A stretch of DNA of 64,000 nucleotides, from IMG/VR virus record IMGVR_UViG_3300048693_000367, positions 58,199 to 122,198 of that record, one strand, 5' to 3'. Below the pieces are notes generated by a model. It was not told where the DNA came from. It made no database searches and was given only the letters and a program-made list of their open reading frames with translations. Position 1 is the first letter of the stretch, and each line of letters opens with the position of its first letter. The DNA is from a virus (taxonomy: Duplodnaviria > Caudoviricetes). This document shows, one piece after another, positions 1 through 64,000 of this stretch. Position numbers and translations under genes: made by a program.

Positions 1-291
1 GAAACATCAGAGTCTGGTCCCGTTAAGCGTACTACGAAGCCAAAGGTTACCAAGCCTAAAGTTAGAAAAACAACTAACAAATTTGAAAAAATGGCTGAAT
101 TTAATATGTGTAAAGAGGATGTGGAAATTGATAAAAAAATTAGAAAGCCACCGCCATCTGCTAGAAATAGACCGTTTGATCTTGTAAAAGTACGGTGTCG
201 TATTTGTGGAAAAAAAGAAAAAGTTGCACCATCACTGGTTGAATCCCATGATAGATATAAGTGCAACAAGTGTTCAACAGGAGCAGGCTGA
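1..291 (+). CDS. hypothetical Zn-ribbon protein (probably 5'-truncated by window edge)
   Basis: CRIC...CNKC motif; frame is open upstream of the ATG at 91; stop overlaps the helicase ATG (TGATG). Confidence 0.6.
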   Translation, partial: ETSESGPVKRTTKPKVTKPKVRKTTNKFEKMAEFNMCKEDVEIDKKIRKPPPSARNRPFDLVKVRCRICGKKEKVAPSLVESHDRYKCNKCSTGAG

Positions 292-1745
292 TGATTTTGT
301 GTGATCCCGCCGCAGAAAGAGCGGTATTGGCTGGCATATGTACATACGGCGAAAACGCTTATTTAGATGTGGCTGATATTGTACAAGAAACCTCTTTTAC
401 TATTGATAGCAATAGTATTATATTTAAGTGTGTAAAAACACTTTGCGAAAACCATCAGAATACTATTGATATAGCGTCAATATATTCTGTGTCTCAAGAG
501 TTGGGCGTTTCTCATATTCTATCCAAGAAAGAAGAAACACAACATCTTAAGGCTATTATGGATTTTCCAGTTAGCCTTGATAATGTTCGCAAGTTTGCTG
601 CTAAAATTCGTAAGCTAGAAATAGCTAGATTATTACGTAAACAGTTGGAAACAACTCAGGATAAAATTCTTGAGATCACAGGCAATGAACCAATAGCGTC
701 AATTATTGGAATAGCAGAAGATAGTATTTTTAATTTTACGTCTCTGTTAAATGATGCTGATGACAAGCCCGTATCTATAGGATCCGACATAGAAGAATAT
801 GTCAAAAATCTTGAAGAAAATAAAACAGATCAAGTTGGTATTCCAACCGGCTTTCCTATCTATGATCAAGCCATAGGTGGCGGTTTGCGTAAAGGAACAA
901 TCAATGTTATTGGTGCTAGACCAAAAACCGGTAAAACCTTATTGTCAGATAATATGGGTTTCCATATTGCCAATAAATTAGGCTTGCCAGTACTCAATAT
1001 GGATACAGAAATGAACAAGGAAGATCATATAAATAGAGTACTTGCTATGATGACAGAAATAGAAATTAATAGTATTGAAACCGGCAAGTTTGCGGAATCA
1101 CCAGATAAAAAGAATAAAATTAATAATGCTGTCAAGTCTTTAAAGGACACAAAATTATTTTATAAAACTATCGCCGGTAAACCATTTGAAGATCAATTAG
1201 CAATTATGCGACGATGGTTAGTAAAAGAAGTAGGATTAAACGACGATGGTACAGCAAAAGATTGTGTAATATTTTACGACTATTTGAAACTCATGGATAG
1301 TGCTGGTATTAATCAAGATCTAAAAGAATATCAAGTTCTTGGATTTATGATGACCAGTTTACATAATTTTGCAGTTAGGTACAAGGTGCCTATTGTTGCT
1401 TTTATCCAATTAAATCGTGACGGTATCACAAAAGAAAGTACAGACTCGGCAAGCGGATCTGATAGAATTATTTGGTTATGTAGTAATTTTAGTATCTTCA
1501 AGCGTAAAAGCGATGAAGAAATTGCAGAAGATGGTCCAGATAATGGTAATAGAAAACTATTGCCTCTAGTAAGCCGCCACGGCGGAGGTCTTGATGATAA
1601 CGACTATATTAACTGCAACATGAAGGGATGGTGCGCTAAAATCACAGAAGGTAAAACACATCTTGAAATTAAAAACAATTCTAAATCTGAGAGCGAGGGC
1701 TTCGTAATCGATGACGATGACAATGACCAAATCCCATTTGAATGA
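291..1745 (+). CDS. dnaB: replicative DNA helicase, DnaB family
   Basis: N-term AERAVLAGI; GIPTGF; Walker A GARPKTGKT; EM; FYDYLKLM; QLNR; SGSDRI. Probable start ATG 291 after AGGAG. Confidence 0.95.
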   Translation: MILCDPAAERAVLAGICTYGENAYLDVADIVQETSFTIDSNSIIFKCVKTLCENHQNTIDIASIYSVSQELGVSHILSKKEETQHLKAIMDFPVSLDNVRKFAAKIRKLEIARLLRKQLETTQDKILEITGNEPIASIIGIAEDSIFNFTSLLNDADDKPVSIGSDIEEYVKNLEENKTDQVGIPTGFPIYDQAIGGGLRKGTINVIGARPKTGKTLLSDNMGFHIANKLGLPVLNMDTEMNKEDHINRVLAMMTEIEINSIETGKFAESPDKKNKINNAVKSLKDTKLFYKTIAGKPFEDQLAIMRRWLVKEVGLNDDGTAKDCVIFYDYLKLMDSAGINQDLKEYQVLGFMMTSLHNFAVRYKVPIVAFIQLNRDGITKESTDSASGSDRIIWLCSNFSIFKRKSDEEIAEDGPDNGNRKLLPLVSRHGGGLDDNDYINCNMKGWCAKITEGKTHLEIKNNSKSESEGFVIDDDDNDQIPFE

Positions 1746-2865
1746 TCAGGCTAAACTAAAAATAGTATGTGATGAGGTGTGTGATAACATCGAAACGTTA
1801 CTAGATTCTTTTGGTTTAGACTATAAATTCAATAATAAGATGATCACAATGCCATGTCCAATTCATGGTGGAGATAATGTATCCGCTCTTAATCTATATC
1901 CAGAAGGAGATAGTTATAGAGGAAATTGGAAATGTAGAACACATAATTGCGAAAAGATCTTTAAAGGATCCGTTATAGGTTTTATCAGAGGAGTCATATC
2001 TAATCAAAAATATAATTGGAAGGAATCTGGCGATGAAACATGCTCCTTCAAAGAAGCTGTAGAATATGCTACATCTTTTATTAACAAAGACCTAAGTAGT
2101 ATTAAAATTAGTCGAAAAGAAAGAGAAAAGAAACAGTTTACTGCTGTGGTAGGTTATCTTAATAAAGATCAAACCACATCATTATCCAAAGTCACTAGAC
2201 AACAAATCATTAAGTCTTTGAATATTCCAGCACAATATTATTTGGATCGTAAATATTCTAAAGATATTTTGATGAAATATGATGTTGGTATGTGCGAAAA
2301 AGAAGGTAAAGAAATGTACAACAGAATAGTTGTGCCTATTTATGATAATGACCATAAATATATGGTAGGTTGTACTGGTCGTAGTATTTATGAAAAATGT
2401 CCATCATGCAAAGGTTTTCACAATCCGTCTCATAGTTGTCCAAATAAGGATGATGTGTGGAAATTTTCAAAATGGAAGCATAATGCTGATTTTAAAAGCC
2501 AAAACCATCTTTACAACTTCTGGTTTGCTAAAGAACATATACTAAAATCAGGAATTGCTATTATAGTTGAAAGTCCTGGTAATGTATGGAGACTAGAAGA
2601 AAATGGTATACATAATAGCGTAGCAATGTTCGGATCTTCTCTTAGCGACAGACAGAAAATTTTATTGGATTCTTCTGGCGCTATGAGTCTTATCGTTCTA
2701 ACAGATAATGATGAGGCTGGACGTAAAGCAGCAGATCAAATTAAGCATAAGTGCCAAAATACTTATCGTATATTTATACCACCAATTAGTGCATCAGACG
2801 TTGGAGAGATGACATCAGAACAAATTAATAATGAAATTAAAACCTACTTAGAAAGTATTGTATGA
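1711..2865 (+). CDS. dnaG: DNA primase (CHC2 Zn finger + Toprim)
   Basis: CPIHGGDN...WKCRTHNC zinc finger; RIVVPI; Toprim IIVESPGNV and LTDNDEAG. Confidence 0.9.
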   Translation: MTMTMTKSHLNDQAKLKIVCDEVCDNIETLLDSFGLDYKFNNKMITMPCPIHGGDNVSALNLYPEGDSYRGNWKCRTHNCEKIFKGSVIGFIRGVISNQKYNWKESGDETCSFKEAVEYATSFINKDLSSIKISRKEREKKQFTAVVGYLNKDQTTSLSKVTRQQIIKSLNIPAQYYLDRKYSKDILMKYDVGMCEKEGKEMYNRIVVPIYDNDHKYMVGCTGRSIYEKCPSCKGFHNPSHSCPNKDDVWKFSKWKHNADFKSQNHLYNFWFAKEHILKSGIAIIVESPGNVWRLEENGIHNSVAMFGSSLSDRQKILLDSSGAMSLIVLTDNDEAGRKAADQIKHKCQNTYRIFIPPISASDVGEMTSEQINNEIKTYLESIV

Positions 2866-3503
2866 CAAAAATCTTAGCATTTTCTGGCAGAAAACAATCT
2901 GGAAAAAGTACTTCCGGGGAATTTGTAGAAAACTTTATTAAGCAAAATTTCCTACCAATTTCTTGCAAGCTATATAGTTTTGCTGATCCATTAAAGCAAG
3001 ATATCTGTATGAATCTGCTAGGATTAACATACGAGCAATGTTATGGTACAGATGACGACAAGAATACATTGACACATATACGTTGGTCTGATATGCCAAT
3101 AGAGATTCAGCAAAGACACCATAATGACACGGTGGTTAATGACTACTTAACATCAAGACAGGTTATGGAGGTCGTTGGCACAGAAATCTTTCGTAAAATG
3201 TATGGTAATATTTGGGTGGACGCTACTATATCGAAAATATACAGAGAGGAATATGATTTAGCTATCATTTTAGATAATCGCTTTCCTAATGAGGTAAATA
3301 GCGTATTAGATAATAATGGAATAGTTATCAGACTAACCAAAGACATATTCAACTCAAACTCTGAACCAGAACGAGCATTAGATCCAGATAATTATGATTG
3401 GAGTAAATTTACTCTGGTATTAGATAACTCTAATATGACGCTCGAACAAAAAAACAACGCAATTCTTACTTTTCTTCAAAATCAAGGAATACTACCATTA
3501 TAA
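2862..3503 (+). CDS. deoxynucleoside monophosphate kinase (T4 gp1-like)
   Basis: P-loop SGRKQSGKST; FADPLK; RQVMEVVGTE; DNRFPNE. Confidence 0.85.
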   Translation: MTKILAFSGRKQSGKSTSGEFVENFIKQNFLPISCKLYSFADPLKQDICMNLLGLTYEQCYGTDDDKNTLTHIRWSDMPIEIQQRHHNDTVVNDYLTSRQVMEVVGTEIFRKMYGNIWVDATISKIYREEYDLAIILDNRFPNEVNSVLDNNGIVIRLTKDIFNSNSEPERALDPDNYDWSKFTLVLDNSNMTLEQKNNAILTFLQNQGILPL

Positions 3504-3553
3504 ATGATGTGTCTATAATATCTTTGGTGTATATCATATAGAACACAAAAGGA

Positions 3554-4078
3554 TTGTTTATGCAAAAACTCTATGATATATCTAAAGAATATTTAGAAGA
3601 ACATTATATAAAACAGCAAAAAAGCGCACAACAAATTTGCAACGAACTAAATATTAAATCCAAAACCGTTATCTTAAGACTCCTTAAAAAATATAATATT
3701 CCTTCCAATAGTCAATTCGGCAAACCCAACAAAAACACTAAAAAATTTGGAGATATTCATCAGTCTTATATTTGTACTTTACGACTCAGAGCAAAAAATA
3801 AAAAAATTGACTTTAATTTAGATGGGGACTATTTATGGAAATTATTTTTAAAACAAAAACGTAAATGCGCATTGTCTGGTTTATTATTAGTATTCCCAAA
3901 AGCGTGGGGAATTAAATCAAAAACCAATATCACAGCATCTTTAGACAGAATTGACTCTAAACTTGGCTATGTTAAAGGTAATGTTCAATGGGTACACAAA
4001 ACAATTAACACAATGAAAATGAACATGAGCGATAATGAATTTATTTACTTTTGTAAAAAGGTTGCTGACTATTCATGA
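3554..4078 (+). CDS. free-standing HNH-type (homing) endonuclease with N-terminal HTH-like region
   Basis: CALSG...SLDRIDSKLGYVKGNVQWVHKTINTMK; inserted between two replication genes. Confidence 0.75.
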   Translation: MFMQKLYDISKEYLEEHYIKQQKSAQQICNELNIKSKTVILRLLKKYNIPSNSQFGKPNKNTKKFGDIHQSYICTLRLRAKNKKIDFNLDGDYLWKLFLKQKRKCALSGLLLVFPKAWGIKSKTNITASLDRIDSKLGYVKGNVQWVHKTINTMKMNMSDNEFIYFCKKVADYS

Positions 4079-5118
4079 TTATAACCTATCTAAGGAGTTC
4101 AAGTTATGGAACTCATTCTTTTTGTCCAATGCAATATTTTATTGAATATAATTTGGGCATTAGATCTCCCTCAAATAAAAAAGCCGATAAAGGCACTATT
4201 TGTCATAAGGTATTAGAAATTTTAGCTCATATTAAATTATGCACCCAGAATAATCAAAGTATTTATATTGACGATATTATTGGCGATGTTGATATAAATA
4301 AGTATAATTTGACCCATATCATCGAGCAGGTTTACAAATACTATACTGCTCAGTTTAAACACCACGAATGGACGGCCAAAGACTATAAAGACTGCCTCCT
4401 ATGGGTAAATAAAGCAATCACAGACCACAATGGTAACTTTGATCCACGCAACAGAGACATACTACAACCAGAACAACATTTTGATATCGTGATCAATAAG
4501 CCTTGGGCTTATTATAAATATAAAACTAAAACTGAAGATTTAGAAGGTCATTTAGCCATAAAAGGAACAATTGATCTTATTACTAAAGTAAATGATGATA
4601 CAATAGAAATTATAGACTGGAAAACTGGTCGTAGATTAGATTGGGCAACCGGAGAGGAAAAAACTCTCGCCAAGTTGCAAAATGATCCACAATTAAGAAT
4701 TTATCATTATGCTGTTAGCGCATTGTATCCAAATATATCACATATAATTTTTACAATCAATTTTATAAATGATGGTGGGGCTTTCAGTGTTTGTTATGAC
4801 AAATCGGATTTGCCTAAAACAGAAGATATGATTAGGCAAAAGTTCGAAACCATAAAAAGCACCAAAGTTCCTCAGTTGAATAAAAGCTGGAAGTGCAATA
4901 AGCTATGTCATTTTGGAAAAACAACTTTTGAAAATACCCATGTTCTGCCGATACTAGAATATAGAGATGGACAATTATGTAAAGTTGATACGCATATGAC
5001 CAAGTGTGAACAGCTTAAGCACGATATCGAACTAAAAGGTATGGATGTGGTGGTTGACGAATACACTTTTCCAGGTTATAGTATTGGTGCCTACAAGGCC
5101 CCAGGATCTGCTGAATAG
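4075..5118 (+). CDS. PD-(D/E)xK exonuclease (RecB/Cas4-like superfamily)
   Basis: GTICHKVLE; E..F; KGTIDLI...IIDWKTG; QLRIY; Cys pattern C...CxxxC...C. Confidence 0.85.
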   Translation: MIITYLRSSSYGTHSFCPMQYFIEYNLGIRSPSNKKADKGTICHKVLEILAHIKLCTQNNQSIYIDDIIGDVDINKYNLTHIIEQVYKYYTAQFKHHEWTAKDYKDCLLWVNKAITDHNGNFDPRNRDILQPEQHFDIVINKPWAYYKYKTKTEDLEGHLAIKGTIDLITKVNDDTIEIIDWKTGRRLDWATGEEKTLAKLQNDPQLRIYHYAVSALYPNISHIIFTINFINDGGAFSVCYDKSDLPKTEDMIRQKFETIKSTKVPQLNKSWKCNKLCHFGKTTFENTHVLPILEYRDGQLCKVDTHMTKCEQLKHDIELKGMDVVVDEYTFPGYSIGAYKAPGSAE

Positions 5119-5266
5119 AATTGATAGTTCAAAAGGATACATCCAAAGCAATGTTTGGTGGGTCAAAAAAGATATCAATAAAATGAAACTAGACTTTCCT
5201 TTGCATACGTTTATTGCATTATGTGAAAAGGTCGTAGCCAACAAGGAGAAAATTGGATGGACATGA
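5115..5266 (+). pseudogene. C-terminal remnant of an HNH endonuclease paralogous to 3554..4078
   Basis: RIDSSKGYIQSNVWWVKKDINKMK...FIALCEKV aligns with RIDSKLGYVKGNVQWVHKTINTMK...FIYFCKKV; no N-terminal part or credible start. Confidence 0.75.
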
Positions 5267-6694
5267 GCAATTATATACCGCTTCATGTCCATTCCTAAGT
5301 GGGCCATGTTCTCACTTCTGGATGGACTCTCAAAACCTGAGCAAATTGCAGAGCGTTGTAAAGAGATAGGTGCAAAAGCATGTGCGCTAACTGATCACGG
5401 TAATATTGCCGGAGCAGTTAAGTTTTATTCGGCCATGAAAAGCGCCGGTGTGAAACCTATTCTTGGTTGCGAACTATATATATGTGATCAAGACCCAACC
5501 ATAAAAGAAAAAGATAACAAAAATCTTAGTCATTTTATAGTGTTGGCCAAAAACTATAATGGATGGAAAGATCTAATTAAGATTGTTTCTGAATCTAATA
5601 AGCCAGAACACTATTATCATAAGCCAAGATTAGATCTTAAAACTATACAATCTTTGAATCGTGGTAATCTTATTGCTGTTACCGGGCATTTAGGATCAAC
5701 ATTAGCAGATATTATTCTGGATAATTATAGTCTCAAATCTGATTGGTTGGAATTGGGCAAACAGCATATCTCAACATTAAAGGATATTTTTGGAGATTTT
5801 GTATTTCTAGAAGCCCAACTAATGGACAAAGACAATCTGCTTGTACAAAATATACTAACAGACGCTATTAGACAGTTGGGGAAAATTACAAACACTAAGG
5901 TTATTTGCACTCCTGATGCTCACTATTGTCGTAGAGAGGACGCTATTGATCAAAGAATTCTTCTGTGTAATAATCTTAAAATAACATTTCCTGATATTAG
6001 TCGTAAGATTAGTAATGATGAAGACATTCCAATGGGATGTTTTTTCACTTCGGATAATTATCATATTCCATCACAAGAAGAGATGAAAGAGTGGCATACA
6101 AAAGAAGAAATAGAAAATACTAATTTTGTATCAGACTTAATAGAAGAATATGATATACTTAGCAAACCAAAGCTACCACCCTTTGATTGTCCTAATAATT
6201 TATCTCAAGATGAATATCTCAGAGAATTATGTAGAAAGGGCTGGAAAGATAAGATAGCTAATGTTATACCACAAGATCAGCAACAGCAATATATAGATCG
6301 TATCAAAAACGAACTAGATGTTTTACAGGGTGCTGGGTTGAGTAGTTATTTTCTAATAGTACAAGACATTGTTAATTATGTTAGAAAAAACGTATGGCTT
6401 CCGGGACCAGGTAGAGGATGTTTTTTACCAGACTCTAGAGTTTTAACTCCAAGTGGTGAACTCATACCTATTGTTAATATGAATATTGGTGATGAAGTTA
6501 TCGATGCTTATGGTAATAAGCAAAAAATAACTAATACTTTTCAATACGAGGTCGAAGAAGAAATACTACAATTAGAGCTAGAGAACGGCAAGATTATAAG
6601 ATGCACCAAAGACCATAAATTCTTGACCAAGAATAGAGGGTGGGTAGAAGCGCAATATCTCACAGAACTAGATGATTTGGTTGAAGTTAAATAA
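5263..6694 (+). CDS. dnaE: DNA polymerase III alpha-type, fragment 1 (PHP domain to GPGRG) + N-terminal split intein; 10-nt interruption at 5296-5305
   Basis: MSNYIPLHVHS* (5263-5298) then MFSLLDG in +1 frame (5306); TDHG, GCE, DAHY, YFLIV, GPGRG; then intein start CFLPDSRV. Confidence 0.9.
6419..6691 (+). mobile_element. split intein N-half (91 aa)
   Basis: Block A CFLPDSRVLT directly after GPGRG; block B IRCTKDHKFLT; GWVEAQYL..DDLV then stop. Confidence 0.92.
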
Positions 6695-6744
6695 AAAGAA
6701 CCCCGACCAAGACTTTTGGTGTAATCTAGACCAGGAGAATAAAG

Positions 6745-7539
6745 ATGAAATACATTACACAACAATATCTAATCGACAATAATTACTCGACCAAAGGTAT
6801 ATCAAATATCTCTTTTAAGGGAAAATGTCAAAAATGTAAAAACAATTTTAAATATTCTAGTTTGAAAAAATTTCTACAAAATAGAAAAGATTTATCTAAA
6901 GACCAATGGATGTTATGTCAAAAATGTTTTTTGCGATTAAAAACCGCGGATAATCCTGTATGGTTAGAAAAAAATAGACAAGCACAGATTATTGCTCAAA
7001 ATAAACCAGAACAAATACAAAAAAATAAAATAGGAGTTTCCAACTCTTGGTCAAAAGAACGCAAAGCCAAAGCGTCTGAACATCTTAAAAAAAGATGGAA
7101 TAACGATGAACAGTTTAAAAATATCGCTCTACAAAATCTACAGCATAATCCGGATAATTTTATCAAAGGAATAGGTTCTGGTGGCTTAAAAGGAATATAC
7201 AGTAATATACCATATCATAGCGCGTTAGAGCTATCTTTTATATTGTGGTGCGAATCAAAAAATATATCTATTAAAAGATACGATCTTGATCCAATAGAAT
7301 ATTTAGATGAAAATAAGAACATTAGACAATACTATCCAGACTTCATAATTAACAAAACAACTATAGTAGAAATAAAAGGTAAAGGAATATGGTATCAAAA
7401 AAATTACGAAAGAAATATATGTAAAATACAAGAAGCAAAAAAACAGTCAAAAAATTATTGCGTATATTATGACATTGATGAACAGACTAAATTATTTTAT
7501 AAGAAGGCAAGGAGACTGCATCGTGAGAATCAAAAATAA
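6745..7539 (+). CDS. free-standing endonuclease (TnsA-like PD-(D/E)xK) between the intein halves
   Basis: HSALELSF...IEY...YYPDFII...IVEIKG; N-terminal CQKC/CQKC; own RBS (AGGAG). Confidence 0.75.
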   Translation: MKYITQQYLIDNNYSTKGISNISFKGKCQKCKNNFKYSSLKKFLQNRKDLSKDQWMLCQKCFLRLKTADNPVWLEKNRQAQIIAQNKPEQIQKNKIGVSNSWSKERKAKASEHLKKRWNNDEQFKNIALQNLQHNPDNFIKGIGSGGLKGIYSNIPYHSALELSFILWCESKNISIKRYDLDPIEYLDENKNIRQYYPDFIINKTTIVEIKGKGIWYQKNYERNICKIQEAKKQSKNYCVYYDIDEQTKLFYKKARRLHRENQK

Positions 7540-7627
7540 GAAAATTATTCAATACAAAGGATATGTTCATGATTTATCTGTTCAAAATTCAAAAACATAT
7601 AATATCGAAGGAATAGCGGTTCATAAT
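7523..7627 (+). mobile_element. split intein C-half
   Basis: Block F/G VHDLSVQNSKTYNIEGIAVHN followed by Ser+1 (SAAG). Confidence 0.92.
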
Positions 7628-8374
7628 AGTGCGGCAGGTTGTCTAGTATCATATCTTATTGGTATCACCAGCATAGATCCAATTAAGTATAATCTATTGT
7701 TTCAGAGGTTTTACAACGAAGGAAGAAATACTAAAGACCATATATCCATGCCAGATATTGATGTGGACGTACCGATCAACAAAAGAGAATTAATCATACA
7801 ATATATTAAGGATAAATATGGTTATGATAAAGTTTCTCAGATGGTAACGTTTAATACCATCAAAGGACGAGGAGCACTAAAAGACGTATTAAGAGTATAT
7901 GGTAATATTAGTTTTGAAGAAATGAATACTATCACTAAAAATATACCGGACGAGGCCAAAATTGCGGACGAATTGCAAGAAATGAAAGAAGAAACTGGAG
8001 AAGCATCTATCATAAGATGGGCATTAGAAAATAATGCTGAAAAACTCAAGGATTGGTGTTATATTGACGATAATGGAGAATTGCAGGGGCCTTTGGCAAA
8101 AAGGTTCGAGCAGGCTATTAGATTAGAGGGTACAAAATCCAATCAGTCAAAACACGCAGCCGGTATTGCTATCAGTTCAGAGCCACTAGGAGATTTATGT
8201 CCCATGGTTTACGATAGTAAAAACGAACAACTTATTGCTGGCATGGAGATGCAAGACTTAGAAAATATTGGCATTATCAAGTTCGATATTCTCGGAGTTG
8301 CAATGTTGGATAAAGTTATGACTATTACAGACCTATTAAAACAAGGAGTAAAAAATGAGCCAAGTACAATTTAA
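7523..8374 (+). CDS. dnaE: split intein C-half (35 aa) + DnaE fragment 2 (palm catalytic core)
   Basis: GTG 7523 after AAGGAG; VHDLSV...YNIEGIAVHN/S; SAAGCLVSYLIGIT; MPDIDVD; SKHAAG; KFDILG. Confidence 0.92.
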   Translation: MRIKNKKIIQYKGYVHDLSVQNSKTYNIEGIAVHNSAAGCLVSYLIGITSIDPIKYNLLFQRFYNEGRNTKDHISMPDIDVDVPINKRELIIQYIKDKYGYDKVSQMVTFNTIKGRGALKDVLRVYGNISFEEMNTITKNIPDEAKIADELQEMKEETGEASIIRWALENNAEKLKDWCYIDDNGELQGPLAKRFEQAIRLEGTKSNQSKHAAGIAISSEPLGDLCPMVYDSKNEQLIAGMEMQDLENIGIIKFDILGVAMLDKVMTITDLLKQGVKNEPSTI

Positions 8375-8546
8375 AGATGTTGGTGAAAATACAACGTTTA
8401 AATCAAATGGTATAGAATACAAAAAGATACCTATGGTTAAAATTAGTTGCTGTCGATCAATAAACGCTGAACAGGTCGACAATCCTGCTCAAAGAACATT
8501 CGTTCCACCAAACACAGAGGTTGAAGTTAATGATCAACAACAATAA
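8355..8546 (+). CDS. hypothetical protein
   Basis: 63-aa ORF with AAGGAG RBS, overlapping neighbours. Confidence 0.6.
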   Translation: MSQVQFKDVGENTTFKSNGIEYKKIPMVKISCCRSINAEQVDNPAQRTFVPPNTEVEVNDQQQ

Positions 8547-9228
8547 GATTTGTGTTTTTGATTTTGAGACCGATGGTTCTGATCCGCGATCATGTAGTCC
8601 GGTACAAATTGCTGCTTTAATTATTGACCCTATTAATCTAGAGATCGTAGAAGGATCCGAACTTAATGTGTTTTTTAAACCAGAAGTTTTGGAAAACAAT
8701 GATAATTATACATATGAAACAGATATCCTAGACTTTCATTCCAAAGTAAAAGGATGTTCTAAAGACGATGTTTTAAAGTCCTGGTATAATTATCCAAAAC
8801 AAGATCATTCTTGGAAAATGTTTGTTAATTATTTAGATAAATATCATTCTAGAAGTTCTAAAAAGAGTCAGTTTAGTGCTCCTATTGCTGCTGGCTATAA
8901 TATCAACAGATTCGATCTGCATATCGTTGACAGACTAAGCAATAAATATGGTAATCTGAATAAAGAACAAAGAACAAACTTATTCTATCCTAGAGATGTT
9001 ATAGATGCTATGAATTTAGTATTTTATTGGTTTGAACACAACAACGAACTAAAAAGTTACACACTAGATAGTCTAAGAGAATATTTTGGCATATCAAAAG
9101 ATGGTGGTCATGATGCTCTAAAAGACGTTAAAGATACAGCCGCAATTATTATTAGATTTCTAAAATTACACAGAAGCTTGGGACAAAAAGTTAAATTTAA
9201 AAATTCATTTATAGACAATAATGACTAA
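8530..9228 (+). CDS. DEDDh 3'-5' exonuclease (DNA pol III epsilon-like)
   Basis: VFDFETDG; AGYNINRFD; HDALKD. Confidence 0.88.
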   Translation: MINNNKICVFDFETDGSDPRSCSPVQIAALIIDPINLEIVEGSELNVFFKPEVLENNDNYTYETDILDFHSKVKGCSKDDVLKSWYNYPKQDHSWKMFVNYLDKYHSRSSKKSQFSAPIAAGYNINRFDLHIVDRLSNKYGNLNKEQRTNLFYPRDVIDAMNLVFYWFEHNNELKSYTLDSLREYFGISKDGGHDALKDVKDTAAIIIRFLKLHRSLGQKVKFKNSFIDNND

Positions 9229-10837
9229 AACATATCAGTATTCTTGCGGATGTAGTTTCAATTTGATTAATAATAGTTTAGATCAAGGAGTTATTTTTGA
9301 TCCTACTATTGAAAATATTAATCTGGATTGTCAACGAACATGGAATTTGATTTCTGATGGAAATACTAAAGGGTGTTTTCAGTTGGAGTCTCGTCTTGGA
9401 CGATCTATGGCTAAAAAACTAAAGCCAGAAAATATAGAACAGCTTTCTGCTTTAATAGCCATTTTAAGACCAGGAACCTTAGAGGCTATGAGAGATGGAA
9501 AAAGTGTTACTAATCATTATATAGATAAAAAAAATGGTCTAGAATCGGTAGATTATTTTCATCCATCATTAGAACCCATATTAAACAATACATATGGTGA
9601 AATGGTTTATCAAGAACAGGCTATGGAAATTACAAAGGTAGTAGCGGGGTTTAATTTGCAAGAAGCAGATATGTTAAGAAAAGCCATCGGCAAAAAGAAG
9701 CCCGAAGAAATGGCTAAGGTTAAAAGTAAGTTTTTAGAAGGTGCTAAAAGATTAGGCATAGTTTCACTAGATGAGGCAGAACAAATCTTCGGTTGGATTG
9801 AAAAAAGTCAAAGATATTCATTTAATAAGTCTCATAGTGTTAGCTATGCGATAAATGCGTACCTATCAGCGTATGCTAAGGCACACTTTCCAAGAATATT
9901 TTTTGCATCATATTTAAGGTTTGCCAAAGATAAAATAGATCCTCAAGCAGAAATTAAAGAACTAGTACAAAATGCCAATGAAATGGATGTACTAGTCAAA
10001 ACCCCCGATCTGCGTAATATGAATGAATTCTTTGTATTAAAAAACAATAGTATATACTTTGGTTTAACGGATATTAAAGGTGTTGGCAAATCAGTTTTTG
10101 ATAAGTTGACCAATATATCTAGTACTATAGATCTAAATAAAATAAGTTGGTTGGAATTATTATTTAAAATTCTAAACAATATCAACTCAACTGCTGCTAA
10201 AGCCTTGATCCAGAGTGGGGCGACCAACTTTATTAACAAAACTAGAAATAGTATGCTTTTTGAATATAATCTAATTAGTGGATTAACAAAAAAAGAAATA
10301 GAGCATATCGTTAATAACTTAAATAGTTTCGATACTTTGCAACAATCGTTAGAATATCTGCTAACATTACCAAAGATTAATAAAAATCGTAAAAAAAATA
10401 TAGAGGATACGATATATTCGTTGATGAATCCGCCGTATTCATTAGAAGATACTGCCGAATGGCTGGCAGATTCTGAGGATACACTATTAGGCTGTTCGAT
10501 TACATGCTCTAAGCTTGATATGTATGATATTAGTATGACAAACATAACATGCAAAGAACTTAAAACCACACTATCCAAAGACAACCTAATTTTAGGTGGA
10601 GAAATTGATTTTATAAATATTACAAAAACCAAAACCGGTAAAACTAAAGGGGCAGAAATGGCTTTTGTTACCATGACCGACAGCACCGGTACAATAGATT
10701 CTATTGTCTTTTTTCCCGAAAAGTATAAAGAATATAAAAATCTACTATTTCAAGGAAATATTATTATCGTAAAGGGTGGAAAGTCAAAAAATGGCGATGG
10801 ACTAATTGTAGAAAAAGCATATGTGGCCCGTACTTGA
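9221..10837 (+). CDS. dnaE: DnaE fragment 3 (fingers, HhH, OB fold)
   Basis: GCFQLES; LRPG; YQEQ; ADMLRKAIGKK; FNKSHS; IKGVG; MAFVTMTD OB fold. Confidence 0.92.
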   Translation: MTKTYQYSCGCSFNLINNSLDQGVIFDPTIENINLDCQRTWNLISDGNTKGCFQLESRLGRSMAKKLKPENIEQLSALIAILRPGTLEAMRDGKSVTNHYIDKKNGLESVDYFHPSLEPILNNTYGEMVYQEQAMEITKVVAGFNLQEADMLRKAIGKKKPEEMAKVKSKFLEGAKRLGIVSLDEAEQIFGWIEKSQRYSFNKSHSVSYAINAYLSAYAKAHFPRIFFASYLRFAKDKIDPQAEIKELVQNANEMDVLVKTPDLRNMNEFFVLKNNSIYFGLTDIKGVGKSVFDKLTNISSTIDLNKISWLELLFKILNNINSTAAKALIQSGATNFINKTRNSMLFEYNLISGLTKKEIEHIVNNLNSFDTLQQSLEYLLTLPKINKNRKKNIEDTIYSLMNPPYSLEDTAEWLADSEDTLLGCSITCSKLDMYDISMTNITCKELKTTLSKDNLILGGEIDFINITKTKTGKTKGAEMAFVTMTDSTGTIDSIVFFPEKYKEYKNLLFQGNIIIVKGGKSKNGDGLIVEKAYVART

Positions 10838-10861
10838 CACAGGACAGCCACATTTTATAAT
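10834..10861 (+). promoter_or_regulatory. sigma70-type promoter for ssb
   Basis: TTGACA-N16-TATAAT. Confidence 0.75.
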
Positions 10862-10907
10862 ATGGTAGTTTGGTACATTTGGGTTTTTAACTTTTAAAGG
10901 AGCGATT

Positions 10908-11273
10908 ATGAATATTGTAATGCTAAGGGGTAATCTAGCTAGGGATCCTGAACTACGTAAGGTTGGCGACAAGCAAACATCTGTTGTTAATTTTACTGTA
11001 GCAACTTCTAGAGAGTTTACAAAGGCCGATGGATCACAAGATAAGATCACATCTTTTATTCAATGTGAAGCATGGGATAGCGGAGCAGATGCTATTGCTT
11101 CGTCGTTTAAGAAGGGTGATCTTGTGATGGTTGAAGGCTCTTTAAGGAATGACAGCTGGGAAAAGGATGGCGTAAAGCATAGTACTCTTAAGGTAAGAGT
11201 CAATAACTTTGCCAAGATTCAAAAGACTAAGCGATCCGAAAAGACCGTAGAAGCAGAACCAGTAGCGTTCTAA
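10908..11273 (+). CDS. ssb: single-stranded DNA-binding protein
   Basis: MNIVMLRGNLARDPELR; CEAW; KGDLVMVEGSL; acidic/Phe C-terminus. Confidence 0.95.
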   Translation: MNIVMLRGNLARDPELRKVGDKQTSVVNFTVATSREFTKADGSQDKITSFIQCEAWDSGADAIASSFKKGDLVMVEGSLRNDSWEKDGVKHSTLKVRVNNFAKIQKTKRSEKTVEAEPVAF

Positions 11274-11287
11274 AGGGAAGTCCATGG

Positions 11288-11323
11288 GAATCTCTAGTAC
11301 TATAATGGTGCTAGAGATTTTCC
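11288..11323 (+). terminator. hairpin after ssb
   Basis: AATCTCTAGTAC/GTGCTAGAGATT inverted repeat followed by T-rich sequence. Confidence 0.5.
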
Positions 11324-12982
11324 TTGGATAATACTCATAATATGAAAAAAAGAATTTTAGTAGTTAATGATGCTAGCTTTTTAAATACTGGCTATGGTAT
11401 TTATGGTAAAGAATTATTAACAAGACTACATAACAGCGATAAATTTGAAGTAGCAGAATTAGGCTGTTATGCCGACATAACTAATCCTAAAATTAAAAAT
11501 ATTCCATGGAAATTCTATCCTAATGCAGTATCATCGAACGACAATAGACTAGAACAATACAAGTCTAATGCTCTAAATCAGTTCGGACTATGGAGATTCA
11601 ATAGGTGTGTTGTGGATTTTAAGCCACACATTGTTTTTGATGTTCGTGACTATTGGATGTTTTCATATCAAGAAACTAGCCCATATAAGAAATATTTTAA
11701 TTGGGTTATAATGCCAGCAACAGATTCGGCACCACCAAAAACAGAATGGCTATATACTTTTTGTAATGCTGATATGGTTGTGCCGTATACGGAATGGGCA
11801 AAAAAAACACTAAAACTATCATGTGGAAATCAGATAAATCTATTTCCTAAAATTGCAAATGCTGGTATTAATCCCACAGAATTCTATCCTGTAGATAATA
11901 AATCAGAACATAAAAAGAAATATTTTGGTCAGGATTTGCATATCATAGGAACGGTTATGCGTAATCAAAGACGTAAACTACTTCCTGACCTAATGATAGC
12001 ATTTAAAAAATATCTAGAAGTTCTAAACCAATCCAATAATAAAGAACTCGCTGATAAAACATATCTCTATTTACATACGTCATACCCAGAAGATAACGGG
12101 TGGGATATTCCATCATTGTTATTGGAATATGGCATCGCTGATAAAACATATTTTACATATCATTGTAGACATTGCCATGAGTGGTTTCCAGCTAAATTTC
12201 AGCAAAGCACTACGGTCTGCAAACATTGCAATAATAAAACTGCGTGTATTGCTAGCCCAGTAAATGGGATCAATACAGAGCAGCTCAATCAAGTATATAA
12301 TCTCTTCGATCTTTTTGTGCAATATGCTATATGTGAGGGATTTGGTATGCCCCAAATTGAAGCAGCAGCTTGCGGACTCACTCTTGCTTCTGTAGACTAT
12401 AGCGCTATGACTGAGATTATAGATAATTTAGGCGGCTATAAAATTCCAATATCTCGCACATTTAGAGAGATGGAAACTAATGCTGATAGAGTTTATCCAG
12501 ATATTGATACAACCGTAGCTATTATGTATGATTTCTTTGTCAATTTATCTGATGAAGATCGTGTCGCTAATGGCAGATTAACAAGAGAAAAGTGTGTATC
12601 TCATTATACGTGGGATAATGTATATAAAGTATGGGAAGAATGTTTTGATAGTATCAATATCAACAATAAACTAGCGTGGGACTCTCCATCCGCACAACAA
12701 ACTAACCATACGGTAAAAGTACCAAAAGAGCTAACAGATAAAGAATTTATACAATTTATTTGTATGAACGTGATAAACGATACAACACTATTAAATACGG
12801 CTCATATTCAGTCGTTGATTAAGGATTCTGTTGGTGGTATGGTTGCTAAACCAGGATCTATAGTTTCTATTAATCGTCATTATTTAGTAGATAAATTAGA
12901 AGCATATCTAAATAATAAAATTATGTGCGAAAAAATGAGAATCGACCCTCAGTTTATTATAAGAGAGGATTTTATTAAATAA
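11324..12982 (+). CDS. GT-B (GT4-like) glycosyltransferase
   Basis: TGYGIY; MRNQRRK; EGFGMPQIEAAACG. Confidence 0.85.
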   Translation: MDNTHNMKKRILVVNDASFLNTGYGIYGKELLTRLHNSDKFEVAELGCYADITNPKIKNIPWKFYPNAVSSNDNRLEQYKSNALNQFGLWRFNRCVVDFKPHIVFDVRDYWMFSYQETSPYKKYFNWVIMPATDSAPPKTEWLYTFCNADMVVPYTEWAKKTLKLSCGNQINLFPKIANAGINPTEFYPVDNKSEHKKKYFGQDLHIIGTVMRNQRRKLLPDLMIAFKKYLEVLNQSNNKELADKTYLYLHTSYPEDNGWDIPSLLLEYGIADKTYFTYHCRHCHEWFPAKFQQSTTVCKHCNNKTACIASPVNGINTEQLNQVYNLFDLFVQYAICEGFGMPQIEAAACGLTLASVDYSAMTEIIDNLGGYKIPISRTFREMETNADRVYPDIDTTVAIMYDFFVNLSDEDRVANGRLTREKCVSHYTWDNVYKVWEECFDSININNKLAWDSPSAQQTNHTVKVPKELTDKEFIQFICMNVINDTTLLNTAHIQSLIKDSVGGMVAKPGSIVSINRHYLVDKLEAYLNNKIMCEKMRIDPQFIIREDFIK

Positions 12983-12984
12983 TT

Positions 12985-13740
12985 ATGGATCATCAAGTAC
13001 ATAGTATTCATACTCCGTGCAAACAGTGTGTTTTTGCTCAATATGAGAATATCACACAAACAGGCTGTCATCTAGACTATATCAGCAAGTATCGTGCATC
13101 AGGAATCGAAATATTAGAAGCTTATGATAACGATAAAGAATTTTATATCATTAACGATAAAAAGTGCATAGGATATAGAGAAAATAAGTGGTTTAATCAA
13201 TTTAATTTAGCAGATGCTTCTATTGAAGAGAAAATTCATCACTATAAGCAAAACAATAAGTTACATTATCTAGTTATAGTTAATATGAAAAACTTTTCCA
13301 CTACTCAGCTAGTGGATTTTTTTACAGAATTAACTCGAACCGATATTAGGCCACAAAAGATTATTCTTATAAGATATAGAGATCCATCGTTCAATTTAAG
13401 TTATGAAAAAATAGAATCTATTATTAATGAATCCAAAATAGGTTGTCCGTGGCGTATTCAAACCATATTAGACGATTCTATGTCTTATGACGATATACTG
13501 CATAATGCTACAGCTCTTAATCAAAAATATAGATTTATACTGTCTATTTCGGAACCAACATCCGATTTTGCTTATTTAATAGACTATACTAATGATATAG
13601 TATATGAAAAGCTTGAACAATTTTCTGTAGTATCCAACCCATCTAAAACAGTGCTAATATATAGTGGTGGCGTTTATAGGTTTGGTATTGCCAATAATGA
13701 AAATATACTACACAAATACGACAAATACGATATATTATGA
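12985..13740 (+). CDS. hypothetical protein
   Basis: 251-aa ORF in operon; N-terminal Cys cluster. Confidence 0.6.
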   Translation: MDHQVHSIHTPCKQCVFAQYENITQTGCHLDYISKYRASGIEILEAYDNDKEFYIINDKKCIGYRENKWFNQFNLADASIEEKIHHYKQNNKLHYLVIVNMKNFSTTQLVDFFTELTRTDIRPQKIILIRYRDPSFNLSYEKIESIINESKIGCPWRIQTILDDSMSYDDILHNATALNQKYRFILSISEPTSDFAYLIDYTNDIVYEKLEQFSVVSNPSKTVLIYSGGVYRFGIANNENILHKYDKYDIL

Positions 13741-14393
13741 ACTGTATTATACTGGGCGATAAATTTCAAAAACGCATGAAATCTAAAGGATGTGTTGGTT
13801 TAATCAAAGTCAATAATAAAAGCATAATACAAAATCAATATAAGATTATTAAACAAGTATTCCCAAAAGCAAATATAGTTTACGTATATGGTTTTGAAAA
13901 TAAAAGATTTCAATCATTTTTATCAAACAAAACGAGTGGCTTAGACAATATTATTAGTATATATAATCATAATTTTGAAAAATATAATAATGCCTATAGT
14001 CTGTCTTTGGTCGATAATTTTTTAAATGATGATTGTATGATATTTTTTGGTGATATTATTTTGTCTAAAAAAACTTTTGATAAATTCACACCATGCAATG
14101 GCTCACAAATATTTATTAGTCAAAAAAATAAACATAGACTTGGTTGTGTTATCAATAATTCTAAGATAGAAAATATAGCTTACGATCTAGATAACTATCT
14201 ATCAGAAGTTTATTTTCTTACTAAAAATCATTCGATTATGATAAAAGATTTATTAAATAATAAAATTAATCATAATTGTTTTATATTTGAAATTATCAAT
14301 AAACTTATAGATATGGATCAAACTATTAGTCCACTATTTTCTGAAAACATATCATCATTAACACTCTTATCAAATAGGATGCAGTATGAATAA
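13737..14393 (+). CDS. nucleotidyltransferase-like protein (LicC/MobA-like fold, possibly degenerate)
   Basis: CIILG...RMKS; GFE; N..F.KYNNAYSL; FFGDII. Confidence 0.6.
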   Translation: MNCIILGDKFQKRMKSKGCVGLIKVNNKSIIQNQYKIIKQVFPKANIVYVYGFENKRFQSFLSNKTSGLDNIISIYNHNFEKYNNAYSLSLVDNFLNDDCMIFFGDIILSKKTFDKFTPCNGSQIFISQKNKHRLGCVINNSKIENIAYDLDNYLSEVYFLTKNHSIMIKDLLNNKINHNCFIFEIINKLIDMDQTISPLFSENISSLTLLSNRMQYE

Positions 14394-14727
14394 CTCATTT
14401 GGTATATTCGCAGAAAATCTAGAAGAGAATAAAAATCTCATTTATGAACTAGGTAATCAATGCAAAAAACTAGGAGACACTGTATTATTTACAGACAGCA
14501 TACAAAGTAACGAATTTATCGAGTATGCTATTTTTCCATCTTTTTATATGAGATTTTTTCAGGGTGTTGTTATCTTTCTAAATATAGAAGACCATACTGA
14601 GCACAAAAATAATATAATAGGTAAGCCCATGCTATATTTAACTGAACAAACACTTAAACACACTAAGATAGATGGATCAATGGTTAATAAATCAGAAATA
14701 TTTTCAGCGTCTGGAGGATATTCATGA
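14386..14727 (+). CDS. hypothetical protein
   Basis: ORF overlapping neighbours. Confidence 0.55.
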   Translation: MNNSFGIFAENLEENKNLIYELGNQCKKLGDTVLFTDSIQSNEFIEYAIFPSFYMRFFQGVVIFLNIEDHTEHKNNIIGKPMLYLTEQTLKHTKIDGSMVNKSEIFSASGGYS

Positions 14728-15515
14728 ATTACAACGAACTATCTGATAAACAAAAAAAAGAACTATTAATTAATGAATATGAGATTAATAATCATAGCTT
14801 TAGAGAAATAGCCATATCATATGGTACTTATGCTAATAAAATCCGAAGAGATGCTATAAAGTTTAAGATTAATATCAAAAATAAAAGCCAAGCACAAAAA
14901 AATGCCATATCTAGCGGTAAAGTAGATCATCCAACAAAGGGTAAAAACAGATCCGAAGAAGTAAAAGAAAAAATTGGCTTATCCGTAATGAAAGCATGGG
15001 ATGAACTAGATGAACAAACACTAATCAAACGCAAAGAAAAAGCTCGTCAAAACTGGGAAAGTTTACCAGATGACATCAAAGATAATATCTTAAGAGAAGC
15101 TAATATAGGAGTAAGACAAGCCAGTAGAACTGGTTCAAAACTAGAAACATTTATTTTGAAAGCGTTATTGAAAGATGGCTATCGTGTGGAGTTTCACAAA
15201 GAACAAACTCTATCAAATACCAAGTTGCAAATAGACCTATTTCTGCCTACTTTAAATACAGCAATCGAGATTGATGGATTGTCTCACTTTGAGCCGGTGT
15301 GGGGTCACGATACCCTGGCCAGAAATCAAGGATATGACAATAAGAAAACAGGACTCATACTAGGTAAAGGTTTGGTTTTAATTAGAATCAAACAATTAAA
15401 AGATTTCTCGCCAAGCAGAGCGAAAGTATTGTATAGCGAACTTAAACAGATACTAGAAGATATACAAATAAAATTTCCTGACACAGACCATAGAAATATT
15501 ACAATAGGAGACTGA
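14724..15515 (+). CDS. Vsr/DUF559-like endonuclease with N-terminal DNA-binding motifs
   Basis: KGKNRSEEVKEKI (NUMOD3-like); SKLE...IDLFLP...AIEIDGLSH...D..K. Confidence 0.7.
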   Translation: MNYNELSDKQKKELLINEYEINNHSFREIAISYGTYANKIRRDAIKFKINIKNKSQAQKNAISSGKVDHPTKGKNRSEEVKEKIGLSVMKAWDELDEQTLIKRKEKARQNWESLPDDIKDNILREANIGVRQASRTGSKLETFILKALLKDGYRVEFHKEQTLSNTKLQIDLFLPTLNTAIEIDGLSHFEPVWGHDTLARNQGYDNKKTGLILGKGLVLIRIKQLKDFSPSRAKVLYSELKQILEDIQIKFPDTDHRNITIGD

Positions 15516-15519
15516 TATA

Positions 15520-16257
15520 ATGGGCAGACCAAAGAAGGATACAACAGAGACTGTGAACGAAACCATATCGGTGGAAATCGACACAAATAACAAGCCTGTA
15601 ACACCTAATGATTTGGAATGGACTGATCATGTGCTTGGATTATTAACTGACGATGAGAAGATCGCTGGTAATCCCACAACAGATGGACTAAGACGTATTT
15701 TTGAAATTGCTTTAGATTGCACCGTTATTAATGCCGAGTCACAAGTTGTTCAATCTCCTTCTGTAGATAATGAAAGACGAGCAACAGTGGTTCATTCATT
15801 GTCATATATGATGAATAATATGGATAATAATGATATGAGAACACTAAGAACTGTTAGTGGCGCTGCGGATGTTTATTGGGGCAATTGCGACAAGGTATAT
15901 AGAAACCATCCGGTTGCGGTAGCAGAAACCAGAGCAGAGGGTAGAGCTTTAAGACGAGCACTTAAGCTGCGTAAAGTAGTAGCGGCAGAAGAATTGGCTA
16001 AAGATATTGATACTAGTCATTTAGAAGAGAATAATATTGGTAAAATTAATAGTACTCAAATTAATTTCTTTGAAGTATTTGGTAAACGGCTAAATATTAA
16101 TATTCATAAGCTATTAGAAAAACTTGCTGTGGATCATAAAAATGTCTATAATATATCATATGACGATGCGGTAAAAACAATTACCACACTGTCAAGCTAT
16201 CAACAAACAAACGATATACCTCAAGATATTATTGGGTATGATCCAAACTGGAAATAG
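15520..16257 (+). CDS. putative single-strand annealing/recombination protein
   Basis: GL..., AVAETRAEGRALRRAL...AAEEL resembles phage SSAP motifs. Confidence 0.45.
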   Translation: MGRPKKDTTETVNETISVEIDTNNKPVTPNDLEWTDHVLGLLTDDEKIAGNPTTDGLRRIFEIALDCTVINAESQVVQSPSVDNERRATVVHSLSYMMNNMDNNDMRTLRTVSGAADVYWGNCDKVYRNHPVAVAETRAEGRALRRALKLRKVVAAEELAKDIDTSHLEENNIGKINSTQINFFEVFGKRLNINIHKLLEKLAVDHKNVYNISYDDAVKTITTLSSYQQTNDIPQDIIGYDPNWK

Positions 16258-16266
16258 GGGTGAGCT

Positions 16267-16596
16267 ATGAAAGTCAAATATAAGGTTGGAGATAAATTAG
16301 AGTTTGAACTAGAGGGTTCTGGTCAAAAAGAAATTTTTAAAGAACTAGCTCTCATACAAGAAATTTTTGCTGAAGAAAAGTGTGGATTGTGTAGTAGCAC
16401 CAACCTTAGATTTGTTGTTCGTAATGTTGAAGGAAACGATTATTACGAATTGCGTTGCGCCGACTGTGGCGCTATACTAGCGTTTGGTCAACACAAAAAA
16501 GGCGGAACATTATTTCCTAAACGAAAAGACGATGATGGTAACTATTTACCAAACAAGGGTTGGCACAAGTGGACTAAAGAATCTAAAGACAAATAA
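16267..16596 (+). CDS. hypothetical Zn-finger protein
   Basis: CGLC...CADC. Confidence 0.6.
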   Translation: MKVKYKVGDKLEFELEGSGQKEIFKELALIQEIFAEEKCGLCSSTNLRFVVRNVEGNDYYELRCADCGAILAFGQHKKGGTLFPKRKDDDGNYLPNKGWHKWTKESKDK

Positions 16597-17561
16597 TGAG
16601 TCCGATCTATTTACAAGATGGTAAAATTCTTATAAATAATAATAAGATAGCTATCGGTCCTAGTTGTTGCTGTGCTACGACAAGGCTAGAATGTGCCACC
16701 TATCAATGTCAAGCTCTAATAATGGAGTGTGAGGATGGTACTAAAACATATAAAGGACTATCTCCTTTTACTACTACGTGGCAGATCCTTAAAAAAGGAA
16801 ATATTGAAATTTTAACTGATCCTAATCCTCCGGGCGCTCCTCCCTACTATTTCGTAGACCCTTATGGAGTATCACACGATCCTTATTCAGAACCAGAATA
16901 TGCGGGACTAACGGGCGGGTTTGCTTCGCAAATGTATGGATGTATTTATTTAAGCGATTGTGCGTTCGGCTATCTTGGCTATGAATGGTATATAGATGGA
17001 GAACCTGTTCCACAATCAGAATGTTGTCCAGATTTTACAACATGTTATGGCTATAATCAATTCGTAGGTGGCACATGGCCGGACGGCTTTGGGGGTACTC
17101 CCCAGGCTGCGGCACCAGGACCAGGATACATGATATTTGGAGTGCCAGACGTTTGGATTCCTGGTAAAATTGAAAATGGAGCTATGATAGGATATGATTG
17201 TGATAATATCTTTGCAGGTACGAACCTTGCAATGGTTGGAAGTGGCTGTAGTCTTAGTTGTACTCCCATAGTGTCTCCTCCTGTTCCGCCAGAAAGTGTA
17301 TATTATTATTGTATGGGAACTTGTACTCAAGATGATGGAACAGCAACTTTCGAATTTATGGGAGAATGCACCGGAAGATTTGATTTGCTTTATGAGTCCG
17401 CGACGTGGTTGGGGGGTTATGGACGCTGTTGCGAGCCAACTAGCGATCCCGATGCTGTGCCACCATTTAGATTAAAAGTAGAATGTGACGCTCTTGGTGG
17501 CACATGGTATAATACTACTTATGCTCAAACATGCAATCAACTAGCTAATCCCTTCCCATGA
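16596..17561 (+). CDS. Cys/Gly/Pro-rich hypothetical protein
   Basis: PSCCC N-terminus, many Cys; higher GC than flanks. Confidence 0.6.
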   Translation: MSPIYLQDGKILINNNKIAIGPSCCCATTRLECATYQCQALIMECEDGTKTYKGLSPFTTTWQILKKGNIEILTDPNPPGAPPYYFVDPYGVSHDPYSEPEYAGLTGGFASQMYGCIYLSDCAFGYLGYEWYIDGEPVPQSECCPDFTTCYGYNQFVGGTWPDGFGGTPQAAAPGPGYMIFGVPDVWIPGKIENGAMIGYDCDNIFAGTNLAMVGSGCSLSCTPIVSPPVPPESVYYYCMGTCTQDDGTATFEFMGECTGRFDLLYESATWLGGYGRCCEPTSDPDAVPPFRLKVECDALGGTWYNTTYAQTCNQLANPFP

Positions 17562-18004
17562 TTACTGCTAAAAAAGTTTTTTTTATAGAACGTTGCAATG
17601 AGCGCGGCTATACTTTGGACCAAGTTAAAGATTGTATAGTTTCAGAAAATGGAGATGATATTACTGTTGATGAAACTCATCCATCATATCCGAAGAAATC
17701 TAAAAACGCCATCTCTTCACCACCTGTTTCTGGTTTGATATCTGTTGATACAGGAGGCACTGGAACAGAATTAAAAAAAATATTAACTAAAATAGGCATA
17801 AAAGCTACTCCAAATTGTTCATGTAATACTAGAGCTAAAATTATGGATGAAAAGGGTGCTGATTGGTGTGAAAACAATATTGATACTATCGTTGGCTGGT
17901 TAAGGGAAGAAGCCGATAAAAGAAATCTTCCGTTTATAGATTATGCTGGTAAATTATTAATCAAACGAGCAATAAAAAACTCTAGAGCAAACAATGTTAT
18001 ATAA
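17558..18004 (+). CDS. hypothetical protein
   Basis: GTELKK...CSC..RA..MD..G..WC motif. Confidence 0.6.
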   Translation: MITAKKVFFIERCNERGYTLDQVKDCIVSENGDDITVDETHPSYPKKSKNAISSPPVSGLISVDTGGTGTELKKILTKIGIKATPNCSCNTRAKIMDEKGADWCENNIDTIVGWLREEADKRNLPFIDYAGKLLIKRAIKNSRANNVI

Positions 18005-19631
18005 TATATCTTTTGTTACGGGCATATGGGATTTGGGACGAGATTTGGCCGCTAGTGGGTGGAATAGAACATTTCAGCATTATATAGATAATTTTATTAG
18101 ACTATTAACAGAGATGAAAGACTATAATCTTATAGTCTTCATAGACCCTTCCATAGAACATATAGTATGGGAGCATAGAGACAGGAAAAATACTGTTGTT
18201 TATCATCATCCTAAAAATAATTTTAAAGGTAATTTTTTTCCATTCTTTGATCAGATACAAAAAATTCGTAATAATTCAGAGTGGTATGGTCAGGCTGGGT
18301 GGTTAAAAAACAGTACGCAAGGATCATTAGAATATTATAATCCTATGGTCATGAGCAAAATGTTCTTGCTCAATAATGCACGACTATTTAATCCTTTTAA
18401 TAGCGAATATTATTATTGGATCGATGGTGGCATTACTAACACTCTAAGTCTAGGATATTTCAATAATCCTGTTGTAATAAATAATTTAATCAACTTATCT
18501 AAAAAGTTTTTATTTATATGTTTTCCATATGAAACCAATTCGGAAATTCATGGCTTTAATATACAAGCAATGAAAAAATTTAGCAATAGCGAGGTTGTAA
18601 ATAGGGTGGCTCGTGGTGGATTTTTTGGAGGACACAAAAACTATATTGCTCAAGCGAACGGACTATACTATCAATTATTGCATAATTCTCTAAATGAAGG
18701 TTTCATGGGAACCGAAGAGAGCATTTTTACAATAATGACATATCTACAACCAGAAACGTATCATTATGAAATGATTAATGGAGATGGGTTAATATATGTC
18801 TTTTTCGAAAAATTACAACAAAAAACTTATATGCCGAATAATTCTAAGGCAGTTAATCTGTACATAAATACTTTTCAGTCGCCATCTCAGTTGCAAATGT
18901 TATTGGATTCATTTGAAAAATATGAGCCATCATTCCTACAATATACAAATAAAATTTTAATCAATAACACCCCCAACACGGATAAAAATACAGAATTATT
19001 TAAAGATTATGATAATATTTGTGAAAAATACCAGTTCACGCAAATAAAAAATGGAAATATGGGTATTTGTGGATCTAGACAATGGTGTGCCGAACACTTC
19101 GAAAACTCAGACTCTGAATATATGTTGTTTTTTGAAGATGATATGTTATTAGATTTTAGTGGTAATTGTCCATTTGGTTTTAATAAAAATGTTGAAAATT
19201 TATTAGAAACTATCATCCAGATAATGAATAAAGAAAAGTATGATTTTTTAAAGTTAAGTTTTAGCGAATTTTATGGACACAACGGCGAACAGTGGAGTTG
19301 GCATAATGTGCCACAAAATCAAAAGATACAATATTTTGGTAAATTACTTAATAGGCCACCCACAAAATTCAATAATATCAAATCTTTAAACAACACCCCA
19401 TATGCTGATGGTGAGATTTACTATAGTAACTGGCCACATATTATAAGCAAAGAGGGCAATAAACGTTGCTTTTTGGATACCAAATGGGCTCATCCTTTCG
19501 AACAAACTTGGATGAGTCATTTATATACTTTGGCTCATAATAACATTATTAAGCCAGCAATACTGCTCGCTAGTCCCATAACACATAATCGTGAACACCA
19601 CTATCTCGCATCAGAACGCAAGGAAAACTAA
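17994..19631 (+). CDS. two-domain glycosyltransferase (HtrL/YibB-like + GT-A domain)
   Basis: FVTGIWDLGR; MSKMF; NPFNSEYYYWIDGG; GGFFGG; second domain FFEDD. Confidence 0.75.
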   Translation: MLYNISFVTGIWDLGRDLAASGWNRTFQHYIDNFIRLLTEMKDYNLIVFIDPSIEHIVWEHRDRKNTVVYHHPKNNFKGNFFPFFDQIQKIRNNSEWYGQAGWLKNSTQGSLEYYNPMVMSKMFLLNNARLFNPFNSEYYYWIDGGITNTLSLGYFNNPVVINNLINLSKKFLFICFPYETNSEIHGFNIQAMKKFSNSEVVNRVARGGFFGGHKNYIAQANGLYYQLLHNSLNEGFMGTEESIFTIMTYLQPETYHYEMINGDGLIYVFFEKLQQKTYMPNNSKAVNLYINTFQSPSQLQMLLDSFEKYEPSFLQYTNKILINNTPNTDKNTELFKDYDNICEKYQFTQIKNGNMGICGSRQWCAEHFENSDSEYMLFFEDDMLLDFSGNCPFGFNKNVENLLETIIQIMNKEKYDFLKLSFSEFYGHNGEQWSWHNVPQNQKIQYFGKLLNRPPTKFNNIKSLNNTPYADGEIYYSNWPHIISKEGNKRCFLDTKWAHPFEQTWMSHLYTLAHNNIIKPAILLASPITHNREHHYLASERKEN

Positions 19632-19640
19632 GGATTAATT

Positions 19641-20906
19641 ATGTCAACCACAGAAAATACTATTTTTATTCAAATAGCTGCTTATAGAGATCCACAGCTT
19701 TTACCAACCTTACAGGATGCGATAGATAAAGCTCGGTTTCCAGAAAATTTAAGATTCGGTATAGCGTGGCAGCATTGTGATAATGATGATTGGGACAAAT
19801 TAGATACCTATAAATTAGATTCAAGATTTAGAATTATAGATATAGACTATCGAGATAGCAAGGGTGTGTGTTGGGCTAGAAATTTAGTACAAAGTCTTTA
19901 TCAGGGAGAAACTTACACTTTACAACTAGATAGTCACCATAGATTTGTGGAAAACTGGGACACAACCCTAATAGAAATGCTAAATAATCTACAAAAAGAA
20001 GGATATCCAAAACCGTTGATTACAGCATATGTACCCAGTTTTGATCCAGACAACGATCCAGAAAAAAGAGTAATAGAACCCTGGAAAATGACATTCGATA
20101 GATTTATTCCAGAAGGTGCTGTGTTTACATTACCAGCATCATATAATCCACAAATTGATGATATTACTAAACCATTACCCGCAAGATTTTATAGTGCGCA
20201 TTTTGCTTTCAGCATAGGGGCCTTTGCAAAAGAAGTACAGCACGATCCAGAATACTATTTTCACGGAGAAGAAATAAATATTGCTGTGCGGGCTTTTACT
20301 CATGGATATGATTTATTTTATCCAAATACTATAGTATGCTGGCATGAATATACTCGCAAAGGACGAACCAAACAGTGGGATGATGATAAAAATTGGCCAG
20401 AAAAAAATAATCATTGTCATAGTCGTAATCGTAAATTATTTGGCATGGATGGAGAGGTGAAGGATATAGATTTTGGTAAATATGATTTTGGTTCTGTGAG
20501 ATCTCTAAAAGACTACGAAAAATATGCTGGGTTGTGTTTTAGTCAAAGGTGTGTTACTCAAGACGTTATTGATCACAAACCACCACAGATTAAAAATATA
20601 CTATTATCTGATAAAGAATTTGAAGAAAGTTTAATTCCAATATTTAAACATTGTATTGATATATCCTATGCTCAAGTTCCAGAAAAGGACTATGACTTCT
20701 GGTGTGTTGCTTTTAAAGATAAGGACGGAAACGATATTAATAGACAAGATGCAGATGAGTCAGAAATAACAAAAATGATGCAGGATCCGGATGGGTATTG
20801 TAAAGTATGGAGAATTTTTGAAACTAAGATTAAACCACATAGCTGGATAGTATGGCCTCATAGTAAATCAAAGGGTTGGGCGGATCCTATTGCTGGGAAT
20901 ATATGA
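19641..20906 (+). CDS. GT60-like polypeptide/hydroxyproline N-acetylglucosaminyltransferase
   Basis: TIFIQIAAYRD; GVCWAR; LQLDSHHRF..WD; GEE....RAFTHGYD; H.Y. Confidence 0.8.
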   Translation: MSTTENTIFIQIAAYRDPQLLPTLQDAIDKARFPENLRFGIAWQHCDNDDWDKLDTYKLDSRFRIIDIDYRDSKGVCWARNLVQSLYQGETYTLQLDSHHRFVENWDTTLIEMLNNLQKEGYPKPLITAYVPSFDPDNDPEKRVIEPWKMTFDRFIPEGAVFTLPASYNPQIDDITKPLPARFYSAHFAFSIGAFAKEVQHDPEYYFHGEEINIAVRAFTHGYDLFYPNTIVCWHEYTRKGRTKQWDDDKNWPEKNNHCHSRNRKLFGMDGEVKDIDFGKYDFGSVRSLKDYEKYAGLCFSQRCVTQDVIDHKPPQIKNILLSDKEFEESLIPIFKHCIDISYAQVPEKDYDFWCVAFKDKDGNDINRQDADESEITKMMQDPDGYCKVWRIFETKIKPHSWIVWPHSKSKGWADPIAGNI

Positions 20907-21889
20907 GATTGATTATCAGACACTTATTTAGAGATTTAGGTAACTATTATGTTACTGCATTTTTAAATAGTTTATATTCTAAACTATGTATTAAATACCC
21001 AAACTATACATTTGATATTCAAAACGATAAACTATATGAAAATAATGGCTATGGTAGTATTTATAGCTGTATGAATTTTTCGATTGTCAATCCTAAGACA
21101 GAAAAATATATATTAGTTTCGTTTTTTGATAATTGGAAATATCTATTTATGAAACATATGGGTTGGAGTCCAGATAAAATGACGCAATTTTTTTATTGTG
21201 GTGGTTTTAATTATATGGACTATTTTCATTGGAAACATTTACAAAAAGAAAACAAAGACGTATGTTTACCATATAATATAGAGACTGTTTATAAAAGTTT
21301 TTTTTATGGACCATATTATGCTAACCAAGACTCTGAGATAGATAAGATATATAATATTAATAATATTAAACGATCTATACCACAATTGTCTTTTCGTGGA
21401 TATATGTGGGATTTTAGAAAAGAGATGCTAGATAATTTAAATGATGAATCTATAACTATTATAGATAAAAACTCAACTAATAATAATCTAAACTATATTG
21501 AATACTTGCAAGATCTTACAAAATATAGATGCGCACTAAGTTTACCAGGAGGAACAGAAATTTGTAATAGAGATATTGAATGTTTTAGTATTGGTGTTCC
21601 AGTAATTAGACCCAATCTATGTATAAATTATCCAGACCCATTGATTGCTAATTATCATTATATTAGTTGTTATGATAATTGTAAATATTGGGACGGATAC
21701 CCCTCATACCTATCATACAAAGACTTTCAAGAATCTTTAAAAGATTGCTGGAGCAAAGTAAAGGACAACCTGGAATATTTGGAATTTATATCTAAAAATG
21801 CTAGAGAATGGTATCTAAAAAATTGTACCATCGAAAATAATATCAAATATATAATGTCTAAAATAGATCTGGGGGCTTTAAATGGTTAA
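20903..21889 (+). CDS. putative glycosyltransferase (GT-B C-terminal / exostosin-like)
   Basis: FRG; YLQDL...ALSLPGG...RDIECFSIGVPVI; I..NAREWY. Confidence 0.55.
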   Translation: MRLIIRHLFRDLGNYYVTAFLNSLYSKLCIKYPNYTFDIQNDKLYENNGYGSIYSCMNFSIVNPKTEKYILVSFFDNWKYLFMKHMGWSPDKMTQFFYCGGFNYMDYFHWKHLQKENKDVCLPYNIETVYKSFFYGPYYANQDSEIDKIYNINNIKRSIPQLSFRGYMWDFRKEMLDNLNDESITIIDKNSTNNNLNYIEYLQDLTKYRCALSLPGGTEICNRDIECFSIGVPVIRPNLCINYPDPLIANYHYISCYDNCKYWDGYPSYLSYKDFQESLKDCWSKVKDNLEYLEFISKNAREWYLKNCTIENNIKYIMSKIDLGALNG

Positions 21890-22493
21890 TGGTGGTTTTG
21901 CATATGGCTACTTATTTATGAGTCAACATCCAGATACCCAAAAAATTTTTACAGATTTATTTGATGTGGTAAGACCATGCAGAGTATTGGAAATTGGTAC
22001 GTTTCATGGTGGTCTAACATTGATGCTCAGAGACTGTTTAGATAATATGGGTTTGTCCGGCTCGGTTATTAGAACCTACGATGTTTTGGAGCAAGAATTT
22101 TTAAAACCGTTGGTTAAAGACAGATTGGTGGAAGTTTATACAAAAAATCTATTTAATGATAGTTATGCTGGTTTTATAAACAAAGAAGCCGAGAATGAAG
22201 TAGAATCTTTTATTCAGCAAGACGGTACTACGATAGTTCTTTGCGATGGTGGGTGTAAAAAGTGCGAATATGGCATATTAGCACCACTGCTAAAAAATCA
22301 AGATATTATTATGGCACATGACTACTGTCCCAATCAAGACTATTTTAATAAATACATGAAAGATAAAATCTGGGACTGGTGTGAAATACAAGATGAAGAT
22401 ATTAAAGAGTTTAATAAAAAGTATAATTTAGTTCCGTTTTATCAAGACGAGCTGCTTTCGATAGCATGGAACTGTAGGATTAAAAAGATATAA
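21882..22493 (+). CDS. class I SAM-dependent methyltransferase (CmcI/Methyltransf_24-like)
   Basis: RVLEIGTFHGG; TYD; CDGG; IMAHD. Confidence 0.75.
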   Translation: MVNGGFAYGYLFMSQHPDTQKIFTDLFDVVRPCRVLEIGTFHGGLTLMLRDCLDNMGLSGSVIRTYDVLEQEFLKPLVKDRLVEVYTKNLFNDSYAGFINKEAENEVESFIQQDGTTIVLCDGGCKKCEYGILAPLLKNQDIIMAHDYCPNQDYFNKYMKDKIWDWCEIQDEDIKEFNKKYNLVPFYQDELLSIAWNCRIKKI

Positions 22494-22494
22494 A

Positions 22495-23184
22495 CTATAC
22501 ACACATAGAGTTTGTGGGCGTTACTGTTGGTGTTGTCGTTGGACTATTTGCGGGTGTACCAGTTAAGGTTTGTGTAGGTGTTTGAGTTTGTGTGCTTAAT
22601 GGAGTTTTAGTTTGTGTCGGTGTTCTTGGCGGAGTTTGTTGTGGAGTAGATGTGGGTGTGGACGATAATCCTGGGCTGGAAGGCGGAGTGTTTGTTGGTG
22701 TACTACTTACTGTTTGTGTTGGGGTTCTAGTTGGTGTTTTGGTTGGAGTATTAGTTTTAGTTGGAGTTGGGGTCTGACTTTTTGTTGCTGTTAAGCTAAC
22801 TGTAACGGTAGGCGTTCTGGTTGTTGTTGTTGTTGGAGTAATAGTTGGTGTTAATGTTGGCGTTGGCGTTGGACTTGATCCAATGCTTTTGCTTGGAGTA
22901 ATAGTTGGAGTAGGGGTCATTGTCTGAGATATGGCTGGTGTTGTGGTATTAGATGGTGAAACTACAGGCGTATTAACCGGGGTCTCAGCAATAAAATATG
23001 GTGTTGTCCAATAACTATAACCCTGAGCAGATTGAGTAAGGGCTGGTGTGTTAGTTGGTGTTGCTGTTAGTGAGTTGGTAATTGTTGGCGAAGGAGTAGC
23101 GGTTCTTGTAACACTAGCTGTTGGTGCTGGTGTATTAGTGGCAGTTTGGGTTGGGGTTGGTGTTGGAGACAAACATATGGTCAT
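22495..23184 (-). CDS. Thr/Pro/Ser-rich mucin-like protein
   Basis: almost entirely TPT/SPT repeats; last gene of the late operon. Confidence 0.75.
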   Translation of the reverse strand: MTICLSPTPTPTQTATNTPAPTASVTRTATPSPTITNSLTATPTNTPALTQSAQGYSYWTTPYFIAETPVNTPVVSPSNTTTPAISQTMTPTPTITPSKSIGSSPTPTPTLTPTITPTTTTTRTPTVTVSLTATKSQTPTPTKTNTPTKTPTRTPTQTVSSTPTNTPPSSPGLSSTPTSTPQQTPPRTPTQTKTPLSTQTQTPTQTLTGTPANSPTTTPTVTPTNSMCV

Positions 23185-23200
23185 ATTCTATTATTCCTTA

Positions 23201-25858
23201 TTATTTTAGTTTTTCCATTTTTATTGCCATAGCCGGTCCTGCGCAATTTGCTGATAGTTTAAGCTTATTTTTAACAGCAACAACTGATCCATTTCTAATA
23301 CCATCATCACAATATTCAATTCCAGCAGCATATTCTACTATCAAATTACCTTCAGTTTCATCTATAGGACTATAAACACCATATATTATTGGTGTTATTG
23401 GATCAGGACGTCTTTCTAAGACAATATATTTTTCTGTAGAGGTGTCAAAATATGCATAAACTAATTCTCCGACCTGATGCTTTCTACCCAATCTATCTAC
23501 TACATTAATCATTACGGGCGCTCCTCGTTCTGGCTCTTCAGTTGATATTGTAGGACTCGGACTGGGTGTGGGTGTGGGTGTTGGTGTGGGGGTTGTGGTC
23601 GCAGTAGGTGTTGGTGTAGGTGTTCCGGTTGGTGTTGGTGTTGGTGTAGGTGTCTCGGTTTGTGTGGGTGTGGGTGTTGGTGTGACACCACACTCTATAG
23701 TTCCTATGGTTGTAGAGCCAGAACTAATTATTTCAGCAATTTGAATTACAGCATATGTAAATACTAATCCACCACCAGACAGAGTTACTCCAGTAATAAC
23801 ACTTGTCGTTAGTGGTGGTGTTGGAGATGGCGTTGGTGTTACTGATGGAACTGTGCACGGACATTCTGCTGCGGAATTATATGGTCCACTAACAGCATTT
23901 TCTGCTCCACGAAACAATGGATCATCTGTACTTTCGCATATAAATGTCATATTACCAAGTTCATCGCTGCCATTGGTAAAACAATACCATTTTATATTGT
24001 CTGATGTGCATGGTGTTATATTGACTAATATCCACTCATATTCTTTTTTATTTAAGCCGTCTTCACAATTTTGAATATCTCCATAATCTGGATTAATCTT
24101 AACTCCTTCTTTATCAAAGATAGGCTTGCCGTACGGAACTACAACAGCCTTGCCTTCGCTATAACAAAGAACGGGTTCTGTAATTTTTGCAACAACAATT
24201 TTATAAGACTGAGGACTAACCCACAATCCTCTTTCTCTATCAAATCGTAAATCTATTGGTGCGGCTGGCCAGCTGGCTGGTTTTTTTAACCAGTCTTGTA
24301 AAAATTCATCCTTTAAATATGTATTCTTAAATATACCCTGTTTAGCAGCTTCTTCTGTGTCTGAGGCATTTGGTACTGGTTTTCCATCTAGATCATAACC
24401 CCAACTATGTAATACTATTGGTCCTCTCATTGCAATAAAACGATAGTCATCGGCATATTTATCATTATCATCAGGTCTATACATATTAATAATAATACCG
24501 CTATTTGGAACTTGATCGCCCTTACCAAGAATATCAATAGCATGACCAGCGCCCGGACCGTTATGATGATGTTCATCGGAATCAAAACTATTCGTTAATG
24601 GATTAACATATTGCTGAGTAATTTCTAAATTATACTCATTATGAGTCATTGATAAATTGCATTGGCCGGATAGTGAAAATGGTGGCTGTGGAGAAATTGG
24701 TGATGATTTATGTCCTTCTGGATTAAACTTTGCATATCTTGGCAATCCACCGTCGCCATTTAAAGATACTGGTCCGATTAAACCATCCCAACTCATATAT
24801 GCTTTTTTGTCATAGTCAAACGTCATTTCATTAACGCTTCTATTTAAGCTGTTTGTTCCAACCACTGTTCTTTGGCTCTGGTTGTTTTCTGCTCCATCCC
24901 AATCATACATTTCAGCCACCAAAATTCTTTGTAGCGAAGATTCTGTATTATTACCAGGAAGAGTGTTTGGTGAAGATGGTGTTCTTTTTGTATTTTGTAT
25001 TTTGCGACCAATCTTATTTTGAACAATTTGAGATGTTCGTAAAAATTTTAGCTGTTCTTGTCTATTTTTTGATATATCTTTAAACTTATGTATAAAGTGT
25101 CTATTTAATGAACCGAATTTAGGTGTGTATGTTTTAAAATCATAGGTAGTAGTCACACCGCCAGAACCAAAAGTAAAACTAATATTTGTTAGATTAGGAC
25201 CAGCACCACCAACAGTTGTTCCTAAACTATCTAAATCTGGTAATCCTGGTATTGTAACACCACCGGTTTCTGCTCTATTTAGTCCTATAGCAGATGATTC
25301 TACGATTGATAGTCCAGCAGCATTCATGGCCGCTGTTGAACCAAAAACCCATGGACATAAATCTACATCAACGGCTACAGACGTGCCGCCAGCACTATTA
25401 CCAAAATTAGAAGATGCATATGGACCATACATCTTTACGTTGCTACGCATAGGTATTATAGCAGCAGACGGCATGACTGCTGCTGACTGATAGCCCATTT
25501 GATTGATGCTATGAGAATCAACTGAATTCTGAACTTCTTTTAACCACGATAAATCAGCTCCACATACTGTTTTTGGTTGAAAATTTCTAGAATTCTCTGA
25601 ATTAACATTGCTACCACTAGCATCTTGAGGTTGTAATCCAGTACTAGTAAAAAGCAAAGATCTAATTATGCTTTGATAATCCTCACAAATTGTTTGAAAA
25701 CACGCATCTCCAAATTTAACAACAACATTAGGAGTATTGTTCCAGATATAAATTTTTTCATCTACTTCCGCCTTCATCCATACGCTATCATTAGTGGCTA
25801 TAATTTCTTCGTCAGATAGTTTAGAAATATCAAGTTTTCCACAATCAATGCCAGCCAT
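23201..25858 (-). CDS. putative tail tip/baseplate protein with (TP)n linkers
   Basis: 885 aa, downstream of tape measure gene; long PTPTPT tract. Confidence 0.55.
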   Translation of the reverse strand: MAGIDCGKLDISKLSDEEIIATNDSVWMKAEVDEKIYIWNNTPNVVVKFGDACFQTICEDYQSIIRSLLFTSTGLQPQDASGSNVNSENSRNFQPKTVCGADLSWLKEVQNSVDSHSINQMGYQSAAVMPSAAIIPMRSNVKMYGPYASSNFGNSAGGTSVAVDVDLCPWVFGSTAAMNAAGLSIVESSAIGLNRAETGGVTIPGLPDLDSLGTTVGGAGPNLTNISFTFGSGGVTTTYDFKTYTPKFGSLNRHFIHKFKDISKNRQEQLKFLRTSQIVQNKIGRKIQNTKRTPSSPNTLPGNNTESSLQRILVAEMYDWDGAENNQSQRTVVGTNSLNRSVNEMTFDYDKKAYMSWDGLIGPVSLNGDGGLPRYAKFNPEGHKSSPISPQPPFSLSGQCNLSMTHNEYNLEITQQYVNPLTNSFDSDEHHHNGPGAGHAIDILGKGDQVPNSGIIINMYRPDDNDKYADDYRFIAMRGPIVLHSWGYDLDGKPVPNASDTEEAAKQGIFKNTYLKDEFLQDWLKKPASWPAAPIDLRFDRERGLWVSPQSYKIVVAKITEPVLCYSEGKAVVVPYGKPIFDKEGVKINPDYGDIQNCEDGLNKKEYEWILVNITPCTSDNIKWYCFTNGSDELGNMTFICESTDDPLFRGAENAVSGPYNSAAECPCTVPSVTPTPSPTPPLTTSVITGVTLSGGGLVFTYAVIQIAEIISSGSTTIGTIECGVTPTPTPTQTETPTPTPTPTGTPTPTPTATTTPTPTPTPTPSPSPTISTEEPERGAPVMINVVDRLGRKHQVGELVYAYFDTSTEKYIVLERRPDPITPIIYGVYSPIDETEGNLIVEYAAGIEYCDDGIRNGSVVAVKNKLKLSANCAGPAMAIKMEKLK

Positions 25859-25871
25859 ATTAGTGTCCTTC

Positions 25872-27455
25872 TTATGCTATTGGATTCGGTGGAGGATTAA
25901 TGTCGCCTTGAAAACCATAAAAGGATTGACCTTCGGTATCTGGACCGTATGGTACACTACCGTCTATATTAAACAGCGCAAAACACGTTATCCTACCATC
26001 ATCCTCTCTGAATAATCCTAATTCGGGATCTGTTAAGCCCAATACAGAAATTCCCTCATCTACCCAACCACCAGCATTAGTAGGAACATCAGTAAATATT
26101 TTTTCTGCAACAGCAGAATCAGGATTTTGATAATAACAAATTAATTGATTAAGTGGAGTAATAAATTGTTTACCATAAAAGGTGTCTCCAAGATTTTTTA
26201 TAAATGCCCATATCTTTTCCAGATCTTCTAACACTTCAGGTTTATTAGCTTCCATATTAGCGCGATTAGGCTGATTCATAGCGTCATTAACGCCACGAGG
26301 TTTTTGTATTTCTCCTTTTAGGGCTCTTTTTGCTTGATCGTCTACTACTTTTGGCCAGTTGTTTCTTATTGCTTCATTCAAAGTTCCAGCGCCACCTATT
26401 TGAGGATTCATAACTCTTTTTTTCCAAATATCTTGAGAAGCCATAGCAGCCCGAATATCTAGCTCATGAATAGTATATGGTCCATTAGTAGGAAAAGGAG
26501 TTGTTAGTGTTAAATTAAGAGTATCAATTGTTTTACTAATCCAAAAACCACACTCGTCATATTTATATGGTGTCACGGGGACATAAGTTCCACCTATAAA
26601 ATCTTCACCAAAAAAGTGATTAAATTTAGTAACTTTACTTAGATAGTGTTGTTTTTCTCCAAACAATACGCTTTTTGTGGTTTCATTTCTCAGTTCTTGT
26701 CCATATGAGATGTCTGTAGCAATTCCATCATATGCTGATATAATATTAGCAAAACTACCAGGTTGAGATCTTAAGTTTATTAATCCAATAGTAATAATAT
26801 TTCCAGAAACCAACGAAACAAAAAACTCATAACCTAAAACATCACAAACGTCTTGTAATATCTGTAATAAGCTAATTGATGGTCCAGCAACCCTATAATA
26901 TTCTGGTAAGCCCTGCGGAAAAGACGAAAAATCAATAGTATATTGATATCCTGTTGGAGAATAAATAGTTGGGTTCATACCAGTAAGAGCTTGAACAATT
27001 TTTTGATATGGCATACCCTTCTCGTTACCACGAGACGATCCAAAAACATTACAGTTTCCCTGTAATACTTGACTCTCATAATATGCATAAGCATTAAAAT
27101 AATTAATAGCTTGTACAGGATTACCTAGATATGAATCTACTATCACTACTGTATTCTCTAGAAGTTGTCTTGGATCAACAATCTTTGCATTATAGGTACG
27201 TCCAGAACTACCTTGACTATAAGACCATCCTGTGAGAACGCCTCCAAAACTAAAGTCTCCGGCTTGTAAATAAACTGGGGCGCCAACTATTACGCTACCA
27301 TCTTTTGGTAAAAAATAATCTGGTGGACTAGCCTCACAATCTTCCACAAGATCAACATTGAGACTACTCTCTGTTGCTCCTAATCCCAGAGAGGAATTAA
27401 AAGACACTACTGTGGCTCCTAAAAATTTTATTGGCTGAGTAATGATATCTGACAT
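25872..27455 (-). CDS. putative tail/baseplate hub protein
   Basis: position after the TMP-distal genes; beta-rich. Confidence 0.5.
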   Translation of the reverse strand: MSDIITQPIKFLGATVVSFNSSLGLGATESSLNVDLVEDCEASPPDYFLPKDGSVIVGAPVYLQAGDFSFGGVLTGWSYSQGSSGRTYNAKIVDPRQLLENTVVIVDSYLGNPVQAINYFNAYAYYESQVLQGNCNVFGSSRGNEKGMPYQKIVQALTGMNPTIYSPTGYQYTIDFSSFPQGLPEYYRVAGPSISLLQILQDVCDVLGYEFFVSLVSGNIITIGLINLRSQPGSFANIISAYDGIATDISYGQELRNETTKSVLFGEKQHYLSKVTKFNHFFGEDFIGGTYVPVTPYKYDECGFWISKTIDTLNLTLTTPFPTNGPYTIHELDIRAAMASQDIWKKRVMNPQIGGAGTLNEAIRNNWPKVVDDQAKRALKGEIQKPRGVNDAMNQPNRANMEANKPEVLEDLEKIWAFIKNLGDTFYGKQFITPLNQLICYYQNPDSAVAEKIFTDVPTNAGGWVDEGISVLGLTDPELGLFREDDGRITCFALFNIDGSVPYGPDTEGQSFYGFQGDINPPPNPIA

Positions 27456-27464
27456 ATTAATTCC

Positions 27465-29291
27465 TTAAGAGCATCCTGATGTGCCACAAATATATGTTAA
27501 GTTAACAGTAAAAGTTCCATCTATTGGATTTTTAGTATATTGTTGTTGTGTTAAAATGTGGTTGTCACCAACGTTAGGTAATGGTATGGGCAAGTATCCT
27601 GTTGAAAAACATCCTGGGTTAGCATTAGCAAGTTCCGTAGCCAAAGATAGCGTGGTTGGTTGTCCAGTTTCGCTCTCATCTCTTCCTGATATTGTAACAG
27701 ATACTGTTTTAGCAGTAAAAGTTCCCAGTTCTTGAATAATAGGGCAAGAACCACTATTTGGTCTATTAAATGTTGCGATAACTTTTGTTGGATTAGTTGT
27801 TTGAATACTAATTTCATTATATTTTTTGCCACAAGACGCATTACTACTATATTCTATAGAATAATTAATAGTACCCCCAATATAGTCGTGTGTCAAGTTA
27901 AAAGAAACGGGGTGAGGAGGATCTGGCACAGGATCATCCATAGATGGTGGTGCATCTAATTCGTCTGTTGTTAGGCCAATAGCGCTTTTAAATGCCGGTT
28001 TTAAATCTCTTTTACCTCCACTACCAATCCCACTATTATAATCACTACTATTATAAATTTTATCTAATACAATTTTAGCATTATCATATTTTGTTAATCC
28101 ACTACTATTAGATATTAAAAAAGAACCTTTCGATGGTAGTTGAAGAGGAATATTACTTTGTATAATACCACCCTCTATCATGCCTTCTAGAGTACCATTT
28201 ATACTAATATTAGTAATAGGAGTATCACCATCATAAGACTTATTAATACTTTTATTTACTGTATGTTTAACTCCATCTCCTGTCCAAAAATTGTGTCCTT
28301 TTGTTGTCATCACTACGGCATTGTATGTGGCCGAAAAAGTTCCATCAGATTCCGATGCTTCGCAACTTATAATTTCATTATATATTTTATAATTAGCATC
28401 GCCTAAATTAGATAATAAACCACCAGAACTACTACCAGGAATATTTATATTAGATAAATTATCGCTACTGGTACAACCGTTTGCGTATGTATTTTTTAAC
28501 ACGCCGTTTAACAAATTTGTCACTTGCTCGTATAGTCGATATTGTACAAAATTTTTAGCCTGTTCCCATGCTGGTAATAAGCTTGAGACTCCTGTTTCTT
28601 CATCTGTATAATCAAAAAAATGTTTGCCGGTTGCTGAGATTGAATATTGAATATTAAAACTATGATTGTTAATATTCATATTAGTACCCAAATCATTATT
28701 TTTTAGCATATCGTATGGTGTGGTATCATCAAAAGAAATATTCCAGCTATCTTCGAAATTTTTGATTTTAAATTTATTAATATCCACAATACCCGCAGTA
28801 CCGGGTGTGTGTGTTGTAGAATCAAGAAATAAAGACCCACAATCTTCTGTTGAGGATCCAAAATCTATTAAATTAAATTCGATTGTTGCTGTAAACGAGG
28901 CATAATCTCGCCAATTATTAGGAGATTCATCAAAACTTAATGATCTTAATAAGCCGCCTTTTGCTTTAAGAATAATATCTTCCGTATCACCATGAACCAC
29001 CTGTAATATATTACCATTTTGAGTTAGTATTTTACGAAGTTTATGAATATGATCAGCTACTGCGCCTAATCCGTATGGTTGGTTTGTGGGTATAGGATCT
29101 CCATAATTTAAATCTCTTAAATCTAATGCTGTTATAGTGCCTGTTAATGTAACAATATATGAATAACCAATAATTGTATCGTTACTATATTGATATTCTA
29201 GGCGAATAGACATATCCGGTGCTGGTACTAGTCTATGATCAGCATCTATTGGGCCATAGTACATTTTTACATCTGGTGAATAAGTACTCAT
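27465..29291 (-). CDS. putative tail protein (paralog of 29294..31024)
   Basis: shared motifs PAP/YSND..IGY/SATGK/PAW.QAK.FVQ.RL/YNE.I.C.ASES.G.FS/PIIQ.L/IDG.F. Confidence 0.6.
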   Translation of the reverse strand: MSTYSPDVKMYYGPIDADHRLVPAPDMSIRLEYQYSNDTIIGYSYIVTLTGTITALDLRDLNYGDPIPTNQPYGLGAVADHIHKLRKILTQNGNILQVVHGDTEDIILKAKGGLLRSLSFDESPNNWRDYASFTATIEFNLIDFGSSTEDCGSLFLDSTTHTPGTAGIVDINKFKIKNFEDSWNISFDDTTPYDMLKNNDLGTNMNINNHSFNIQYSISATGKHFFDYTDEETGVSSLLPAWEQAKNFVQYRLYEQVTNLLNGVLKNTYANGCTSSDNLSNINIPGSSSGGLLSNLGDANYKIYNEIISCEASESDGTFSATYNAVVMTTKGHNFWTGDGVKHTVNKSINKSYDGDTPITNISINGTLEGMIEGGIIQSNIPLQLPSKGSFLISNSSGLTKYDNAKIVLDKIYNSSDYNSGIGSGGKRDLKPAFKSAIGLTTDELDAPPSMDDPVPDPPHPVSFNLTHDYIGGTINYSIEYSSNASCGKKYNEISIQTTNPTKVIATFNRPNSGSCPIIQELGTFTAKTVSVTISGRDESETGQPTTLSLATELANANPGCFSTGYLPIPLPNVGDNHILTQQQYTKNPIDGTFTVNLTYICGTSGCS

Positions 29292-29293
29292 AT

Positions 29294-31024
29294 TTATCCT
29301 TTAGCAGTATACTCTAGTGAAATACTGAACGATCCGTCAATCTTATTTGAAGTATAGTCTTCTCTGGTTTTAATATAAGACGCACTTTCCGCTAATAAAG
29401 CATCAAATTGAGGAATATTGAATACTGGTAAAGCATCACATATTGATGGTGGTACACAAGATTTGTTATCTTTTGATCGACCGTCTATTGTGATACTGAT
29501 TGTGCGTGCTGTTTTCATGTTTAATTTTTGGATAATCGGCCCATTTAGTCTTCCTGGCACAACAAATTCTTGAATTATATCTACAGGATCATTTCTTACA
29601 ATAGAAATATTCGTATACCCTAACTCTCTTGCTCTTGTGTTTGATGTTTCGTATATTGCGGTATATGTGATACTACCTTCATTATAATTATGCTCTATAA
29701 CATAAGATGATGGTAGTGGAAAACCAGACGCGCCTTTAATAAGCAACTCGGCTTTTGATAAAGAAACTTGGGTTTTAAAACTACCAAGTAAATCGCTGGT
29801 ACTACCAATCGATGTTGTAAAATAAGATAAAGCATTACTATATTTAGTTTCGCCACCATCTGCTGCTGTGATAAAAGACCCACTATCTGGTAATATAAAA
29901 TTATTGCCTTTAAATTGCAAAAAACCACCTCTAATCAATCCTTGAACTGTTCCTTTGATGGTAATTGTGGTATTAGTTTTGGTGTCATTAGTAATATTAA
30001 TATCTTTAGTATATGTATGTGTAGCCGCATTTGCTACTGGAGATAGTGCTAGATTGTTTTTTTTCACAATCGCAGTATATGTTAAAGAAAATGATCCTTC
30101 TGATTCTGATGCATTACATGTTATTTGTTCGTTATAAACATTATAATATATACCAACACCATTCGTATTGCCATCTTTAAATCCTGCTAATAAACCACCG
30201 CTAGAATCTACGTCATGAATGGTCGCTAAATCTTTGGTAGCATCACACGCACTGTCATTATTGGTCTCTATTTGTAAACACCCATTAACTAAACTCAAAA
30301 CCTGGTCGTGTAATCGTTTTTGTACAAATAATTTGGCTTGTTGCCATGCTGGTACTAAATTATTATTTACATAATAGTTTTTACCGGTTGCTGATATTGT
30401 ATATGAGACTTCAAAGATATTGTTATATGTTGTATTATAATTATCATAAATTCTATTATCAATAGTAAATGACCATTTATCACTAAATTCTTTAATTTTA
30501 TGATCAGTTATGTCTATTAAATTATCACTAATAATTATCTGAGATGCGCCCTGATGGAAAATACTACTAGAGCATGAGATCATCGCATTATTATCGCATC
30601 CTATAAAATCAACCTCATTAAATTCAATCTCTATAACAAATGGAGCGTAATTAACCCAATGATTATTTGATACATTAAACTCTATATTCTTTATCGTGGC
30701 GCCTTTAGCCTTAATAATAGTAGTACCATCCTGTTTTATATAAAGATCTCCACCATTAAAACTAAAAATTTCTCTAATATCACCCATATGTTCAACGGTT
30801 GGTTCTAATCCATAATCAACAGAGCCAACATTTACTTCTTTGCGCAGAGCATTGGCGTATCCATTGAGAGTTACAGTATATGTATATCCAATTGGATTAT
30901 CATTACTATAATAAATTTCTGGACTAATAGTAACATTAGGGGCCGGAGCAATTCTATCTGATGATGTTGGCGAAGCATTACCCTTACAGTAATAAACTTC
31001 GGTTGTTGCTAAATATCCTGGCAT
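29294..31024 (-). CDS. putative distal tail protein (paralog of 27465..29291)
   Basis: directly downstream of TMP; full-length similarity to the next gene. Confidence 0.6.
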   Translation of the reverse strand: MPGYLATTEVYYCKGNASPTSSDRIAPAPNVTISPEIYYSNDNPIGYTYTVTLNGYANALRKEVNVGSVDYGLEPTVEHMGDIREIFSFNGGDLYIKQDGTTIIKAKGATIKNIEFNVSNNHWVNYAPFVIEIEFNEVDFIGCDNNAMISCSSSIFHQGASQIIISDNLIDITDHKIKEFSDKWSFTIDNRIYDNYNTTYNNIFEVSYTISATGKNYYVNNNLVPAWQQAKLFVQKRLHDQVLSLVNGCLQIETNNDSACDATKDLATIHDVDSSGGLLAGFKDGNTNGVGIYYNVYNEQITCNASESEGSFSLTYTAIVKKNNLALSPVANAATHTYTKDINITNDTKTNTTITIKGTVQGLIRGGFLQFKGNNFILPDSGSFITAADGGETKYSNALSYFTTSIGSTSDLLGSFKTQVSLSKAELLIKGASGFPLPSSYVIEHNYNEGSITYTAIYETSNTRARELGYTNISIVRNDPVDIIQEFVVPGRLNGPIIQKLNMKTARTISITIDGRSKDNKSCVPPSICDALPVFNIPQFDALLAESASYIKTREDYTSNKIDGSFSISLEYTAKG

Positions 31025-31035
31025 AATATTTTCCT

Positions 31036-34000
31036 TTATTCTCCTTGTGAGCTAGTTGCTCCACTAGAAGGTGAACCCATACTAGCGCTTGATTTTACTT
31101 GTCCTCCTGTTATGGCAGACACTTCATCTCTCAATGCTGCTAGTTTAGGTTCTACTAGTGATACTGCTAGTTCTTTCATGCGTTTTTCTAGAGCCTCAAA
31201 TGCTGCCGCGCCACTAATTTGAACATCTAATACATAACTACCAGTAAGTTCAATTTTAGGAGGTATAGTAGCCGCTACTGCTGATAGCTTATCTATATAA
31301 GTGTTGAAAGTACTAAAGGTAGATGATAACGAATCTAAAAATGCTTGAGCATTTGGGTCTAGTTGAATTTGGAAACCATTTCCTCCTGTTGGTCCACCTG
31401 TAGTGGGTATTACTTGGTTACCAGTTTGTGGTGGCGCTACTGTGGATGGAACCACCTGTGGTGTTCCAGACGGTGTTTGTGTCACTGAGGTTGTTGGAGT
31501 ATTCTCTGATATTTTATACAAATCAGAAAACATTCTGCGGGCCACTTCTGGTCGATATCTTGATGCTGCTGCTTGACGGCGAGATAATTTTGATTGTTGA
31601 TATTGGGTTAATGGCTTACTCTCACTCTTTACTTGTGGTGCATTTGCCAATTCGTCCGCTAATCCTGATTCTCTTTCTGCTTGTGTAAATAAGCGTTTTC
31701 TTGTTAATGGATTTTGGCTTAATAAATAATCTTTACGTTTTTGAGCTTTTTCTGCTTGAGCAATATTTTGTAATTCAAAACTACTAGCACTAATAACACT
31801 ATCATCTGTTGGTAGTTTTTGTCCTAGTCTTTGTCGTTTTCTGGCTGCTATTAATTCTTGTTGAACAAAAGCTTTACGTTCTGCTGTTGGGGCATATTGT
31901 TTTTCGGCTCTGGTAATATAGTTTTCACCTTCCACAAAGGTTTGTTTAGTGTTTACTGCCTGAGCGGCTTGTGCATTGGCTTGTACTACAGCTTGGGCGG
32001 TAACGCCTTGAATGGCTCTATTTGGCTTTTGGGCTTCTTGCGTGTTTATCATTTTCTCTTCGGTTTGTTTTTGTATAGAGAGCCTTTGTGCTTCTAATTG
32101 TGCTCTTTCAGCATTTAATCTATCTAATACTCCGCCAGTTCCTGGTGCCGGTGGTGCTGGTAAAGTATTATTAAATGCTTCAGCAAAAGCTCGTCCTCGA
32201 CGTAAATCTTTAAGTTCTCCCTGCTCATTATCTTGTAATGTACCAGCTTTGTCTTTTGCCTCTAATTCTGCTAGCCTCTGTTCTTCTTTTGCTGCAAAGT
32301 CTCGTAAGGCTTGTTGTTCCCTAACATTTAGTGGTGCGGGACCGGCGCCAGCAACGGGTTTAGGAGCCGCACCAGCAGCAGCAGCGGCAGCAGGAGCAGC
32401 GACGGCTGGCGGCGCAGCAACACCGGGAGCAGGAACTGCTACGGGTAAATTCTTAGGATTAGCAGCATTAGCATCAGTAACGGCGTCTCTTAATGCTTGA
32501 GTTAAAATATTTGGAAAATCTTTAGCTAAAAATACTTGTAAATCTATCATTGATTCTTGAATAATTAAAGCTTGTTGTTTATTGAGTAATCCTAGAATTT
32601 CATTAGCTTTAATTTGTTCATTAACCGCTTCTCTATAAGCTATAACATTAGGATCTTCTTCTGATACTCTGCCACGAATTCTTTCCATTGCTTTTTCTAA
32701 TGTCATACCAAGTTTTGGTACAAAATCTTGTCCCTGGAATCCTTGAGATTCATAAAACTTAGTTAAAAGATCAGCGCGTATATTTGCAAATTCTTGTGGA
32801 CTGTATAGTTCTCGTTGAGCTTCCAAACCAGCAAAGGCTAATTGTCTATTTTCAACATTTCTCATGAATTCTGGTCCACTCTCTCTAGCAGCAGCCAGAG
32901 CGGAACTCTCACGATTCATTTGAAAAAGCTGATCAAAGTCTGCCGTAGCAATCTTTTGTAAGAAATTACCAAAACCTTCAACCTTTTGTTGTTCTTCTTG
33001 AATTTTAGCTAATGCATTTGCTGCTTTTGTTCCATCATTAGCTAATTTTTCTAATGCTTGACGGCCTTCGTCTAATGCTAGCTTATTTTTACCTAACGCT
33101 GCCACATTGTTGAGATTAGCAGCGGCTAATTCTGCTCGTTGTCTATTGCCTGCCTCATCAGCGCCCAACCCACTAGCTTTTTCAAGATTAGCCGCATTTT
33201 CAGCTTCTAATCTAGCATTTTCTTTACTAGTTCTCATCATGGCTAATCCAATAGCAGCAGGATCCATAGCTTGATTTGCTGTTAATCCACCAACATCACG
33301 CAGTCCTCTAGTAAGATCTTTAATTTCAAACTCAAAAGGCTCGTTAAGTTGTTGTAGTGTGGGACTATTTCCTAAAGCCTTAGCCAGATCTAATTCAGCA
33401 TTTAATCTAATTACTCCAGCTTTACGCATATATTCATTGGATCTACCCATCGCTTCATTATATTGGTTTTGTAGATTAATACTTTCTTGTAAAGTATCGT
33501 TATAGGTTTTGGCTAGTTTTTGCAGGAGTTGTGAGCCTTCTTGAGCTGTTTTAGATAATTCACTAATAACAGTATCTTCTAATTCCTTAGTTAATTTATC
33601 AACATCAGTATCGCTCGCAGATTTTTCTAATCTATTACCAACATCATTTAGAACCTTAGCAATTTCTGGAGTTTCAATATTGATACCCTGTGCTTGAAAT
33701 AGTCCAGTTAAATTATCTTTGATCTGATTTCTATTTGTAATATCTGTACTCTTCACAAGAGCCGGTAATTGATCAGCTAAAATTTTTGATGCTACCGCTT
33801 GATCTGCTAATGCTTTGGCCTCGGGACTACCACCAGCCAATCCAGCAACGCCGCCAGCAGCAGCTCTAACTTCTTTAAAAGAAAATGCTGATAGATTTCC
33901 TAATACTTCTTCATTTTTTCTATCAATGTCTTGAACTTTTGGAGCATTACTAAAATCATTAGTTCTAGCATCTGTGGCTTTGATTAGTCTTTCTAAACTA

Positions 34001-37000
34001 GCAGCATACTTATCAGCATAGGCGTTGGCTCGACGATAAATATCCAGGGTTTTATCAATTTCTTTAACAATCTTTGCCGCTTCGTCAGCCCTTCGTTTTT
34101 CTATAGTCTCGTTTTCTTTAGCGGCTAGGGCTACGCGAGAGTATTTCATTCTAATATCATCTAATTCAGCATTAAGAGCCTTTTGTCTTTCTGGATCTGT
34201 TTCATTCGCTAACTCTTGCCATTTAGCAATATATTCTGGACTAACTTGAGCTATTTGTTGTGTTAATATTCTGAATGTTTTAGGATCTATACTAGCAGAC
34301 ACTTCATCAAGTGTTTTGCCTGTTTTACCCATTGCTGCTTCTAAAATACGTGTAGCAGATTCTGATCCAGCCTTTTGAGTGGTCACAATTTCTGTTGCGG
34401 TCTTTGTTCTTAACGATTCTTTGGAAAGATTTTTCTCTGCTTCTTGGGCTGCCAATGTCTTTAACTCTGTAAAAATCTCAGCCATACCAACATTAAGATC
34501 TTGTGTATTGGCCTCTGGATTTTTTAAGAATTGATCTAATTGTGTAGATATTGACTCGCTAGATTTTTCAATCTTAGCCTGTCTTGTTTTTTCAGCAAAT
34601 TCTTCTGCTGCCTTTTGAGCCTTAAAAAAACCAGTTGTTAGTCCTACTAAAGCGCCAGCCGCTCCTCCGATAGCAGTACCCCACGGACCAAAAAATGAAC
34701 CTATTGTGGCTCCTATACTACCATAATTGAGAGCATCTCCACCCATATTACTAATCATCCTACCGGATGTAGTAGATTCTCCACCACGCAATGAAGAAGC
34801 ACCTTCTATAGCCGCACCACCAGCTGTTAATGCAACAAAACCACCCAACCCACCCATGCCTCCGCGACCACCCATTCTATTTCTAAATGCTTGGCCACTC
34901 AATCCTTCTGCTCTAGCAGCCCGTGCTTGTCTCATTAAATTACGCCCAGCAGATCCTGATGGAATTAATCCTGTTTGTTGAACATTTCTAGAAGCAGTAG
35001 TTAAATTCCTAGTAACGCCAGTAATATTTGTACCAAGTTTGGTTACTGTGCTACTTAAAGCAGTAAAAGCTTTGACTAATACTGGTCCAAGTCGTGTTAA
35101 ACCAGCAACCACACCACCAACAAAAAACTTCTGAACTCCACCACCATTAGCGAATGTTTGTAATCCATCAACCATACCACCCTTATTAAATCCTTGTACT
35201 TTGTCAGCTCTATTTAATTGATGTAATCTTGACGATCCTATTCTCTGAGCAGCTTTTTTATTAATAACAAACTCACCGGGAGTTAATAGTGCTGGAACCG
35301 TGTCCTCTACACTACCTCCACTATTAAAGTATTGGAGTGCTGATGGCGAACTAATAGCTATGGCTTTGGAAATAGCATTAGCAATATTTTCAGGAGTGGG
35401 AGATACCTTAAATTCATTTGGCGTCACAAATCTACCTCCAAATAGCGGTCCTAATACCTCCTTGTTGCCAGCACCAGTAAAATCAAAAATTGCGTCTGTT
35501 GTGTCATTATCTGATAATAGATTTTGACTAGCTCTTCTAATAAAGGCTTCAAAAAAATAGCCCTTTATCGCTTGTTTGGCAGAGGAGCTTATTAGTTGAT
35601 CTGTTGATACTTGCCCTCTTCCGGGTCTTAGTGGCTCTGGCAAAACGGCTACTGCATTATCAAATAGATCTGGTAATCCATTCATAATTTGTCTATCAAA
35701 AATATCTTTACCTCCTGGAGATAAAGTACTACTTTTACCATCTGTTGTTATTCTAGCTCCTCTAGCCTTTTGTTTATTCCCGATAAATGCCCTAAGCTTG
35801 TCTACGCCAGTAGCATTACCTCTAGCCAATACATCGCTTATGGTAGCAGAGATATCTGGTACTCCACCCTCTAAAAATGAAACGCCGAATGTTTTAGATA
35901 GCTTTATTCCATTAATAATTTCGTCTGATTGCGCGCCACCTAATGCTTTACGAGACTTAAGTTGGGATAATCTAGATTGTTTATCGGATGTAAATGCTCT
36001 TAGTTTTTGTCCCGAGTCTTGCCATCTTTTTTCTAGACTAAGCAAGCCAGATAGTTCGGATTGTTCTTCTGGAGTTAATGGCTTAACAGTACCAGATCTG
36101 TACGAACCAGTCCCCTTTTGTGCAAATCTTTGTACCAGTCCGCCAAGAGCAAATCTAGAGACCCTGTTTGCTCTTGGACCCTTAGACCTAATAGCATCCA
36201 TAGCGGGCTGCTTATCTCCGCCTTGAGTAAATACCATATTTTGAACTGGGATGCCAAAAAGTTGACTTAAATATTCTGGAACGCCTCGTGTTCTACGAGA
36301 CTTACTAATAATGCTTAAGGTTTTGGGATCTAGTTTTTTAGACTTTATAGACTCTAATAATTCTTTACCAAAAGCTGTTAGTGGTGAAGATTGTATATCC
36401 TCTAGTCTTTGTTGATCGTTTCTAAAATAGCGAGACAATACTTGGTTTTTAGCGTCTCCTGATTTTGCGCTGGAATAAGCTTTATCTCCAAGTGTTCTTT
36501 TTAGTGTTCTGTCAACATCAACAGCTCCTCCTCCAGCATTAATGAGGGCTTGAATAGCATCCGATGGTTTTGGTAATATGCTTCCAGAAGCTTGTAGAAT
36601 ATCATCAACTAGTGGAGCTTTGGCCAATCCTCCCGTAGCAAATCTTTTTATGAACCCACCCGAATTTTTTAGCATACTTCTCATTGAGGTGGTGATTTTT
36701 TTTCTATCCGGCTGTCCTTCTACTTTGTAAGCGCTTACTTGCTCAAAACCTTTGATTAAAGTTTGTGCTTTAATAGCATCTTGATCTAAAACCTGTTCTA
36801 TTGATTTCTTAAGCGAACCTGGCAGTATTGCGTCAACGTCAGGATCTGTATCGAAAAACTTATTTTTAGTAATCTTTTTTGATAATACAGATCTAATTTC
36901 TTCGTGATTATCTCCTAGTATAGCTGCTTCGGGAGATTTGGAGCGTCCAGTGAATCTATAAATTCTATTAGATTGTTTCAGTGTTTTAAAAACATCCTTT

Positions 37001-38979
37001 TTTTTAATGTAATTTGATACTATATCTGAGTATGCTCCATAATTATCTTTTTTGTGAATAGCCCAATTTCTATTCCAGGTTTTAGGTAAATCTAATCCCA
37101 TATTTGTATATAGTCTTGATATTTGTCCAATATTATTTGATTTAGCCCACTGTTGTAATTTTTTTGGAATAACTGGAGAGCTTAGTGATATATGGGTGAA
37201 TTCTGTGGGTCCGGATTCAGGTAAATTAGTTGGTTTTTGAGCACTCTTCTTTTTAGCTGTGCCTCCTCCAGCATATCTATTCATTTTATGAAGATTATTC
37301 ACTCCAATAGCTGAAACTGCTTTTTTTCTAATTACAAACTCTCCGGGGGTTAGCATTGCTGATACAGTATCTCTATTACCGGATCCCGGTACTAAACCAC
37401 CACTAGCAAATCTTCTTCCACCGCCTAATCTTTGACCTAATCCTCTCGCTCCGCCAGCAGCACCAAATGCTCCAGCAAAACCAGTACCAAACTCTATTAA
37501 GGCAGATAATCCTCTGATTGTTGCAAGAGCTGTTAATGCTGGTAGTACGATCTTAGCAGCATCTGCGAGTTTGATAAGTGCGCTTGCTAGTTGTAATGAT
37601 AGACTTACGAAACTTCTAAAACTATCACTTTCACCAATACTACGAACGAGCGCCGTGAACTCTTCTCTCACTTTAGCTATTTGATTAGCAATAGAAAGTT
37701 GTGCTGTGGCAGCATCTTTACTTAATGATGCTTGTCCTGTTTGAGCGGTTTTTAAAGCTTGTTGAGCAACGGCGAACTGTTGGATAAGAGGAATAACCTT
37801 ACCAATCTGGCGGAATCCACCAAGTTCTTCAACGATCTGACTAAACTGCAAATCTCTTGGATCTAATCTACTTAAACCCTCACTTAGTCTCTTTACTGCT
37901 TCATATGGACCAACGAACTTACCCTCTAGATCAGTTAATGTTACTCCGAATCTTTCTAGAGCCTGAATAGTTTCTGCTCTTTGAATACGTGTGAAAATAG
38001 TTCTTAAACCAGTGGCAATAGTTTCAGCACTTTCACGAGTTGTGGCACGAACACTGGTGAAGATAGCCAAGAATTCATTTAATGCGTCTGTACCTTCACT
38101 AACGCCTTTACTAGCTGTGGCAAACACACCACCGGTACGCTGAATAGCAACAATTAAGTCACTAGCTTCAACAGCAAACTGAGCAGCCACAGCATTAACA
38201 CTACCTAAAGCAGACTCTAGGTCTCCTGCGCCGATACCGAACTGTCTCATCAACGCGATACTACCTTCGACAGTTTGATTCATATCGTCGAACGATGGTG
38301 CTAAACTACTTTTTGCTAGAGCTTCAAGAGCTCTTCTAGTGTCTGCTGCGCTAAGACCGGCCTGAGCAAGAGTAACAGCTACCGTTGTTAATTCTGATGA
38401 GCTAACACCAAGAGATGTTGCAAGCTTTGTAATTTGATCAGACAGTCCTTGAAGTCCTTTAGCGGACTCACCTGTTACCTGTTGTAATCTAACAAACTCT
38501 TTATCGAAAGCAATAAAATCCGAGATGCCTTGACGCAAGGCTCCAGTAAAAGCATATATGCTGCTAGTCACAACCGTAAAAGCAGCAAATCTTCGTACAG
38601 CTAAAGCAGACTGTCTACCGAACTCTTGCATTTGTGTGGCTGCTCTACCAGCATTATTTCCAACATTATTAATGTTTTGACCAGCATTATTCAAGCCCTG
38701 CTGTGTGTTGCGTCCAATAACATTATTAAAAGACTGTCCCAAATTACGCAAAGCATCGCTTACAGCATTAGCGTTTGTGCTGGTAATTGATAAAGTGCCA
38801 TTAAGCGCCCTTAATGCAGTATTCATAGTTGTAATATTACGAATACTAGCTGGATTAATTCGAGGATTAATATTAACATCAACACTACCAAGCTGGCGAC
38901 GAATATCAGCGACCACAGTTCTGATATTAGACGGTCCTCTTAAATTAATTTCTGCGGTAAGATTAAACGCTCTTGCCAT
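31036..38979 (-). CDS. tape measure protein (TP901-type core) with inserted cargo domains
   Basis: 2647 aa; TMP core (LAQAG, LRTIFTRI, GGFRQ); two DTV.AMLTPGEFV.. motifs; Ala/Gly-rich helical segments. Confidence 0.9.
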   Translation of the reverse strand: MARAFNLTAEINLRGPSNIRTVVADIRRQLGSVDVNINPRINPASIRNITTMNTALRALNGTLSITSTNANAVSDALRNLGQSFNNVIGRNTQQGLNNAGQNINNVGNNAGRAATQMQEFGRQSALAVRRFAAFTVVTSSIYAFTGALRQGISDFIAFDKEFVRLQQVTGESAKGLQGLSDQITKLATSLGVSSSELTTVAVTLAQAGLSAADTRRALEALAKSSLAPSFDDMNQTVEGSIALMRQFGIGAGDLESALGSVNAVAAQFAVEASDLIVAIQRTGGVFATASKGVSEGTDALNEFLAIFTSVRATTRESAETIATGLRTIFTRIQRAETIQALERFGVTLTDLEGKFVGPYEAVKRLSEGLSRLDPRDLQFSQIVEELGGFRQIGKVIPLIQQFAVAQQALKTAQTGQASLSKDAATAQLSIANQIAKVREEFTALVRSIGESDSFRSFVSLSLQLASALIKLADAAKIVLPALTALATIRGLSALIEFGTGFAGAFGAAGGARGLGQRLGGGRRFASGGLVPGSGNRDTVSAMLTPGEFVIRKKAVSAIGVNNLHKMNRYAGGGTAKKKSAQKPTNLPESGPTEFTHISLSSPVIPKKLQQWAKSNNIGQISRLYTNMGLDLPKTWNRNWAIHKKDNYGAYSDIVSNYIKKKDVFKTLKQSNRIYRFTGRSKSPEAAILGDNHEEIRSVLSKKITKNKFFDTDPDVDAILPGSLKKSIEQVLDQDAIKAQTLIKGFEQVSAYKVEGQPDRKKITTSMRSMLKNSGGFIKRFATGGLAKAPLVDDILQASGSILPKPSDAIQALINAGGGAVDVDRTLKRTLGDKAYSSAKSGDAKNQVLSRYFRNDQQRLEDIQSSPLTAFGKELLESIKSKKLDPKTLSIISKSRRTRGVPEYLSQLFGIPVQNMVFTQGGDKQPAMDAIRSKGPRANRVSRFALGGLVQRFAQKGTGSYRSGTVKPLTPEEQSELSGLLSLEKRWQDSGQKLRAFTSDKQSRLSQLKSRKALGGAQSDEIINGIKLSKTFGVSFLEGGVPDISATISDVLARGNATGVDKLRAFIGNKQKARGARITTDGKSSTLSPGGKDIFDRQIMNGLPDLFDNAVAVLPEPLRPGRGQVSTDQLISSSAKQAIKGYFFEAFIRRASQNLLSDNDTTDAIFDFTGAGNKEVLGPLFGGRFVTPNEFKVSPTPENIANAISKAIAISSPSALQYFNSGGSVEDTVPALLTPGEFVINKKAAQRIGSSRLHQLNRADKVQGFNKGGMVDGLQTFANGGGVQKFFVGGVVAGLTRLGPVLVKAFTALSSTVTKLGTNITGVTRNLTTASRNVQQTGLIPSGSAGRNLMRQARAARAEGLSGQAFRNRMGGRGGMGGLGGFVALTAGGAAIEGASSLRGGESTTSGRMISNMGGDALNYGSIGATIGSFFGPWGTAIGGAAGALVGLTTGFFKAQKAAEEFAEKTRQAKIEKSSESISTQLDQFLKNPEANTQDLNVGMAEIFTELKTLAAQEAEKNLSKESLRTKTATEIVTTQKAGSESATRILEAAMGKTGKTLDEVSASIDPKTFRILTQQIAQVSPEYIAKWQELANETDPERQKALNAELDDIRMKYSRVALAAKENETIEKRRADEAAKIVKEIDKTLDIYRRANAYADKYAASLERLIKATDARTNDFSNAPKVQDIDRKNEEVLGNLSAFSFKEVRAAAGGVAGLAGGSPEAKALADQAVASKILADQLPALVKSTDITNRNQIKDNLTGLFQAQGINIETPEIAKVLNDVGNRLEKSASDTDVDKLTKELEDTVISELSKTAQEGSQLLQKLAKTYNDTLQESINLQNQYNEAMGRSNEYMRKAGVIRLNAELDLAKALGNSPTLQQLNEPFEFEIKDLTRGLRDVGGLTANQAMDPAAIGLAMMRTSKENARLEAENAANLEKASGLGADEAGNRQRAELAAANLNNVAALGKNKLALDEGRQALEKLANDGTKAANALAKIQEEQQKVEGFGNFLQKIATADFDQLFQMNRESSALAAARESGPEFMRNVENRQLAFAGLEAQRELYSPQEFANIRADLLTKFYESQGFQGQDFVPKLGMTLEKAMERIRGRVSEEDPNVIAYREAVNEQIKANEILGLLNKQQALIIQESMIDLQVFLAKDFPNILTQALRDAVTDANAANPKNLPVAVPAPGVAAPPAVAAPAAAAAAGAAPKPVAGAGPAPLNVREQQALRDFAAKEEQRLAELEAKDKAGTLQDNEQGELKDLRRGRAFAEAFNNTLPAPPAPGTGGVLDRLNAERAQLEAQRLSIQKQTEEKMINTQEAQKPNRAIQGVTAQAVVQANAQAAQAVNTKQTFVEGENYITRAEKQYAPTAERKAFVQQELIAARKRQRLGQKLPTDDSVISASSFELQNIAQAEKAQKRKDYLLSQNPLTRKRLFTQAERESGLADELANAPQVKSESKPLTQYQQSKLSRRQAAASRYRPEVARRMFSDLYKISENTPTTSVTQTPSGTPQVVPSTVAPPQTGNQVIPTTGGPTGGNGFQIQLDPNAQAFLDSLSSTFSTFNTYIDKLSAVAATIPPKIELTGSYVLDVQISGAAAFEALEKRMKELAVSLVEPKLAALRDEVSAITGGQVKSSASMGSPSSGATSSQGE

Positions 38980-39003
38980 AGTGATTAATTACTTTCTAAA
39001 AAA

Positions 39004-39039
39004 ATATCCCCAGAGCAGTTTGAGCCGCTTGGGGATATA
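39004..39039. terminator. hairpin between chaperone gene and TMP gene
   Basis: ATATCCCCA...TGGGGATAT inverted repeat; T-run on the minus strand. Confidence 0.4.
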
Positions 39040-39063
39040 TTAGTATATAATATGGAATAACAA

Positions 39064-39921
39064 TCAATTGTCTGATGAAGTGCTAGATGGTATTTCCTTA
39101 GTAGTGTTATCATTCCTATTCTCAGCATCCAGTATGATTGGTTGACCATTTTCATCTAAAAACGGCTGGAAATCTAATAAATAATCACCCTGATTATCTA
39201 CAGGATTACCATCTTTATCAATAAACTCTCCCTTATCATTAACATATCTGCCATTTTCATCTACTAATCGACCATCATCATCTACCAAATGACCATCTTT
39301 ATTAATTAGTCTTAATTTATCATCAACGAACTTATACTGCTTCAAAAACTTGTTTTCTGGTAATTTTGATTCATAGTCGTTTTCTAGACCATAAAGCATA
39401 CCAGCCAAGTTTTGAGCAGCCAATATTGCTACTGGGTCGGATGACCTATTTAAGTAATCTTCGTAATTCTTAAAATACTGCTCTTTAGTATCAGTATACA
39501 CCGTGCAAGCAGAAACTAAGTAGTTAAATCTAGCATTATCTGCTTGTCCTTCAGCAGTATGGGTATCTAAATTAGTCTTAACTGCTATTAAATCGCGCAA
39601 ATCATCTCTGCTCTTTTTCATATTTAATGCGACTTTTTTAGCCTCTAAAATAGAAATACCGCCCTTGGCCAATTTACGTTCACCTTCTAGAATATCGGTT
39701 TGTAGTTTGGTGAACTGGGCTTGCTTATTGGCATCCCATAAGCCCTGTTCCATAAGTACATCATCTAGTTTGGCTCTAACTACAGCTTTAGCTTTTAATG
39801 CTTCACTAAAGCTTTGATTATAAACTTTTGTAGCTTCTCTTTGATCTTGTAGAGATGGTGCTCTAACAAATAGTGAAACTTCCTTATCATTAATAGTTGC
39901 AGAAAATGATCTGGTTAACAT
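39064..39921 (-). CDS. putative tail assembly chaperone
   Basis: position between tail tube and TMP; C-terminal D.DG repeats. Confidence 0.5.
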   Translation of the reverse strand: MLTRSFSATINDKEVSLFVRAPSLQDQREATKVYNQSFSEALKAKAVVRAKLDDVLMEQGLWDANKQAQFTKLQTDILEGERKLAKGGISILEAKKVALNMKKSRDDLRDLIAVKTNLDTHTAEGQADNARFNYLVSACTVYTDTKEQYFKNYEDYLNRSSDPVAILAAQNLAGMLYGLENDYESKLPENKFLKQYKFVDDKLRLINKDGHLVDDDGRLVDENGRYVNDKGEFIDKDGNPVDNQGDYLLDFQPFLDENGQPIILDAENRNDNTTKEIPSSTSSDN

Positions 39922-39923
39922 AT

Positions 39924-40208
39924 TTAGTCCTCTTTCTTGTTGTTAAAACGGTAGTTATATTTGAGAGAATTTCCGGCTGCTATATCAAGATCAGATATGG
40001 CTTTGCGCAGTTGATTGTTGCCATTATTGAGTATCTGATTTCTTACAAAATCCCAACGATCCAAAAAATCTAATTCATTATCTGTTAGATCTTCGTCATT
40101 TTTATTTTGACCCCATAAATAACCAAATGTTTTTTCAAATTCAAATAAGGCGCCGATCATAGTTGTTTGAAATCTTTTAGTTAATATAGCTTTTTGAGTT
40201 GAGTCCAT
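39924..40208 (-). CDS. hypothetical protein
   Basis: 94-aa ORF in late operon. Confidence 0.6.
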   Translation of the reverse strand: MDSTQKAILTKRFQTTMIGALFEFEKTFGYLWGQNKNDEDLTDNELDFLDRWDFVRNQILNNGNNQLRKAISDLDIAAGNSLKYNYRFNNKKED

Positions 40209-40211
40209 GTT

Positions 40212-41270
40212 TTATTTCCTATTTTTAAATATTTCATTACTTTGCTGTACAATCGTTCTTTGTACATCTGGTAACTTGGTATTATCAATCATATCCGAAT
40301 TAGACTGAATAACAGTATTTCTTTCCCTTATAATATGTCTTGATGTATTATCATTCAAGTTATAAATATTCTGGGCCTCTTCTTGTGAATTAGCCATTAT
40401 AAATACTTCTCCAGCTTTATCTAATTTTTTACCCTCTAATATTTTTTCTGTGCGATTTTTATTTTTATTCTTTTCGCTTTCTCTGCGTTGATGAATCATC
40501 CAACCATCAAAAAGATCATCATCTTCTATTACATTATCAGGAGGACATTCAGGATGCTCATAAGCGCTATCATACATTTTTGTTAATACAACTAAAGTCT
40601 TTTGTTCATCTGTCCAATTAATTGTAGCTTTATCAAATAGATGATCTTTATTAGCTGACCAATAATTTCTCCACTGATCACTTCTTGCTATTATTCTATA
40701 TGTTTTAATATCTATAGAATCATTACCTATAAAATCAGATAATCTTGTCAATAGATCATAGTCTACATCATTTTGGGATTTAAAAACTAAATTATTATTT
40801 TCATCATATAAACTATGAATTAATAAATATTGATTTTTTATAATTTGGCTATATCCATATGCTGTACATTGATCTAAACTATGTCTAATAGCAAACTGTC
40901 TATTATAAGCACCGTTTATGTTTGATAAAGTTTTACGTAAACTTTTAAGCTTAGCAGGATTAAGAAAACTCTTGTATAGGTCTACTTTTGTGTCTTCTAT
41001 TTGTTTTTCAAGATTTTTAAGATTATCATCTCCATTATATGTCCATAGGCCCATAGCGACCAATGTATCAACAATAGAATCGTCAGTAATCCAGTCGTTG
41101 AATCTGTTATACTCACACTCTTGTTGAGCATAAAGATCTGCCTCATATTTAATAGTAATATCTGGATAAATTAATTTATATTTTTTACCACTATATATAA
41201 AGAGGTAAAATCCAGATAGTATGCGTGATAGATATATTCCGACTGTTCTTTGATCCATAATCCTATACAA
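40212..41270 (-). CDS. hypothetical protein (tail assembly region)
   Basis: 352-aa ORF in late operon. Confidence 0.55.
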   Translation of the reverse strand: MYRIMDQRTVGIYLSRILSGFYLFIYSGKKYKLIYPDITIKYEADLYAQQECEYNRFNDWITDDSIVDTLVAMGLWTYNGDDNLKNLEKQIEDTKVDLYKSFLNPAKLKSLRKTLSNINGAYNRQFAIRHSLDQCTAYGYSQIIKNQYLLIHSLYDENNNLVFKSQNDVDYDLLTRLSDFIGNDSIDIKTYRIIARSDQWRNYWSANKDHLFDKATINWTDEQKTLVVLTKMYDSAYEHPECPPDNVIEDDDLFDGWMIHQRRESEKNKNKNRTEKILEGKKLDKAGEVFIMANSQEEAQNIYNLNDNTSRHIIRERNTVIQSNSDMIDNTKLPDVQRTIVQQSNEIFKNRK

Positions 41271-41307
41271 TCATTCCGTTGTCTTCTAATACGAACCAGC
41301 CTAGAAA

Positions 41308-42420
41308 CTAGGCTGGGGTATATGTGCTACCAGCAAGTTGACTGTAGAAGTTGCCACCGCTGTGTGCAACCACGAAGTCATTAAATGTCTGATAACTATA
41401 TGTTACACTAACGTTACCACCACCAGTATCACCACCTGTATAGTTAACACTGGTAAGTTTGCTCTTGGTGCCAAGATAAATTCTTGTACCTTCGCAAGTC
41501 TCAAGGAATATGGTTTGATCAAGAAGATTATGGCGACCACTGCATTGTGGAGTATTAACATCTGCTACTGTTGTACCAGTAAGACCAGCGTAATATCCAC
41601 TTTCTGTCGCGTTGATCATATCTCCTGTCACAGCAACAACTTCAAACTCTGATGTTACTTCGACTGGGAATGTTACATAACGATGATAAGGAGCAAATGT
41701 ACCTAGTTCTTGGATAGCTTCACGACCAAAATCACAACTAACTGTGATATTTTGGAAGTGTACAGCAAATCCGCTACCACCACCAAGCGCATCATTTGTT
41801 CCGCTGGCACTAATGCCTGGGATTTGTGTTGGGAAGCGGCAATTTGCCATGTTAAGGAACTGTCTGCGAGCAACGCCTTGAGCAGCGATAGGAGCGTCTG
41901 TATTATTAAATGCTCCTGTGAGAGTGCCGCCCCATACCTTATTATTACCAACTAATGTTACATCTTCTGTAAAATTACCATCTACTGGAAATGTATAGCT
42001 TACACTGCTGACATACATGCCTGAGCATGTTAGTGCTGAGATAGATGTGCCGCTGGAACTAACGTTGGTATCATTGAAAACTGCGAGTTGCATATCACAA
42101 CGAGCGTTTTGGCGACCTGGAATTGTGGGATTAACAGCGGTTAAACCAGTAGCAATACTAGATCCTTTTTCTGTGGCAATAACGTAAACAATTGGATAGC
42201 CGTCTAGAACCTTATTAAGAGTAACCTCAACATCAGGAACATTCTCAACGTTCTGATAAATGGCCAATTGTCCCATCTCGAACACTTGTTCTAGATTAAA
42301 ATTTGTTGTGATGCCAACAGTTTGAAGGCCGTGAACTGGTAACTTATCTGTGTTAAGTGTTCCAGCGGCTTGACCTAGCACAACCTGTTGAATTGCATAA
42401 TAAATACGATTATTGGCCAT
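41308..42420 (-). CDS. major tail (tube) protein
   Basis: GLQTVGITTNFNLEQVFEMGQL; high-expression codon bias; position. Confidence 0.7.
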   Translation of the reverse strand: MANNRIYYAIQQVVLGQAAGTLNTDKLPVHGLQTVGITTNFNLEQVFEMGQLAIYQNVENVPDVEVTLNKVLDGYPIVYVIATEKGSSIATGLTAVNPTIPGRQNARCDMQLAVFNDTNVSSSGTSISALTCSGMYVSSVSYTFPVDGNFTEDVTLVGNNKVWGGTLTGAFNNTDAPIAAQGVARRQFLNMANCRFPTQIPGISASGTNDALGGGSGFAVHFQNITVSCDFGREAIQELGTFAPYHRYVTFPVEVTSEFEVVAVTGDMINATESGYYAGLTGTTVADVNTPQCSGRHNLLDQTIFLETCEGTRIYLGTKSKLTSVNYTGGDTGGGNVSVTYSYQTFNDFVVAHSGGNFYSQLAGSTYTPA

Positions 42421-42508
42421 AATTAATCTCCACTGTAATTTTAGATTTAGGTTAAATATGCCTATGGTGGTATATTGATCTTATTTAAGATACACTAAAA
42501 AGATAAAA

Positions 42509-43465
42509 TCAACTTGAAATTATCTCGACTGTAGCTCGCGCCATCCCTTGATGAAAACTAGGATGAGGACTATCAATTTCGAATAAATTAATATTCTTAA
42601 TAAAGCATTTTCTCCAAGGATAAGTTTGTACAATATCTGGATACATTAATGGACTATTTTTAATATCGCCATTATAGTCTAATGGAAAAACGTCGTTTTG
42701 TGCAACTATGTTTGTATCATATAACTGAATGGTTAAGTCTTGTTGTAATCTTATGATATCTAAAAGCTTATTACGGTCATTTTTAGTTTCAGCATATACA
42801 TAAAAAGCAATATCTTGTTCCAGCCACAATAGAGAATTACCTAATTCATATGGTCGTGATCGTGATCGTGGTACCGATTCTATAACTATAGCGGGTAGTT
42901 GTATTCTATGATTAGCTCCTATGGACCACTCTCCATCTTCGGATCTTTGTATATCAACATTAGAAGTTTTAAATGACTGATATTGTAATATATTAAACCA
43001 TGGACTTTCTGATGCTCTGTGTGTTTGTACAAATCTATAACTGTGTTCAACATCAACTGTTGAAGATAATGAAATAGGTGAATTAAATATTATTCTACCT
43101 AATGGATAGTTAACACTGAAATTACCAGATTTATTAACTGTTGTAGTCCCATTAATTAGTGCAGAAGATACGACGGTGGGTGATGTTTCTCCGTAGGTCG
43201 CTGAGGATTCCCAAACCCAATCTTTTCTTATTCCTTGCCACACTCGACCATCTGCATATGCAGGATCATTCACGGGTATTAATCTATAAGGATAGTTGAT
43301 GCCGTAGAGTGTGGAATTGGATATTTTAGCATCAAACCAAGCTCCAATATTTAAAAAAGACCAATCAAAATACATCTTAAAATTAGCTTCTACTATATTA
43401 AGTAGAAGATCCTCTGATATGTTGTTGATTCCCTTAAAACAGGTATTATAGTCACAATTACTCAT
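42509..43465 (-). CDS. putative tail terminator/neck protein
   Basis: position; LPAIVIE...PYELG motif. Confidence 0.5.
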   Translation of the reverse strand: MSNCDYNTCFKGINNISEDLLLNIVEANFKMYFDWSFLNIGAWFDAKISNSTLYGINYPYRLIPVNDPAYADGRVWQGIRKDWVWESSATYGETSPTVVSSALINGTTTVNKSGNFSVNYPLGRIIFNSPISLSSTVDVEHSYRFVQTHRASESPWFNILQYQSFKTSNVDIQRSEDGEWSIGANHRIQLPAIVIESVPRSRSRPYELGNSLLWLEQDIAFYVYAETKNDRNKLLDIIRLQQDLTIQLYDTNIVAQNDVFPLDYNGDIKNSPLMYPDIVQTYPWRKCFIKNINLFEIDSPHPSFHQGMARATVEIISS

Positions 43466-44100
43466 AGTTTAAATGTCCTGTTAAGCAGGTTCTCTATATC
43501 ATCAGATACACTATCTATGGCCCTTGTGATCCAATTATCAGAAGCCGTACCACTATACACAGACGGTACTTTCCATGAATTATTGCTTGGTTTCATAAGA
43601 GCATTGCCTGTTCTAGAATATTGATTAGCGCCTAAAATAACTTCATATTTATCAACTATAGTTTTATTTCCTTCTAATAATAGCCACTCTAACCATGGCA
43701 AAGTATATCCACGAGCACTATCTATAACTAAAGCATAATCAGTATATAACACATCTGCATAGTCTATTCTAATAGTACTAGCACTAAACATAGCCTTAAT
43801 TTTGCCGTTTGCCACAATGGGCTTCATTTGTGAATAATTAATATTATTGGCCCATATATCTATTAAACCGGCTAATTTAGGACCAGGATCAGGTATACCA
43901 AATTCGTACCGTAAATCACCACTTAATAAAGACTGATATTCTGGAGCATTAACTATACCTTGTCTAATAATAGAAGGTAATTGACTTTTGAGATTCTGTA
44001 TCGCACTATTCATGTAGTTTGTAACATCAACCAACAGAGCTTGAAGTATTTTATCAGCTATGTCTGCATTATTTTCTATTAGTTTTAAAGATAGTCTCAT
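43462..44100 (-). CDS. putative neck/tail completion protein
   Basis: WLEWLL..G...NWITRA pattern; position. Confidence 0.45.
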   Translation of the reverse strand: MRLSLKLIENNADIADKILQALLVDVTNYMNSAIQNLKSQLPSIIRQGIVNAPEYQSLLSGDLRYEFGIPDPGPKLAGLIDIWANNINYSQMKPIVANGKIKAMFSASTIRIDYADVLYTDYALVIDSARGYTLPWLEWLLLEGNKTIVDKYEVILGANQYSRTGNALMKPSNNSWKVPSVYSGTASDNWITRAIDSVSDDIENLLNRTFKL

Positions 44101-44108
44101 TAGTGATG

Positions 44109-44750
44109 CTAACTATGACTAGGAGTTGGTGTTGGTGTTGCACTAAGAGATGGTGTTATCGATACTGTTCTTGTTGGGGTGGGTGTTCTTGTGAGGGTGG
44201 GTGTAACACTAGTTGATGGTGTTGGTGGAGGACTATATAAACCAGTTTTTTTCCACATAGTAATTAAATATTTGTTATCACCCAAACCTACTGGATTGGG
44301 TTCTCCGTATAGTTGAAACACAGGATTAGCATTACTAGTGTGATAAATAACTGTCATATCTTTACATCGTCGTATCTGCGCTAAATAATCTTTACTACAT
44401 ATGGTTTGTATATATCCGTCTGGATTATCTAGCTGTGGTGGTGGATTAATCCATTTTTTATAATCCCATATTATAGCCAAATAACCGTTATCTGTTTGGG
44501 TTCTGCCAGTAGATCCAGAGCCATTACAATATGGACATATTTTACCAAGAGCAAAAGATATTGGACCACCCGTTTTATATTTACCAGAAGATTTTTTTAA
44601 ATTAACATCATATATACAATTGGGACATAGCTCAACATTGGTAACACCATAATTAAACACACATTCTGTAGTTAGTCCAGTAGAAGCCAATAATAAATCA
44701 ATCTGATTATTATAAATACTTTGTAAATTAGCAAAATTTGGATAAGCCAT
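44109..44750 (-). CDS. putative head-closure protein with C-terminal (TP)n tail
   Basis: CPNC/CPYC; Thr/Pro-rich C-terminus; position. Confidence 0.5.
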   Translation of the reverse strand: MAYPNFANLQSIYNNQIDLLLASTGLTTECVFNYGVTNVELCPNCIYDVNLKKSSGKYKTGGPISFALGKICPYCNGSGSTGRTQTDNGYLAIIWDYKKWINPPPQLDNPDGYIQTICSKDYLAQIRRCKDMTVIYHTSNANPVFQLYGEPNPVGLGDNKYLITMWKKTGLYSPPPTPSTSVTPTLTRTPTPTRTVSITPSLSATPTPTPSHS

Positions 44751-44758
44751 AATTTATC

Positions 44759-45283
44759 TCATGAATAAAAATCATTATTGCCAACATTTCTGAATGGACC
44801 AACATTAAGATATCTTGGATCAAATTTATTATTAACAAACGGAGATAACACAGCAGCCCATGCTGTAGCGTTTTTAACATCCCAATGACTAGTAAGATCA
44901 TCATATAGGGCGCAGGCTCCGTGGTCGATAATGGCCTGCCATCCAGATAAGGATCCTCCAAAACTCAGGCTTGCTGGACCAAGTGCTGTTCGAATACCTT
45001 CTAGGGCTGCTTTGGTTCTAAATGTGCCTTGATCAAAAATACAAGAGGCTTTAAGACCAATGAGACTTAAAAATATATCATCTCCATTGGTAGTTGGATC
45101 AGGAGTAATATTAGGATTAATAATGTCTATTGCATAAGCGTAGTCTAAATTAACATCAAATTGAACGTATTTAGCTGCGACAACTATTACTTGTAATATT
45201 CTTTCGTCGCTATATTCATATGGTGTGTCTAGATCATTAATTAAAACTCTAACAACAGTAGTAAGATGTTCTTGCCAACCCAT
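44759..45283 (-). CDS. putative head-tail adaptor
   Basis: VRVLIND...YSDE pattern; directly after MCP. Confidence 0.55.
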   Translation of the reverse strand: MGWQEHLTTVVRVLINDLDTPYEYSDERILQVIVVAAKYVQFDVNLDYAYAIDIINPNITPDPTTNGDDIFLSLIGLKASCIFDQGTFRTKAALEGIRTALGPASLSFGGSLSGWQAIIDHGACALYDDLTSHWDVKNATAWAAVLSPFVNNKFDPRYLNVGPFRNVGNNDFYS

Positions 45284-45356
45284 ATTTGAACCTTTTAGTT
45301 AGAGAAAACATGCTAGATATATATAAATACACCATAAGACCGTGGTCTAAGTTTAT

Positions 45357-45391
45357 AAAAAAAGGCCAGCCTTGCGGCTGACCTTTCTTTT
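45357..45391 (-). terminator. intrinsic terminator after major capsid gene
   Basis: AAAGGTCAGCC-GCAA-GGCTGGCCTTTTTTT on minus strand. Confidence 0.8.
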
Positions 45392-45412
45392 ATTGGCGTT
45401 AAAGTCTGAGGA

Positions 45413-46429
45413 TCAAAGAGCGCCAAGTAGTACTCTGCGGTTGTCGAGAACAGCAAAGCCTTGCTCGGCCCAGCCATAAAAACCAGCTCTCTTTTGACGA
45501 TGAAGAGTATCGTCTTCGAAGATTTGAACTTCTTGACGAACTGGCATTATGAAACTGTCTCTCTTGCGTAGATCAAGACCAACAACAAGCTCGACCTTCT
45601 GGAAGGTTTCGTCGCCTGGGAGAGTGCCACCAAGTACGTTGCTATAGAATAGCTGGTATTGTTGACCTTCGCCAAGCTCGTCACGATCATGGAGATTAAT
45701 ACCGAAGACGCGGTTAAGAGTACCGTCAGCAGCGGTATAGATTTCACGACGAGTTACTTCGTCGATTTGGTCTAGACCCCAGTTGCGGATGTCTTCCATA
45801 GCTTCTGGACTCACATAAAGATCTGTAAGCATACCGCGGTTGTTACTAGCGGAGTTGCCGCCACCGTTTCTGCGCATTACAGTCTTCATGAGACTTACCA
45901 ATCTCTTACTGAATAGGCCGTCATTGGCATCAGTATCATAGACTACGATGTTGCGATCAACACCAGCAGCAAGAAGTGTATGCCAGCCGTCATCGTTCAT
46001 TTTCTTAACAAATTGAGCTTCGAGAACTTCCATAGCACGACCAACAACATCCCAGCGGGCGTCGCGAGCATACTTTAGAAGATAATCGATACTAGCGCCA
46101 ATGTCATAGGTTGGAACCATGACATAATCGCCCTCAACATGCTTCTGTGGAATATAACCATGATTTGGGATGGTATAAGCCACGAAGTCTTTCTCGGTGC
46201 CTGGAGCAAGGAAGTCTAATGGGAACTCTGGAGTGGCACTTTGGGCCAATGCGATTGGCTCGAAAATGTCATCTAGAATGTTGCCACTAAGGACACCTTG
46301 ACGAAGTGGAAGTTCAAGAGCCTTAGCAAACTCATGATTTGCGGCTAATGCCTCCTCTTTGTGTAACGAACCAGACTTAACGAGAAGATCTGTTAGTTCT
46401 GGTGTGGGTTCAAATTTTCTATTGGCCAT
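45413..46429 (-). CDS. major capsid protein
   Basis: order portal-protease-decoration-MCP; strong codon bias; C-terminal GFYGWAEQGFAVLD; start ATG 46429. Confidence 0.85.
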   Translation of the reverse strand: MANRKFEPTPELTDLLVKSGSLHKEEALAANHEFAKALELPLRQGVLSGNILDDIFEPIALAQSATPEFPLDFLAPGTEKDFVAYTIPNHGYIPQKHVEGDYVMVPTYDIGASIDYLLKYARDARWDVVGRAMEVLEAQFVKKMNDDGWHTLLAAGVDRNIVVYDTDANDGLFSKRLVSLMKTVMRRNGGGNSASNNRGMLTDLYVSPEAMEDIRNWGLDQIDEVTRREIYTAADGTLNRVFGINLHDRDELGEGQQYQLFYSNVLGGTLPGDETFQKVELVVGLDLRKRDSFIMPVRQEVQIFEDDTLHRQKRAGFYGWAEQGFAVLDNRRVLLGAL

Positions 46430-46443
46430 GTTTTTCTCCCTTA

Positions 46444-46902
46444 TCAAGTTATATTAATGTCTACTTTGACGTAACCATCAGCATCTTTAACGCTCAAGAA
46501 ACGACCTACTTTAACACTATTTGTGCTAACATTGGTTAGTTTACCGTTTGCACCGTAGTAAGCATCTTCACCGATGGCTGGATTGACTCCAGAAACAACC
46601 ATGTTAGTTGTTACTTGACCTTGACGAAGAAGTGTTACCTTACTGCCAGTCTGAACTTCGTCTTTGTGCCAATTGACGTGCTGTCTTGTAAGATCAAGAC
46701 TTACAACATCATTTAGCAATAAGCCTGCTGGTTTTGTGCCAGACTGTGAGGCAGAAACTGTTACTACGGCGAGTGAATCGTCCATAGCAACGCCGCTACC
46801 GCCAGTACTGTGTACAACAACAACACCACGCTCTGCTGATGCATCATTGCAGAAGAACGAAATATCTGTGTATGCTTCAACGCGATCTGATTTTAAAGCC
46901 AT
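46444..46902 (-). CDS. capsid decoration/cement-like protein
   Basis: 152 aa, beta-rich (GSKVTLLRQG...G.L...VGRFLS), between scaffold and MCP. Confidence 0.6.
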   Translation of the reverse strand: MALKSDRVEAYTDISFFCNDASAERGVVVVHSTGGSGVAMDDSLAVVTVSASQSGTKPAGLLLNDVVSLDLTRQHVNWHKDEVQTGSKVTLLRQGQVTTNMVVSGVNPAIGEDAYYGANGKLTNVSTNSVKVGRFLSVKDADGYVKVDINIT

Positions 46903-46904
46903 TT

Positions 46905-48377
46905 TTACTCTCCCTTATTAAGTTTTTTACCTAGTCTAATACAAACAAAGTCAACTAAGGCAGCTCTTGTATTCTGCATTTCTGATTCTGTTTCGCTACC
47001 AACACTTAGATCAATCTCTTGATCATTAGTCTCAACATTTTCTAAAGCTAGCGAAACATCTTCGGTTTTTGCCTCAGTTTCTTCTGCTTTAGTATCTTCA
47101 ATGCTTGCTGCTGGTGGAACGGTCTTTACAGAAGCTAAAAGAGATGTCATACTTGCGAATGTTTCATCGTCTAGTGTTTCAAATTTTTCAACTGTAGCAC
47201 TAGCTACTTCTTCTGTTACGCCATTCTCAAGAAGAGTGGCCATTCTTTTCATCTTCTTTTCTTTCTTGGCCATTTCTTCTTCTTTCATCTTATAACCAGC
47301 TAAAGCTTCATTAGCAACTTGTAGTTCGTTGATTGCAGCATCAAGGGCAGCCTTCATCTTTTCCATTTCTTCTTCCTTCTTCTTCATATCTTCTGCCATC
47401 TTCTTTGCTGCTTCTGTCTGCTCATCAGCTACTGGAGTCACTTCTTCTACTACTACTGTTTCGGCAACTTGAGCCTCAACAACAGTTGTGACTTCATTTT
47501 CTGGTTGAGCGACTTCGGATTCAATACTCATATTTGTCTCCTTTAAATTGGCTTGATTTGAAAATACACCTTCTTTTATAGAATCGTCATTTTTTTCTTC
47601 TATATTTTTAGCAAAAGCAATCTCTTTATCAAAATGCAAACTGTCTTTTGTAAAAATAATACTTTCTGGATTAGCGGGCCTGTTAACAAATCCCTTGCCA
47701 GAAAACGTAATTTGTCTTAATACTCTACCAATCTTATAGTCTTGATGTTCGCCTTGTCCACCATAGGCTCTTAAGTGTCTTGTTAAAAAAGCAGTTTCTT
47801 CGTTTCTTGGTAAAACATTAAACTTACCAGTGCTCTTATTAATTAATCCATAATCAAATCCCTTAAAAAAGCACTCCATACTAACGTATTTATTGCCTGA
47901 TTCAATTTCTTCTATTAGTGTTGAGGCTCTTTCTTTTAGTTCTGGCTCTGTGTATCCAGTATAAATAACGGATCCAGTAAGAATATGAAACTTTTCTGGT
48001 AATTGATCTAGATTAATATCTTCATTAATTAATTCACCATCATCGTTGATGGGCCAATTCGATGTTATATGGCCAACTATTGCGGCTTCATCGTGTTCCA
48101 GATTAGTTGGCTTGTGTGTTGGTGTGGCTCTTGCTAACCAAACTTCTTTGGCATCAAAAATATCATCATTTTTGTTCCAGGATGTGGTTACTAAAATAGA
48201 TTGAGTATAGTATAAATCAGTATCCTCAATACCGGCCAAAGCCTTTACATTTTGTTTTAGTTGAGAATTATGTACTTCGTGATCAGATTTTTCTAATAGC
48301 GAAGCATAAACAATAGAGGATTTTGCAGAAAGAGCTTCTGATAATCCGGCATCGACTTCTGCTTTATATATTTGCAT
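46905..48377 (-). CDS. prohead protease-scaffold fusion
   Basis: NKNDD.F; KPTNLEH; VSMEC; F.G.G.V..PA protease motifs; acidic coiled-coil C-terminus. Confidence 0.75.
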   Translation of the reverse strand: MQIYKAEVDAGLSEALSAKSSIVYASLLEKSDHEVHNSQLKQNVKALAGIEDTDLYYTQSILVTTSWNKNDDIFDAKEVWLARATPTHKPTNLEHDEAAIVGHITSNWPINDDGELINEDINLDQLPEKFHILTGSVIYTGYTEPELKERASTLIEEIESGNKYVSMECFFKGFDYGLINKSTGKFNVLPRNEETAFLTRHLRAYGGQGEHQDYKIGRVLRQITFSGKGFVNRPANPESIIFTKDSLHFDKEIAFAKNIEEKNDDSIKEGVFSNQANLKETNMSIESEVAQPENEVTTVVEAQVAETVVVEEVTPVADEQTEAAKKMAEDMKKKEEEMEKMKAALDAAINELQVANEALAGYKMKEEEMAKKEKKMKRMATLLENGVTEEVASATVEKFETLDDETFASMTSLLASVKTVPPAASIEDTKAEETEAKTEDVSLALENVETNDQEIDLSVGSETESEMQNTRAALVDFVCIRLGKKLNKGE

Positions 48378-48399
48378 ATTTAACTCTCAAAAGTTAAGT

Positions 48400-50595
48400 T
48401 TACTTCGAAGAATACACCATTTGATAAAAATAGGCTTTAGTATACTTTAATTCTTCTGTGTTTGGTGTTCGATCCATTTCTCTGGCCACATTTTTAATTA
48501 ACTGATTATATTGGTGGCTTTTTAAGTTAATGTCAATACTATTGATAGTATTGAGTTTTGATAAAACTAGATCTTCGCTAATTGTGGTTAGTGGTTCTAG
48601 CGAAAAAAAGATTTTAGTTTTGGTAGCTTCTGCTTCATCATATTCAGCGTTAGATAAACTACGCATATTTTTCTTGCCATAAAATTCTAGTAGATGTGGA
48701 TTCAATAGTTCAGATATCTTATCTTGTGCTTCTATGGCCCAAAGTTGTAAAGATGCTCCGGTTTGAGGACTAAATGTTTTAGTTTTTCTCTTTTCTGTGT
48801 CTTTACTATTTTTTGGACGGCCCTGTTGAGGTTGTCCTGGAGTTTTAGTAGATATTGGCTGATCACCACCGGACGGAGAACTTCCTGTCGGTGTTTTCAT
48901 TTCTAGTGCGCTTTTTTCGTTAGCTTTTTTACGATCCAGATTTAAACCCACCTGACTAGGAGCAACAATACCAGTTTGCAAAGCAATCTTCTTAAGATTG
49001 TCTTCAAGTTGTGGACTAAAGTAAGGACCAGCCTTTGGAACCATTCTTTCGCTATCTCTTTGTTTGTTTTCTCTGTTGAGTCTGGTTTTCTCCATGTCTG
49101 GATCAAAACCAAATACTCTTTGTAGTAGTTCATCGCTAACAATATTTCTATCTGCTAGTTGAATGAGTAGTGCTTTCTCTGCGTCTTCGTTACTAAGATC
49201 CATTCTGTCAAATTCAATTTTAGCTGGAAATCTAAAACCCATAGCCTTTTGTACCATAGCAATTTCTTGTTTCCAAAAAGCCATTAGGACTTTGCGACCA
49301 TACTGTAGTCTTTGTGTGAGCGTTTTGAGACTGATAAAATTATTGGTAGTACCAGCAGCACCATAAGTGCCAGTTAATGTTGGTGGAATACCAAGGCCAG
49401 CATAAATACTATTTAAGTGAGGAGTATATTTGCCTTCGCCTAGGAATTGATGTACTGCTGTTTTACTTTCTATTAATTCAATATCTGGACCCCAAACAAG
49501 ATCCATTGTGCCGCCACCAACGTTGCCTTGTAGAATACTACTAAGTTTACTAGCAGCAGCTTGTGTTGGAGCAATCTTGTGTTCAAGACTACCTAATTTA
49601 AAAATACGAATATTACTAATAGCACCATCTAAGGCTGCTAAGTCTGCTAGCTTAAGTTTTTCAACAATAGCAATATCATCCATAATACTATAGATCATTG
49701 GAAATGCCCAAGTTTTCCAATCGTCTTTTTTATAGTGGAATACTAGTGTCTTTTCTGTATCAAGTAAATATGACTTCTTGCTTTTTGCTGCTTCAATAAT
49801 GGCTGGGGGTAGTTGATCAACAATAGCTTTTTCAGCATCGTTCTTAGGAGCATTAATAATTTTTCTAAGAGTTGCTGGTATAGTAATAGTATATGTTTTA
49901 TTGCCAACGAAAGAAGATAAAGAAGAACCAACCACATCAACAACTCTTGGATCAATAAAGGTATACTTCCAAGGAATTTCTCTTTTTTCTACTTTAATCT
50001 CGTCGGTATTAATTACCAGATCTGGACTAGCAACACTCTTATATAGATTATCAGCAACTTTAACGCTAATTTTTGCTGTTTGTCTATTTACAACAACATT
50101 ACCAACTCTATATAGGTTATTTAGGAATCGCTCACTACGTTCTTCACCCTTAACCTTTTCAAACCAATTTCTATAAAATCTTTCGATACGCTTATTTGGA
50201 TGAACTAGTCTGATTCCCTGAGAAGCAAAATCGCCCATAAGATCAATAACATTTTTTACTAAACCAACTCTATTATAGATTTGATCTGCCATAGCAAAAA
50301 TGGCTTTGATTTCTGTTGGTACGGCCTCGTCTGGACGAAAGTAGTCATAGTCGCTTCTTGTTAATCCTGGCCTACCGGATGTCATTCCGTCAAGGTTCAT
50401 GAAATTACGGAAACGGCTAGTCGCAGCAGTAGCCTTATTGGTCACTATGCCAAACTCTTCTAATCCTTTGCTAGCTTCATTTAATGCTTCTTTTTTACTC
50501 TCTAGATTATCATCCCATGTGACATACGCGTTTTCAGGAATAATATTTGAAACTGTTGGTATAGAGTCGCTTTTTGGATATTTTTTTCTTGGCAT
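48400..50595 (-). CDS. portal protein
   Basis: 731 aa directly after terminase; VKNVIDLMGDF; IRIFKLG; GIP. Confidence 0.8.
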   Translation of the reverse strand: MPRKKYPKSDSIPTVSNIIPENAYVTWDDNLESKKEALNEASKGLEEFGIVTNKATAATSRFRNFMNLDGMTSGRPGLTRSDYDYFRPDEAVPTEIKAIFAMADQIYNRVGLVKNVIDLMGDFASQGIRLVHPNKRIERFYRNWFEKVKGEERSERFLNNLYRVGNVVVNRQTAKISVKVADNLYKSVASPDLVINTDEIKVEKREIPWKYTFIDPRVVDVVGSSLSSFVGNKTYTITIPATLRKIINAPKNDAEKAIVDQLPPAIIEAAKSKKSYLLDTEKTLVFHYKKDDWKTWAFPMIYSIMDDIAIVEKLKLADLAALDGAISNIRIFKLGSLEHKIAPTQAAASKLSSILQGNVGGGTMDLVWGPDIELIESKTAVHQFLGEGKYTPHLNSIYAGLGIPPTLTGTYGAAGTTNNFISLKTLTQRLQYGRKVLMAFWKQEIAMVQKAMGFRFPAKIEFDRMDLSNEDAEKALLIQLADRNIVSDELLQRVFGFDPDMEKTRLNRENKQRDSERMVPKAGPYFSPQLEDNLKKIALQTGIVAPSQVGLNLDRKKANEKSALEMKTPTGSSPSGGDQPISTKTPGQPQQGRPKNSKDTEKRKTKTFSPQTGASLQLWAIEAQDKISELLNPHLLEFYGKKNMRSLSNAEYDEAEATKTKIFFSLEPLTTISEDLVLSKLNTINSIDINLKSHQYNQLIKNVAREMDRTPNTEELKYTKAYFYQMVYSSK

Positions 50596-50644
50596 AATAG
50601 GTATTGTAATAGGTATTGTAATAGATATTAAATATATACACTAG

Positions 50645-52678
50645 TTATCGATAAATCCCACCATATATATTAGTATTTGCTGCTTCTGTAAACCAGTTTG
50701 GTCCTTTATACATTTGACCGTTTGTTTTTCTAACATCAGCCAAATTATTACCAATAACATCAAAAGTTGTTGGTTGTAAACTTCTGCTCATTTGACGAGC
50801 TAACATATTTGCTATTATTAAGGCGCTATATCGGTCTTTTCTTAGTTTACCCTTTTTACCATTGGGAAGTTTGACCTCTGGAGTATCCCATCTGTCTCTA
50901 GCGTTTGGGCCAGTGCTAGTTTGACTCATAACTATTGTAGTTAATTCGTTCTTGAGTTCTTCTATTTCTAATATGCATTCGCTTTCACAATCATATAAAT
51001 TACTAAGCTCTGTTGTCATAATATCTTTATTTTCTCGGTCTAAAGCAAGAGCGAGCGTGATCTGATCGAATCTTGGGAATAATAATACTTTATCTTCTAG
51101 ATCTTTTCTTAGTCCGTGATTAGCTTGTGCTGTCCAATCTGCTCGCGCAAACTGTACTAATTCTAGGATATGTAATCCAGATTGATCATCAGTATCCTTG
51201 GGCTTATTCATATCTATAATGGGCCAAATTAAAGATTCACCTTCTTCTATTTTGCCTGGATCATGAAGCGCTTCTTCTATAGCAACACCACCGCCCTGAG
51301 CATCCATTCCTATTCTCGCACAAGGAAACGTTCTCATTAGATTGCGGATCTTGCGAGCACAAAATCCATAAAAATCATGCTCGTTTACTAATCCAGTTTT
51401 TTGGCGATCTTTAAAATTAGATCTATTGGTTGTCCATCCATATACAACTCTATTATGATCAGGATGAACTTCTAGTATAATTATACTAAAGTTATCTTTT
51501 TCGCTCGCTGGATCGATTCCATAGACGTATTGAAGGTTAGGATTTCCCTTGGTACTAACATCAAACAGCACAGGATTACCAGACACAATAATTGGTTTAC
51601 TCTCATTTACCACACAACTTTCTATTAATGATCGACGGAAGAATCCATCACTATCTTCTGTGAAACATGCCGCATACTCCATATTATAGATACCAGTATG
51701 AATTGTGGCTTTTGCTCTACTAACTTGTTTATCGTCCATAAAACCTTTGGGAATAAGTTCATATGGAACACGCACGATGCTATAGTCTTGCCAATTAAAA
51801 CTATCTGGAACTTCGCCTTTAAAAATTTCTTCTAATTTATGCTTGTCTCCACGACTATTAATAATAGCTTTGTATCTTTTCCAATACTGAGCAAAATGTT
51901 TAAAACTATAATCTGCGGTACCAGCAATAATAGCTTGATTACCCTTTTTAATTTGTACTGCTTCTAATTCATCTGTCCACAATCCAGCTTGTCTCATAGC
52001 GGCTTTTTTTGCTTCTTCTTTAACATTTTGGATTGGACTCGCACTCACAGCAGCGAAGCCAGAGACTACTGTTTCGTAAATGTCTGGAGATATTGATGCG
52101 AACTCGTCTGCGATGATAATGTGTGCTCTTAAACCTCTGATCTTACTACCATCGCCCATAGGAACCGCGATTGTCCAACTCTCGCCCAGTCTCATAGTGC
52201 ATCTATCAACATCTCGACGCGGACCATCATCGTTTCCATTAAAGATGCTACGCAATATTGGACTATTTCGCCACAAAGTTTCCATATACTCGAATATGAT
52301 TTTACTCTGTCGGAAAGCGGCACCAACCACAACTATTTTGGTTCCGGGAACCAGTATGCAACGCAAGGTACAATATAGTGCCATTAAAAAGCTTTTACCA
52401 AAACCACGACTCGCCACAAACATGGGAAACGGACGAATCCAAAACTCTTGTAATATAGCTATTTGAATAGGATGAAGTTCTATATCAAATAATAGTTTAA
52501 CCGTAGTACCAAAATATTTAGGATTTCGTAATAGTCGTAGTAAATGAAGATCAGGATTTTCTATATCTTCTTTGGATCTACCAACCATATGATTGATAGG
52601 TATTTGTATTTTGCTAAGATCACCCAGATTTAACCAAGCGTCATCAAACGTTGTTATTATTTTCTGTTTGTTTTCCAT
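50645..52678 (-). CDS. terL: terminase large subunit
   Basis: Walker A ASRGFGKS; RGLRA; Walker B IIADEF; nuclease YGIDPA; KDRYSAL. Confidence 0.92.
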   Translation of the reverse strand: MENKQKIITTFDDAWLNLGDLSKIQIPINHMVGRSKEDIENPDLHLLRLLRNPKYFGTTVKLLFDIELHPIQIAILQEFWIRPFPMFVASRGFGKSFLMALYCTLRCILVPGTKIVVVGAAFRQSKIIFEYMETLWRNSPILRSIFNGNDDGPRRDVDRCTMRLGESWTIAVPMGDGSKIRGLRAHIIIADEFASISPDIYETVVSGFAAVSASPIQNVKEEAKKAAMRQAGLWTDELEAVQIKKGNQAIIAGTADYSFKHFAQYWKRYKAIINSRGDKHKLEEIFKGEVPDSFNWQDYSIVRVPYELIPKGFMDDKQVSRAKATIHTGIYNMEYAACFTEDSDGFFRRSLIESCVVNESKPIIVSGNPVLFDVSTKGNPNLQYVYGIDPASEKDNFSIIILEVHPDHNRVVYGWTTNRSNFKDRQKTGLVNEHDFYGFCARKIRNLMRTFPCARIGMDAQGGGVAIEEALHDPGKIEEGESLIWPIIDMNKPKDTDDQSGLHILELVQFARADWTAQANHGLRKDLEDKVLLFPRFDQITLALALDRENKDIMTTELSNLYDCESECILEIEELKNELTTIVMSQTSTGPNARDRWDTPEVKLPNGKKGKLRKDRYSALIIANMLARQMSRSLQPTTFDVIGNNLADVRKTNGQMYKGPNWFTEAANTNIYGGIYR

Positions 52679-53129
52679 ATTTTTCGTATATTCTTTTCAT
52701 GATACTAACCGCAGTACGTTCAGCATTTTCAGCATCGCCACAGAATAGTATGTGAATATTATAATTTAATTGAGCTTCTACCAGATACTTCATTATATAA
52801 TTGCCACTAATTCTTAATTTATCCCACATCTTTTTTGGAATATCGCTGCCCACGGGAAACTGATAAATTTCCTCTAATTCAAATTCCATGAGCATGAAAC
52901 TGTGTGGTATTTGACCCATTCTTTGCAACACATCTTTGAATCGACTTTCGCTTATATTGTTAGCAATTTCACTAACACTGCGTTTGCGCTCTATTGTGAA
53001 AATACTTTCAAATCCTTGTATGCTATAATCGCCAGTATCTAGCTTTTGTTTGCTAGTGGTATGAAAGCCAAATTCCCACGGCATTTGTTCGCGCGTATCC
53101 ACGATAATAGTAAAAGGATCTCGTGTCAT
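52644..53129 (-). CDS. ERCC4-domain nuclease
   Basis: IIVDTREQ; LDTGDYS; IERK.S..E. Confidence 0.85.
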   Translation of the reverse strand: MTRDPFTIIVDTREQMPWEFGFHTTSKQKLDTGDYSIQGFESIFTIERKRSVSEIANNISESRFKDVLQRMGQIPHSFMLMEFELEEIYQFPVGSDIPKKMWDKLRISGNYIMKYLVEAQLNYNIHILFCGDAENAERTAVSIMKRIYEKYGKQTENNNNV

Positions 53130-53398
53130 TGATTCTTAAGTTTCTGTAATACTAAAGATAAGAAAAATCCTTCATAGTTTTCTTCGTTATCTTTAATTAG
53201 GTCATGATGAATTTTGCAGAGAGAAATTCCGTTGTTTGTGTTGTATCGTAAGCCGGGAAAATCGGCCCACTTTTTAATATGGTGGGCGTGTATTTTCTTT
53301 TTGCTATTACAGTGAGGCCACTGACAGGTGTTATTATCTCTTTTGCGAATATCTTGTCTCCATTTTTTATATTGGGGATCATTATAATTCCTGGTCAT
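53126..53398 (-). CDS. HNH endonuclease
   Basis: RD..TCQ..C...HAHHI...NGISLC..HH. Confidence 0.85.
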   Translation of the reverse strand: MTRNYNDPQYKKWRQDIRKRDNNTCQWPHCNSKKKIHAHHIKKWADFPGLRYNTNNGISLCKIHHDLIKDNEENYEGFFLSLVLQKLKNQ

Positions 53399-54206
53399 TA
53401 ACTTCTAAAGCCTCTGGACTAAGTATGGGAGAGTCAACACTATTATCAGCATATTGGTGTAATTCGTGCAATGTTCTTTTGGCCTTTTCGGTAGCCATAG
53501 CTAAGATTTCCATTTCTCGTCCTTCTTTTTCTCTTATAGCTTCGTCTTCTAACATTCGAATTAAACCAACCCAACTACTCTTACCATCTTCTATTCTTTT
53601 AATACGCTGTTCGCGCGTGGCCTTTAAATCTTTGCTTATCTTTTGCTGTTCGTTTAAAAGCTTAGTATATTCATTAGTATAACTAGCAATACTATTTCGT
53701 GCAAAATTTAATTGAGTTTCTAAATTGGCTAGTCTGGGAATGTCTCTTTGGTCCTCTGGTTTTTCGTATTCTTTGTCTACTAATTTTTGTAGCTTCTCGG
53801 TTTCGGCAATATGGCGCTTACGCTCTTTCATGCTACGATTAATTAATATATCAATAGTGATAAACTGTTTAATTTGAAGTTCTTCCGCGGGTAAAACGTC
53901 CTCTCGGAATTGTTTAATTAGGCCAACCCACGTATCCTCAAAATACTGTAACTCGCCCGTTTCCTCATCAAACTGCCTCACCACCTCGTTCCAAAAAGTT
54001 TTGCTGCGTAACTTGCGCTTAAGAATCTCGTTTTCGCTCTTGTCATCTAAACTATACAATTGATTCTCATCAATATATCGTTTGATTGGATCCACATTGC
54101 GATTAAGTTGATCCGCAATATCTTCTATACTTAATATGTTAATATTTTCAGTGATGAATTTTTCTTCATCTAAACTAAGTTGTCCGCGTTTTTTAGCCAT
54201 GATCAC
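53382..54206 (-). CDS. hypothetical protein, terminase small subunit candidate
   Basis: N-terminal HTH-like region, coiled coil, upstream of terL. Confidence 0.45.
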   Translation of the reverse strand: MIMAKKRGQLSLDEEKFITENINILSIEDIADQLNRNVDPIKRYIDENQLYSLDDKSENEILKRKLRSKTFWNEVVRQFDEETGELQYFEDTWVGLIKQFREDVLPAEELQIKQFITIDILINRSMKERKRHIAETEKLQKLVDKEYEKPEDQRDIPRLANLETQLNFARNSIASYTNEYTKLLNEQQKISKDLKATREQRIKRIEDGKSSWVGLIRMLEDEAIREKEGREMEILAMATEKAKRTLHELHQYADNSVDSPILSPEALEVNDQEL

Positions 54207-54831
54207 TTATTATTTGTTTGAGTTTAATAGATAGTTTATCCATATCGCTTTTGCTAACTTTGGCGCCCCCTTTGACTCTTAAGTAAATTATGCGATCTTC
54301 ACCAGTAAGATGAGTTTCGCATAGTTCTAGTATTTCATTAGTAGCAATATTATTAAATAATAAACTATCATCGCTACTAAAAACGTTACCATAATCTTTA
54401 ACTTCGTCTATTGTGGTAAGATGCATAAGGTTCTTCTTGGTACTATTTCTGTTAATCCAAGATGAGTATAGAGTACAATCATCTTTGTTAGAGTATTGTT
54501 CGCAAGCGCTAGTGCTTTTTTTGAGGTGAGGGTCGTAAAATGGACAACTCAAACATGGTTTGTCTGGCCTTTGATAGTTGTCTCTTTTATAGTTAAACAA
54601 CCGATTACGAACATGGGTCCATAAGAAATTTTCTAGGGGCCTTTTGCTGTCGTAATTTTTTAATCCTTCCAGAGCAAAAATACTGATCTGCTGTTTCATA
54701 TCATCAAAGTCGTGATATCCAAATTTAAATTTATATGCTAATTTTTTTGCTATTATATCAACGATATTAAGAAATTCAGCTTCATCAACTTTCTTGTTTT
54801 GAGCTATTGTTTTCTTCGTTTTCTTTTTCAT
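54193..54831 (-). CDS. phage RNA polymerase sigma factor (sigma70 region 2-like)
   Basis: DDMKQQ...LEGLKNYD..RPLENFLWTHVRNRL.NY.R; CxxC insert. Confidence 0.7.
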   Translation of the reverse strand: MKKKTKKTIAQNKKVDEAEFLNIVDIIAKKLAYKFKFGYHDFDDMKQQISIFALEGLKNYDSKRPLENFLWTHVRNRLFNYKRDNYQRPDKPCLSCPFYDPHLKKSTSACEQYSNKDDCTLYSSWINRNSTKKNLMHLTTIDEVKDYGNVFSSDDSLLFNNIATNEILELCETHLTGEDRIIYLRVKGGAKVSKSDMDKLSIKLKQIISDHG

Positions 54832-54943
54832 CTAGTAATTCTGCTATTGTTTTGGTGGGTTGTGCTTTTAGATCGTCTTCTATATTTAGATTTTGTTTAG
54901 CAGTAACGTGTAGTGTGCTGGGTGAAATGTTGTCAATATTCAT
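54785..54943 (-). CDS. hypothetical protein
   Basis: ATG 54943 with GAGG RBS. Confidence 0.45.
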   Translation of the reverse strand: MNIDNISPSTLHVTAKQNLNIEDDLKAQPTKTIAELLDEKENEENNSSKQES

Positions 54944-55022
54944 AAAAACCTCTTGCGTTAAAGGGACCAAAGTATACTATATAATATGTTTCGTACACTT
55001 TTTGTCAAAAAAGGAAGGTTTT

Positions 55023-55226
55023 ATGGCCACATATAAAAGATGGAATGATGCTGAGCTTCAGTATATCAAAGACAACTTGGCTCTATTTAGTGATGGTGAG
55101 TTAGCAACTAAGCTTAGTGAAATGACGGGAGAAACCGTTACTTATGGTATGATTCGCCGTCAACGTCGTAAGTTGGGCGTTAGCAAACCACGAGGCCGAC
55201 GCAAGAAAAGTCAGGGATCATTATGA
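55023..55226 (+). CDS. small basic HTH-like DNA-binding protein
   Basis: KRWNDAELQYI...ELA..L...IRRQRRKLG..KPRGRRKK; AGGAAGG RBS. Confidence 0.65.
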   Translation: MATYKRWNDAELQYIKDNLALFSDGELATKLSEMTGETVTYGMIRRQRRKLGVSKPRGRRKKSQGSL

Positions 55227-55519
55227 TGAAACTATGCGGATTAGCCGTTTTATTAATGTGTGGTATGGGAGCAGACTGGAGTGTTTATTACAATAATCCA
55301 CCAGTTCCGGTGTTAGTTCAACCACCAGCGGTTGTGACTCATCCGTACTATACTCTAAATTATGTTCCGATAGTTAAGCAGGAGATTGTGATGGTGCCTG
55401 TGGTGCAGCAAGGAGTGGTCTATGGGTATTATTATGATACTAGGTGGGTTCCTCAGCCAGCTCCTTGGGGATCTGATCCTTATGTTCAATGGTTAAGATG
55501 CAAGCAGTATAGATACTGA
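55223..55519 (+). CDS. secreted Pro/Val/Tyr-rich hypothetical protein
   Basis: N-terminal signal-like segment; PPVPV/YYY composition. Confidence 0.55.
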   Translation: MMKLCGLAVLLMCGMGADWSVYYNNPPVPVLVQPPAVVTHPYYTLNYVPIVKQEIVMVPVVQQGVVYGYYYDTRWVPQPAPWGSDPYVQWLRCKQYRY

Positions 55520-55543
55520 AAAGCAAGATAATAGTTTCACGAT

Positions 55544-55585
55544 GAAAAGAGGCAAGGGTCATGGTGGCTCTTGCCTTTTTTATTT
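55544..55585 (+). terminator. intrinsic terminator
   Basis: AGGCAAGGG...CTCTTGCCT followed by TTTTTATTT. Confidence 0.7.
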
Positions 55586-55706
55586 GGGGAAAGTGGCTAT
55601 TAAACTGGTCAATTATATATGGTTGGCTTGTTGAGTATGGACCACCGGGCGTTTTTCAGAAAAATCTCGCATTATATACGGAAAACAAAAAAACCCCCTC
55701 TTATCC

Positions 55707-55784
55707 TAACTCATTGCTCTATGGATACTTAGGATATTTGGGATCCGCAAAATCGCACGTAAGTACTTATGCTGTAAGACTTTA
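55707..55784. repeat. 78-bp bipartite element, copy 1
   Basis: TAActcaTTgctctatGGatacTTA-N28-TAAgtacTTatgctgtAAgactTTA. Confidence 0.85.
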
Positions 55785-55872
55785 CGACGAGTTTTTCTCG
55801 AATTGTTAGGATTGCGTTAGATTTTCATGAATACTAACTGTCCACTGAGCCGGCAAAAAATTCTTATTGATA

Positions 55873-55897
55873 TAAACTATTGAAAAATAATGACTTA
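55873..55897. repeat. solo 25-bp box of the same family
   Basis: TAAactaTTgaaaaatAAtgacTTA. Confidence 0.65.
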
Positions 55898-55928
55898 GAA
55901 AAATCTGAAAATATTTTTAAGAAGCCTA

Positions 55929-55957
55929 TTGACTTTGGACGATCATATTGGTATAAT
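55929..55957 (+). promoter_or_regulatory. sigma70-type promoter
   Basis: TTGACT-N17-TATAAT. Confidence 0.8.
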
Positions 55958-55994
55958 TAAGTATCAAAGGAAAAGAGAAGAAAAGGAAAGAAAA

Positions 55995-56240
55995 ATGATC
56001 TTCAACACGATGCAAGAAGTTTTAGACTATATCGCAGATAATCAGCCTGAGAATCTGGATGGACACTACGCTTCGGGCGAGTTGTTCGATATGCTTCGCA
56101 ATCATGCAGAGAATGCCCGTAAGGATTGGTGGCCTTCTTGCAAGTATTTTGGATACATGGAAGAATACGATATGGGTGAAGGTGAATCGATGGAAATCGA
56201 CGAAACCGGAAAGATCATTAATTCTAGCGTATACTTCTGA
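55995..56240 (+). CDS. small acidic protein (paralog of 57532..57765)
   Basis: true start after purine-rich leader; NT..E...AS..L...R...G.M....EIDE.G. Confidence 0.7.
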   Translation: MIFNTMQEVLDYIADNQPENLDGHYASGELFDMLRNHAENARKDWWPSCKYFGYMEEYDMGEGESMEIDETGKIINSSVYF

Positions 56241-56246
56241 ACAGTA

Positions 56247-56274
56247 TTGACAATCTAAAAATATCTGGTATAAT
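56247..56274 (+). promoter_or_regulatory. sigma70-type promoter
   Basis: TTGACA-N16-TATAAT. Confidence 0.8.
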
Positions 56275-56301
56275 TCAGACATAAGAAAGAGAGAAAGAAA
56301 A

Positions 56302-56469
56302 ATGACCTACTTTGCTGAAATCGTGGATCACTGGGAAGAAGAATTGGATATTCTTGGCCCGTTTAAGAGTGAAGAAGAAGCACACAATGCCGCTTATGAG
56401 AAGTGGGATGGTGATGCTAATCTTGCGGAAATTCGAATCATTAAGAGGCTTCCCGCTTTATCTAACTGA
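56302..56469 (+). CDS. small acidic protein (55 aa, not in ORF track)
   Basis: MTYFAEIVDHWEEELDILGPFKSEEEA...; AAGAAAGAGAGAAAGAAAA leader. Confidence 0.7.
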   Translation: MTYFAEIVDHWEEELDILGPFKSEEEAHNAAYEKWDGDANLAEIRIIKRLPALSN

Positions 56470-56502
56470 ACAGGCGTTCATTGGTATACAAAAAACTCGA
56501 CG

Positions 56503-56580
56503 TAAACCCTTGTGGGATAAGGAGTTACGACGAATTTTCGCCCGCAAATTTGACGTAAGTACTTGCTAAGTAACGACTTA
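56503..56580. repeat. 78-bp bipartite element, copy 2
   Basis: TAAacccTTgtgggatAAggagTTA-N28-TAAgtacTTgctaagtAAcgacTTA. Confidence 0.9.
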
Positions 56581-56759
56581 CGATCAGTGTTTTGATGCTT
56601 ATTGCCCATCTTAACACACAGCAAATATCATGCCAATCGCAAACAAAAACGCTAAAAGTTTTGTCAAAATCTCTTGACATAAAAATTACGATTTTTCTCT
56701 TGAACATTCAAGCCGGCATGGTATAATACCGATATAACAAGTAAGAGAAGAAAGAGAGA

Positions 56760-56984
56760 ATGAAAATGGAAAGCATGATGAAAAAGTTTCTGGATACTAA
56801 GGCTCAGATTTGGGGCGATGAGTCCCACGCCTGTACGATTGTTTACGAAGTTTCTACGAAAAAGTTTCGTGCGGAAACTGAGTGTGATTCGCGGATTCTG
56901 AACGAGAAGAACTACGAAAGAGTTCTCAATGATATGTTCTACGATTACTGTGTGGAAAACGCTTCTTATATGGGCGTCTCCTGA
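56760..56984 (+). CDS. hypothetical protein
   Basis: promoter TTGAAC..TATAAT (56700-56727) and purine-rich leader. Confidence 0.7.
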   Translation: MKMESMMKKFLDTKAQIWGDESHACTIVYEVSTKKFRAETECDSRILNEKNYERVLNDMFYDYCVENASYMGVS

Positions 56985-57051
56985 GACAAACGTACAGTAT
57001 TGACCACCTAAAAATCTTTGGTATAATATAAAGAAAGAAAGAGAGAAAAAG

Positions 57052-57240
57052 ATGATTACAGAAGTTTTCAAGAATGGTAAAACGATTGGGTTTGTGGTGG
57101 GTAAGGATAGACTTTCTTCGGCCAGTATGGTAGCAAAGGCTTTCCCTCAAGTGGATAAGGTTGAGACTGTTCGTGACTTACCTAAGCATGATCCAAGATG
57201 CAAAAAGATTGCAGATAACGTATATGCCTGGGTAAACTAG
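57052..57240 (+). CDS. hypothetical protein (family A; paralogs at 58912 and 59757)
   Basis: promoter TTGACC-N16-TATAAT at 57000-57027; MITEVFKNGKTIGFVV...DPRCKKIA.NVYAW. Confidence 0.75.
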   Translation: MITEVFKNGKTIGFVVGKDRLSSASMVAKAFPQVDKVETVRDLPKHDPRCKKIADNVYAWVN

Positions 57241-57274
57241 GCAACTTACGCACTTTCCTCTAAAAAACTCGACG

Positions 57275-57352
57275 TAAACCCTTGGTACGTAAGGACTTAG
57301 GACGAATTTTGCGGCGAAAATTTGACGTAACTCCTTATGCTGCAACGACTTA
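57275..57352. repeat. 78-bp bipartite element, copy 3
   Basis: TAAacccTTggtacgtAAggacTTA-N28-TAActccTTatgctgcAAcgacTTA. Confidence 0.9.
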
Positions 57353-57531
57353 CGACGACTTTTTTGGGCATGATTCTTGCAATTAGCAAATACTGTGCCA
57401 AACATACTCAAAATAATGAAAAGTTTTGTCAAAATCTCTTGACATAAAAATTCCTATTTTTCTCTTGTAATTTCAAGAAAGCATGGTATAATGTCGATAT
57501 AAGAAAAAGAGAAAGAAAGAGAGAAAGAAAA

Positions 57532-57765
57532 ATGGAAAACCTTATCGTTCTGAATACTGTGGCTGAGTTGACCGAGTTCCTCAACAATACTTCTCTCGAT
57601 ACTCTAGTGAATAGGGTTGCTTTTGCTAGCGATCTTCTGGAAAAGGTTCGCGAGAACGAATTCAATCAGATCAACATAGATGAGGAAATCGGATTTATGG
57701 ATGATGGGGGTTGGATTGAAATTGACGAAATGGGCTATGTTGTGGATGATGCTTATCTCCCCTAA
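57532..57765 (+). CDS. small acidic protein (paralog of 55995..56240)
   Basis: promoter region near-duplicate of 56655-56760. Confidence 0.7.
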   Translation: MENLIVLNTVAELTEFLNNTSLDTLVNRVAFASDLLEKVRENEFNQINIDEEIGFMDDGGWIEIDEMGYVVDDAYLP

Positions 57766-57807
57766 GTTATCTAACAATCCTAAACCCTAAACAGAAAGAA
57801 GAAAGAA

Positions 57808-58122
57808 ATGTATCCGATTATCCGAAATGCAAAACGACAAGCCCGAATGATTTTCTTGGGGATCGCAATCCCGACCGAAGTGAAAAACATAGACGGTGAA
57901 AATATACAGGTTGAGAAGGTTATCAAATTCAATCGAACCGCTCTAAAGAATATAGGCAAGCGTAAGGTAGAGAAGAATGATCCTCGTTTCGTAGGGGGTG
58001 GTGATCATATGATCATACGCGTGGGAAAGCCGGGCTCATCTGAGCGTGTACAGGCTCTCTCATCTCAATATGCTGCAATTCTTGCAAGTGGAGAAGAAAT
58101 ATCCCCCTTCGCAGAGGGGTAG
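57808..58122 (+). CDS. hypothetical protein (family B; paralog at 59992)
   Basis: II.NAK.QARM.FLGIAIP...KFNR.AL.N.GK...DPRFVGG...GKPGS.ERV.AL. Confidence 0.75.
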   Translation: MYPIIRNAKRQARMIFLGIAIPTEVKNIDGENIQVEKVIKFNRTALKNIGKRKVEKNDPRFVGGGDHMIIRVGKPGSSERVQALSSQYAAILASGEEISPFAEG

Positions 58123-58161
58123 TAGGTGAACCAACGTACACTACTGTACAAAAACTCGCCG

Positions 58162-58239
58162 TAAACCCTTGCTACGTAAGGAGTTACAGCGAATTTTCGC
58201 CCGCAAATTTGACGTAAGTGCTTGTGGCATAACGACTTA
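58162..58239. repeat. 78-bp bipartite element, copy 4
   Basis: TAAacccTTgctacgtAAggagTTA-N28-TAAgtgcTTgtggcatAAcgacTTA. Confidence 0.9.
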
Positions 58240-58438
58240 CATCAACCTTCTTGTGGTGCTGAAATTTTAGGCACACTATATATGGTGTAGTGCAAAATGC
58301 TACACTATGCAATATCTCGGCCCAAAACACGACGCAAAATGCTACAGCGCTGTAGCAAAATGCTACGCTCAATATCTAGGCACAAAAAGTAGCATAGCGT
58401 TTTTCCCGAAGAAAACACACAAAAAATATTTTTCGGTT

Positions 58439-58454
58439 TGGCACAGAAAGTGCA
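58439..58454 (+). promoter_or_regulatory. sigma54-like -24/-12 promoter
   Basis: TGGCAC-AGAAA-GTGCA, 33 bp upstream of ATG 58488; GCAAAATGCTAC x3 upstream. Confidence 0.5.
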
Positions 58455-58487
58455 TTTATATATGGTATAAGAAAGAGAGAGTGTAAG

Positions 58488-58646
58488 ATGGAAAAGATGA
58501 TTTTTTACGTTTCGGACTGCTGTGGTGTTGAGGGTAACCCTGATTATCAGGTCTGCTCATGCTGTGGTGAACATTGTGAGATTGTGACTGATGATAGTCT
58601 GGTTTCCGATTATATCCCCGGTTATGATGATGGTGAGGCTGTCTAG
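58488..58646 (+). CDS. small Cys-rich acidic protein (52 aa, not in ORF track)
   Basis: SDCCG...CSCCGEHCE; purine-rich leader. Confidence 0.7.
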   Translation: MEKMIFYVSDCCGVEGNPDYQVCSCCGEHCEIVTDDSLVSDYIPGYDDGEAV

Positions 58647-58668
58647 TCTTGCCTAGTCGGGGTTTGAC

Positions 58669-58834
58669 GCGTCTCAGCCGAACTAGTCGGCTCGCAGTCG
58701 TAGCATAGTCAGCGAGTTAGTCGAGCGTCTCAGCCGAACTAGTCGGCTCGCAGTCGTAGCATAGTCAGCGAGTTAGTCGAGCGTCTCAGCCGAACTAGTC
58801 GGCTCGCAGCCGTAGCATAGTCAGCGAGTTAGTC
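58669..58834. repeat. three tandem 56-bp direct repeats
   Basis: unit GCGTCTCAGCCGAACTAGTCGGCTCGCAGTCGTAGCATAGTCAGCGAGTTAGTCGA at 58669, 58725, 58781. Confidence 0.95.
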
Positions 58835-58911
58835 AGACTAAAGTGTGAGCAGTTGACAAGCCGATATTAGTAGTGTAGAATCGTGATATGAGAAAGAAAG
58901 AGGAAAAGAAG

Positions 58912-59103
58912 ATGACTTTGGAAGTTTATCAGAATGGTTTGGCTGTTGGTTTCGTGCAGGCTAAAAACAAACTGCAAGCCTATGATCTGGTAAGAAAGTA
59001 TTTTCCAGATTGCTCTAATGTTCGCACTGGACATTTGCCGATCTCTGATGTAAGATGCGTAAAGGTGAACGATAACGTCTATACTTGGAACCTTACCAAA
59101 TGA
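58912..59103 (+). CDS. hypothetical protein (family A, divergent)
   Basis: promoter TTGACA-N17-TAGAAT at 58853-58881; EVYQNG..VGFV...LP..D.RC.K...NVY.W. Confidence 0.7.
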   Translation: MTLEVYQNGLAVGFVQAKNKLQAYDLVRKYFPDCSNVRTGHLPISDVRCVKVNDNVYTWNLTK

Positions 59104-59306
59104 GTCCTGAACTAATCGCTATGGCTTGCCTGTTTGTGGTGGGTATTATTATCATGGGATTGGTTTGTGCTGTGCTTGCTATTGGGGATACCATCTGCAA
59201 GAAAATAGCCAAAAAGGAATTGAATGATGCAGGATTTGAATCTGATGGGTTTATCCATACAGATGAGGATGGTACTAAGTGGCTTGTGGGATATAAAAAG
59301 GATTAA
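59100..59306 (+). CDS. small membrane protein
   Basis: ATGA overlap; hydrophobic N-terminal helix. Confidence 0.6.
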   Translation: MSPELIAMACLFVVGIIIMGLVCAVLAIGDTICKKIAKKELNDAGFESDGFIHTDEDGTKWLVGYKKD

Positions 59307-59321
59307 AGAAAGGAATCACGG

Positions 59322-59432
59322 ATGGTCGATATTAATATAGATTGGATGTGGATGGGTGTGGGATTTGTTATTGGCATTAGTTGTGCTTGGCTTGTTTCTG
59401 ACTTGGTTTTTCCTATAAAGGATAAGAAATGA
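59322..59432 (+). CDS. 36-aa single-TM peptide
   Basis: AAGGAA RBS; WMWMGVGFVIGISCAWLV. Confidence 0.5.
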   Translation: MVDINIDWMWMGVGFVIGISCAWLVSDLVFPIKDKK

Positions 59433-59506
59433 ATCTTTACGATAAGGTAGTGCTTTCTGTTTCTTTTGCTTTTGGTTGTGTGGTTGCTTGGGTAATTAAT
59501 TCTTAA
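59429..59506 (+). CDS. 25-aa single-TM peptide
   Basis: ATGA overlap; VVLSVSFAFGCVVAWVI. Confidence 0.45.
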   Translation: MNLYDKVVLSVSFAFGCVVAWVINS

Positions 59507-59508
59507 CC

Positions 59509-59586
59509 TAAGTGGTTGACATATAAAGACTTAGGGTGAGCCGGCGCCGCCCGATTTGCCGTAAGTTGTTTGATACCAACACTTTA
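59509..59586. repeat. 78-bp bipartite element, copy 5
   Basis: TAAgtggTTgacatatAAagacTTA-N28-TAAgttgTTtgataccAAcactTTA. Confidence 0.9.
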
Positions 59587-59756
59587 CGAGCAATTTCTCA
59601 CGATACCATCTGTCCACTGCGATACCTAAACGAAGCGGGTCGATGCAACATCGGGCCAAATAAGGACTTAGGGAAAATCCGAGAATTTTCTAAAGATTCC
59701 ATTTGACTTTTGACGATCTCTTAGGTATAATTTAGCATAAGAAAGAGAGAAAGAAA

Positions 59757-59942
59757 ATGATCACAGAAGTTTTCAAGAATGGTAAGACGATTGGTTTTGT
59801 TGTGAGTAAGGATAGGCTTTCTTCAGTCGATCTAATCATCAAGGCTTTCCCACAAGTGGATAGGGTCAAGACTAATTCTACCCTTCCCAAGTATGATCCG
59901 CGATGCAAGAAAATCGCTGAAAATGTTTACGCTTGGGCTTGA
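59757..59942 (+). CDS. hypothetical protein (family A)
   Basis: promoter TTGACT-N17-TATAAT at 59703-59731; near-identical N-terminus to 57052. Confidence 0.75.
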   Translation: MITEVFKNGKTIGFVVSKDRLSSVDLIIKAFPQVDRVKTNSTLPKYDPRCKKIAENVYAWA

Positions 59943-59991
59943 CATTCATCAAAGAGTTTTGCTAGAATCAAACCAACACAAAAGGGAAAAC

Positions 59992-60333
59992 ATGAAACAG
60001 AAATTTGAGATTATCGAAAACGCTAAGAAACAGGCTCGTATGTGCTTTCTCGGGATTGCGATTCCACACCAACCCTCTCTTGCGGATGGTGAGTATGGCC
60101 CGATTCGTTCGGAAAAAGTTTTGAAGTTCAATCGCAAAGCACTTCGCAACCTTGGCAAAGTGAAGAAAGAAAAGTCCGACCCTCGATTTGTGGGTGGTGA
60201 GGATACCATGATCGTAAAGACTGGAAAGCCGGGTTCAAAAGAACGGGTTGAGGCTCTGGCTCACCAATATGGTGCGATTCTGGCTTGTGGTGAGGAAGTT
60301 TCACCGTTTGCGTTCAAGGGGAGCGATGAATAA
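59992..60333 (+). CDS. hypothetical protein (family B)
   Basis: clear paralog of 57808..58122. Confidence 0.75.
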   Translation: MKQKFEIIENAKKQARMCFLGIAIPHQPSLADGEYGPIRSEKVLKFNRKALRNLGKVKKEKSDPRFVGGEDTMIVKTGKPGSKERVEALAHQYGAILACGEEVSPFAFKGSDE

Positions 60334-60361
60334 TCGTTCACCACTGAACAAAAACTGAACC

Positions 60362-60439
60362 TAAACCCTTACTGCTAAAAGACTTAGGGCGAGCCGGCGC
60401 CGCGAAAGTTGTTCTAAGTACTGATAGCGTAAGGATTTA
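60362..60439. repeat. 78-bp bipartite element, copy 6
   Basis: TAAacccTTactgctaAAagacTTA-N28-TAAgtacTGatagcgtAAggatTTA. Confidence 0.9.
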
Positions 60440-60523
60440 CATTAAATAAAAAATTAATGCTCACTATTGACTTATGCCGATAATATGTTATACTGTTAAA
60501 AACAAGATTGGAGAGTCAAAAGC

Positions 60524-61096
60524 ATGAAATACTATTTTGGTCTTATCTGTGTTCTGTGTTCAACTGCGGTGTATGCGGAAACCATTTCGAACACAAATAT
60601 TGTGCTGTCTAATCAGTTGAGTAATTATTACTCTTTGCTAGTTTATCAAAACGAAGATAAGACAGACTATACGGAAATATTTGTAGAATTAAATGGGAAT
60701 ATGCTTTCTGCTATTTCGTCCTGTATGGATGAAGGTTCCGATTGGTACTTAGTAGATTATGCAACAAGTCTGGATTATTCTAATCCCTTGATTCAAACCA
60801 CAGAAACGTCTATTGAAACTTACACGCTAGACGTTGGATATGGCAATTTCTATTTGGCAGTTAATACGGGAAATGCATATGGATATGGATGGCCGCCTAG
60901 AAATATCTATGGATGGGCTGAACTAAATAACACTAATGGCCAGTTAAGCATGATAAATAATAGTATAACCTATGATAGTGGTATGGTTATGTCTACTGCT
61001 TTTATAGGTGTTCCTGAGCCATCTTCTATTATTCTCTTATTCTTGGGCTTGTGTTTTTTGTGCTGTAAAGTATTGTGTGGTAAGGATTTAGGTTGA
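60524..61096 (+). CDS. PEP-CTERM sorting domain-containing protein
   Basis: signal peptide (..STAVYA); C-terminal VPEPSSIILLFLGLCFL; promoter TTGACT..TATACT at 60467-60494. Confidence 0.8.
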   Translation: MKYYFGLICVLCSTAVYAETISNTNIVLSNQLSNYYSLLVYQNEDKTDYTEIFVELNGNMLSAISSCMDEGSDWYLVDYATSLDYSNPLIQTTETSIETYTLDVGYGNFYLAVNTGNAYGYGWPPRNIYGWAELNNTNGQLSMINNSITYDSGMVMSTAFIGVPEPSSIILLFLGLCFLCCKVLCGKDLG

Positions 61097-61143
61097 GCCG
61101 GCGCCGCCCCGCTCGACGTAACTCCTTATGCTGCAACACTTTA
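61066..61143. repeat. 78-bp bipartite element, copy 7 (overlaps PEP-CTERM 3' end)
   Basis: TAAagtaTTgtgtggtAAggatTTA-N28-TAActccTTatgctgcAAcactTTA. Confidence 0.9.
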
Positions 61144-61220
61144 GGAACAAAATAAAAATCGTCTAAAGATTATGCTTGACTCTTGCCGATCTATACTATA
61201 CAATCGAGTGTAGGAGAAAG

Positions 61221-61370
61221 ATGATGAAAACGAAGAAGAAGCCAGTAAGTGGATTTCAGAAAACAGAAGCCAGAATGAAGCAGGAAACGTGTCGTGCTCT
61301 GGCTCAAGTCAAGTTTCTGGAAAAACTGTATCGTGAGATGTTGGAAAGTAAGAAAAAGGAAAGCAAGTAA
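61221..61370 (+). CDS. small basic hypothetical protein
   Basis: promoter TTGACT-N17-TACAAT at 61176-61204; AGGAG RBS. Confidence 0.6.
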   Translation: MMKTKKKPVSGFQKTEARMKQETCRALAQVKFLEKLYREMLESKKKESK

Positions 61371-61678
61371 TGACACACGCTGAAGCAACTCGTATGGTTC
61401 ATGGTAAAGGTAATCGGATGAAGCGAAAGGTGGGAAATAATACCTATGCGGAGATTTTCCGTGATGGCACAGTAGGTATCATGTTGCATAGTACGTATGT
61501 TGTGAAGATTCATCCCGATAATACCTATACTCTTAATAGTGGGGGTTGGCAAACTCTGACCACCAAGGATAGGATTAACCAGTATAGCCCGCGTTATGTT
61601 TACCAAAAGAATTTCGAATGGTTCGTGAAGATTAATGATAAATCATATCCGTTTATAGATGGTATGGTTGTGAGTTGA
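61370..61678 (+). CDS. hypothetical protein
   Basis: LH.T.VV...LNSGGWQTLTTKDRIN...VYQKNFEWFV. Confidence 0.7.
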   Translation: MTHAEATRMVHGKGNRMKRKVGNNTYAEIFRDGTVGIMLHSTYVVKIHPDNTYTLNSGGWQTLTTKDRINQYSPRYVYQKNFEWFVKINDKSYPFIDGMVVS

Positions 61679-61680
61679 TC

Positions 61681-61758
61681 TAAAGCCTTGCCACTAAAGA
61701 ACTTAGGGCGAGGCCGCGCCGCCCCGCGCGTCGTAACTCCTTATACCACAACACTTTA
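61681..61758. repeat. 78-bp bipartite element, copy 8
   Basis: TAAagccTTgccactaAAgaacTTA-N28-TAActccTTataccacAAcactTTA. Confidence 0.9.
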
Positions 61759-61864
61759 CATCAACAAAAATTTTTTTTGGATTTTTTATAGATACGCTAT
61801 TGACTTGGCCGATACACTCTGTATAATGGTAGTATCACAAGAGAAACCCATAAGGAAGTCAAAA

Positions 61865-62062
61865 ATGTACGATTTTGAAGAAATCAATTCGATTCTGGAT
61901 CAAATGGCCCAAGAGGGTACGATTGAGCCTATGGTCGAGCCGATTGACGATCCCGGCGTGGAAGTCAACTTTTGGGATTGGGCAGATGTTGTGGGTTGTG
62001 TGGATGATTTTGCCCCTGTCGAGATGATGGATGAAAACGGCGAAACGTGGATTGTGGAATAG
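61865..62062 (+). CDS. small highly acidic protein
   Basis: promoter TTGACT-N16-TATAAT at 61800-61827; MYDFEEINSILDQM... Confidence 0.7.
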   Translation: MYDFEEINSILDQMAQEGTIEPMVEPIDDPGVEVNFWDWADVVGCVDDFAPVEMMDENGETWIVE

Positions 62063-62124
62063 GGCTTGACAGCCTAAAGTTTTTAGGATAGAATCCCGAT
62101 AACACTAGTAAAGAGGAAAACAAA

Positions 62125-62388
62125 ATGAGCCATCCTGACCCGTGCTACGATCCCGATAACTCTTATGAGGATGATATGAATTACGACGATTACAATGATT
62201 TTTATGATGAAAATGAAGATCGTGACGATATTGATAACTCTGGAGAGATCGATTGGTATGATGAAAATGATGATAGTATGGATGGGGATCATGAGAGTGG
62301 CCTCGCTTCCGCAGGATGGGGAACCGATGAGGACTACGGGTATTATGGTGATGATACCCCGATGAGCGATTACTATGATGGTGAATAA
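62125..62388 (+). CDS. extremely acidic Asp/Tyr-rich protein
   Basis: promoter TTGACA-N17-TAGAAT at 62066-62094; MDGDHESGLASAGWGTDEDYG. Confidence 0.75.
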   Translation: MSHPDPCYDPDNSYEDDMNYDDYNDFYDENEDRDDIDNSGEIDWYDENDDSMDGDHESGLASAGWGTDEDYGYYGDDTPMSDYYDGE

Positions 62389-62416
62389 TTACTCTAAATT
62401 CAAAAAGGAAAAAGCA

Positions 62417-62650
62417 ATGGCCAAGTGTGTTGTGACCCATACGGATCTTTTTGGTGGTGAGGCTAATTACGGCTGGGTGAACCGTTACGAGTTTATCCCC
62501 AAGCGTGACGCTTCGCAGCGTAGTATCGTGAAGAAGGCTAAGGAATTGGCAGGCTTTACTGGTGTAAAGTCCGAAACCGAAGATTATGGCGATAGTTTCA
62601 AGATTAAGCCTCGCGGCTACAATCAAGTAATTTTCGTAGACTTTGAGTGA
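62417..62650 (+). CDS. hypothetical protein
   Basis: TDLFGGEANYGWVNR motif; AAGGA RBS. Confidence 0.7.
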   Translation: MAKCVVTHTDLFGGEANYGWVNRYEFIPKRDASQRSIVKKAKELAGFTGVKSETEDYGDSFKIKPRGYNQVIFVDFE

Positions 62651-62659
62651 AACTCTCCG

Positions 62660-62737
62660 CAAACCCTTTGTGCATAAGCACTTAGGGCGAGCGGGCGCCG
62701 CCGGCCTCGACGTAACTCCTTACGCAGCAACACTTTA
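62660..62737. repeat. 78-bp bipartite element, copy 9
   Basis: CAAacccTTtgtgcatAAgcacTTA-N28-TAActccTTacgcagcAAcactTTA. Confidence 0.9.
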
Positions 62738-62839
62738 CATCTAAAAAAAATTTTTCTAATGTTGAGGCTTGACAAGAGTCGATACATAGTGTAGACTCGT
62801 GATATGTTGATTGAGGGTTTTCTAACTGAAAGGGTTTTT

Positions 62840-63250
62840 ATGAACGATGTGATTCTGTTTGGTTCGATTTTTGCCTGTGTGCTTGGTTGTATGATTGCGT
62901 TTGCTGGTTTTCATATCTATCGTGGTGTTCATGGTTCACTCGCTAATGCGAAAGTTGGAGAGGTATTCAATTTTGAATATCTCCAGCCGCATCATGGTGA
63001 TCCGGTGCGAGTGCTTGCTAGGGTTATTGAGCCTGCGTATGCCTTGAGCGATGAGAGTATCCGTAGACTTAATGCTACGAGTAACTATCGTAGTAATGAT
63101 CCTGAGTTCAAGCGTACTCGTCATCTTATAACGTGTGAGACTCCGAATGGCGAGGTTCGACAGTTCTATGCAGAGCGTGCTAAGAACGTGCGTCGTCCTC
63201 TTCTTGCGGGACTGCTCTTCCGTACAGGTACTGCACACCTGTTCGCGTGA
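62840..63250 (+). CDS. membrane-anchored hypothetical protein
   Basis: promoter TTGACA-N17-TAGACT at 62769-62797; N-terminal TM helix. Confidence 0.7.
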   Translation: MNDVILFGSIFACVLGCMIAFAGFHIYRGVHGSLANAKVGEVFNFEYLQPHHGDPVRVLARVIEPAYALSDESIRRLNATSNYRSNDPEFKRTRHLITCETPNGEVRQFYAERAKNVRRPLLAGLLFRTGTAHLFA

Positions 63251-63280
63251 ACGATTGTTCAGTGTGGTTAACCCTGGCCC

Positions 63281-63358
63281 TAAGTTGTTGCCACGCAATG
63301 ACTTAGGGTTCGGGGGCGCCGCCCCGCTCGTCGTAAGTGCTTATACCACAACGACTTG
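63281..63358. repeat. 78-bp bipartite element, copy 10
   Basis: TAAgttgTTgccacgcAAtgacTTA-N28-TAAgtgcTTataccacAAcgacTTG. Confidence 0.9.
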
Positions 63359-63419
63359 CATCGCAAAAATATTTTTTCAAGAAACCCTATTGACAAGCCG
63401 ATAATAAATAGTAGAATGA

Positions 63420-64000
63420 TTGAAGAACAAGCAAACACTTGTTGGTTGTGTCGGGCCGAGCAGCCGGTAAAAACGGTAGTTGATGTCCTAGGAAACGTCT
63501 TCTACAATCGGTCCTAACAATACAAACTTTCGTGGGTCCATGCTCAGGGACTAGATTGGGATAAGCCATTACGATAAACCCCCCGTTCAGCGAAGCAATC
63601 GCCGGGGTTGACAACGGGCTTATACGTTGTATAGTAATGCCAATCTATGGGGGATAGCGTCCTCACCACGACCAATACGAGGACCATCTGTGTACATGCA
63701 GGAAAAAATGTGAATAGGGTTTGTTTAAGAACGCGAATGCGTTCCGCCCTATTGTGGTCCTCGCCAATACAACCAGTAACCGCTACCTCTGATAAACTGC
63801 CTGATATTAGGTACCCGAAAGCAGTGAAGCAGCGTGGGCGGTTTCCATCCGATCCTGACAAGGGGCAATCGTATGGGTTATAGGAACCGGGGCGAAAATG
63901 GTTCCGCTGGTTTTAAATCTGCTGATAGTTTCCTTAGATAAGGTAAAACCTTGAGGTTGAAGACAATACAGTACCACGTATTCTTCGTAAAACTATCAGT
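63420..64000 (+). ncRNA. candidate structured non-coding RNA(s)
   Basis: promoters at 63390-63417 and 63608-63635 not followed by an RBS/credible ORF; several short inverted repeats. Confidence 0.35.

Follow-up and report, generated by a model that had tools for sequence, protein, structure and literature searches.

To our knowledge, efficient programmed translational bypassing in bacteria and phages is known essentially from gene 60 of phage T4 and its homologues, and the T4 bypass reportedly belongs with MobA, an HNH homing-endonuclease element. Stop-hops are also said to occur at a low level in Escherichia coli, where 9 nt reportedly specify one amino acid; in such events the peptidyl-tRNA passes a stop codon and re-pairs 6-11 nt farther on with a codon like the first, in any frame. 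Short or in-frame stop-hops had long been anticipated in nature, and none is known (PMC5009743). The byps of Magnusiomyces capitatus mitochondria indicate that short mobile inserts can be tolerated by way of translational bypass (Lang et al. 2014, per PMC5009743), and derivatives of gene 60 land at GGG 9-11 nt past the take-off site (10.1101/2024.12.09.627546), so that hops of such a length are known.

The locus considered here lies in a stretch of 64,000 nucleotides (the window) from a virus of the Caudoviricetes, in which 10 nt beginning with a stop codon separate the first codons of dnaE from the remainder of the gene (Table 1). We suggest, with a probability of about 0.6, that these 10 nt are the coding gap of a mobile homing-endonuclease cassette and that they are skipped by a short programmed ribosomal hop, the cassette being a miniature counterpart of T4 mobA/gene 60 that arose independently. 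A literature search found no paper describing a stop-hop in dnaE.

Table 1. Features at the 5' end of dnaE in the window (positions are those of the window)
Feature	Position	Strand	Basis or remarks
HNH homing endonuclease remnant, last 51 codons and TGA overlapping ATG 5263	5111..5266	+	tblastn
Shine-Dalgarno AAGGAGA, candidate ribosome-binding site of the dnaE leader	5243..5249	+	read directly; 7 nt upstream of ATG 5257
Leader ORF, 13 codons, MDMSNYIPLHVHS	5257..5295	+	would provide first PHP strand and HxH metal ligands
Bipartite RNA hairpin (predicted)	5287..5327	+	outer stem 5287-5294 / 5320-5327; inner stem 5297-5303 / 5311-5317
Unpaired parts of the hairpin	2x2 internal loop 5295-5296 / 5318-5319; loop 5304-5310	+	
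Putative take-off codon UCC (Ser)	5293..5295	+	followed by stop
Putative coding gap, 10 nt, UAAGUGGGCC	5296..5305	+	stop UAA 5296-5298 and landing triplet GCC 5303-5305
Main dnaE ORF, first piece: PHP from MFSLLDG, palm start, N-half of split intein	5306..6694	+	Pfam
Zone with 3' boundary of the mobile cassette (recombination breakpoint)	5336..5396	+	identity switch

The main dnaE ORF is one base out of phase with the leader and resumes with AUG 5306-5308; the ORF listing begins it at ATG 5285. It has Pfam matches to PHP (2.1e-32), DNA_pol3_alpha and Intein_splicing, and as the PHP match begins at profile position 8, the strand carrying HxH is absent from this ORF. The other PHP motifs, TDHG, GCE and DAHY, are all present in it, as an earlier sequence-only reading of this DNA had stated. 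That reading had also proposed that deletion of 10 nt would restore the start of DnaE, and comparison bears this out: excision of 5296-5305 gives HVHS-M-FSLLDG, and the same spacing is found in all 24 distinct gap-free relatives. The locus has the arrangement by which a bypass is recognised, namely two ORF parts and a gap whose excision restores colinearity with uninterrupted homologues. The leader had been read from ATG 5263, and its end, CAT GTC CAT TCC at 5284-5295 followed by TAA, stands as described; the start common to all variants is however ATG 5257, the ATG being followed by G[AG]C in every one of them. A search of the genome for a phage-encoded tRNA-Ser or suppressor tRNA gave neither, the only genes of this kind being a tRNA-Ile(TAT) and a tmRNA. 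An alternative genetic code was ruled out, as only the 9-nt gaps among the relatives described below are in frame.

The gap is real. Contigs from four runs of four separate lake-metagenome studies show no difference over positions 5000-5600, at depths of 10-43, which rules out the assembly error that the sequence-only reading had asked to be checked, and the stretch is present in 20 runs from 11 studies, among which no RNA run was listed. A DNA search of the phage collection gave no cultured or annotated relative, and protein identity was below 36%. Homologous dnaE 5' ends, whose comparison had been proposed earlier, were informative: in contrast to the gap-free relatives, about 70 related viral contigs have this codon boundary interrupted by a gap that opens with a stop codon and measures 7, 8, 9, 10 or 11 nt, so that all three frame relations are represented. 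UAA, UAG or UGA directly follows the take-off Ser codon in every gap-bearing variant, and the gap is always preceded by GUC-CAU-UCN. Every one of the 44 unique TAR-type sequences has UCC or UCU as this codon; the single exception to UCY is L185, with UCA, a 7-nt gap and UGA. At the fourth base after the stop G predominates, so that the termination context is not obviously weak. Of 44 unique variants, 26 have a Ser codon as landing triplet and 18 have ACU, GCU, GCC or UUU; C occupies the second position in 43. The window belongs with the 18, its GCC agreeing with the take-off UCC at two of three positions, as claimed. No dnaE gap of 12 nt or longer, and none without a stop, was found, and a search for further copies of the element in the 122-kb genome gave one significant match only. 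The suggestion that the gap might be the remnant of a group I intron has to be abandoned, as the gaps measure merely 7-11 nt, the U...G boundary fails in relatives (UAGGGAAUCA, UAGAGAUCA), and an Rfam search of the element gave no match at E <= 1.

The codons on both sides of the gap appear to be translated. All 44 unique sequences have the same Y, P, L and H in their leader of 13-14 residues while the codons for these differ (TAT/TAC, CCT/CCC/CCG, five Leu codons and CAT/CAC), which argues that the leader is translated and important and indicates selection at the protein level. The sequence after the gap, which forms the 3' strand of the stem, differs only at third-codon positions, and these codons are thus likely to be translated in the main frame.

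A bipartite hairpin encloses the gap and is conserved with it. It has a minimum free energy of -18.7 kcal/mol (z = -4.46), not equalled by any of 200 shuffles, and 99.5% of the 571 cells compared across 38 distinct sequences are paired, a share that drops to 30-51% when partners are slid. Three pairs in these sequences show compensatory double changes, at third-codon positions, and the G-U pairs restrict the structure to sense-strand RNA. The eight pairs of the outer stem are complete in 46 of 46 gap bearers, whereas gap-free relatives have 2-8 of them (median 5, 24 relatives). A covariance-model alignment was chosen for this comparison; MAFFT set the gaps out of structural register. The loop contains two bases of the landing triplet together with the resume codon. 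A different hairpin, UCCAUU/AGUGGG, had been drawn earlier; it folds in isolation in the window (-6.8 kcal/mol) but is weak or absent in most relatives, being confined to variants with GUGGG and in a register that is not conserved.

The HNH remnant upstream of the leader, which the sequence-only reading of this site did not mention, explains the origin of the 10-nt insert. Its translation (...RIDSSKGY...WWVKKDINKMK...KEKIGWT*) is 90% identical by tblastn to residues 188-238 of the intact 238-residue HNH protein of L018. Intact genes are present in L018, L061/L078, L072, L105, L112, L180 and L182, those of L018, L072 and L078 lying at the same place and matching the PHROG families phrog_3322 and phrog_374 (HNH/endonuclease), and remnants occur in the window, L071/L080, L056 and L185. 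All detectable copies or remnants of this HNH are in gap-bearing loci, and gap-free loci have none at this junction; most of the other gap bearers retain no more than the final HNH codons, in a spacer too short for tblastn. Immediately past the gap, over 30 nt, the window shares 87-93% of its bases with cassette bearers (L052, 80%) and 63% with the gap-free L003. Farther on, starting some 90 nt from the gap, its identity to L003 is 97-100% for most of a 200-nt span, and it resembles the cassette bearers less. On the DnaE tree the gap label requires 5-7 changes. The distribution is mosaic and patchy, and this indicates that the element is mobile. The HNH protein of L018 gave a BLASTP E value of 0.65 against T4 gp60.1, the sole MobA-region ORF of the T4 record compared, so there is no sign of an ancestry shared with MobA. 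The element may therefore be said to work like a MobA cassette, but we do not assign it as a member.

From these comparisons we infer a hop, a role for the hairpin in it and an immunity function for the gap. The cassette would consist of the HNH gene, decayed here, a replacement dnaE leader overlapping the end of the nuclease gene, the stop-led gap, and about 30-90 nt of co-converted dnaE. Initiation at AUG 5257 and translation of the leader would leave peptidyl-tRNA-Ser on UCC 5293-5295 with UAA in the A site, where the inner hairpin, whose 5' arm starts at the second base of the stop codon, might hinder release-factor action. The tRNA would then leave UCC, the mRNA slip by 10 nt, and pairing be resumed with 5303-5305, which is GCC in the window (two of three pairs) and a Ser codon in most relatives. 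Decoding would restart at AUG 5306 to give a single polypeptide with the canonical PHP motif PLHVHS-MFSLLDG and the junction peptide ...PLHVHSMFSLLDGLSK. The gap itself probably shields the cassette-bearing allele from its own nuclease, as has been proposed for T4 mobA/gene 60. Hopping was among the mechanisms named in the sequence-only reading, and it is strongly supported by the comparison, that is, by the range of gap lengths with all three frame relations, the stop after Ser and the selection on the leader.

The hop has a weak point in the window, since GCC fits tRNA-Ser at only two of three positions and AUG 5306 permits re-initiation. Ribosomes could terminate at UAA 5296 and start again at this AUG, 7 nt downstream, giving a DnaE without its first strand and HxH, whose PHP metal site would be dispensable owing to a separate DEDDh exonuclease gene. 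The window does contain a DnaQ-like exonuclease gene (8521-9228), the other M-type variants likewise have AUG as the first codon past the gap, and the landing triplet is non-Ser in most of these. We nevertheless regard re-initiation as unlikely, because in 21 of 46 unique variants the main frame offers neither ATG nor GTG nor TTG as a start and sister variants of the same cassette resume with CAY or GAA; the restart at ATG 5306 that had been put forward earlier is possible for the window variant and impossible in those 21. The GUGGG lying 3 nt before the AUG is also a poor ribosome-binding site, and leaders of the M-type retain PLHVHS despite codons as different as CCG CTT CAT, CCT CTG CAT and CCG CTA CAC, which would be pointless if the peptide were discarded. 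It may be argued instead that there is no recoding at all, the 5' end of dnaE being broken or dispensable, the gap and hairpin acting at the DNA or regulatory level (nuclease immunity, translational down-regulation) and the polymerase being supplied otherwise. The cassette is selfish DNA of a kind whose mildly harmful insertions can be tolerated. Such an explanation is nonetheless quite improbable given that the phage has its own full replication module (DnaB, primase, DnaE and SSB), that the identical genotype recurs at the depths given above in lake runs filed in 2023 and 2025, that purifying selection at the protein level acts on the leader and post-gap codons of the 44 unique variants, and that the G-U pairs tie the structure to the sense RNA strand.

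Recoding specific to each gap length deserves very little weight. It would require that ribosomes shift by +1 at UCC-UAA in the window, which would yield HVHS-KWA-MFSLLDG (peptide ...HVHSKWAMFSLLDG), read through the stop in the 9-nt variants and shift by -1 or +2 in those of 8 and 11 nt; one closely related element would thus need three different mechanisms. The +1 frame of the window is open across the gap and so is the main frame in all 11-nt variants, and as in +1 frameshifting of the prfB type there is a stop in the A site and a change of frame by one base. Unlike prfB, however, the site has neither a slippery P-site codon nor an upstream Shine-Dalgarno stimulator at the required spacing; re-pairing from UCC to CCU would be poor, and three or four extra residues would enter a motif whose spacing is invariant in the gap-free relatives. 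In the L056 and L066 types, moreover, the +1 frame ends at a UGA immediately ahead of the landing triplet, and other relatives need shifts of 0 or +2, so that the +1 recoding suggested by the sequence-only reading is possible for the window alone and fails as a general mechanism. We attach hardly any credence to removal or correction of the gap at the RNA level, in which an editing activity, or one that cleaves and ligates, would recognise the hairpin. The strong conservation and strand specificity of the RNA hairpin around the gap are what such a process might call for, but no bacterial or phage system is known to cut 7-11 nt out of a single hairpin arm, the Rfam search was negative, the two cut sites are not adjacent in the fold, and the universal stop directly after the Ser codon would have no role. 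Other forms of hopping were also considered. A longer hop to the Ser of Y/F-S-LLDG, or a jump over the whole hairpin, was rejected because the codons for x, Y/F, S and L differ only synonymously and appear to be translated, and take-off from the His codon CAU to CAU 5305-5307 would land in the wrong frame.

The proposed short hop has much in common with T4 gene 60, and the analogy drawn earlier was apt, even though the hairpin drawn with it was not the conserved one. The layout of the cassette matches that described for the MobA element (10.1101/2022.08.31.505936). In both the HNH gene lies directly upstream, the leader overlaps its 3' end out of frame, and the cassette carries its own copy of the conserved residues that it displaced. 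The stop that immediately follows the take-off codon opens a stem-loop in gene 60 (10.1101/2024.12.09.627546) and likewise in the dnaE element, with the take-off codon within the extended stem; the landing triplet mostly codes for the same amino acid as the take-off codon, though not in the window; and in both systems the distribution among relatives is patchy and gap length differs between clades. The differences are equally clear. Gene 60 has a gap of 50 nt (20 in the Aeromonas clade), a Gly take-off codon, GGA, and a nascent-peptide signal of 46 residues, whereas the dnaE element has its gap of 7-11 nt and a Ser take-off codon, UCY, and its leader is too short for a signal of the gene 60 type to exist. 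The conservation of YxPLHVHS in this leader is already accounted for by PHP function. Near-cognate landing triplets, as in 18 of 44 dnaE variants, are another difference from gene 60, and the dnaE cassette sits at the 5' end of its gene, which is not split in two. The landing triplet of the dnaE element lies inside the hairpin, at the end of the loop, and the 3' arms are coding, an arrangement for which gene 60 gives no model.

The other two systems resemble the dnaE element less completely. Hops of the E. coli kind share the movement of peptidyl-tRNA over a stop to a nearby similar codon in any frame, but they are synthetic or unprogrammed and inefficient, whereas the dnaE element is natural and conserved, has its own hairpin and lies in an essential gene. 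Byps, like the dnaE element, have take-off and landing triplets that at times agree at only two of three positions; they differ in working on mitochondrial ribosomes, in being inserts of 27-55 nt in many genes and in lacking a linked endonuclease gene, and their A site is occupied by an unused sense codon.

A wider proposal can be made only tentatively. The gap is the reverse complement of the Tyr/Phe-Ser-Leu codons that follow it, which fits an origin by snap-back repair. It is possible that the element represents a second, independently evolved and smaller class of bypass, in which a bipartite hairpin of about 41 nt, and not a long nascent peptide or a strict codon match, sets a hop of 7-11 nt over a stop; that the gap is a scar left in the PHP motif of dnaE when a homing-endonuclease cut there was repaired by snap-back (inverted duplication); and that it spreads among freshwater phages as a cassette of nuclease plus immunity. 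The short hop, if true, would provide a second natural model of bypassing, with an independent family of about 70 variants. Their gaps of 7-11 nt, three stops, cognate and near-cognate landings and single compact hairpin would form a natural mutational series on ribosome release and landing, and self-immunity through a bypass gap joined to a homing endonuclease would be a recurrent evolutionary solution and not an oddity of T4. Gene calls show these dnaE genes as truncated or frameshifted, so that a widespread group of lake phages is likely to have its replicative polymerase mis-annotated.

At the 5' end of dnaE, in the final 64 kb of this 122-kb uncultured virus record, direct reading bore out the coordinates and sequence that the sequence-only reading had given. 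The leader, a short ORF, and its stop read ATG GAC ATG AGC AAT TAT ATA CCG CTT CAT GTC CAT TCC TAA (5257-5298), followed by GTGGGCC and, in the +1 frame from 5306, by ATG TTC TCA CTT CTG GAT GGA. The Pfam PHP match of this main ORF begins at profile position 8, so that the first strand and the HxH are absent from it; deletion of the gap (5296-5305) regains HVHS-M-FSLLDG. The start had been placed at ATG 5263, but ATG 5257, conserved in all variants and 7 nt after AAGGAGA, is the likelier one. The 10-nt insert is real and not the assembly error that had to be considered: contigs of four runs from four studies cover 5000-5600 with 0 differences at depths of 10-43, and while the source sample may be among these runs, all four cannot be. 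The 2-kb stretch is present in 20 DNA runs (lake or freshwater) that come from 11 studies; no RNA run was among those listed.

Comparison with homologous dnaE 5' ends, which had been proposed as a check, shows the insert to be a conserved element. In a protein-guided scan 47 related loci were obtained, most with an uninterrupted HxHSx[YF]SLLDG and several with a stop directly after HVHS and a short insert. Four more pattern scans, two of which left the GTC-CAT-TCY codons free and one the stop, enlarged the gap set to about 70 distinct contigs. Their gaps are 7, 8, 9, 10 or 11 nt long, and thus all three frame relations occur. The first codon of every gap is UAA, UAG or UGA and the codon before it always Ser (UCY in all variants with UAA or UAG, UCA in L185, the 7-nt UGA variant). 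Neither the protein-guided nor the pattern scans, including that with the stop left free, found dnaE gaps of at least 12 nt or gaps lacking a stop. Two loci, L183 and L186, have a cassette-like leader (ATGGGCG...YVPLHVHS, with GTCCATTC) with no gap and no detectable HNH gene; they may be revertants after precise gap loss, or represent the pre-insertion state.

The pattern of substitution suggests that leader and post-gap codons are both translated. Among 44 unique sequences the leader follows M-[D/G]-[M/V]-x-x-x-Y-[V/I/T/S]-P-L-H-V-H-S. Y, P, L and the first H never change, yet each is written with more than one codon (TAT/TAC, CCT/CCC/CCG, five Leu codons, CAT/CAC). Changes in the post-gap codons x (His, Met or Glu), Tyr/Phe, Ser and Leu are synonymous or lead only to residues of gap-free relatives. 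In 24 of 24 distinct gap-free relatives HxHS and [Y/F]S are spaced by exactly one residue, so landing on the last gap triplet would give the canonical product.

The Tyr/Phe (third base), Ser and Leu codons that follow the gap are its reverse complement, and the resulting inner stem is a fold common to all 32 distinct core sequences. Compensatory changes lie at third-codon positions: A-U and G-C alternate opposite TAT/TTT versus TAC/TTC, U-A, A-U, C-G, G-U and U-G are all seen opposite TCA, TCT and TCG, and the last base of the stop changes together with the first base of the Leu codon (UAG...CUA versus UAA...UUA). The outer stem pairs at 8 of 8 positions in all 46 unique gap bearers, its only variants (GUU and GGAU) being wobble-compatible, and at 2-8 (median 5) of the same codon positions in 24 gap-free relatives. 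For the window, the minimum free energy of the structure is -18.7 kcal/mol (z = -4.46). In a covariance-model alignment of 38 distinct sequences, which was fitted to the model although unconstrained folding gave the same structure, 99.5% of 571 cells pair versus 30-51% with slid partners; double changes occur at three pairs (21 cells), and 0 of 500 shuffles reached the covariation score. Because of its many G-U pairs, only the sense RNA strand can adopt the structure. The upstream hairpin proposed earlier forms in GUGGG variants only and is not a conserved feature.

Features of the dnaE region, related loci and the phage record
Feature	Sequence	Position	Detail
Inner stem	window	5297-5303 / 5311-5317	AAGUGGG / CUCACUU
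Outer stem	window	5287-5294 / 5320-5327	GUCCAUUC (Val-His-Ser codons) / GGAUGGAC (Leu-Asp-Gly-Leu codons)
HNH remnant	window	5111-5266	residues 188-238 retained, 90% identity
Paralogous HNH endonuclease gene	window	3554-4078	between 2862-3503 gene and PD-(D/E)XK gene
DnaE N piece	window	ends 6694	then ORFs 6745-7539 and 7469-8374
Split intein	window	6419-7627	"fractures" dnaE
Second DnaE break	window	8374-9228	no intein; palm piece ends after KFDILGVAMLDK
DEDDh (RNase_T family) exonuclease gene	window	8521-9228	
Fingers-to-OB piece	window	from 9221	
Gap-free leader	L183	395-425	
Gap-free leader	L186	5243-5273	
Classical HNH gene	L003	2393-2971	192 aa
Further insertions	L087	1888-2834, 4719-5821	
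Further insertion	L071/L080		DnaE C piece
tRNA-Ile(TAT)	G000	C1:175-250	outside window
tmRNA	G000	C1:881-1236	outside window; tag GETQLALAA

All three frame relations are present, types L056 and L066 have their +1 frame closed by a UGA immediately ahead of the final gap triplet, and 21 of 46 unique variants have no ATG, GTG or TTG in the main frame between the last upstream stop and the first conserved codon. Single-base frameshifting, read-through or independent initiation therefore cannot account for the family, whereas a jump from the Ser codon onto the final gap triplet, irrespective of frame, can. The earlier suggestion of +1 recoding therefore fails as a general mechanism, and that of a group I intron was rejected. 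Re-initiation at AUG 5306, directly after the gap in the window's M-type variant, is a minor rival there, against which stand the variants without a main-frame start codon. Ribosomal hopping, also among the earlier suggestions, is supported by this comparative evidence, with the hop itself proposed.

Translation would begin at AUG 5257 and bring peptidyl-tRNA-Ser onto UCC with UAA in the A site, where the inner stem would re-form and hinder release factors, a proposed parallel to the gene 60 A-site stem-loop, for which such a role has been put forward (bioRxiv 10.1101/2024.12.09.627546). The tRNA would then uncouple, the mRNA slip by 10 nt, the tRNA re-pair with 5303-5305 and decoding restart at AUG 5306. 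Against this, the landing triplet in the window is GCC, which does not encode Ser, and 18 of 44 variants have a non-Ser triplet there, though nearly all variants keep C as its second base; a leader this short leaves no room for a nascent-peptide signal of the gene 60 type; and a landing site within a hairpin is unprecedented. Landing on a two-of-three match has been reported for mitochondrial byps (PMC5009743), and landing 9-11 nt past take-off was seen in gene 60 derivatives (bioRxiv 10.1101/2024.12.09.627546). Natural but shorter equivalents of gene 60 have been presumed for a long time, and no natural in-frame stop-hop is known (review PMC5009743); in the literature searched, no paper connects bypassing to dnaE or to the PHP motif.

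Between the PD-(D/E)XK gene and dnaE lies a gene of about 235-253 codons for an HNH endonuclease, which has an N-terminal helix-turn-helix and matches PHROG HNH/endonuclease families; the stop of this gene overlaps the leader. The gene is full length in L018, L061/L078, L072, L105, L112, L180 and L182, truncated in L071/L080, L056, L185 and the window, and absent from this junction in every gap-free locus examined. On the DnaE tree the gap requires 5-7 gains or losses, interleaved with gap-free sisters. The window is a mosaic: over the first 30 nt past the gap it shows 87-93% identity with other cassette bearers (80% with L052) and 63% with gap-free L003, and from about 90 nt its identity with L003 is 97-100% across most of the following 200 nt. 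HNH linkage and mosaicism together point to a cassette made up of the HNH gene, the leader, the gap and co-converted dnaE sequence of 30-90 nt. The same layout has been described for the MobA/gene 60 element, with its HNH gene, N-terminal extension overlapping the end of that gene, replacement homologous region and bypass cassette (bioRxiv 10.1101/2022.08.31.505936). Since the HNH protein has no similarity to T4 gp60.1 of the MobA region, an independent origin is likelier. We infer that the element works like the T4 mobA/gene 60 cassette while standing outside that family. The gap repeats the neighbouring codons in inverted orientation and may for this reason have originated as a scar of snap-back repair where a nuclease had cut, which would have rendered the allele resistant to the nuclease.

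Among gap-free relatives the closest is L003, with 89% identity over the 329 DnaE residues available. It has a different, classical HNH gene at the same junction, which seems to serve as a hotspot for several homing endonucleases. The paralogous HNH gene of the window is shared with L052, L061 and L078 but not with most relatives, and the genes adjoining it showed no gap. The replication module comprises DnaB, primase, the PD-(D/E)XK nuclease, DnaE in pieces, the DEDDh exonuclease and SSB. The split intein is missing in most relatives and present in L078; its halves flank a free-standing gene that resembles endonuclease genes through weak PD-(D/E)XK, TnsA and endonuclease I matches, the arrangement of Dassa et al. 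2009 (PMC2677866). The second DnaE split is kept in all relatives examined. Further insertions among relatives hit the PD-(D/E)XK gene, the DnaE palm and the DnaE C-terminal piece, and the replication genes of this phage group seem riddled with mobile elements. ARAGORN placed a tRNA and a tmRNA near the start of the phage record; a tmRNA is curious in a phage with a gene that may require ribosomes to stall at a stop codon.

Follow-up and report, generated by a model that had tools for sequence, protein, structure and literature searches.

The window analyzed here, a 64,000-nucleotide stretch of a 122,198-bp contig, belongs to a phage of the long-tailed siphovirus type (not the T4 type) and contains an array in which small open reading frames alternate with a repeated intergenic element, here called a module. 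Each module consists of a 25-bp box (TAA-N4-TT-N7-AA-N4-TTA), a 28-bp spacer with a GC-rich core, and a second 25-bp box. The features of the locus, in window coordinates, are the following.

54193..54831, minus strand: sigma-factor-like gene, divergent, with a Sigma70_r2 match slightly under the Pfam cut-off; adjoins p67 in all relatives
55023..55226, plus strand: p67, three-helix HTH protein of 67 aa; one helix, M(I/V)RRQRRKL, is invariant, and the basic tail reads RGR(R/P)
55707..55784, plus strand: module 1, degenerate; box 1 carries 2 mismatches
56503..56580, plus strand: module 2, exact; CGCCCGC core between AT-rich spacer arms
57275..57352, plus strand: module 3, exact
58162..58239, plus strand: module 4, exact; next comes a 250-bp stretch rich in repeats, with a weak promoter only
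59509..59586, plus strand: module 5, exact; spacer GC-rich
60362..60439, plus strand: module 6, 1 mismatch; left part found in the chimeric module of relative L110
61066..61143, plus strand: module 7, exact; ORF 60524-61096 runs into it with its 3' end; right part found in the L110 module
61681..61758, plus strand: module 8, exact; starts 2 bp past the stop codon of ORF 61370-61678
62660..62737, plus strand: module 9, 1 mismatch (CAA for TAA)
63281..63358, plus strand: module 10, 1 mismatch (TTG for TTA); relative L035 is the same to column 43, then different
55996..63250, plus strand: ~18 small cassette ORFs placed between modules, for example 56302-56469, 56760-56984, 57052-57240, 57532-57765, 57808-58122, 58488-58646, 59757-59942, 59893-60333, 62125-62388, 62375-62650 and 62804-63250
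60524..61096, plus strand: cassette ORF, PEP-CTERM, secreted
61370..61678, plus strand: cassette ORF, Kyano_Gp96 family
55929..63635, plus strand: fifteen σ70-type promoters, each matching 10-12 of 12 consensus positions, with first hexamers starting at 55929, 56247, 56700, 57000, 57465, 58853, 59703, 59939, 60467, 61176, 61800, 62066, 62769, 63390 and 63608

The original prediction described ten elements of invariant geometry, and a statistical and contig-wide analysis confirmed both the starts and the layout. The box has 17 exact matches in the window compared with 0.86 expected from shuffled sequences (largest value, 3), and 16 of these lie on the plus strand within 55.7-63.4 kb. A scan of the entire contig for the double-box 78-bp pattern, allowing at most 2 mismatches among the 20 fixed bases, returned the same ten starts and none elsewhere, and a reversed-pattern control gave no match. 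The period of the boxes is 53 bp in 10 of 10 modules, six of which are exact and three of which carry one mismatch. Likewise, copies 2-10 were correctly placed at or near gene ends, with stop codons 2-39 bp upstream except for copy 7, where the stop codon (61094-61096) falls inside the spacer. A mini-CRISPR (repeat-spacer-repeat) was considered and rejected, as the pattern is reversed: the 28-bp 'spacer' keeps a conserved GC core, and it is the 25-bp 'repeats' that differ among copies, except at 10 fixed bases.

Elements that start just past stop codons could be transcription terminators, or RNA processing or stabilizing elements of the PeSL stem-loop or REP kind, at the 3' ends of early units. 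This explanation would account for the absence of any canonical plus-strand terminator between the units of an array with 15 strong promoters, and for a GC-rich spacer core that is frequently trailed by TTT. However, across 361 aligned family members the Watson-Crick fraction equals the column-composition expectation at every variable arm position, no Watson-Crick covariation was detected inside a box, from one box to the other or across the spacer, and pairing of the whole element as a hairpin was no different from expectation. In addition, minimum-free-energy folds are inconsistent among the ten copies, folding z-scores are modest and alike on both strands, the modules have no match in Rfam, and no plus-strand terminator-like site, with a U tract after a stable stem, coincides with any of them. 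Base pairing is absent from the modules, which bears out the earlier observation that the N4 arms often do not pair and the preference for a protein that recognizes double-stranded DNA over an RNA hairpin. As helical phasing to the next promoter, described below, would also be meaningless for an RNA element, a role in termination or RNA processing is improbable.

The modules are polar and helically phased with respect to promoters. A σ70 promoter matching at least 10 of 12 positions is found within 300 nt downstream of 79% of 223 oriented copies, compared with 9% on the other side, and the spacing between the end of a module and the −35 hexamer shows peaks at 20, 30-31, 41, 52 and 63 bp (182 of 218 distances lie within these peaks; Rayleigh R 0.62, period 10.5-11 bp). 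In the window, nine of the ten modules precede a promoter of at least 10/12 that lies 27-144 bp away, and after modules 6-10 the promoter begins 27-41 bp past the module. Of copies 2-10, each of which was said to be followed by a new promoter, all but copy 4 (58162) have one of this strength; the best promoter downstream of copy 4 scores just 9/12. Each cassette has its own promoter, and many strong promoters of the same array have no module, so the module is dispensable for promoter activity. With polar modules set at whole helical turns from the next promoter, the idea that a dimeric protein uses them as paired operators or loading sites, initially listed as an alternative, becomes the better reading.

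Scanning the whole phage and its relatives placed the modules in one block here and revealed a widespread family elsewhere, with 355 further distinct copies in other uncultured phage contigs, a number that does not represent independent events because the copies share descent. Relatives carry 13-16 modules per genome in a single co-oriented block of 15-20 kb, and their homologues of the cassette ORFs occur in an order that differs from that of the window. Arrays were not found in bacterial genomes, except in phage contigs that were probably mis-binned into MAGs. In complete relatives the array is internal, so the idea that the elements act on first-injected DNA is unsupported. The existence of hundreds of copies, and a doublet of palindromic units plus linker that recalls the BIME/REPIN architecture (PMC3333891), might suggest that they are selfish, REPIN- or MITE-like mobile repeats of miniature size spreading inside phage genomes. 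This is very improbable for units that form no hairpins, are accompanied by no RAYT or Y1 transposase, keep one block, one orientation and a fixed promoter phase, and are absent from 735 kb upstream of p67.

Comparison of relatives also revealed the predicted gene-content breakpoints inside the elements. For example, L110 contains one chimeric module, the left part of which corresponds to copy 6 and the right part to copy 7, at a 704-bp indel that corresponds to one entire additional cassette in the window. In two cases (window versus L110 and window versus L035) the switch lies within the GC-rich core. The density of junctions at modules is 10-30 times that of flanking genes, and 124 pairs share one flank only, compared with 63 that share both, with junctions gathering at the module and promoter. 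The switch points are spread over columns −5 to 86, and are sometimes at a promoter instead; such scattered points fit ordinary recombination between repeats, as in PeSLs. Since modules are the longest sequences common to otherwise unrelated cassettes, homologous recombination between them probably moves cassettes.

The same gain and loss of cassettes, with a high density of junctions in modules, could point to dedicated site-specific recombination sites (integron-like or Xer-like) served by an enzyme that is encoded by the host or on the missing 12% of the genome. The original prediction proposed an integron-like acquisition system of this kind and reported that the window encodes no recombinase, an absence that extends to the genomes searched. 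No tyrosine recombinase (PF00589) was found in G000-G004, two of them DTR-complete, in searches that detected the positive controls, and no serine recombinase or Y1 transposase was found in G000, G001, G002, G003 and G005 (two DTR-complete; G005 is rated 100% complete, yet linear). In addition, the 28-bp spacer mismatches a 6-8 bp crossover region, attC-like folded strands are absent, and bacterial genomes lack arrays apart from the contigs mentioned above. The breakpoints within elements stand; modules as parts of a dedicated recombination system are not supported, given the lack of a recombinase, fold or covariation, the cassettes' own promoters and the scattered junctions, and recombination sites of this type are most unlikely.

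Two known site classes were compared and set aside. Integron attC sites and CALINs resemble the modules as repeated sites behind each cassette ORF at which cassette content varies among relatives, but the modules have no IntI-type recombinase, no hairpin fold of a single strand, no shared Pc and no fixed crossover position, and their cassettes carry promoters. Tyrosine-recombinase core sites (att, dif, loxP) have similar arms around N7, but there is no recombinase and the junctions are not centred on N7.

If a protein binds the modules, a sequence-specific regulator outside the IHF/HU family (an early or virion phage protein, or a host transcription factor) might use them as paired operators that turn early promoters off or on. 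The same DNA-level evidence, that is, the lack of pairing, the polarity and the helical phasing, supports this idea, as does p67, a conserved HTH protein that is the first gene ahead of the array in every relative and is encoded on 329 contigs. In sister phages the equivalent place is taken by another paired palindrome, CTGCCA-N3-TGGCAG with a 29-bp period, a module type new to this study, and the arrangement resembles allelic operator types with cognate binders. However, the recognition helix of p67 is identical across phages of all three module types, and these types are interleaved on the p67 tree; the earlier suggestion that this HTH protein is the ligand is thus right about a real gene that always heads the array, and is not borne out by co-variation with module type. 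When four genomes with the TAA box (type A) were compared with a closer genome of the TGCCA-box type (type B), no obvious type-specific DNA binder emerged, and no DNA-binding gene is universal in the former yet missing from the latter. The four A/T-only patches of the 25-bp site (6.5, 9 and 6.5 bp apart) would also be unusual for an HTH dimer, and such operators are a possibility that we regard as doubtful.

IHF sites upstream of σ70 promoters, such as those at lambda pL and ilvPG, act by bending, and the exact positions at which IHF intercalates are those reported by Rice et al. (1996). In the modules, the invariant bases of a box are T|T-N7-A|A and, beyond an N4 on either flank, an outer TTA; T8T9 and A17A18 are conserved at 96-99%, the outer TTA/TAA at 91-100% and their central T/A at 100%, and the N7 core is nearly without conservation. 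IHF introduces kinks at two DNA steps separated by 9 bp and grips flanking TTR elements in which the central T is critical, and its consensus, WATCAR-N4-TTR, was compared with the box register (10.1101/382655). By this comparison the box register, not described before, matches that of a symmetrized IHF site, with kinkable steps 9 bp apart and TTR 4 bp outside them. The lambda H' site likewise has two flexible steps 9 bp apart, 4 unspecified bp, TTR and A/T patches. Unlike E. coli IHF sites, the boxes have the symmetry to be expected if a homodimer, not a heterodimer, binds, and occur as fixed pairs around a GC-rich core at 10-16 per genome. Against the IHF reading, the boxes lack the inner WATC element, keeping its (C/T)AA part alone, and the N4 consensus differs among the four half-sites, with coupling of adjacent bases there.

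Additional evidence comes from the cassettes themselves. Genes of PF00216 (E 2e-27), whose best solved relatives are IHF, occur as single-gene cassettes between modules in ~six lineages, a second new observation, and 15 of 15 close relatives in viral contigs are flanked by TAA-type boxes. No IHF/HU-family gene was found with the alternative module type in 20 arrays or 5 genomes; because other cassette genes are also type-specific, this link could reflect separate cassette pools and not function. There is no HU/IHF gene in this genome, nor in 8 of 10 other type A records searched, so a suitable host protein is assumed. From the sequence patterns we infer that a protein binds the modules, which protein this is and that transcription is affected; the most likely ligand, at about even chances, is a homodimer from the IHF/HU family that bends DNA.

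If such a protein is the ligand, one dimer would occupy each box, and the boxes would lie five turns apart on the same helix face with a stiff GC-rich core between them. This phage and most relatives would use the bending protein of the host, and some phages their own copy, carried as a cassette. Paired in-phase U-turns would compact the junction between transcription units into a nucleoprotein knot, a boundary that may shield or position the next near-consensus σ70 early promoter; it could be an architectural upstream activator, an insulator against read-through and supercoiling from the strong upstream unit, or both.

Several known systems share parts of this organization. PeSLs (promoter-early stem-loops), described by Arbiol et al. 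(2010; PMC2839356), are regulatory cassettes found in T4-type phages. Like the modules, they are repeated intergenic elements that abut the preceding stop codon and are joined to a strong σ70-like early promoter with an AT-rich upstream region, within a plastic region of small unknown genes where copy-to-copy recombination shuffles, adds and deletes gene modules. PeSLs differ by having a genuine terminating stem-loop at a variable position relative to the promoter, whereas the modules form no hairpin and are rigid (25+28+25 bp) and phased. RIB/RIP elements of E. coli, which are BIME-1 elements that contain an IHF site (work of Boccard and Prentki, 1993, cited in PMC3333891), are also repeated extragenic composites at transcription-unit 3' ends with palindromic units and IHF binding (for the modules, a candidate property), and REP/BIME elements are reported to be terminators and topological insulators of transcription-induced supercoiling. 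The RIB/RIP layout is inverse, with two REP hairpins around one IHF site where the modules have two IHF-like dyads around a GC-rich core. RIB/RIPs are chromosomal and the modules phage-borne, and REP units fold and are linked to RAYT transposases, while the modules do neither.

TF1, an HU-family homodimer encoded by the Bacillus phage SPO1, has preferred binding sites in the region of the early promoters and influences early transcription, with a preference that depends on hydroxymethyluracil DNA. TF1 is not known to have a rigid paired-site module. It provides a precedent for an early HU/IHF-family protein in a large lytic phage, and differs in that most phages described here have no such gene (TF1 literature is referenced in PMC3969353).

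These considerations lead to the tentative proposal that one family of large freshwater phages possesses a modular promoter-boundary device made of two phased IHF-type U-turn sites, with swappable types, insulation and exchangeable early-gene units. With this device, very strong early promoters, a dozen or more of them, could follow one another head-to-tail with no canonical terminators in between, by topological or roadblock insulation of each unit plus shaping of the next promoter. Its types (A with the TAA box, B with the TGCCA box, and one or more others) would be swapped among close relatives, and the cognate bending protein would be present as a cassette in some phages.

The analysis corrects the attractive but wrong reading of the array as a phage integron, and explains why assemblies of these very abundant uncultured lake phages break at the array region. 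It also offers a testable, sequence-defined answer to how consensus-strength early promoters can lie a few hundred bp apart without mutual interference and how small host-takeover genes are shuffled, and the alternative module types of sister phages constitute a natural swap experiment. If IHF/HU-type binding is true, the modules would be the first elements in phages to correspond to the IHF-binding repeats that lie where bacterial transcription units end, and would provide a compact natural insulator part for synthetic biology.

The ten 78-bp modules, each made of two 25-bp boxes (TAA-N4-TT-N7-AA-N4-TTA) that flank a 28-bp GC-rich spacer, lie in the right-hand 64 kb of a linear 122,198-bp IMG/VR viral contig that is rated 88% complete and derives from an uncultured phage with a GC content of ~35%. 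A blastn search with the array region found no match in isolate phage genomes, and the large terminase is only ~24% identical to those of isolates, so this is a phage without a close cultured relative. The coding strand of the window switches from 54.8 kb on, where a sigma-factor-like gene, which adjoins the HTH protein gene p67 in all relatives, faces p67 and the array that follows it:

Minus strand: genes for the tape-measure protein (2647 aa), portal and large terminase
54193-54831, minus strand: sigma-factor-like gene (Sigma70_r2 at 23.4 bits, where the cut-off is 24), divergent from the early array
55023-55226, plus strand: p67, encoding a 67-aa HTH protein, the first gene before the array
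55707, 56503, 57275, 58162, 59509, 60362, 61066, 61681, 62660 and 63281, plus strand: starts of module copies 1-10
60524-61096: cassette ORF for a 190-aa protein that begins like a signal peptide and contains a PEP-CTERM sorting motif (Pfam E 6e-4, slightly short of the cut-off)
63390 and 63608: consensus promoters after the last module, in a region (63359-64000) with no sizeable plus-strand ORF

Contigs of this phage family often stop a few hundred bp after p67 (L272, L276, L277, L283-L287 and others), so metagenome assemblies tend to break in module arrays; the contig studied here itself ends in, or just beyond, its array.

The 25-bp box format has 17 exact occurrences against 0.86 expected by chance, and a search of the entire contig for the box-28 bp-box format, with up to two mismatches, returned these ten copies and no others, all on the plus strand at the starts listed, while a reversed-pattern control across the contig gave zero matches. 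The geometry, the GC-rich core and the nearness to stop codons that the original prediction had described were all correct on re-examination, and the promoter-ORF unit that it had placed after each copy is present after all except copy 4, which only a weak promoter follows. At 58280-58400, after module 4 and where the normal promoter is missing, the window contains a cluster of GCAAAATGCTACA-like repeats, and a ~57-bp unit is present in three tandem copies at 58650-58830, after the ORF at 58488-58646. Of known site types, the DnaA box, Fis, CRP, LysR T-N11-A, Spo0A box, NtcA and mini-CRISPR were each compared by eye and set aside.

Modules of this kind are found well beyond a single phage. A pattern scan of viral contigs identified at least 118 loci, and relaxing the scan to one mismatch and removing duplicates gave 355 distinct copies outside the present contig. 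In each of five relatives (100-231 kb; three are complete genomes), the 13-16 copies share one orientation and are grouped in a single internal block of 15-20 kb. In one lineage (L285:10692-16782), the TAA boxes of all six modules have a period of 52 bp, not 53 bp. When 185,579 bacterial and archaeal species genomes were scanned, most matches were single and chance-like in AT-rich DNA, and multi-copy arrays were limited to a few MAG contigs whose taxonomic labels are inconsistent (Gammaproteobacteria, Planctomycetaceae, unclassified) and which are likely mis-binned phage DNA. Therefore, these genomes offer neither a clue to the host nor a chromosomal module family.

An inverted-repeat element behind a stop codon could act as RNA, for example as a terminator or a hairpin, and this reading was rejected. 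Rfam and tRNA scans of the window found nothing, Rfam and terminator scans found nothing at the module positions, and the folds of the ten window copies differ, with modest z-scores and no common structure on either strand. In an alignment of 361 copies, mutual information is highest for neighbouring bases and not for potential pairing partners, and the Watson-Crick fraction equals the expectation from composition at each variable position of the box hairpin, the whole-element hairpin and the spacer; the only excess is a small one between columns 21-22 and 57-58.

The modules are instead tied to the promoter that comes next. They are polar, as the four half-sites and the spacer each have a distinct consensus, and a sigma70 promoter (at least 10 of 12 positions) is found within 300 nt downstream in 79% of 223 oriented copies and on the other side in 9%. 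Distances between the end of the module and the -35 hexamer take discrete values of 20, 30-31, 41, 52 and 63 bp, with 182 of 218 in those peaks and a Rayleigh R of 0.62 at a period of 10.5-11 bp (27, 32, 41, 31 and 31 bp for window copies 6-10). With these distances, box 2 is centred at about -68, -79 or -89, and box 1 lies five helical turns upstream of it. Dependence on the face of the helix is what marks a protein-DNA architecture that acts with RNA polymerase, and is meaningless for an RNA element. The array also contains promoters without a module, which shows that the module is dispensable for promoter activity.

The promoters themselves have additional conserved features. A CCGAT(A) motif is found 8-10 nt downstream of the first base of the -35 hexamer in 119 of 266 module-linked promoters (promoter spacers at window positions 58853, 60467, 61176, 61800 and 63390, and in viral contigs L289, L296 and L322), and other early promoters have CGATA or GTGATA directly after the -10 element. 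The terminal region at 63359-64000, conserved at 74-92% in relatives L035, L008 and L048, might encode small RNAs; the Rfam scan is negative there.

The original prediction had favoured an integron-like system for cassette acquisition, and its expectation that gene content would break inside the elements was borne out, but by what appears to be a simpler cause. For example, a related viral contig, L110, has a single module whose left part corresponds to window copy 6 and whose right part corresponds to copy 7, joined within their shared 13-bp GC core, so that the window has one extra 704-bp cassette consisting of a promoter and the gene for the secreted PEP-CTERM protein. From its sequence, this cassette hints at a host that may contain an exosortase. 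In contig L035, the match to copy 10 ends at column 43 and an extra cassette follows; the other junction of this cassette falls at a promoter and not at a module. A comparison of 340 modules together with 200 bp on either side gave 63 pairs alike in both flanks and 124 alike in only one, and junctions are 10-30 times denser at the module and promoter than in the genes alongside. These pairs replaced a measure based on the ends of HSPs of at least 200 bp, which gave weak enrichment at modules (17.5% vs 12.6%), because gene similarity fades at gene ends anyway.

A dedicated acquisition system was rejected, since recombinases were not found and switch points are scattered: strict change-point estimates spread over columns -5 to 86, no tyrosine recombinase was found in five of the compared phage genomes (G000-G004), and no serine recombinase or Y1 transposase was found in G000, G001, G002, G003 and G005, with control genomes positive in each search. 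The junction pattern fits homologous recombination between dispersed repeats and not site-specific exchange at a fixed point; recombination of the former kind was shown for PeSLs, the promoter-early stem-loop cassettes of T4-type phages (PMC2839356).

By position and fold, p67 was an attractive candidate for the module ligand. It is encoded by 329 viral contigs, and modules are absent from 735 kb upstream of it and number 126 in 388 kb downstream. Its predicted structure (pLDDT 83) is a three-helix HTH in which the RRQRRK helix is invariant and the tail reads RGR(R/P), and its nearest folds are the Mos1 HTH and the GcrA DNA-binding domain (TM 0.82-0.86 on the target for the latter, with a weak Foldseek E-value). 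TAA boxes (type A) are entirely absent from half of the p67-encoding phages, and these contain type B modules instead, in which CTGCCA-N3-TGGCAG occurs twice at a 29-bp period, with a similar GC-rich core and the same position between stop codon and promoter; a third group (type C) has neither. The module types are mutually exclusive per genome and interleaved on the p67 tree, and a complete type B genome (G006) is closer to the window phage (71% mean protein identity over 27 core ORFs) than are the type A genomes G001, G003 and G005 (57-63%). Thus module type has been exchanged between lineages, and p67, with zero type-specific residues and the same recognition helix in all three types, was rejected as the type-specific ligand. 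Because the CCGAT(A) promoter motif is common to types A and B, it is a candidate operator for this universally conserved protein.

The boxes themselves suggest another class of ligand. Their invariant bases are all A/T (positions 1-3, 8-9, 17-18 and 23-25), and the box can be read as T|T-N7-A|A with N4-TTA outward at either side. When IHF is bound to the H' site, it intercalates at the A-A step of ATCAA, which precedes TTR by four bp. IHF makes two kinks 9 bp apart and clamps the flanking TTR, in which the central T is critical (10.1101/382655). Judged by sequence, the register of the box would be exactly that of the IHF kinks and TTR, mirrored on both sides, and so symmetric a box would be a natural target for a homodimer. 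The box lacks the inner WATC of the E. coli IHF consensus, so the likeness is one of geometry only and not membership in the E. coli IHF regulon.

No HU/IHF gene was found in the genome of the window phage or in four relatives. Clustering of ORFs around 47 arrays revealed a 92-99-aa PF00216 protein (E 2e-27) whose best solved relatives are IHF chains and which has the intercalating RNPxTG arm. Its gene is a single-gene cassette between modules, is present in about six lineages after further searches, and in all 15 close relatives in viral contigs is flanked by TAA boxes, the module typically starting 6 bp after the stop codon; none was found in 20 arrays or five genomes of the alternative module type. 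These cassettes are suggestive of the ligand and not proof, because other cassette families are type-specific too. A 68-100-aa beta-rich protein (motif R.DGR.F.G...V....KGTLV....YKS.YLE; no Pfam family match), has 1-3 paralogues in type B arrays (L278:3628-3831, L289:11349-11627 and paralogues), occurs in 13 of 20 type B arrays and no type A array, and could be the type B equivalent of a module ligand. Near p67, no universal gene specific to type A was found, and whole-genome comparison found no DNA-binding gene that the four type A genomes have in common and G006 lacks, yielding only a coiled-coil protein, an unknown capsid-region protein, a phosphatase-like protein and a glycan gene, which fits a ligand supplied by the host.

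Polarity, helical phasing and the lack of base pairing support the alternative in the original prediction, paired protein sites, which is here sharpened to a specific ligand class. Among the closest described systems are IHF sites, the RIB/RIP repeats outlined as IHF-binding elements at the 3' ends of E. coli transcription units (PMC3333891), and PeSLs, which have the same role in genome plasticity and a different anatomy. We conclude that the modules are quite probably protein-docking DNA elements coupled to a promoter; an IHF/HU-type protein, at close to even odds, is the leading candidate for what docks there, and the effect on transcription would be activation, insulation or shut-off.
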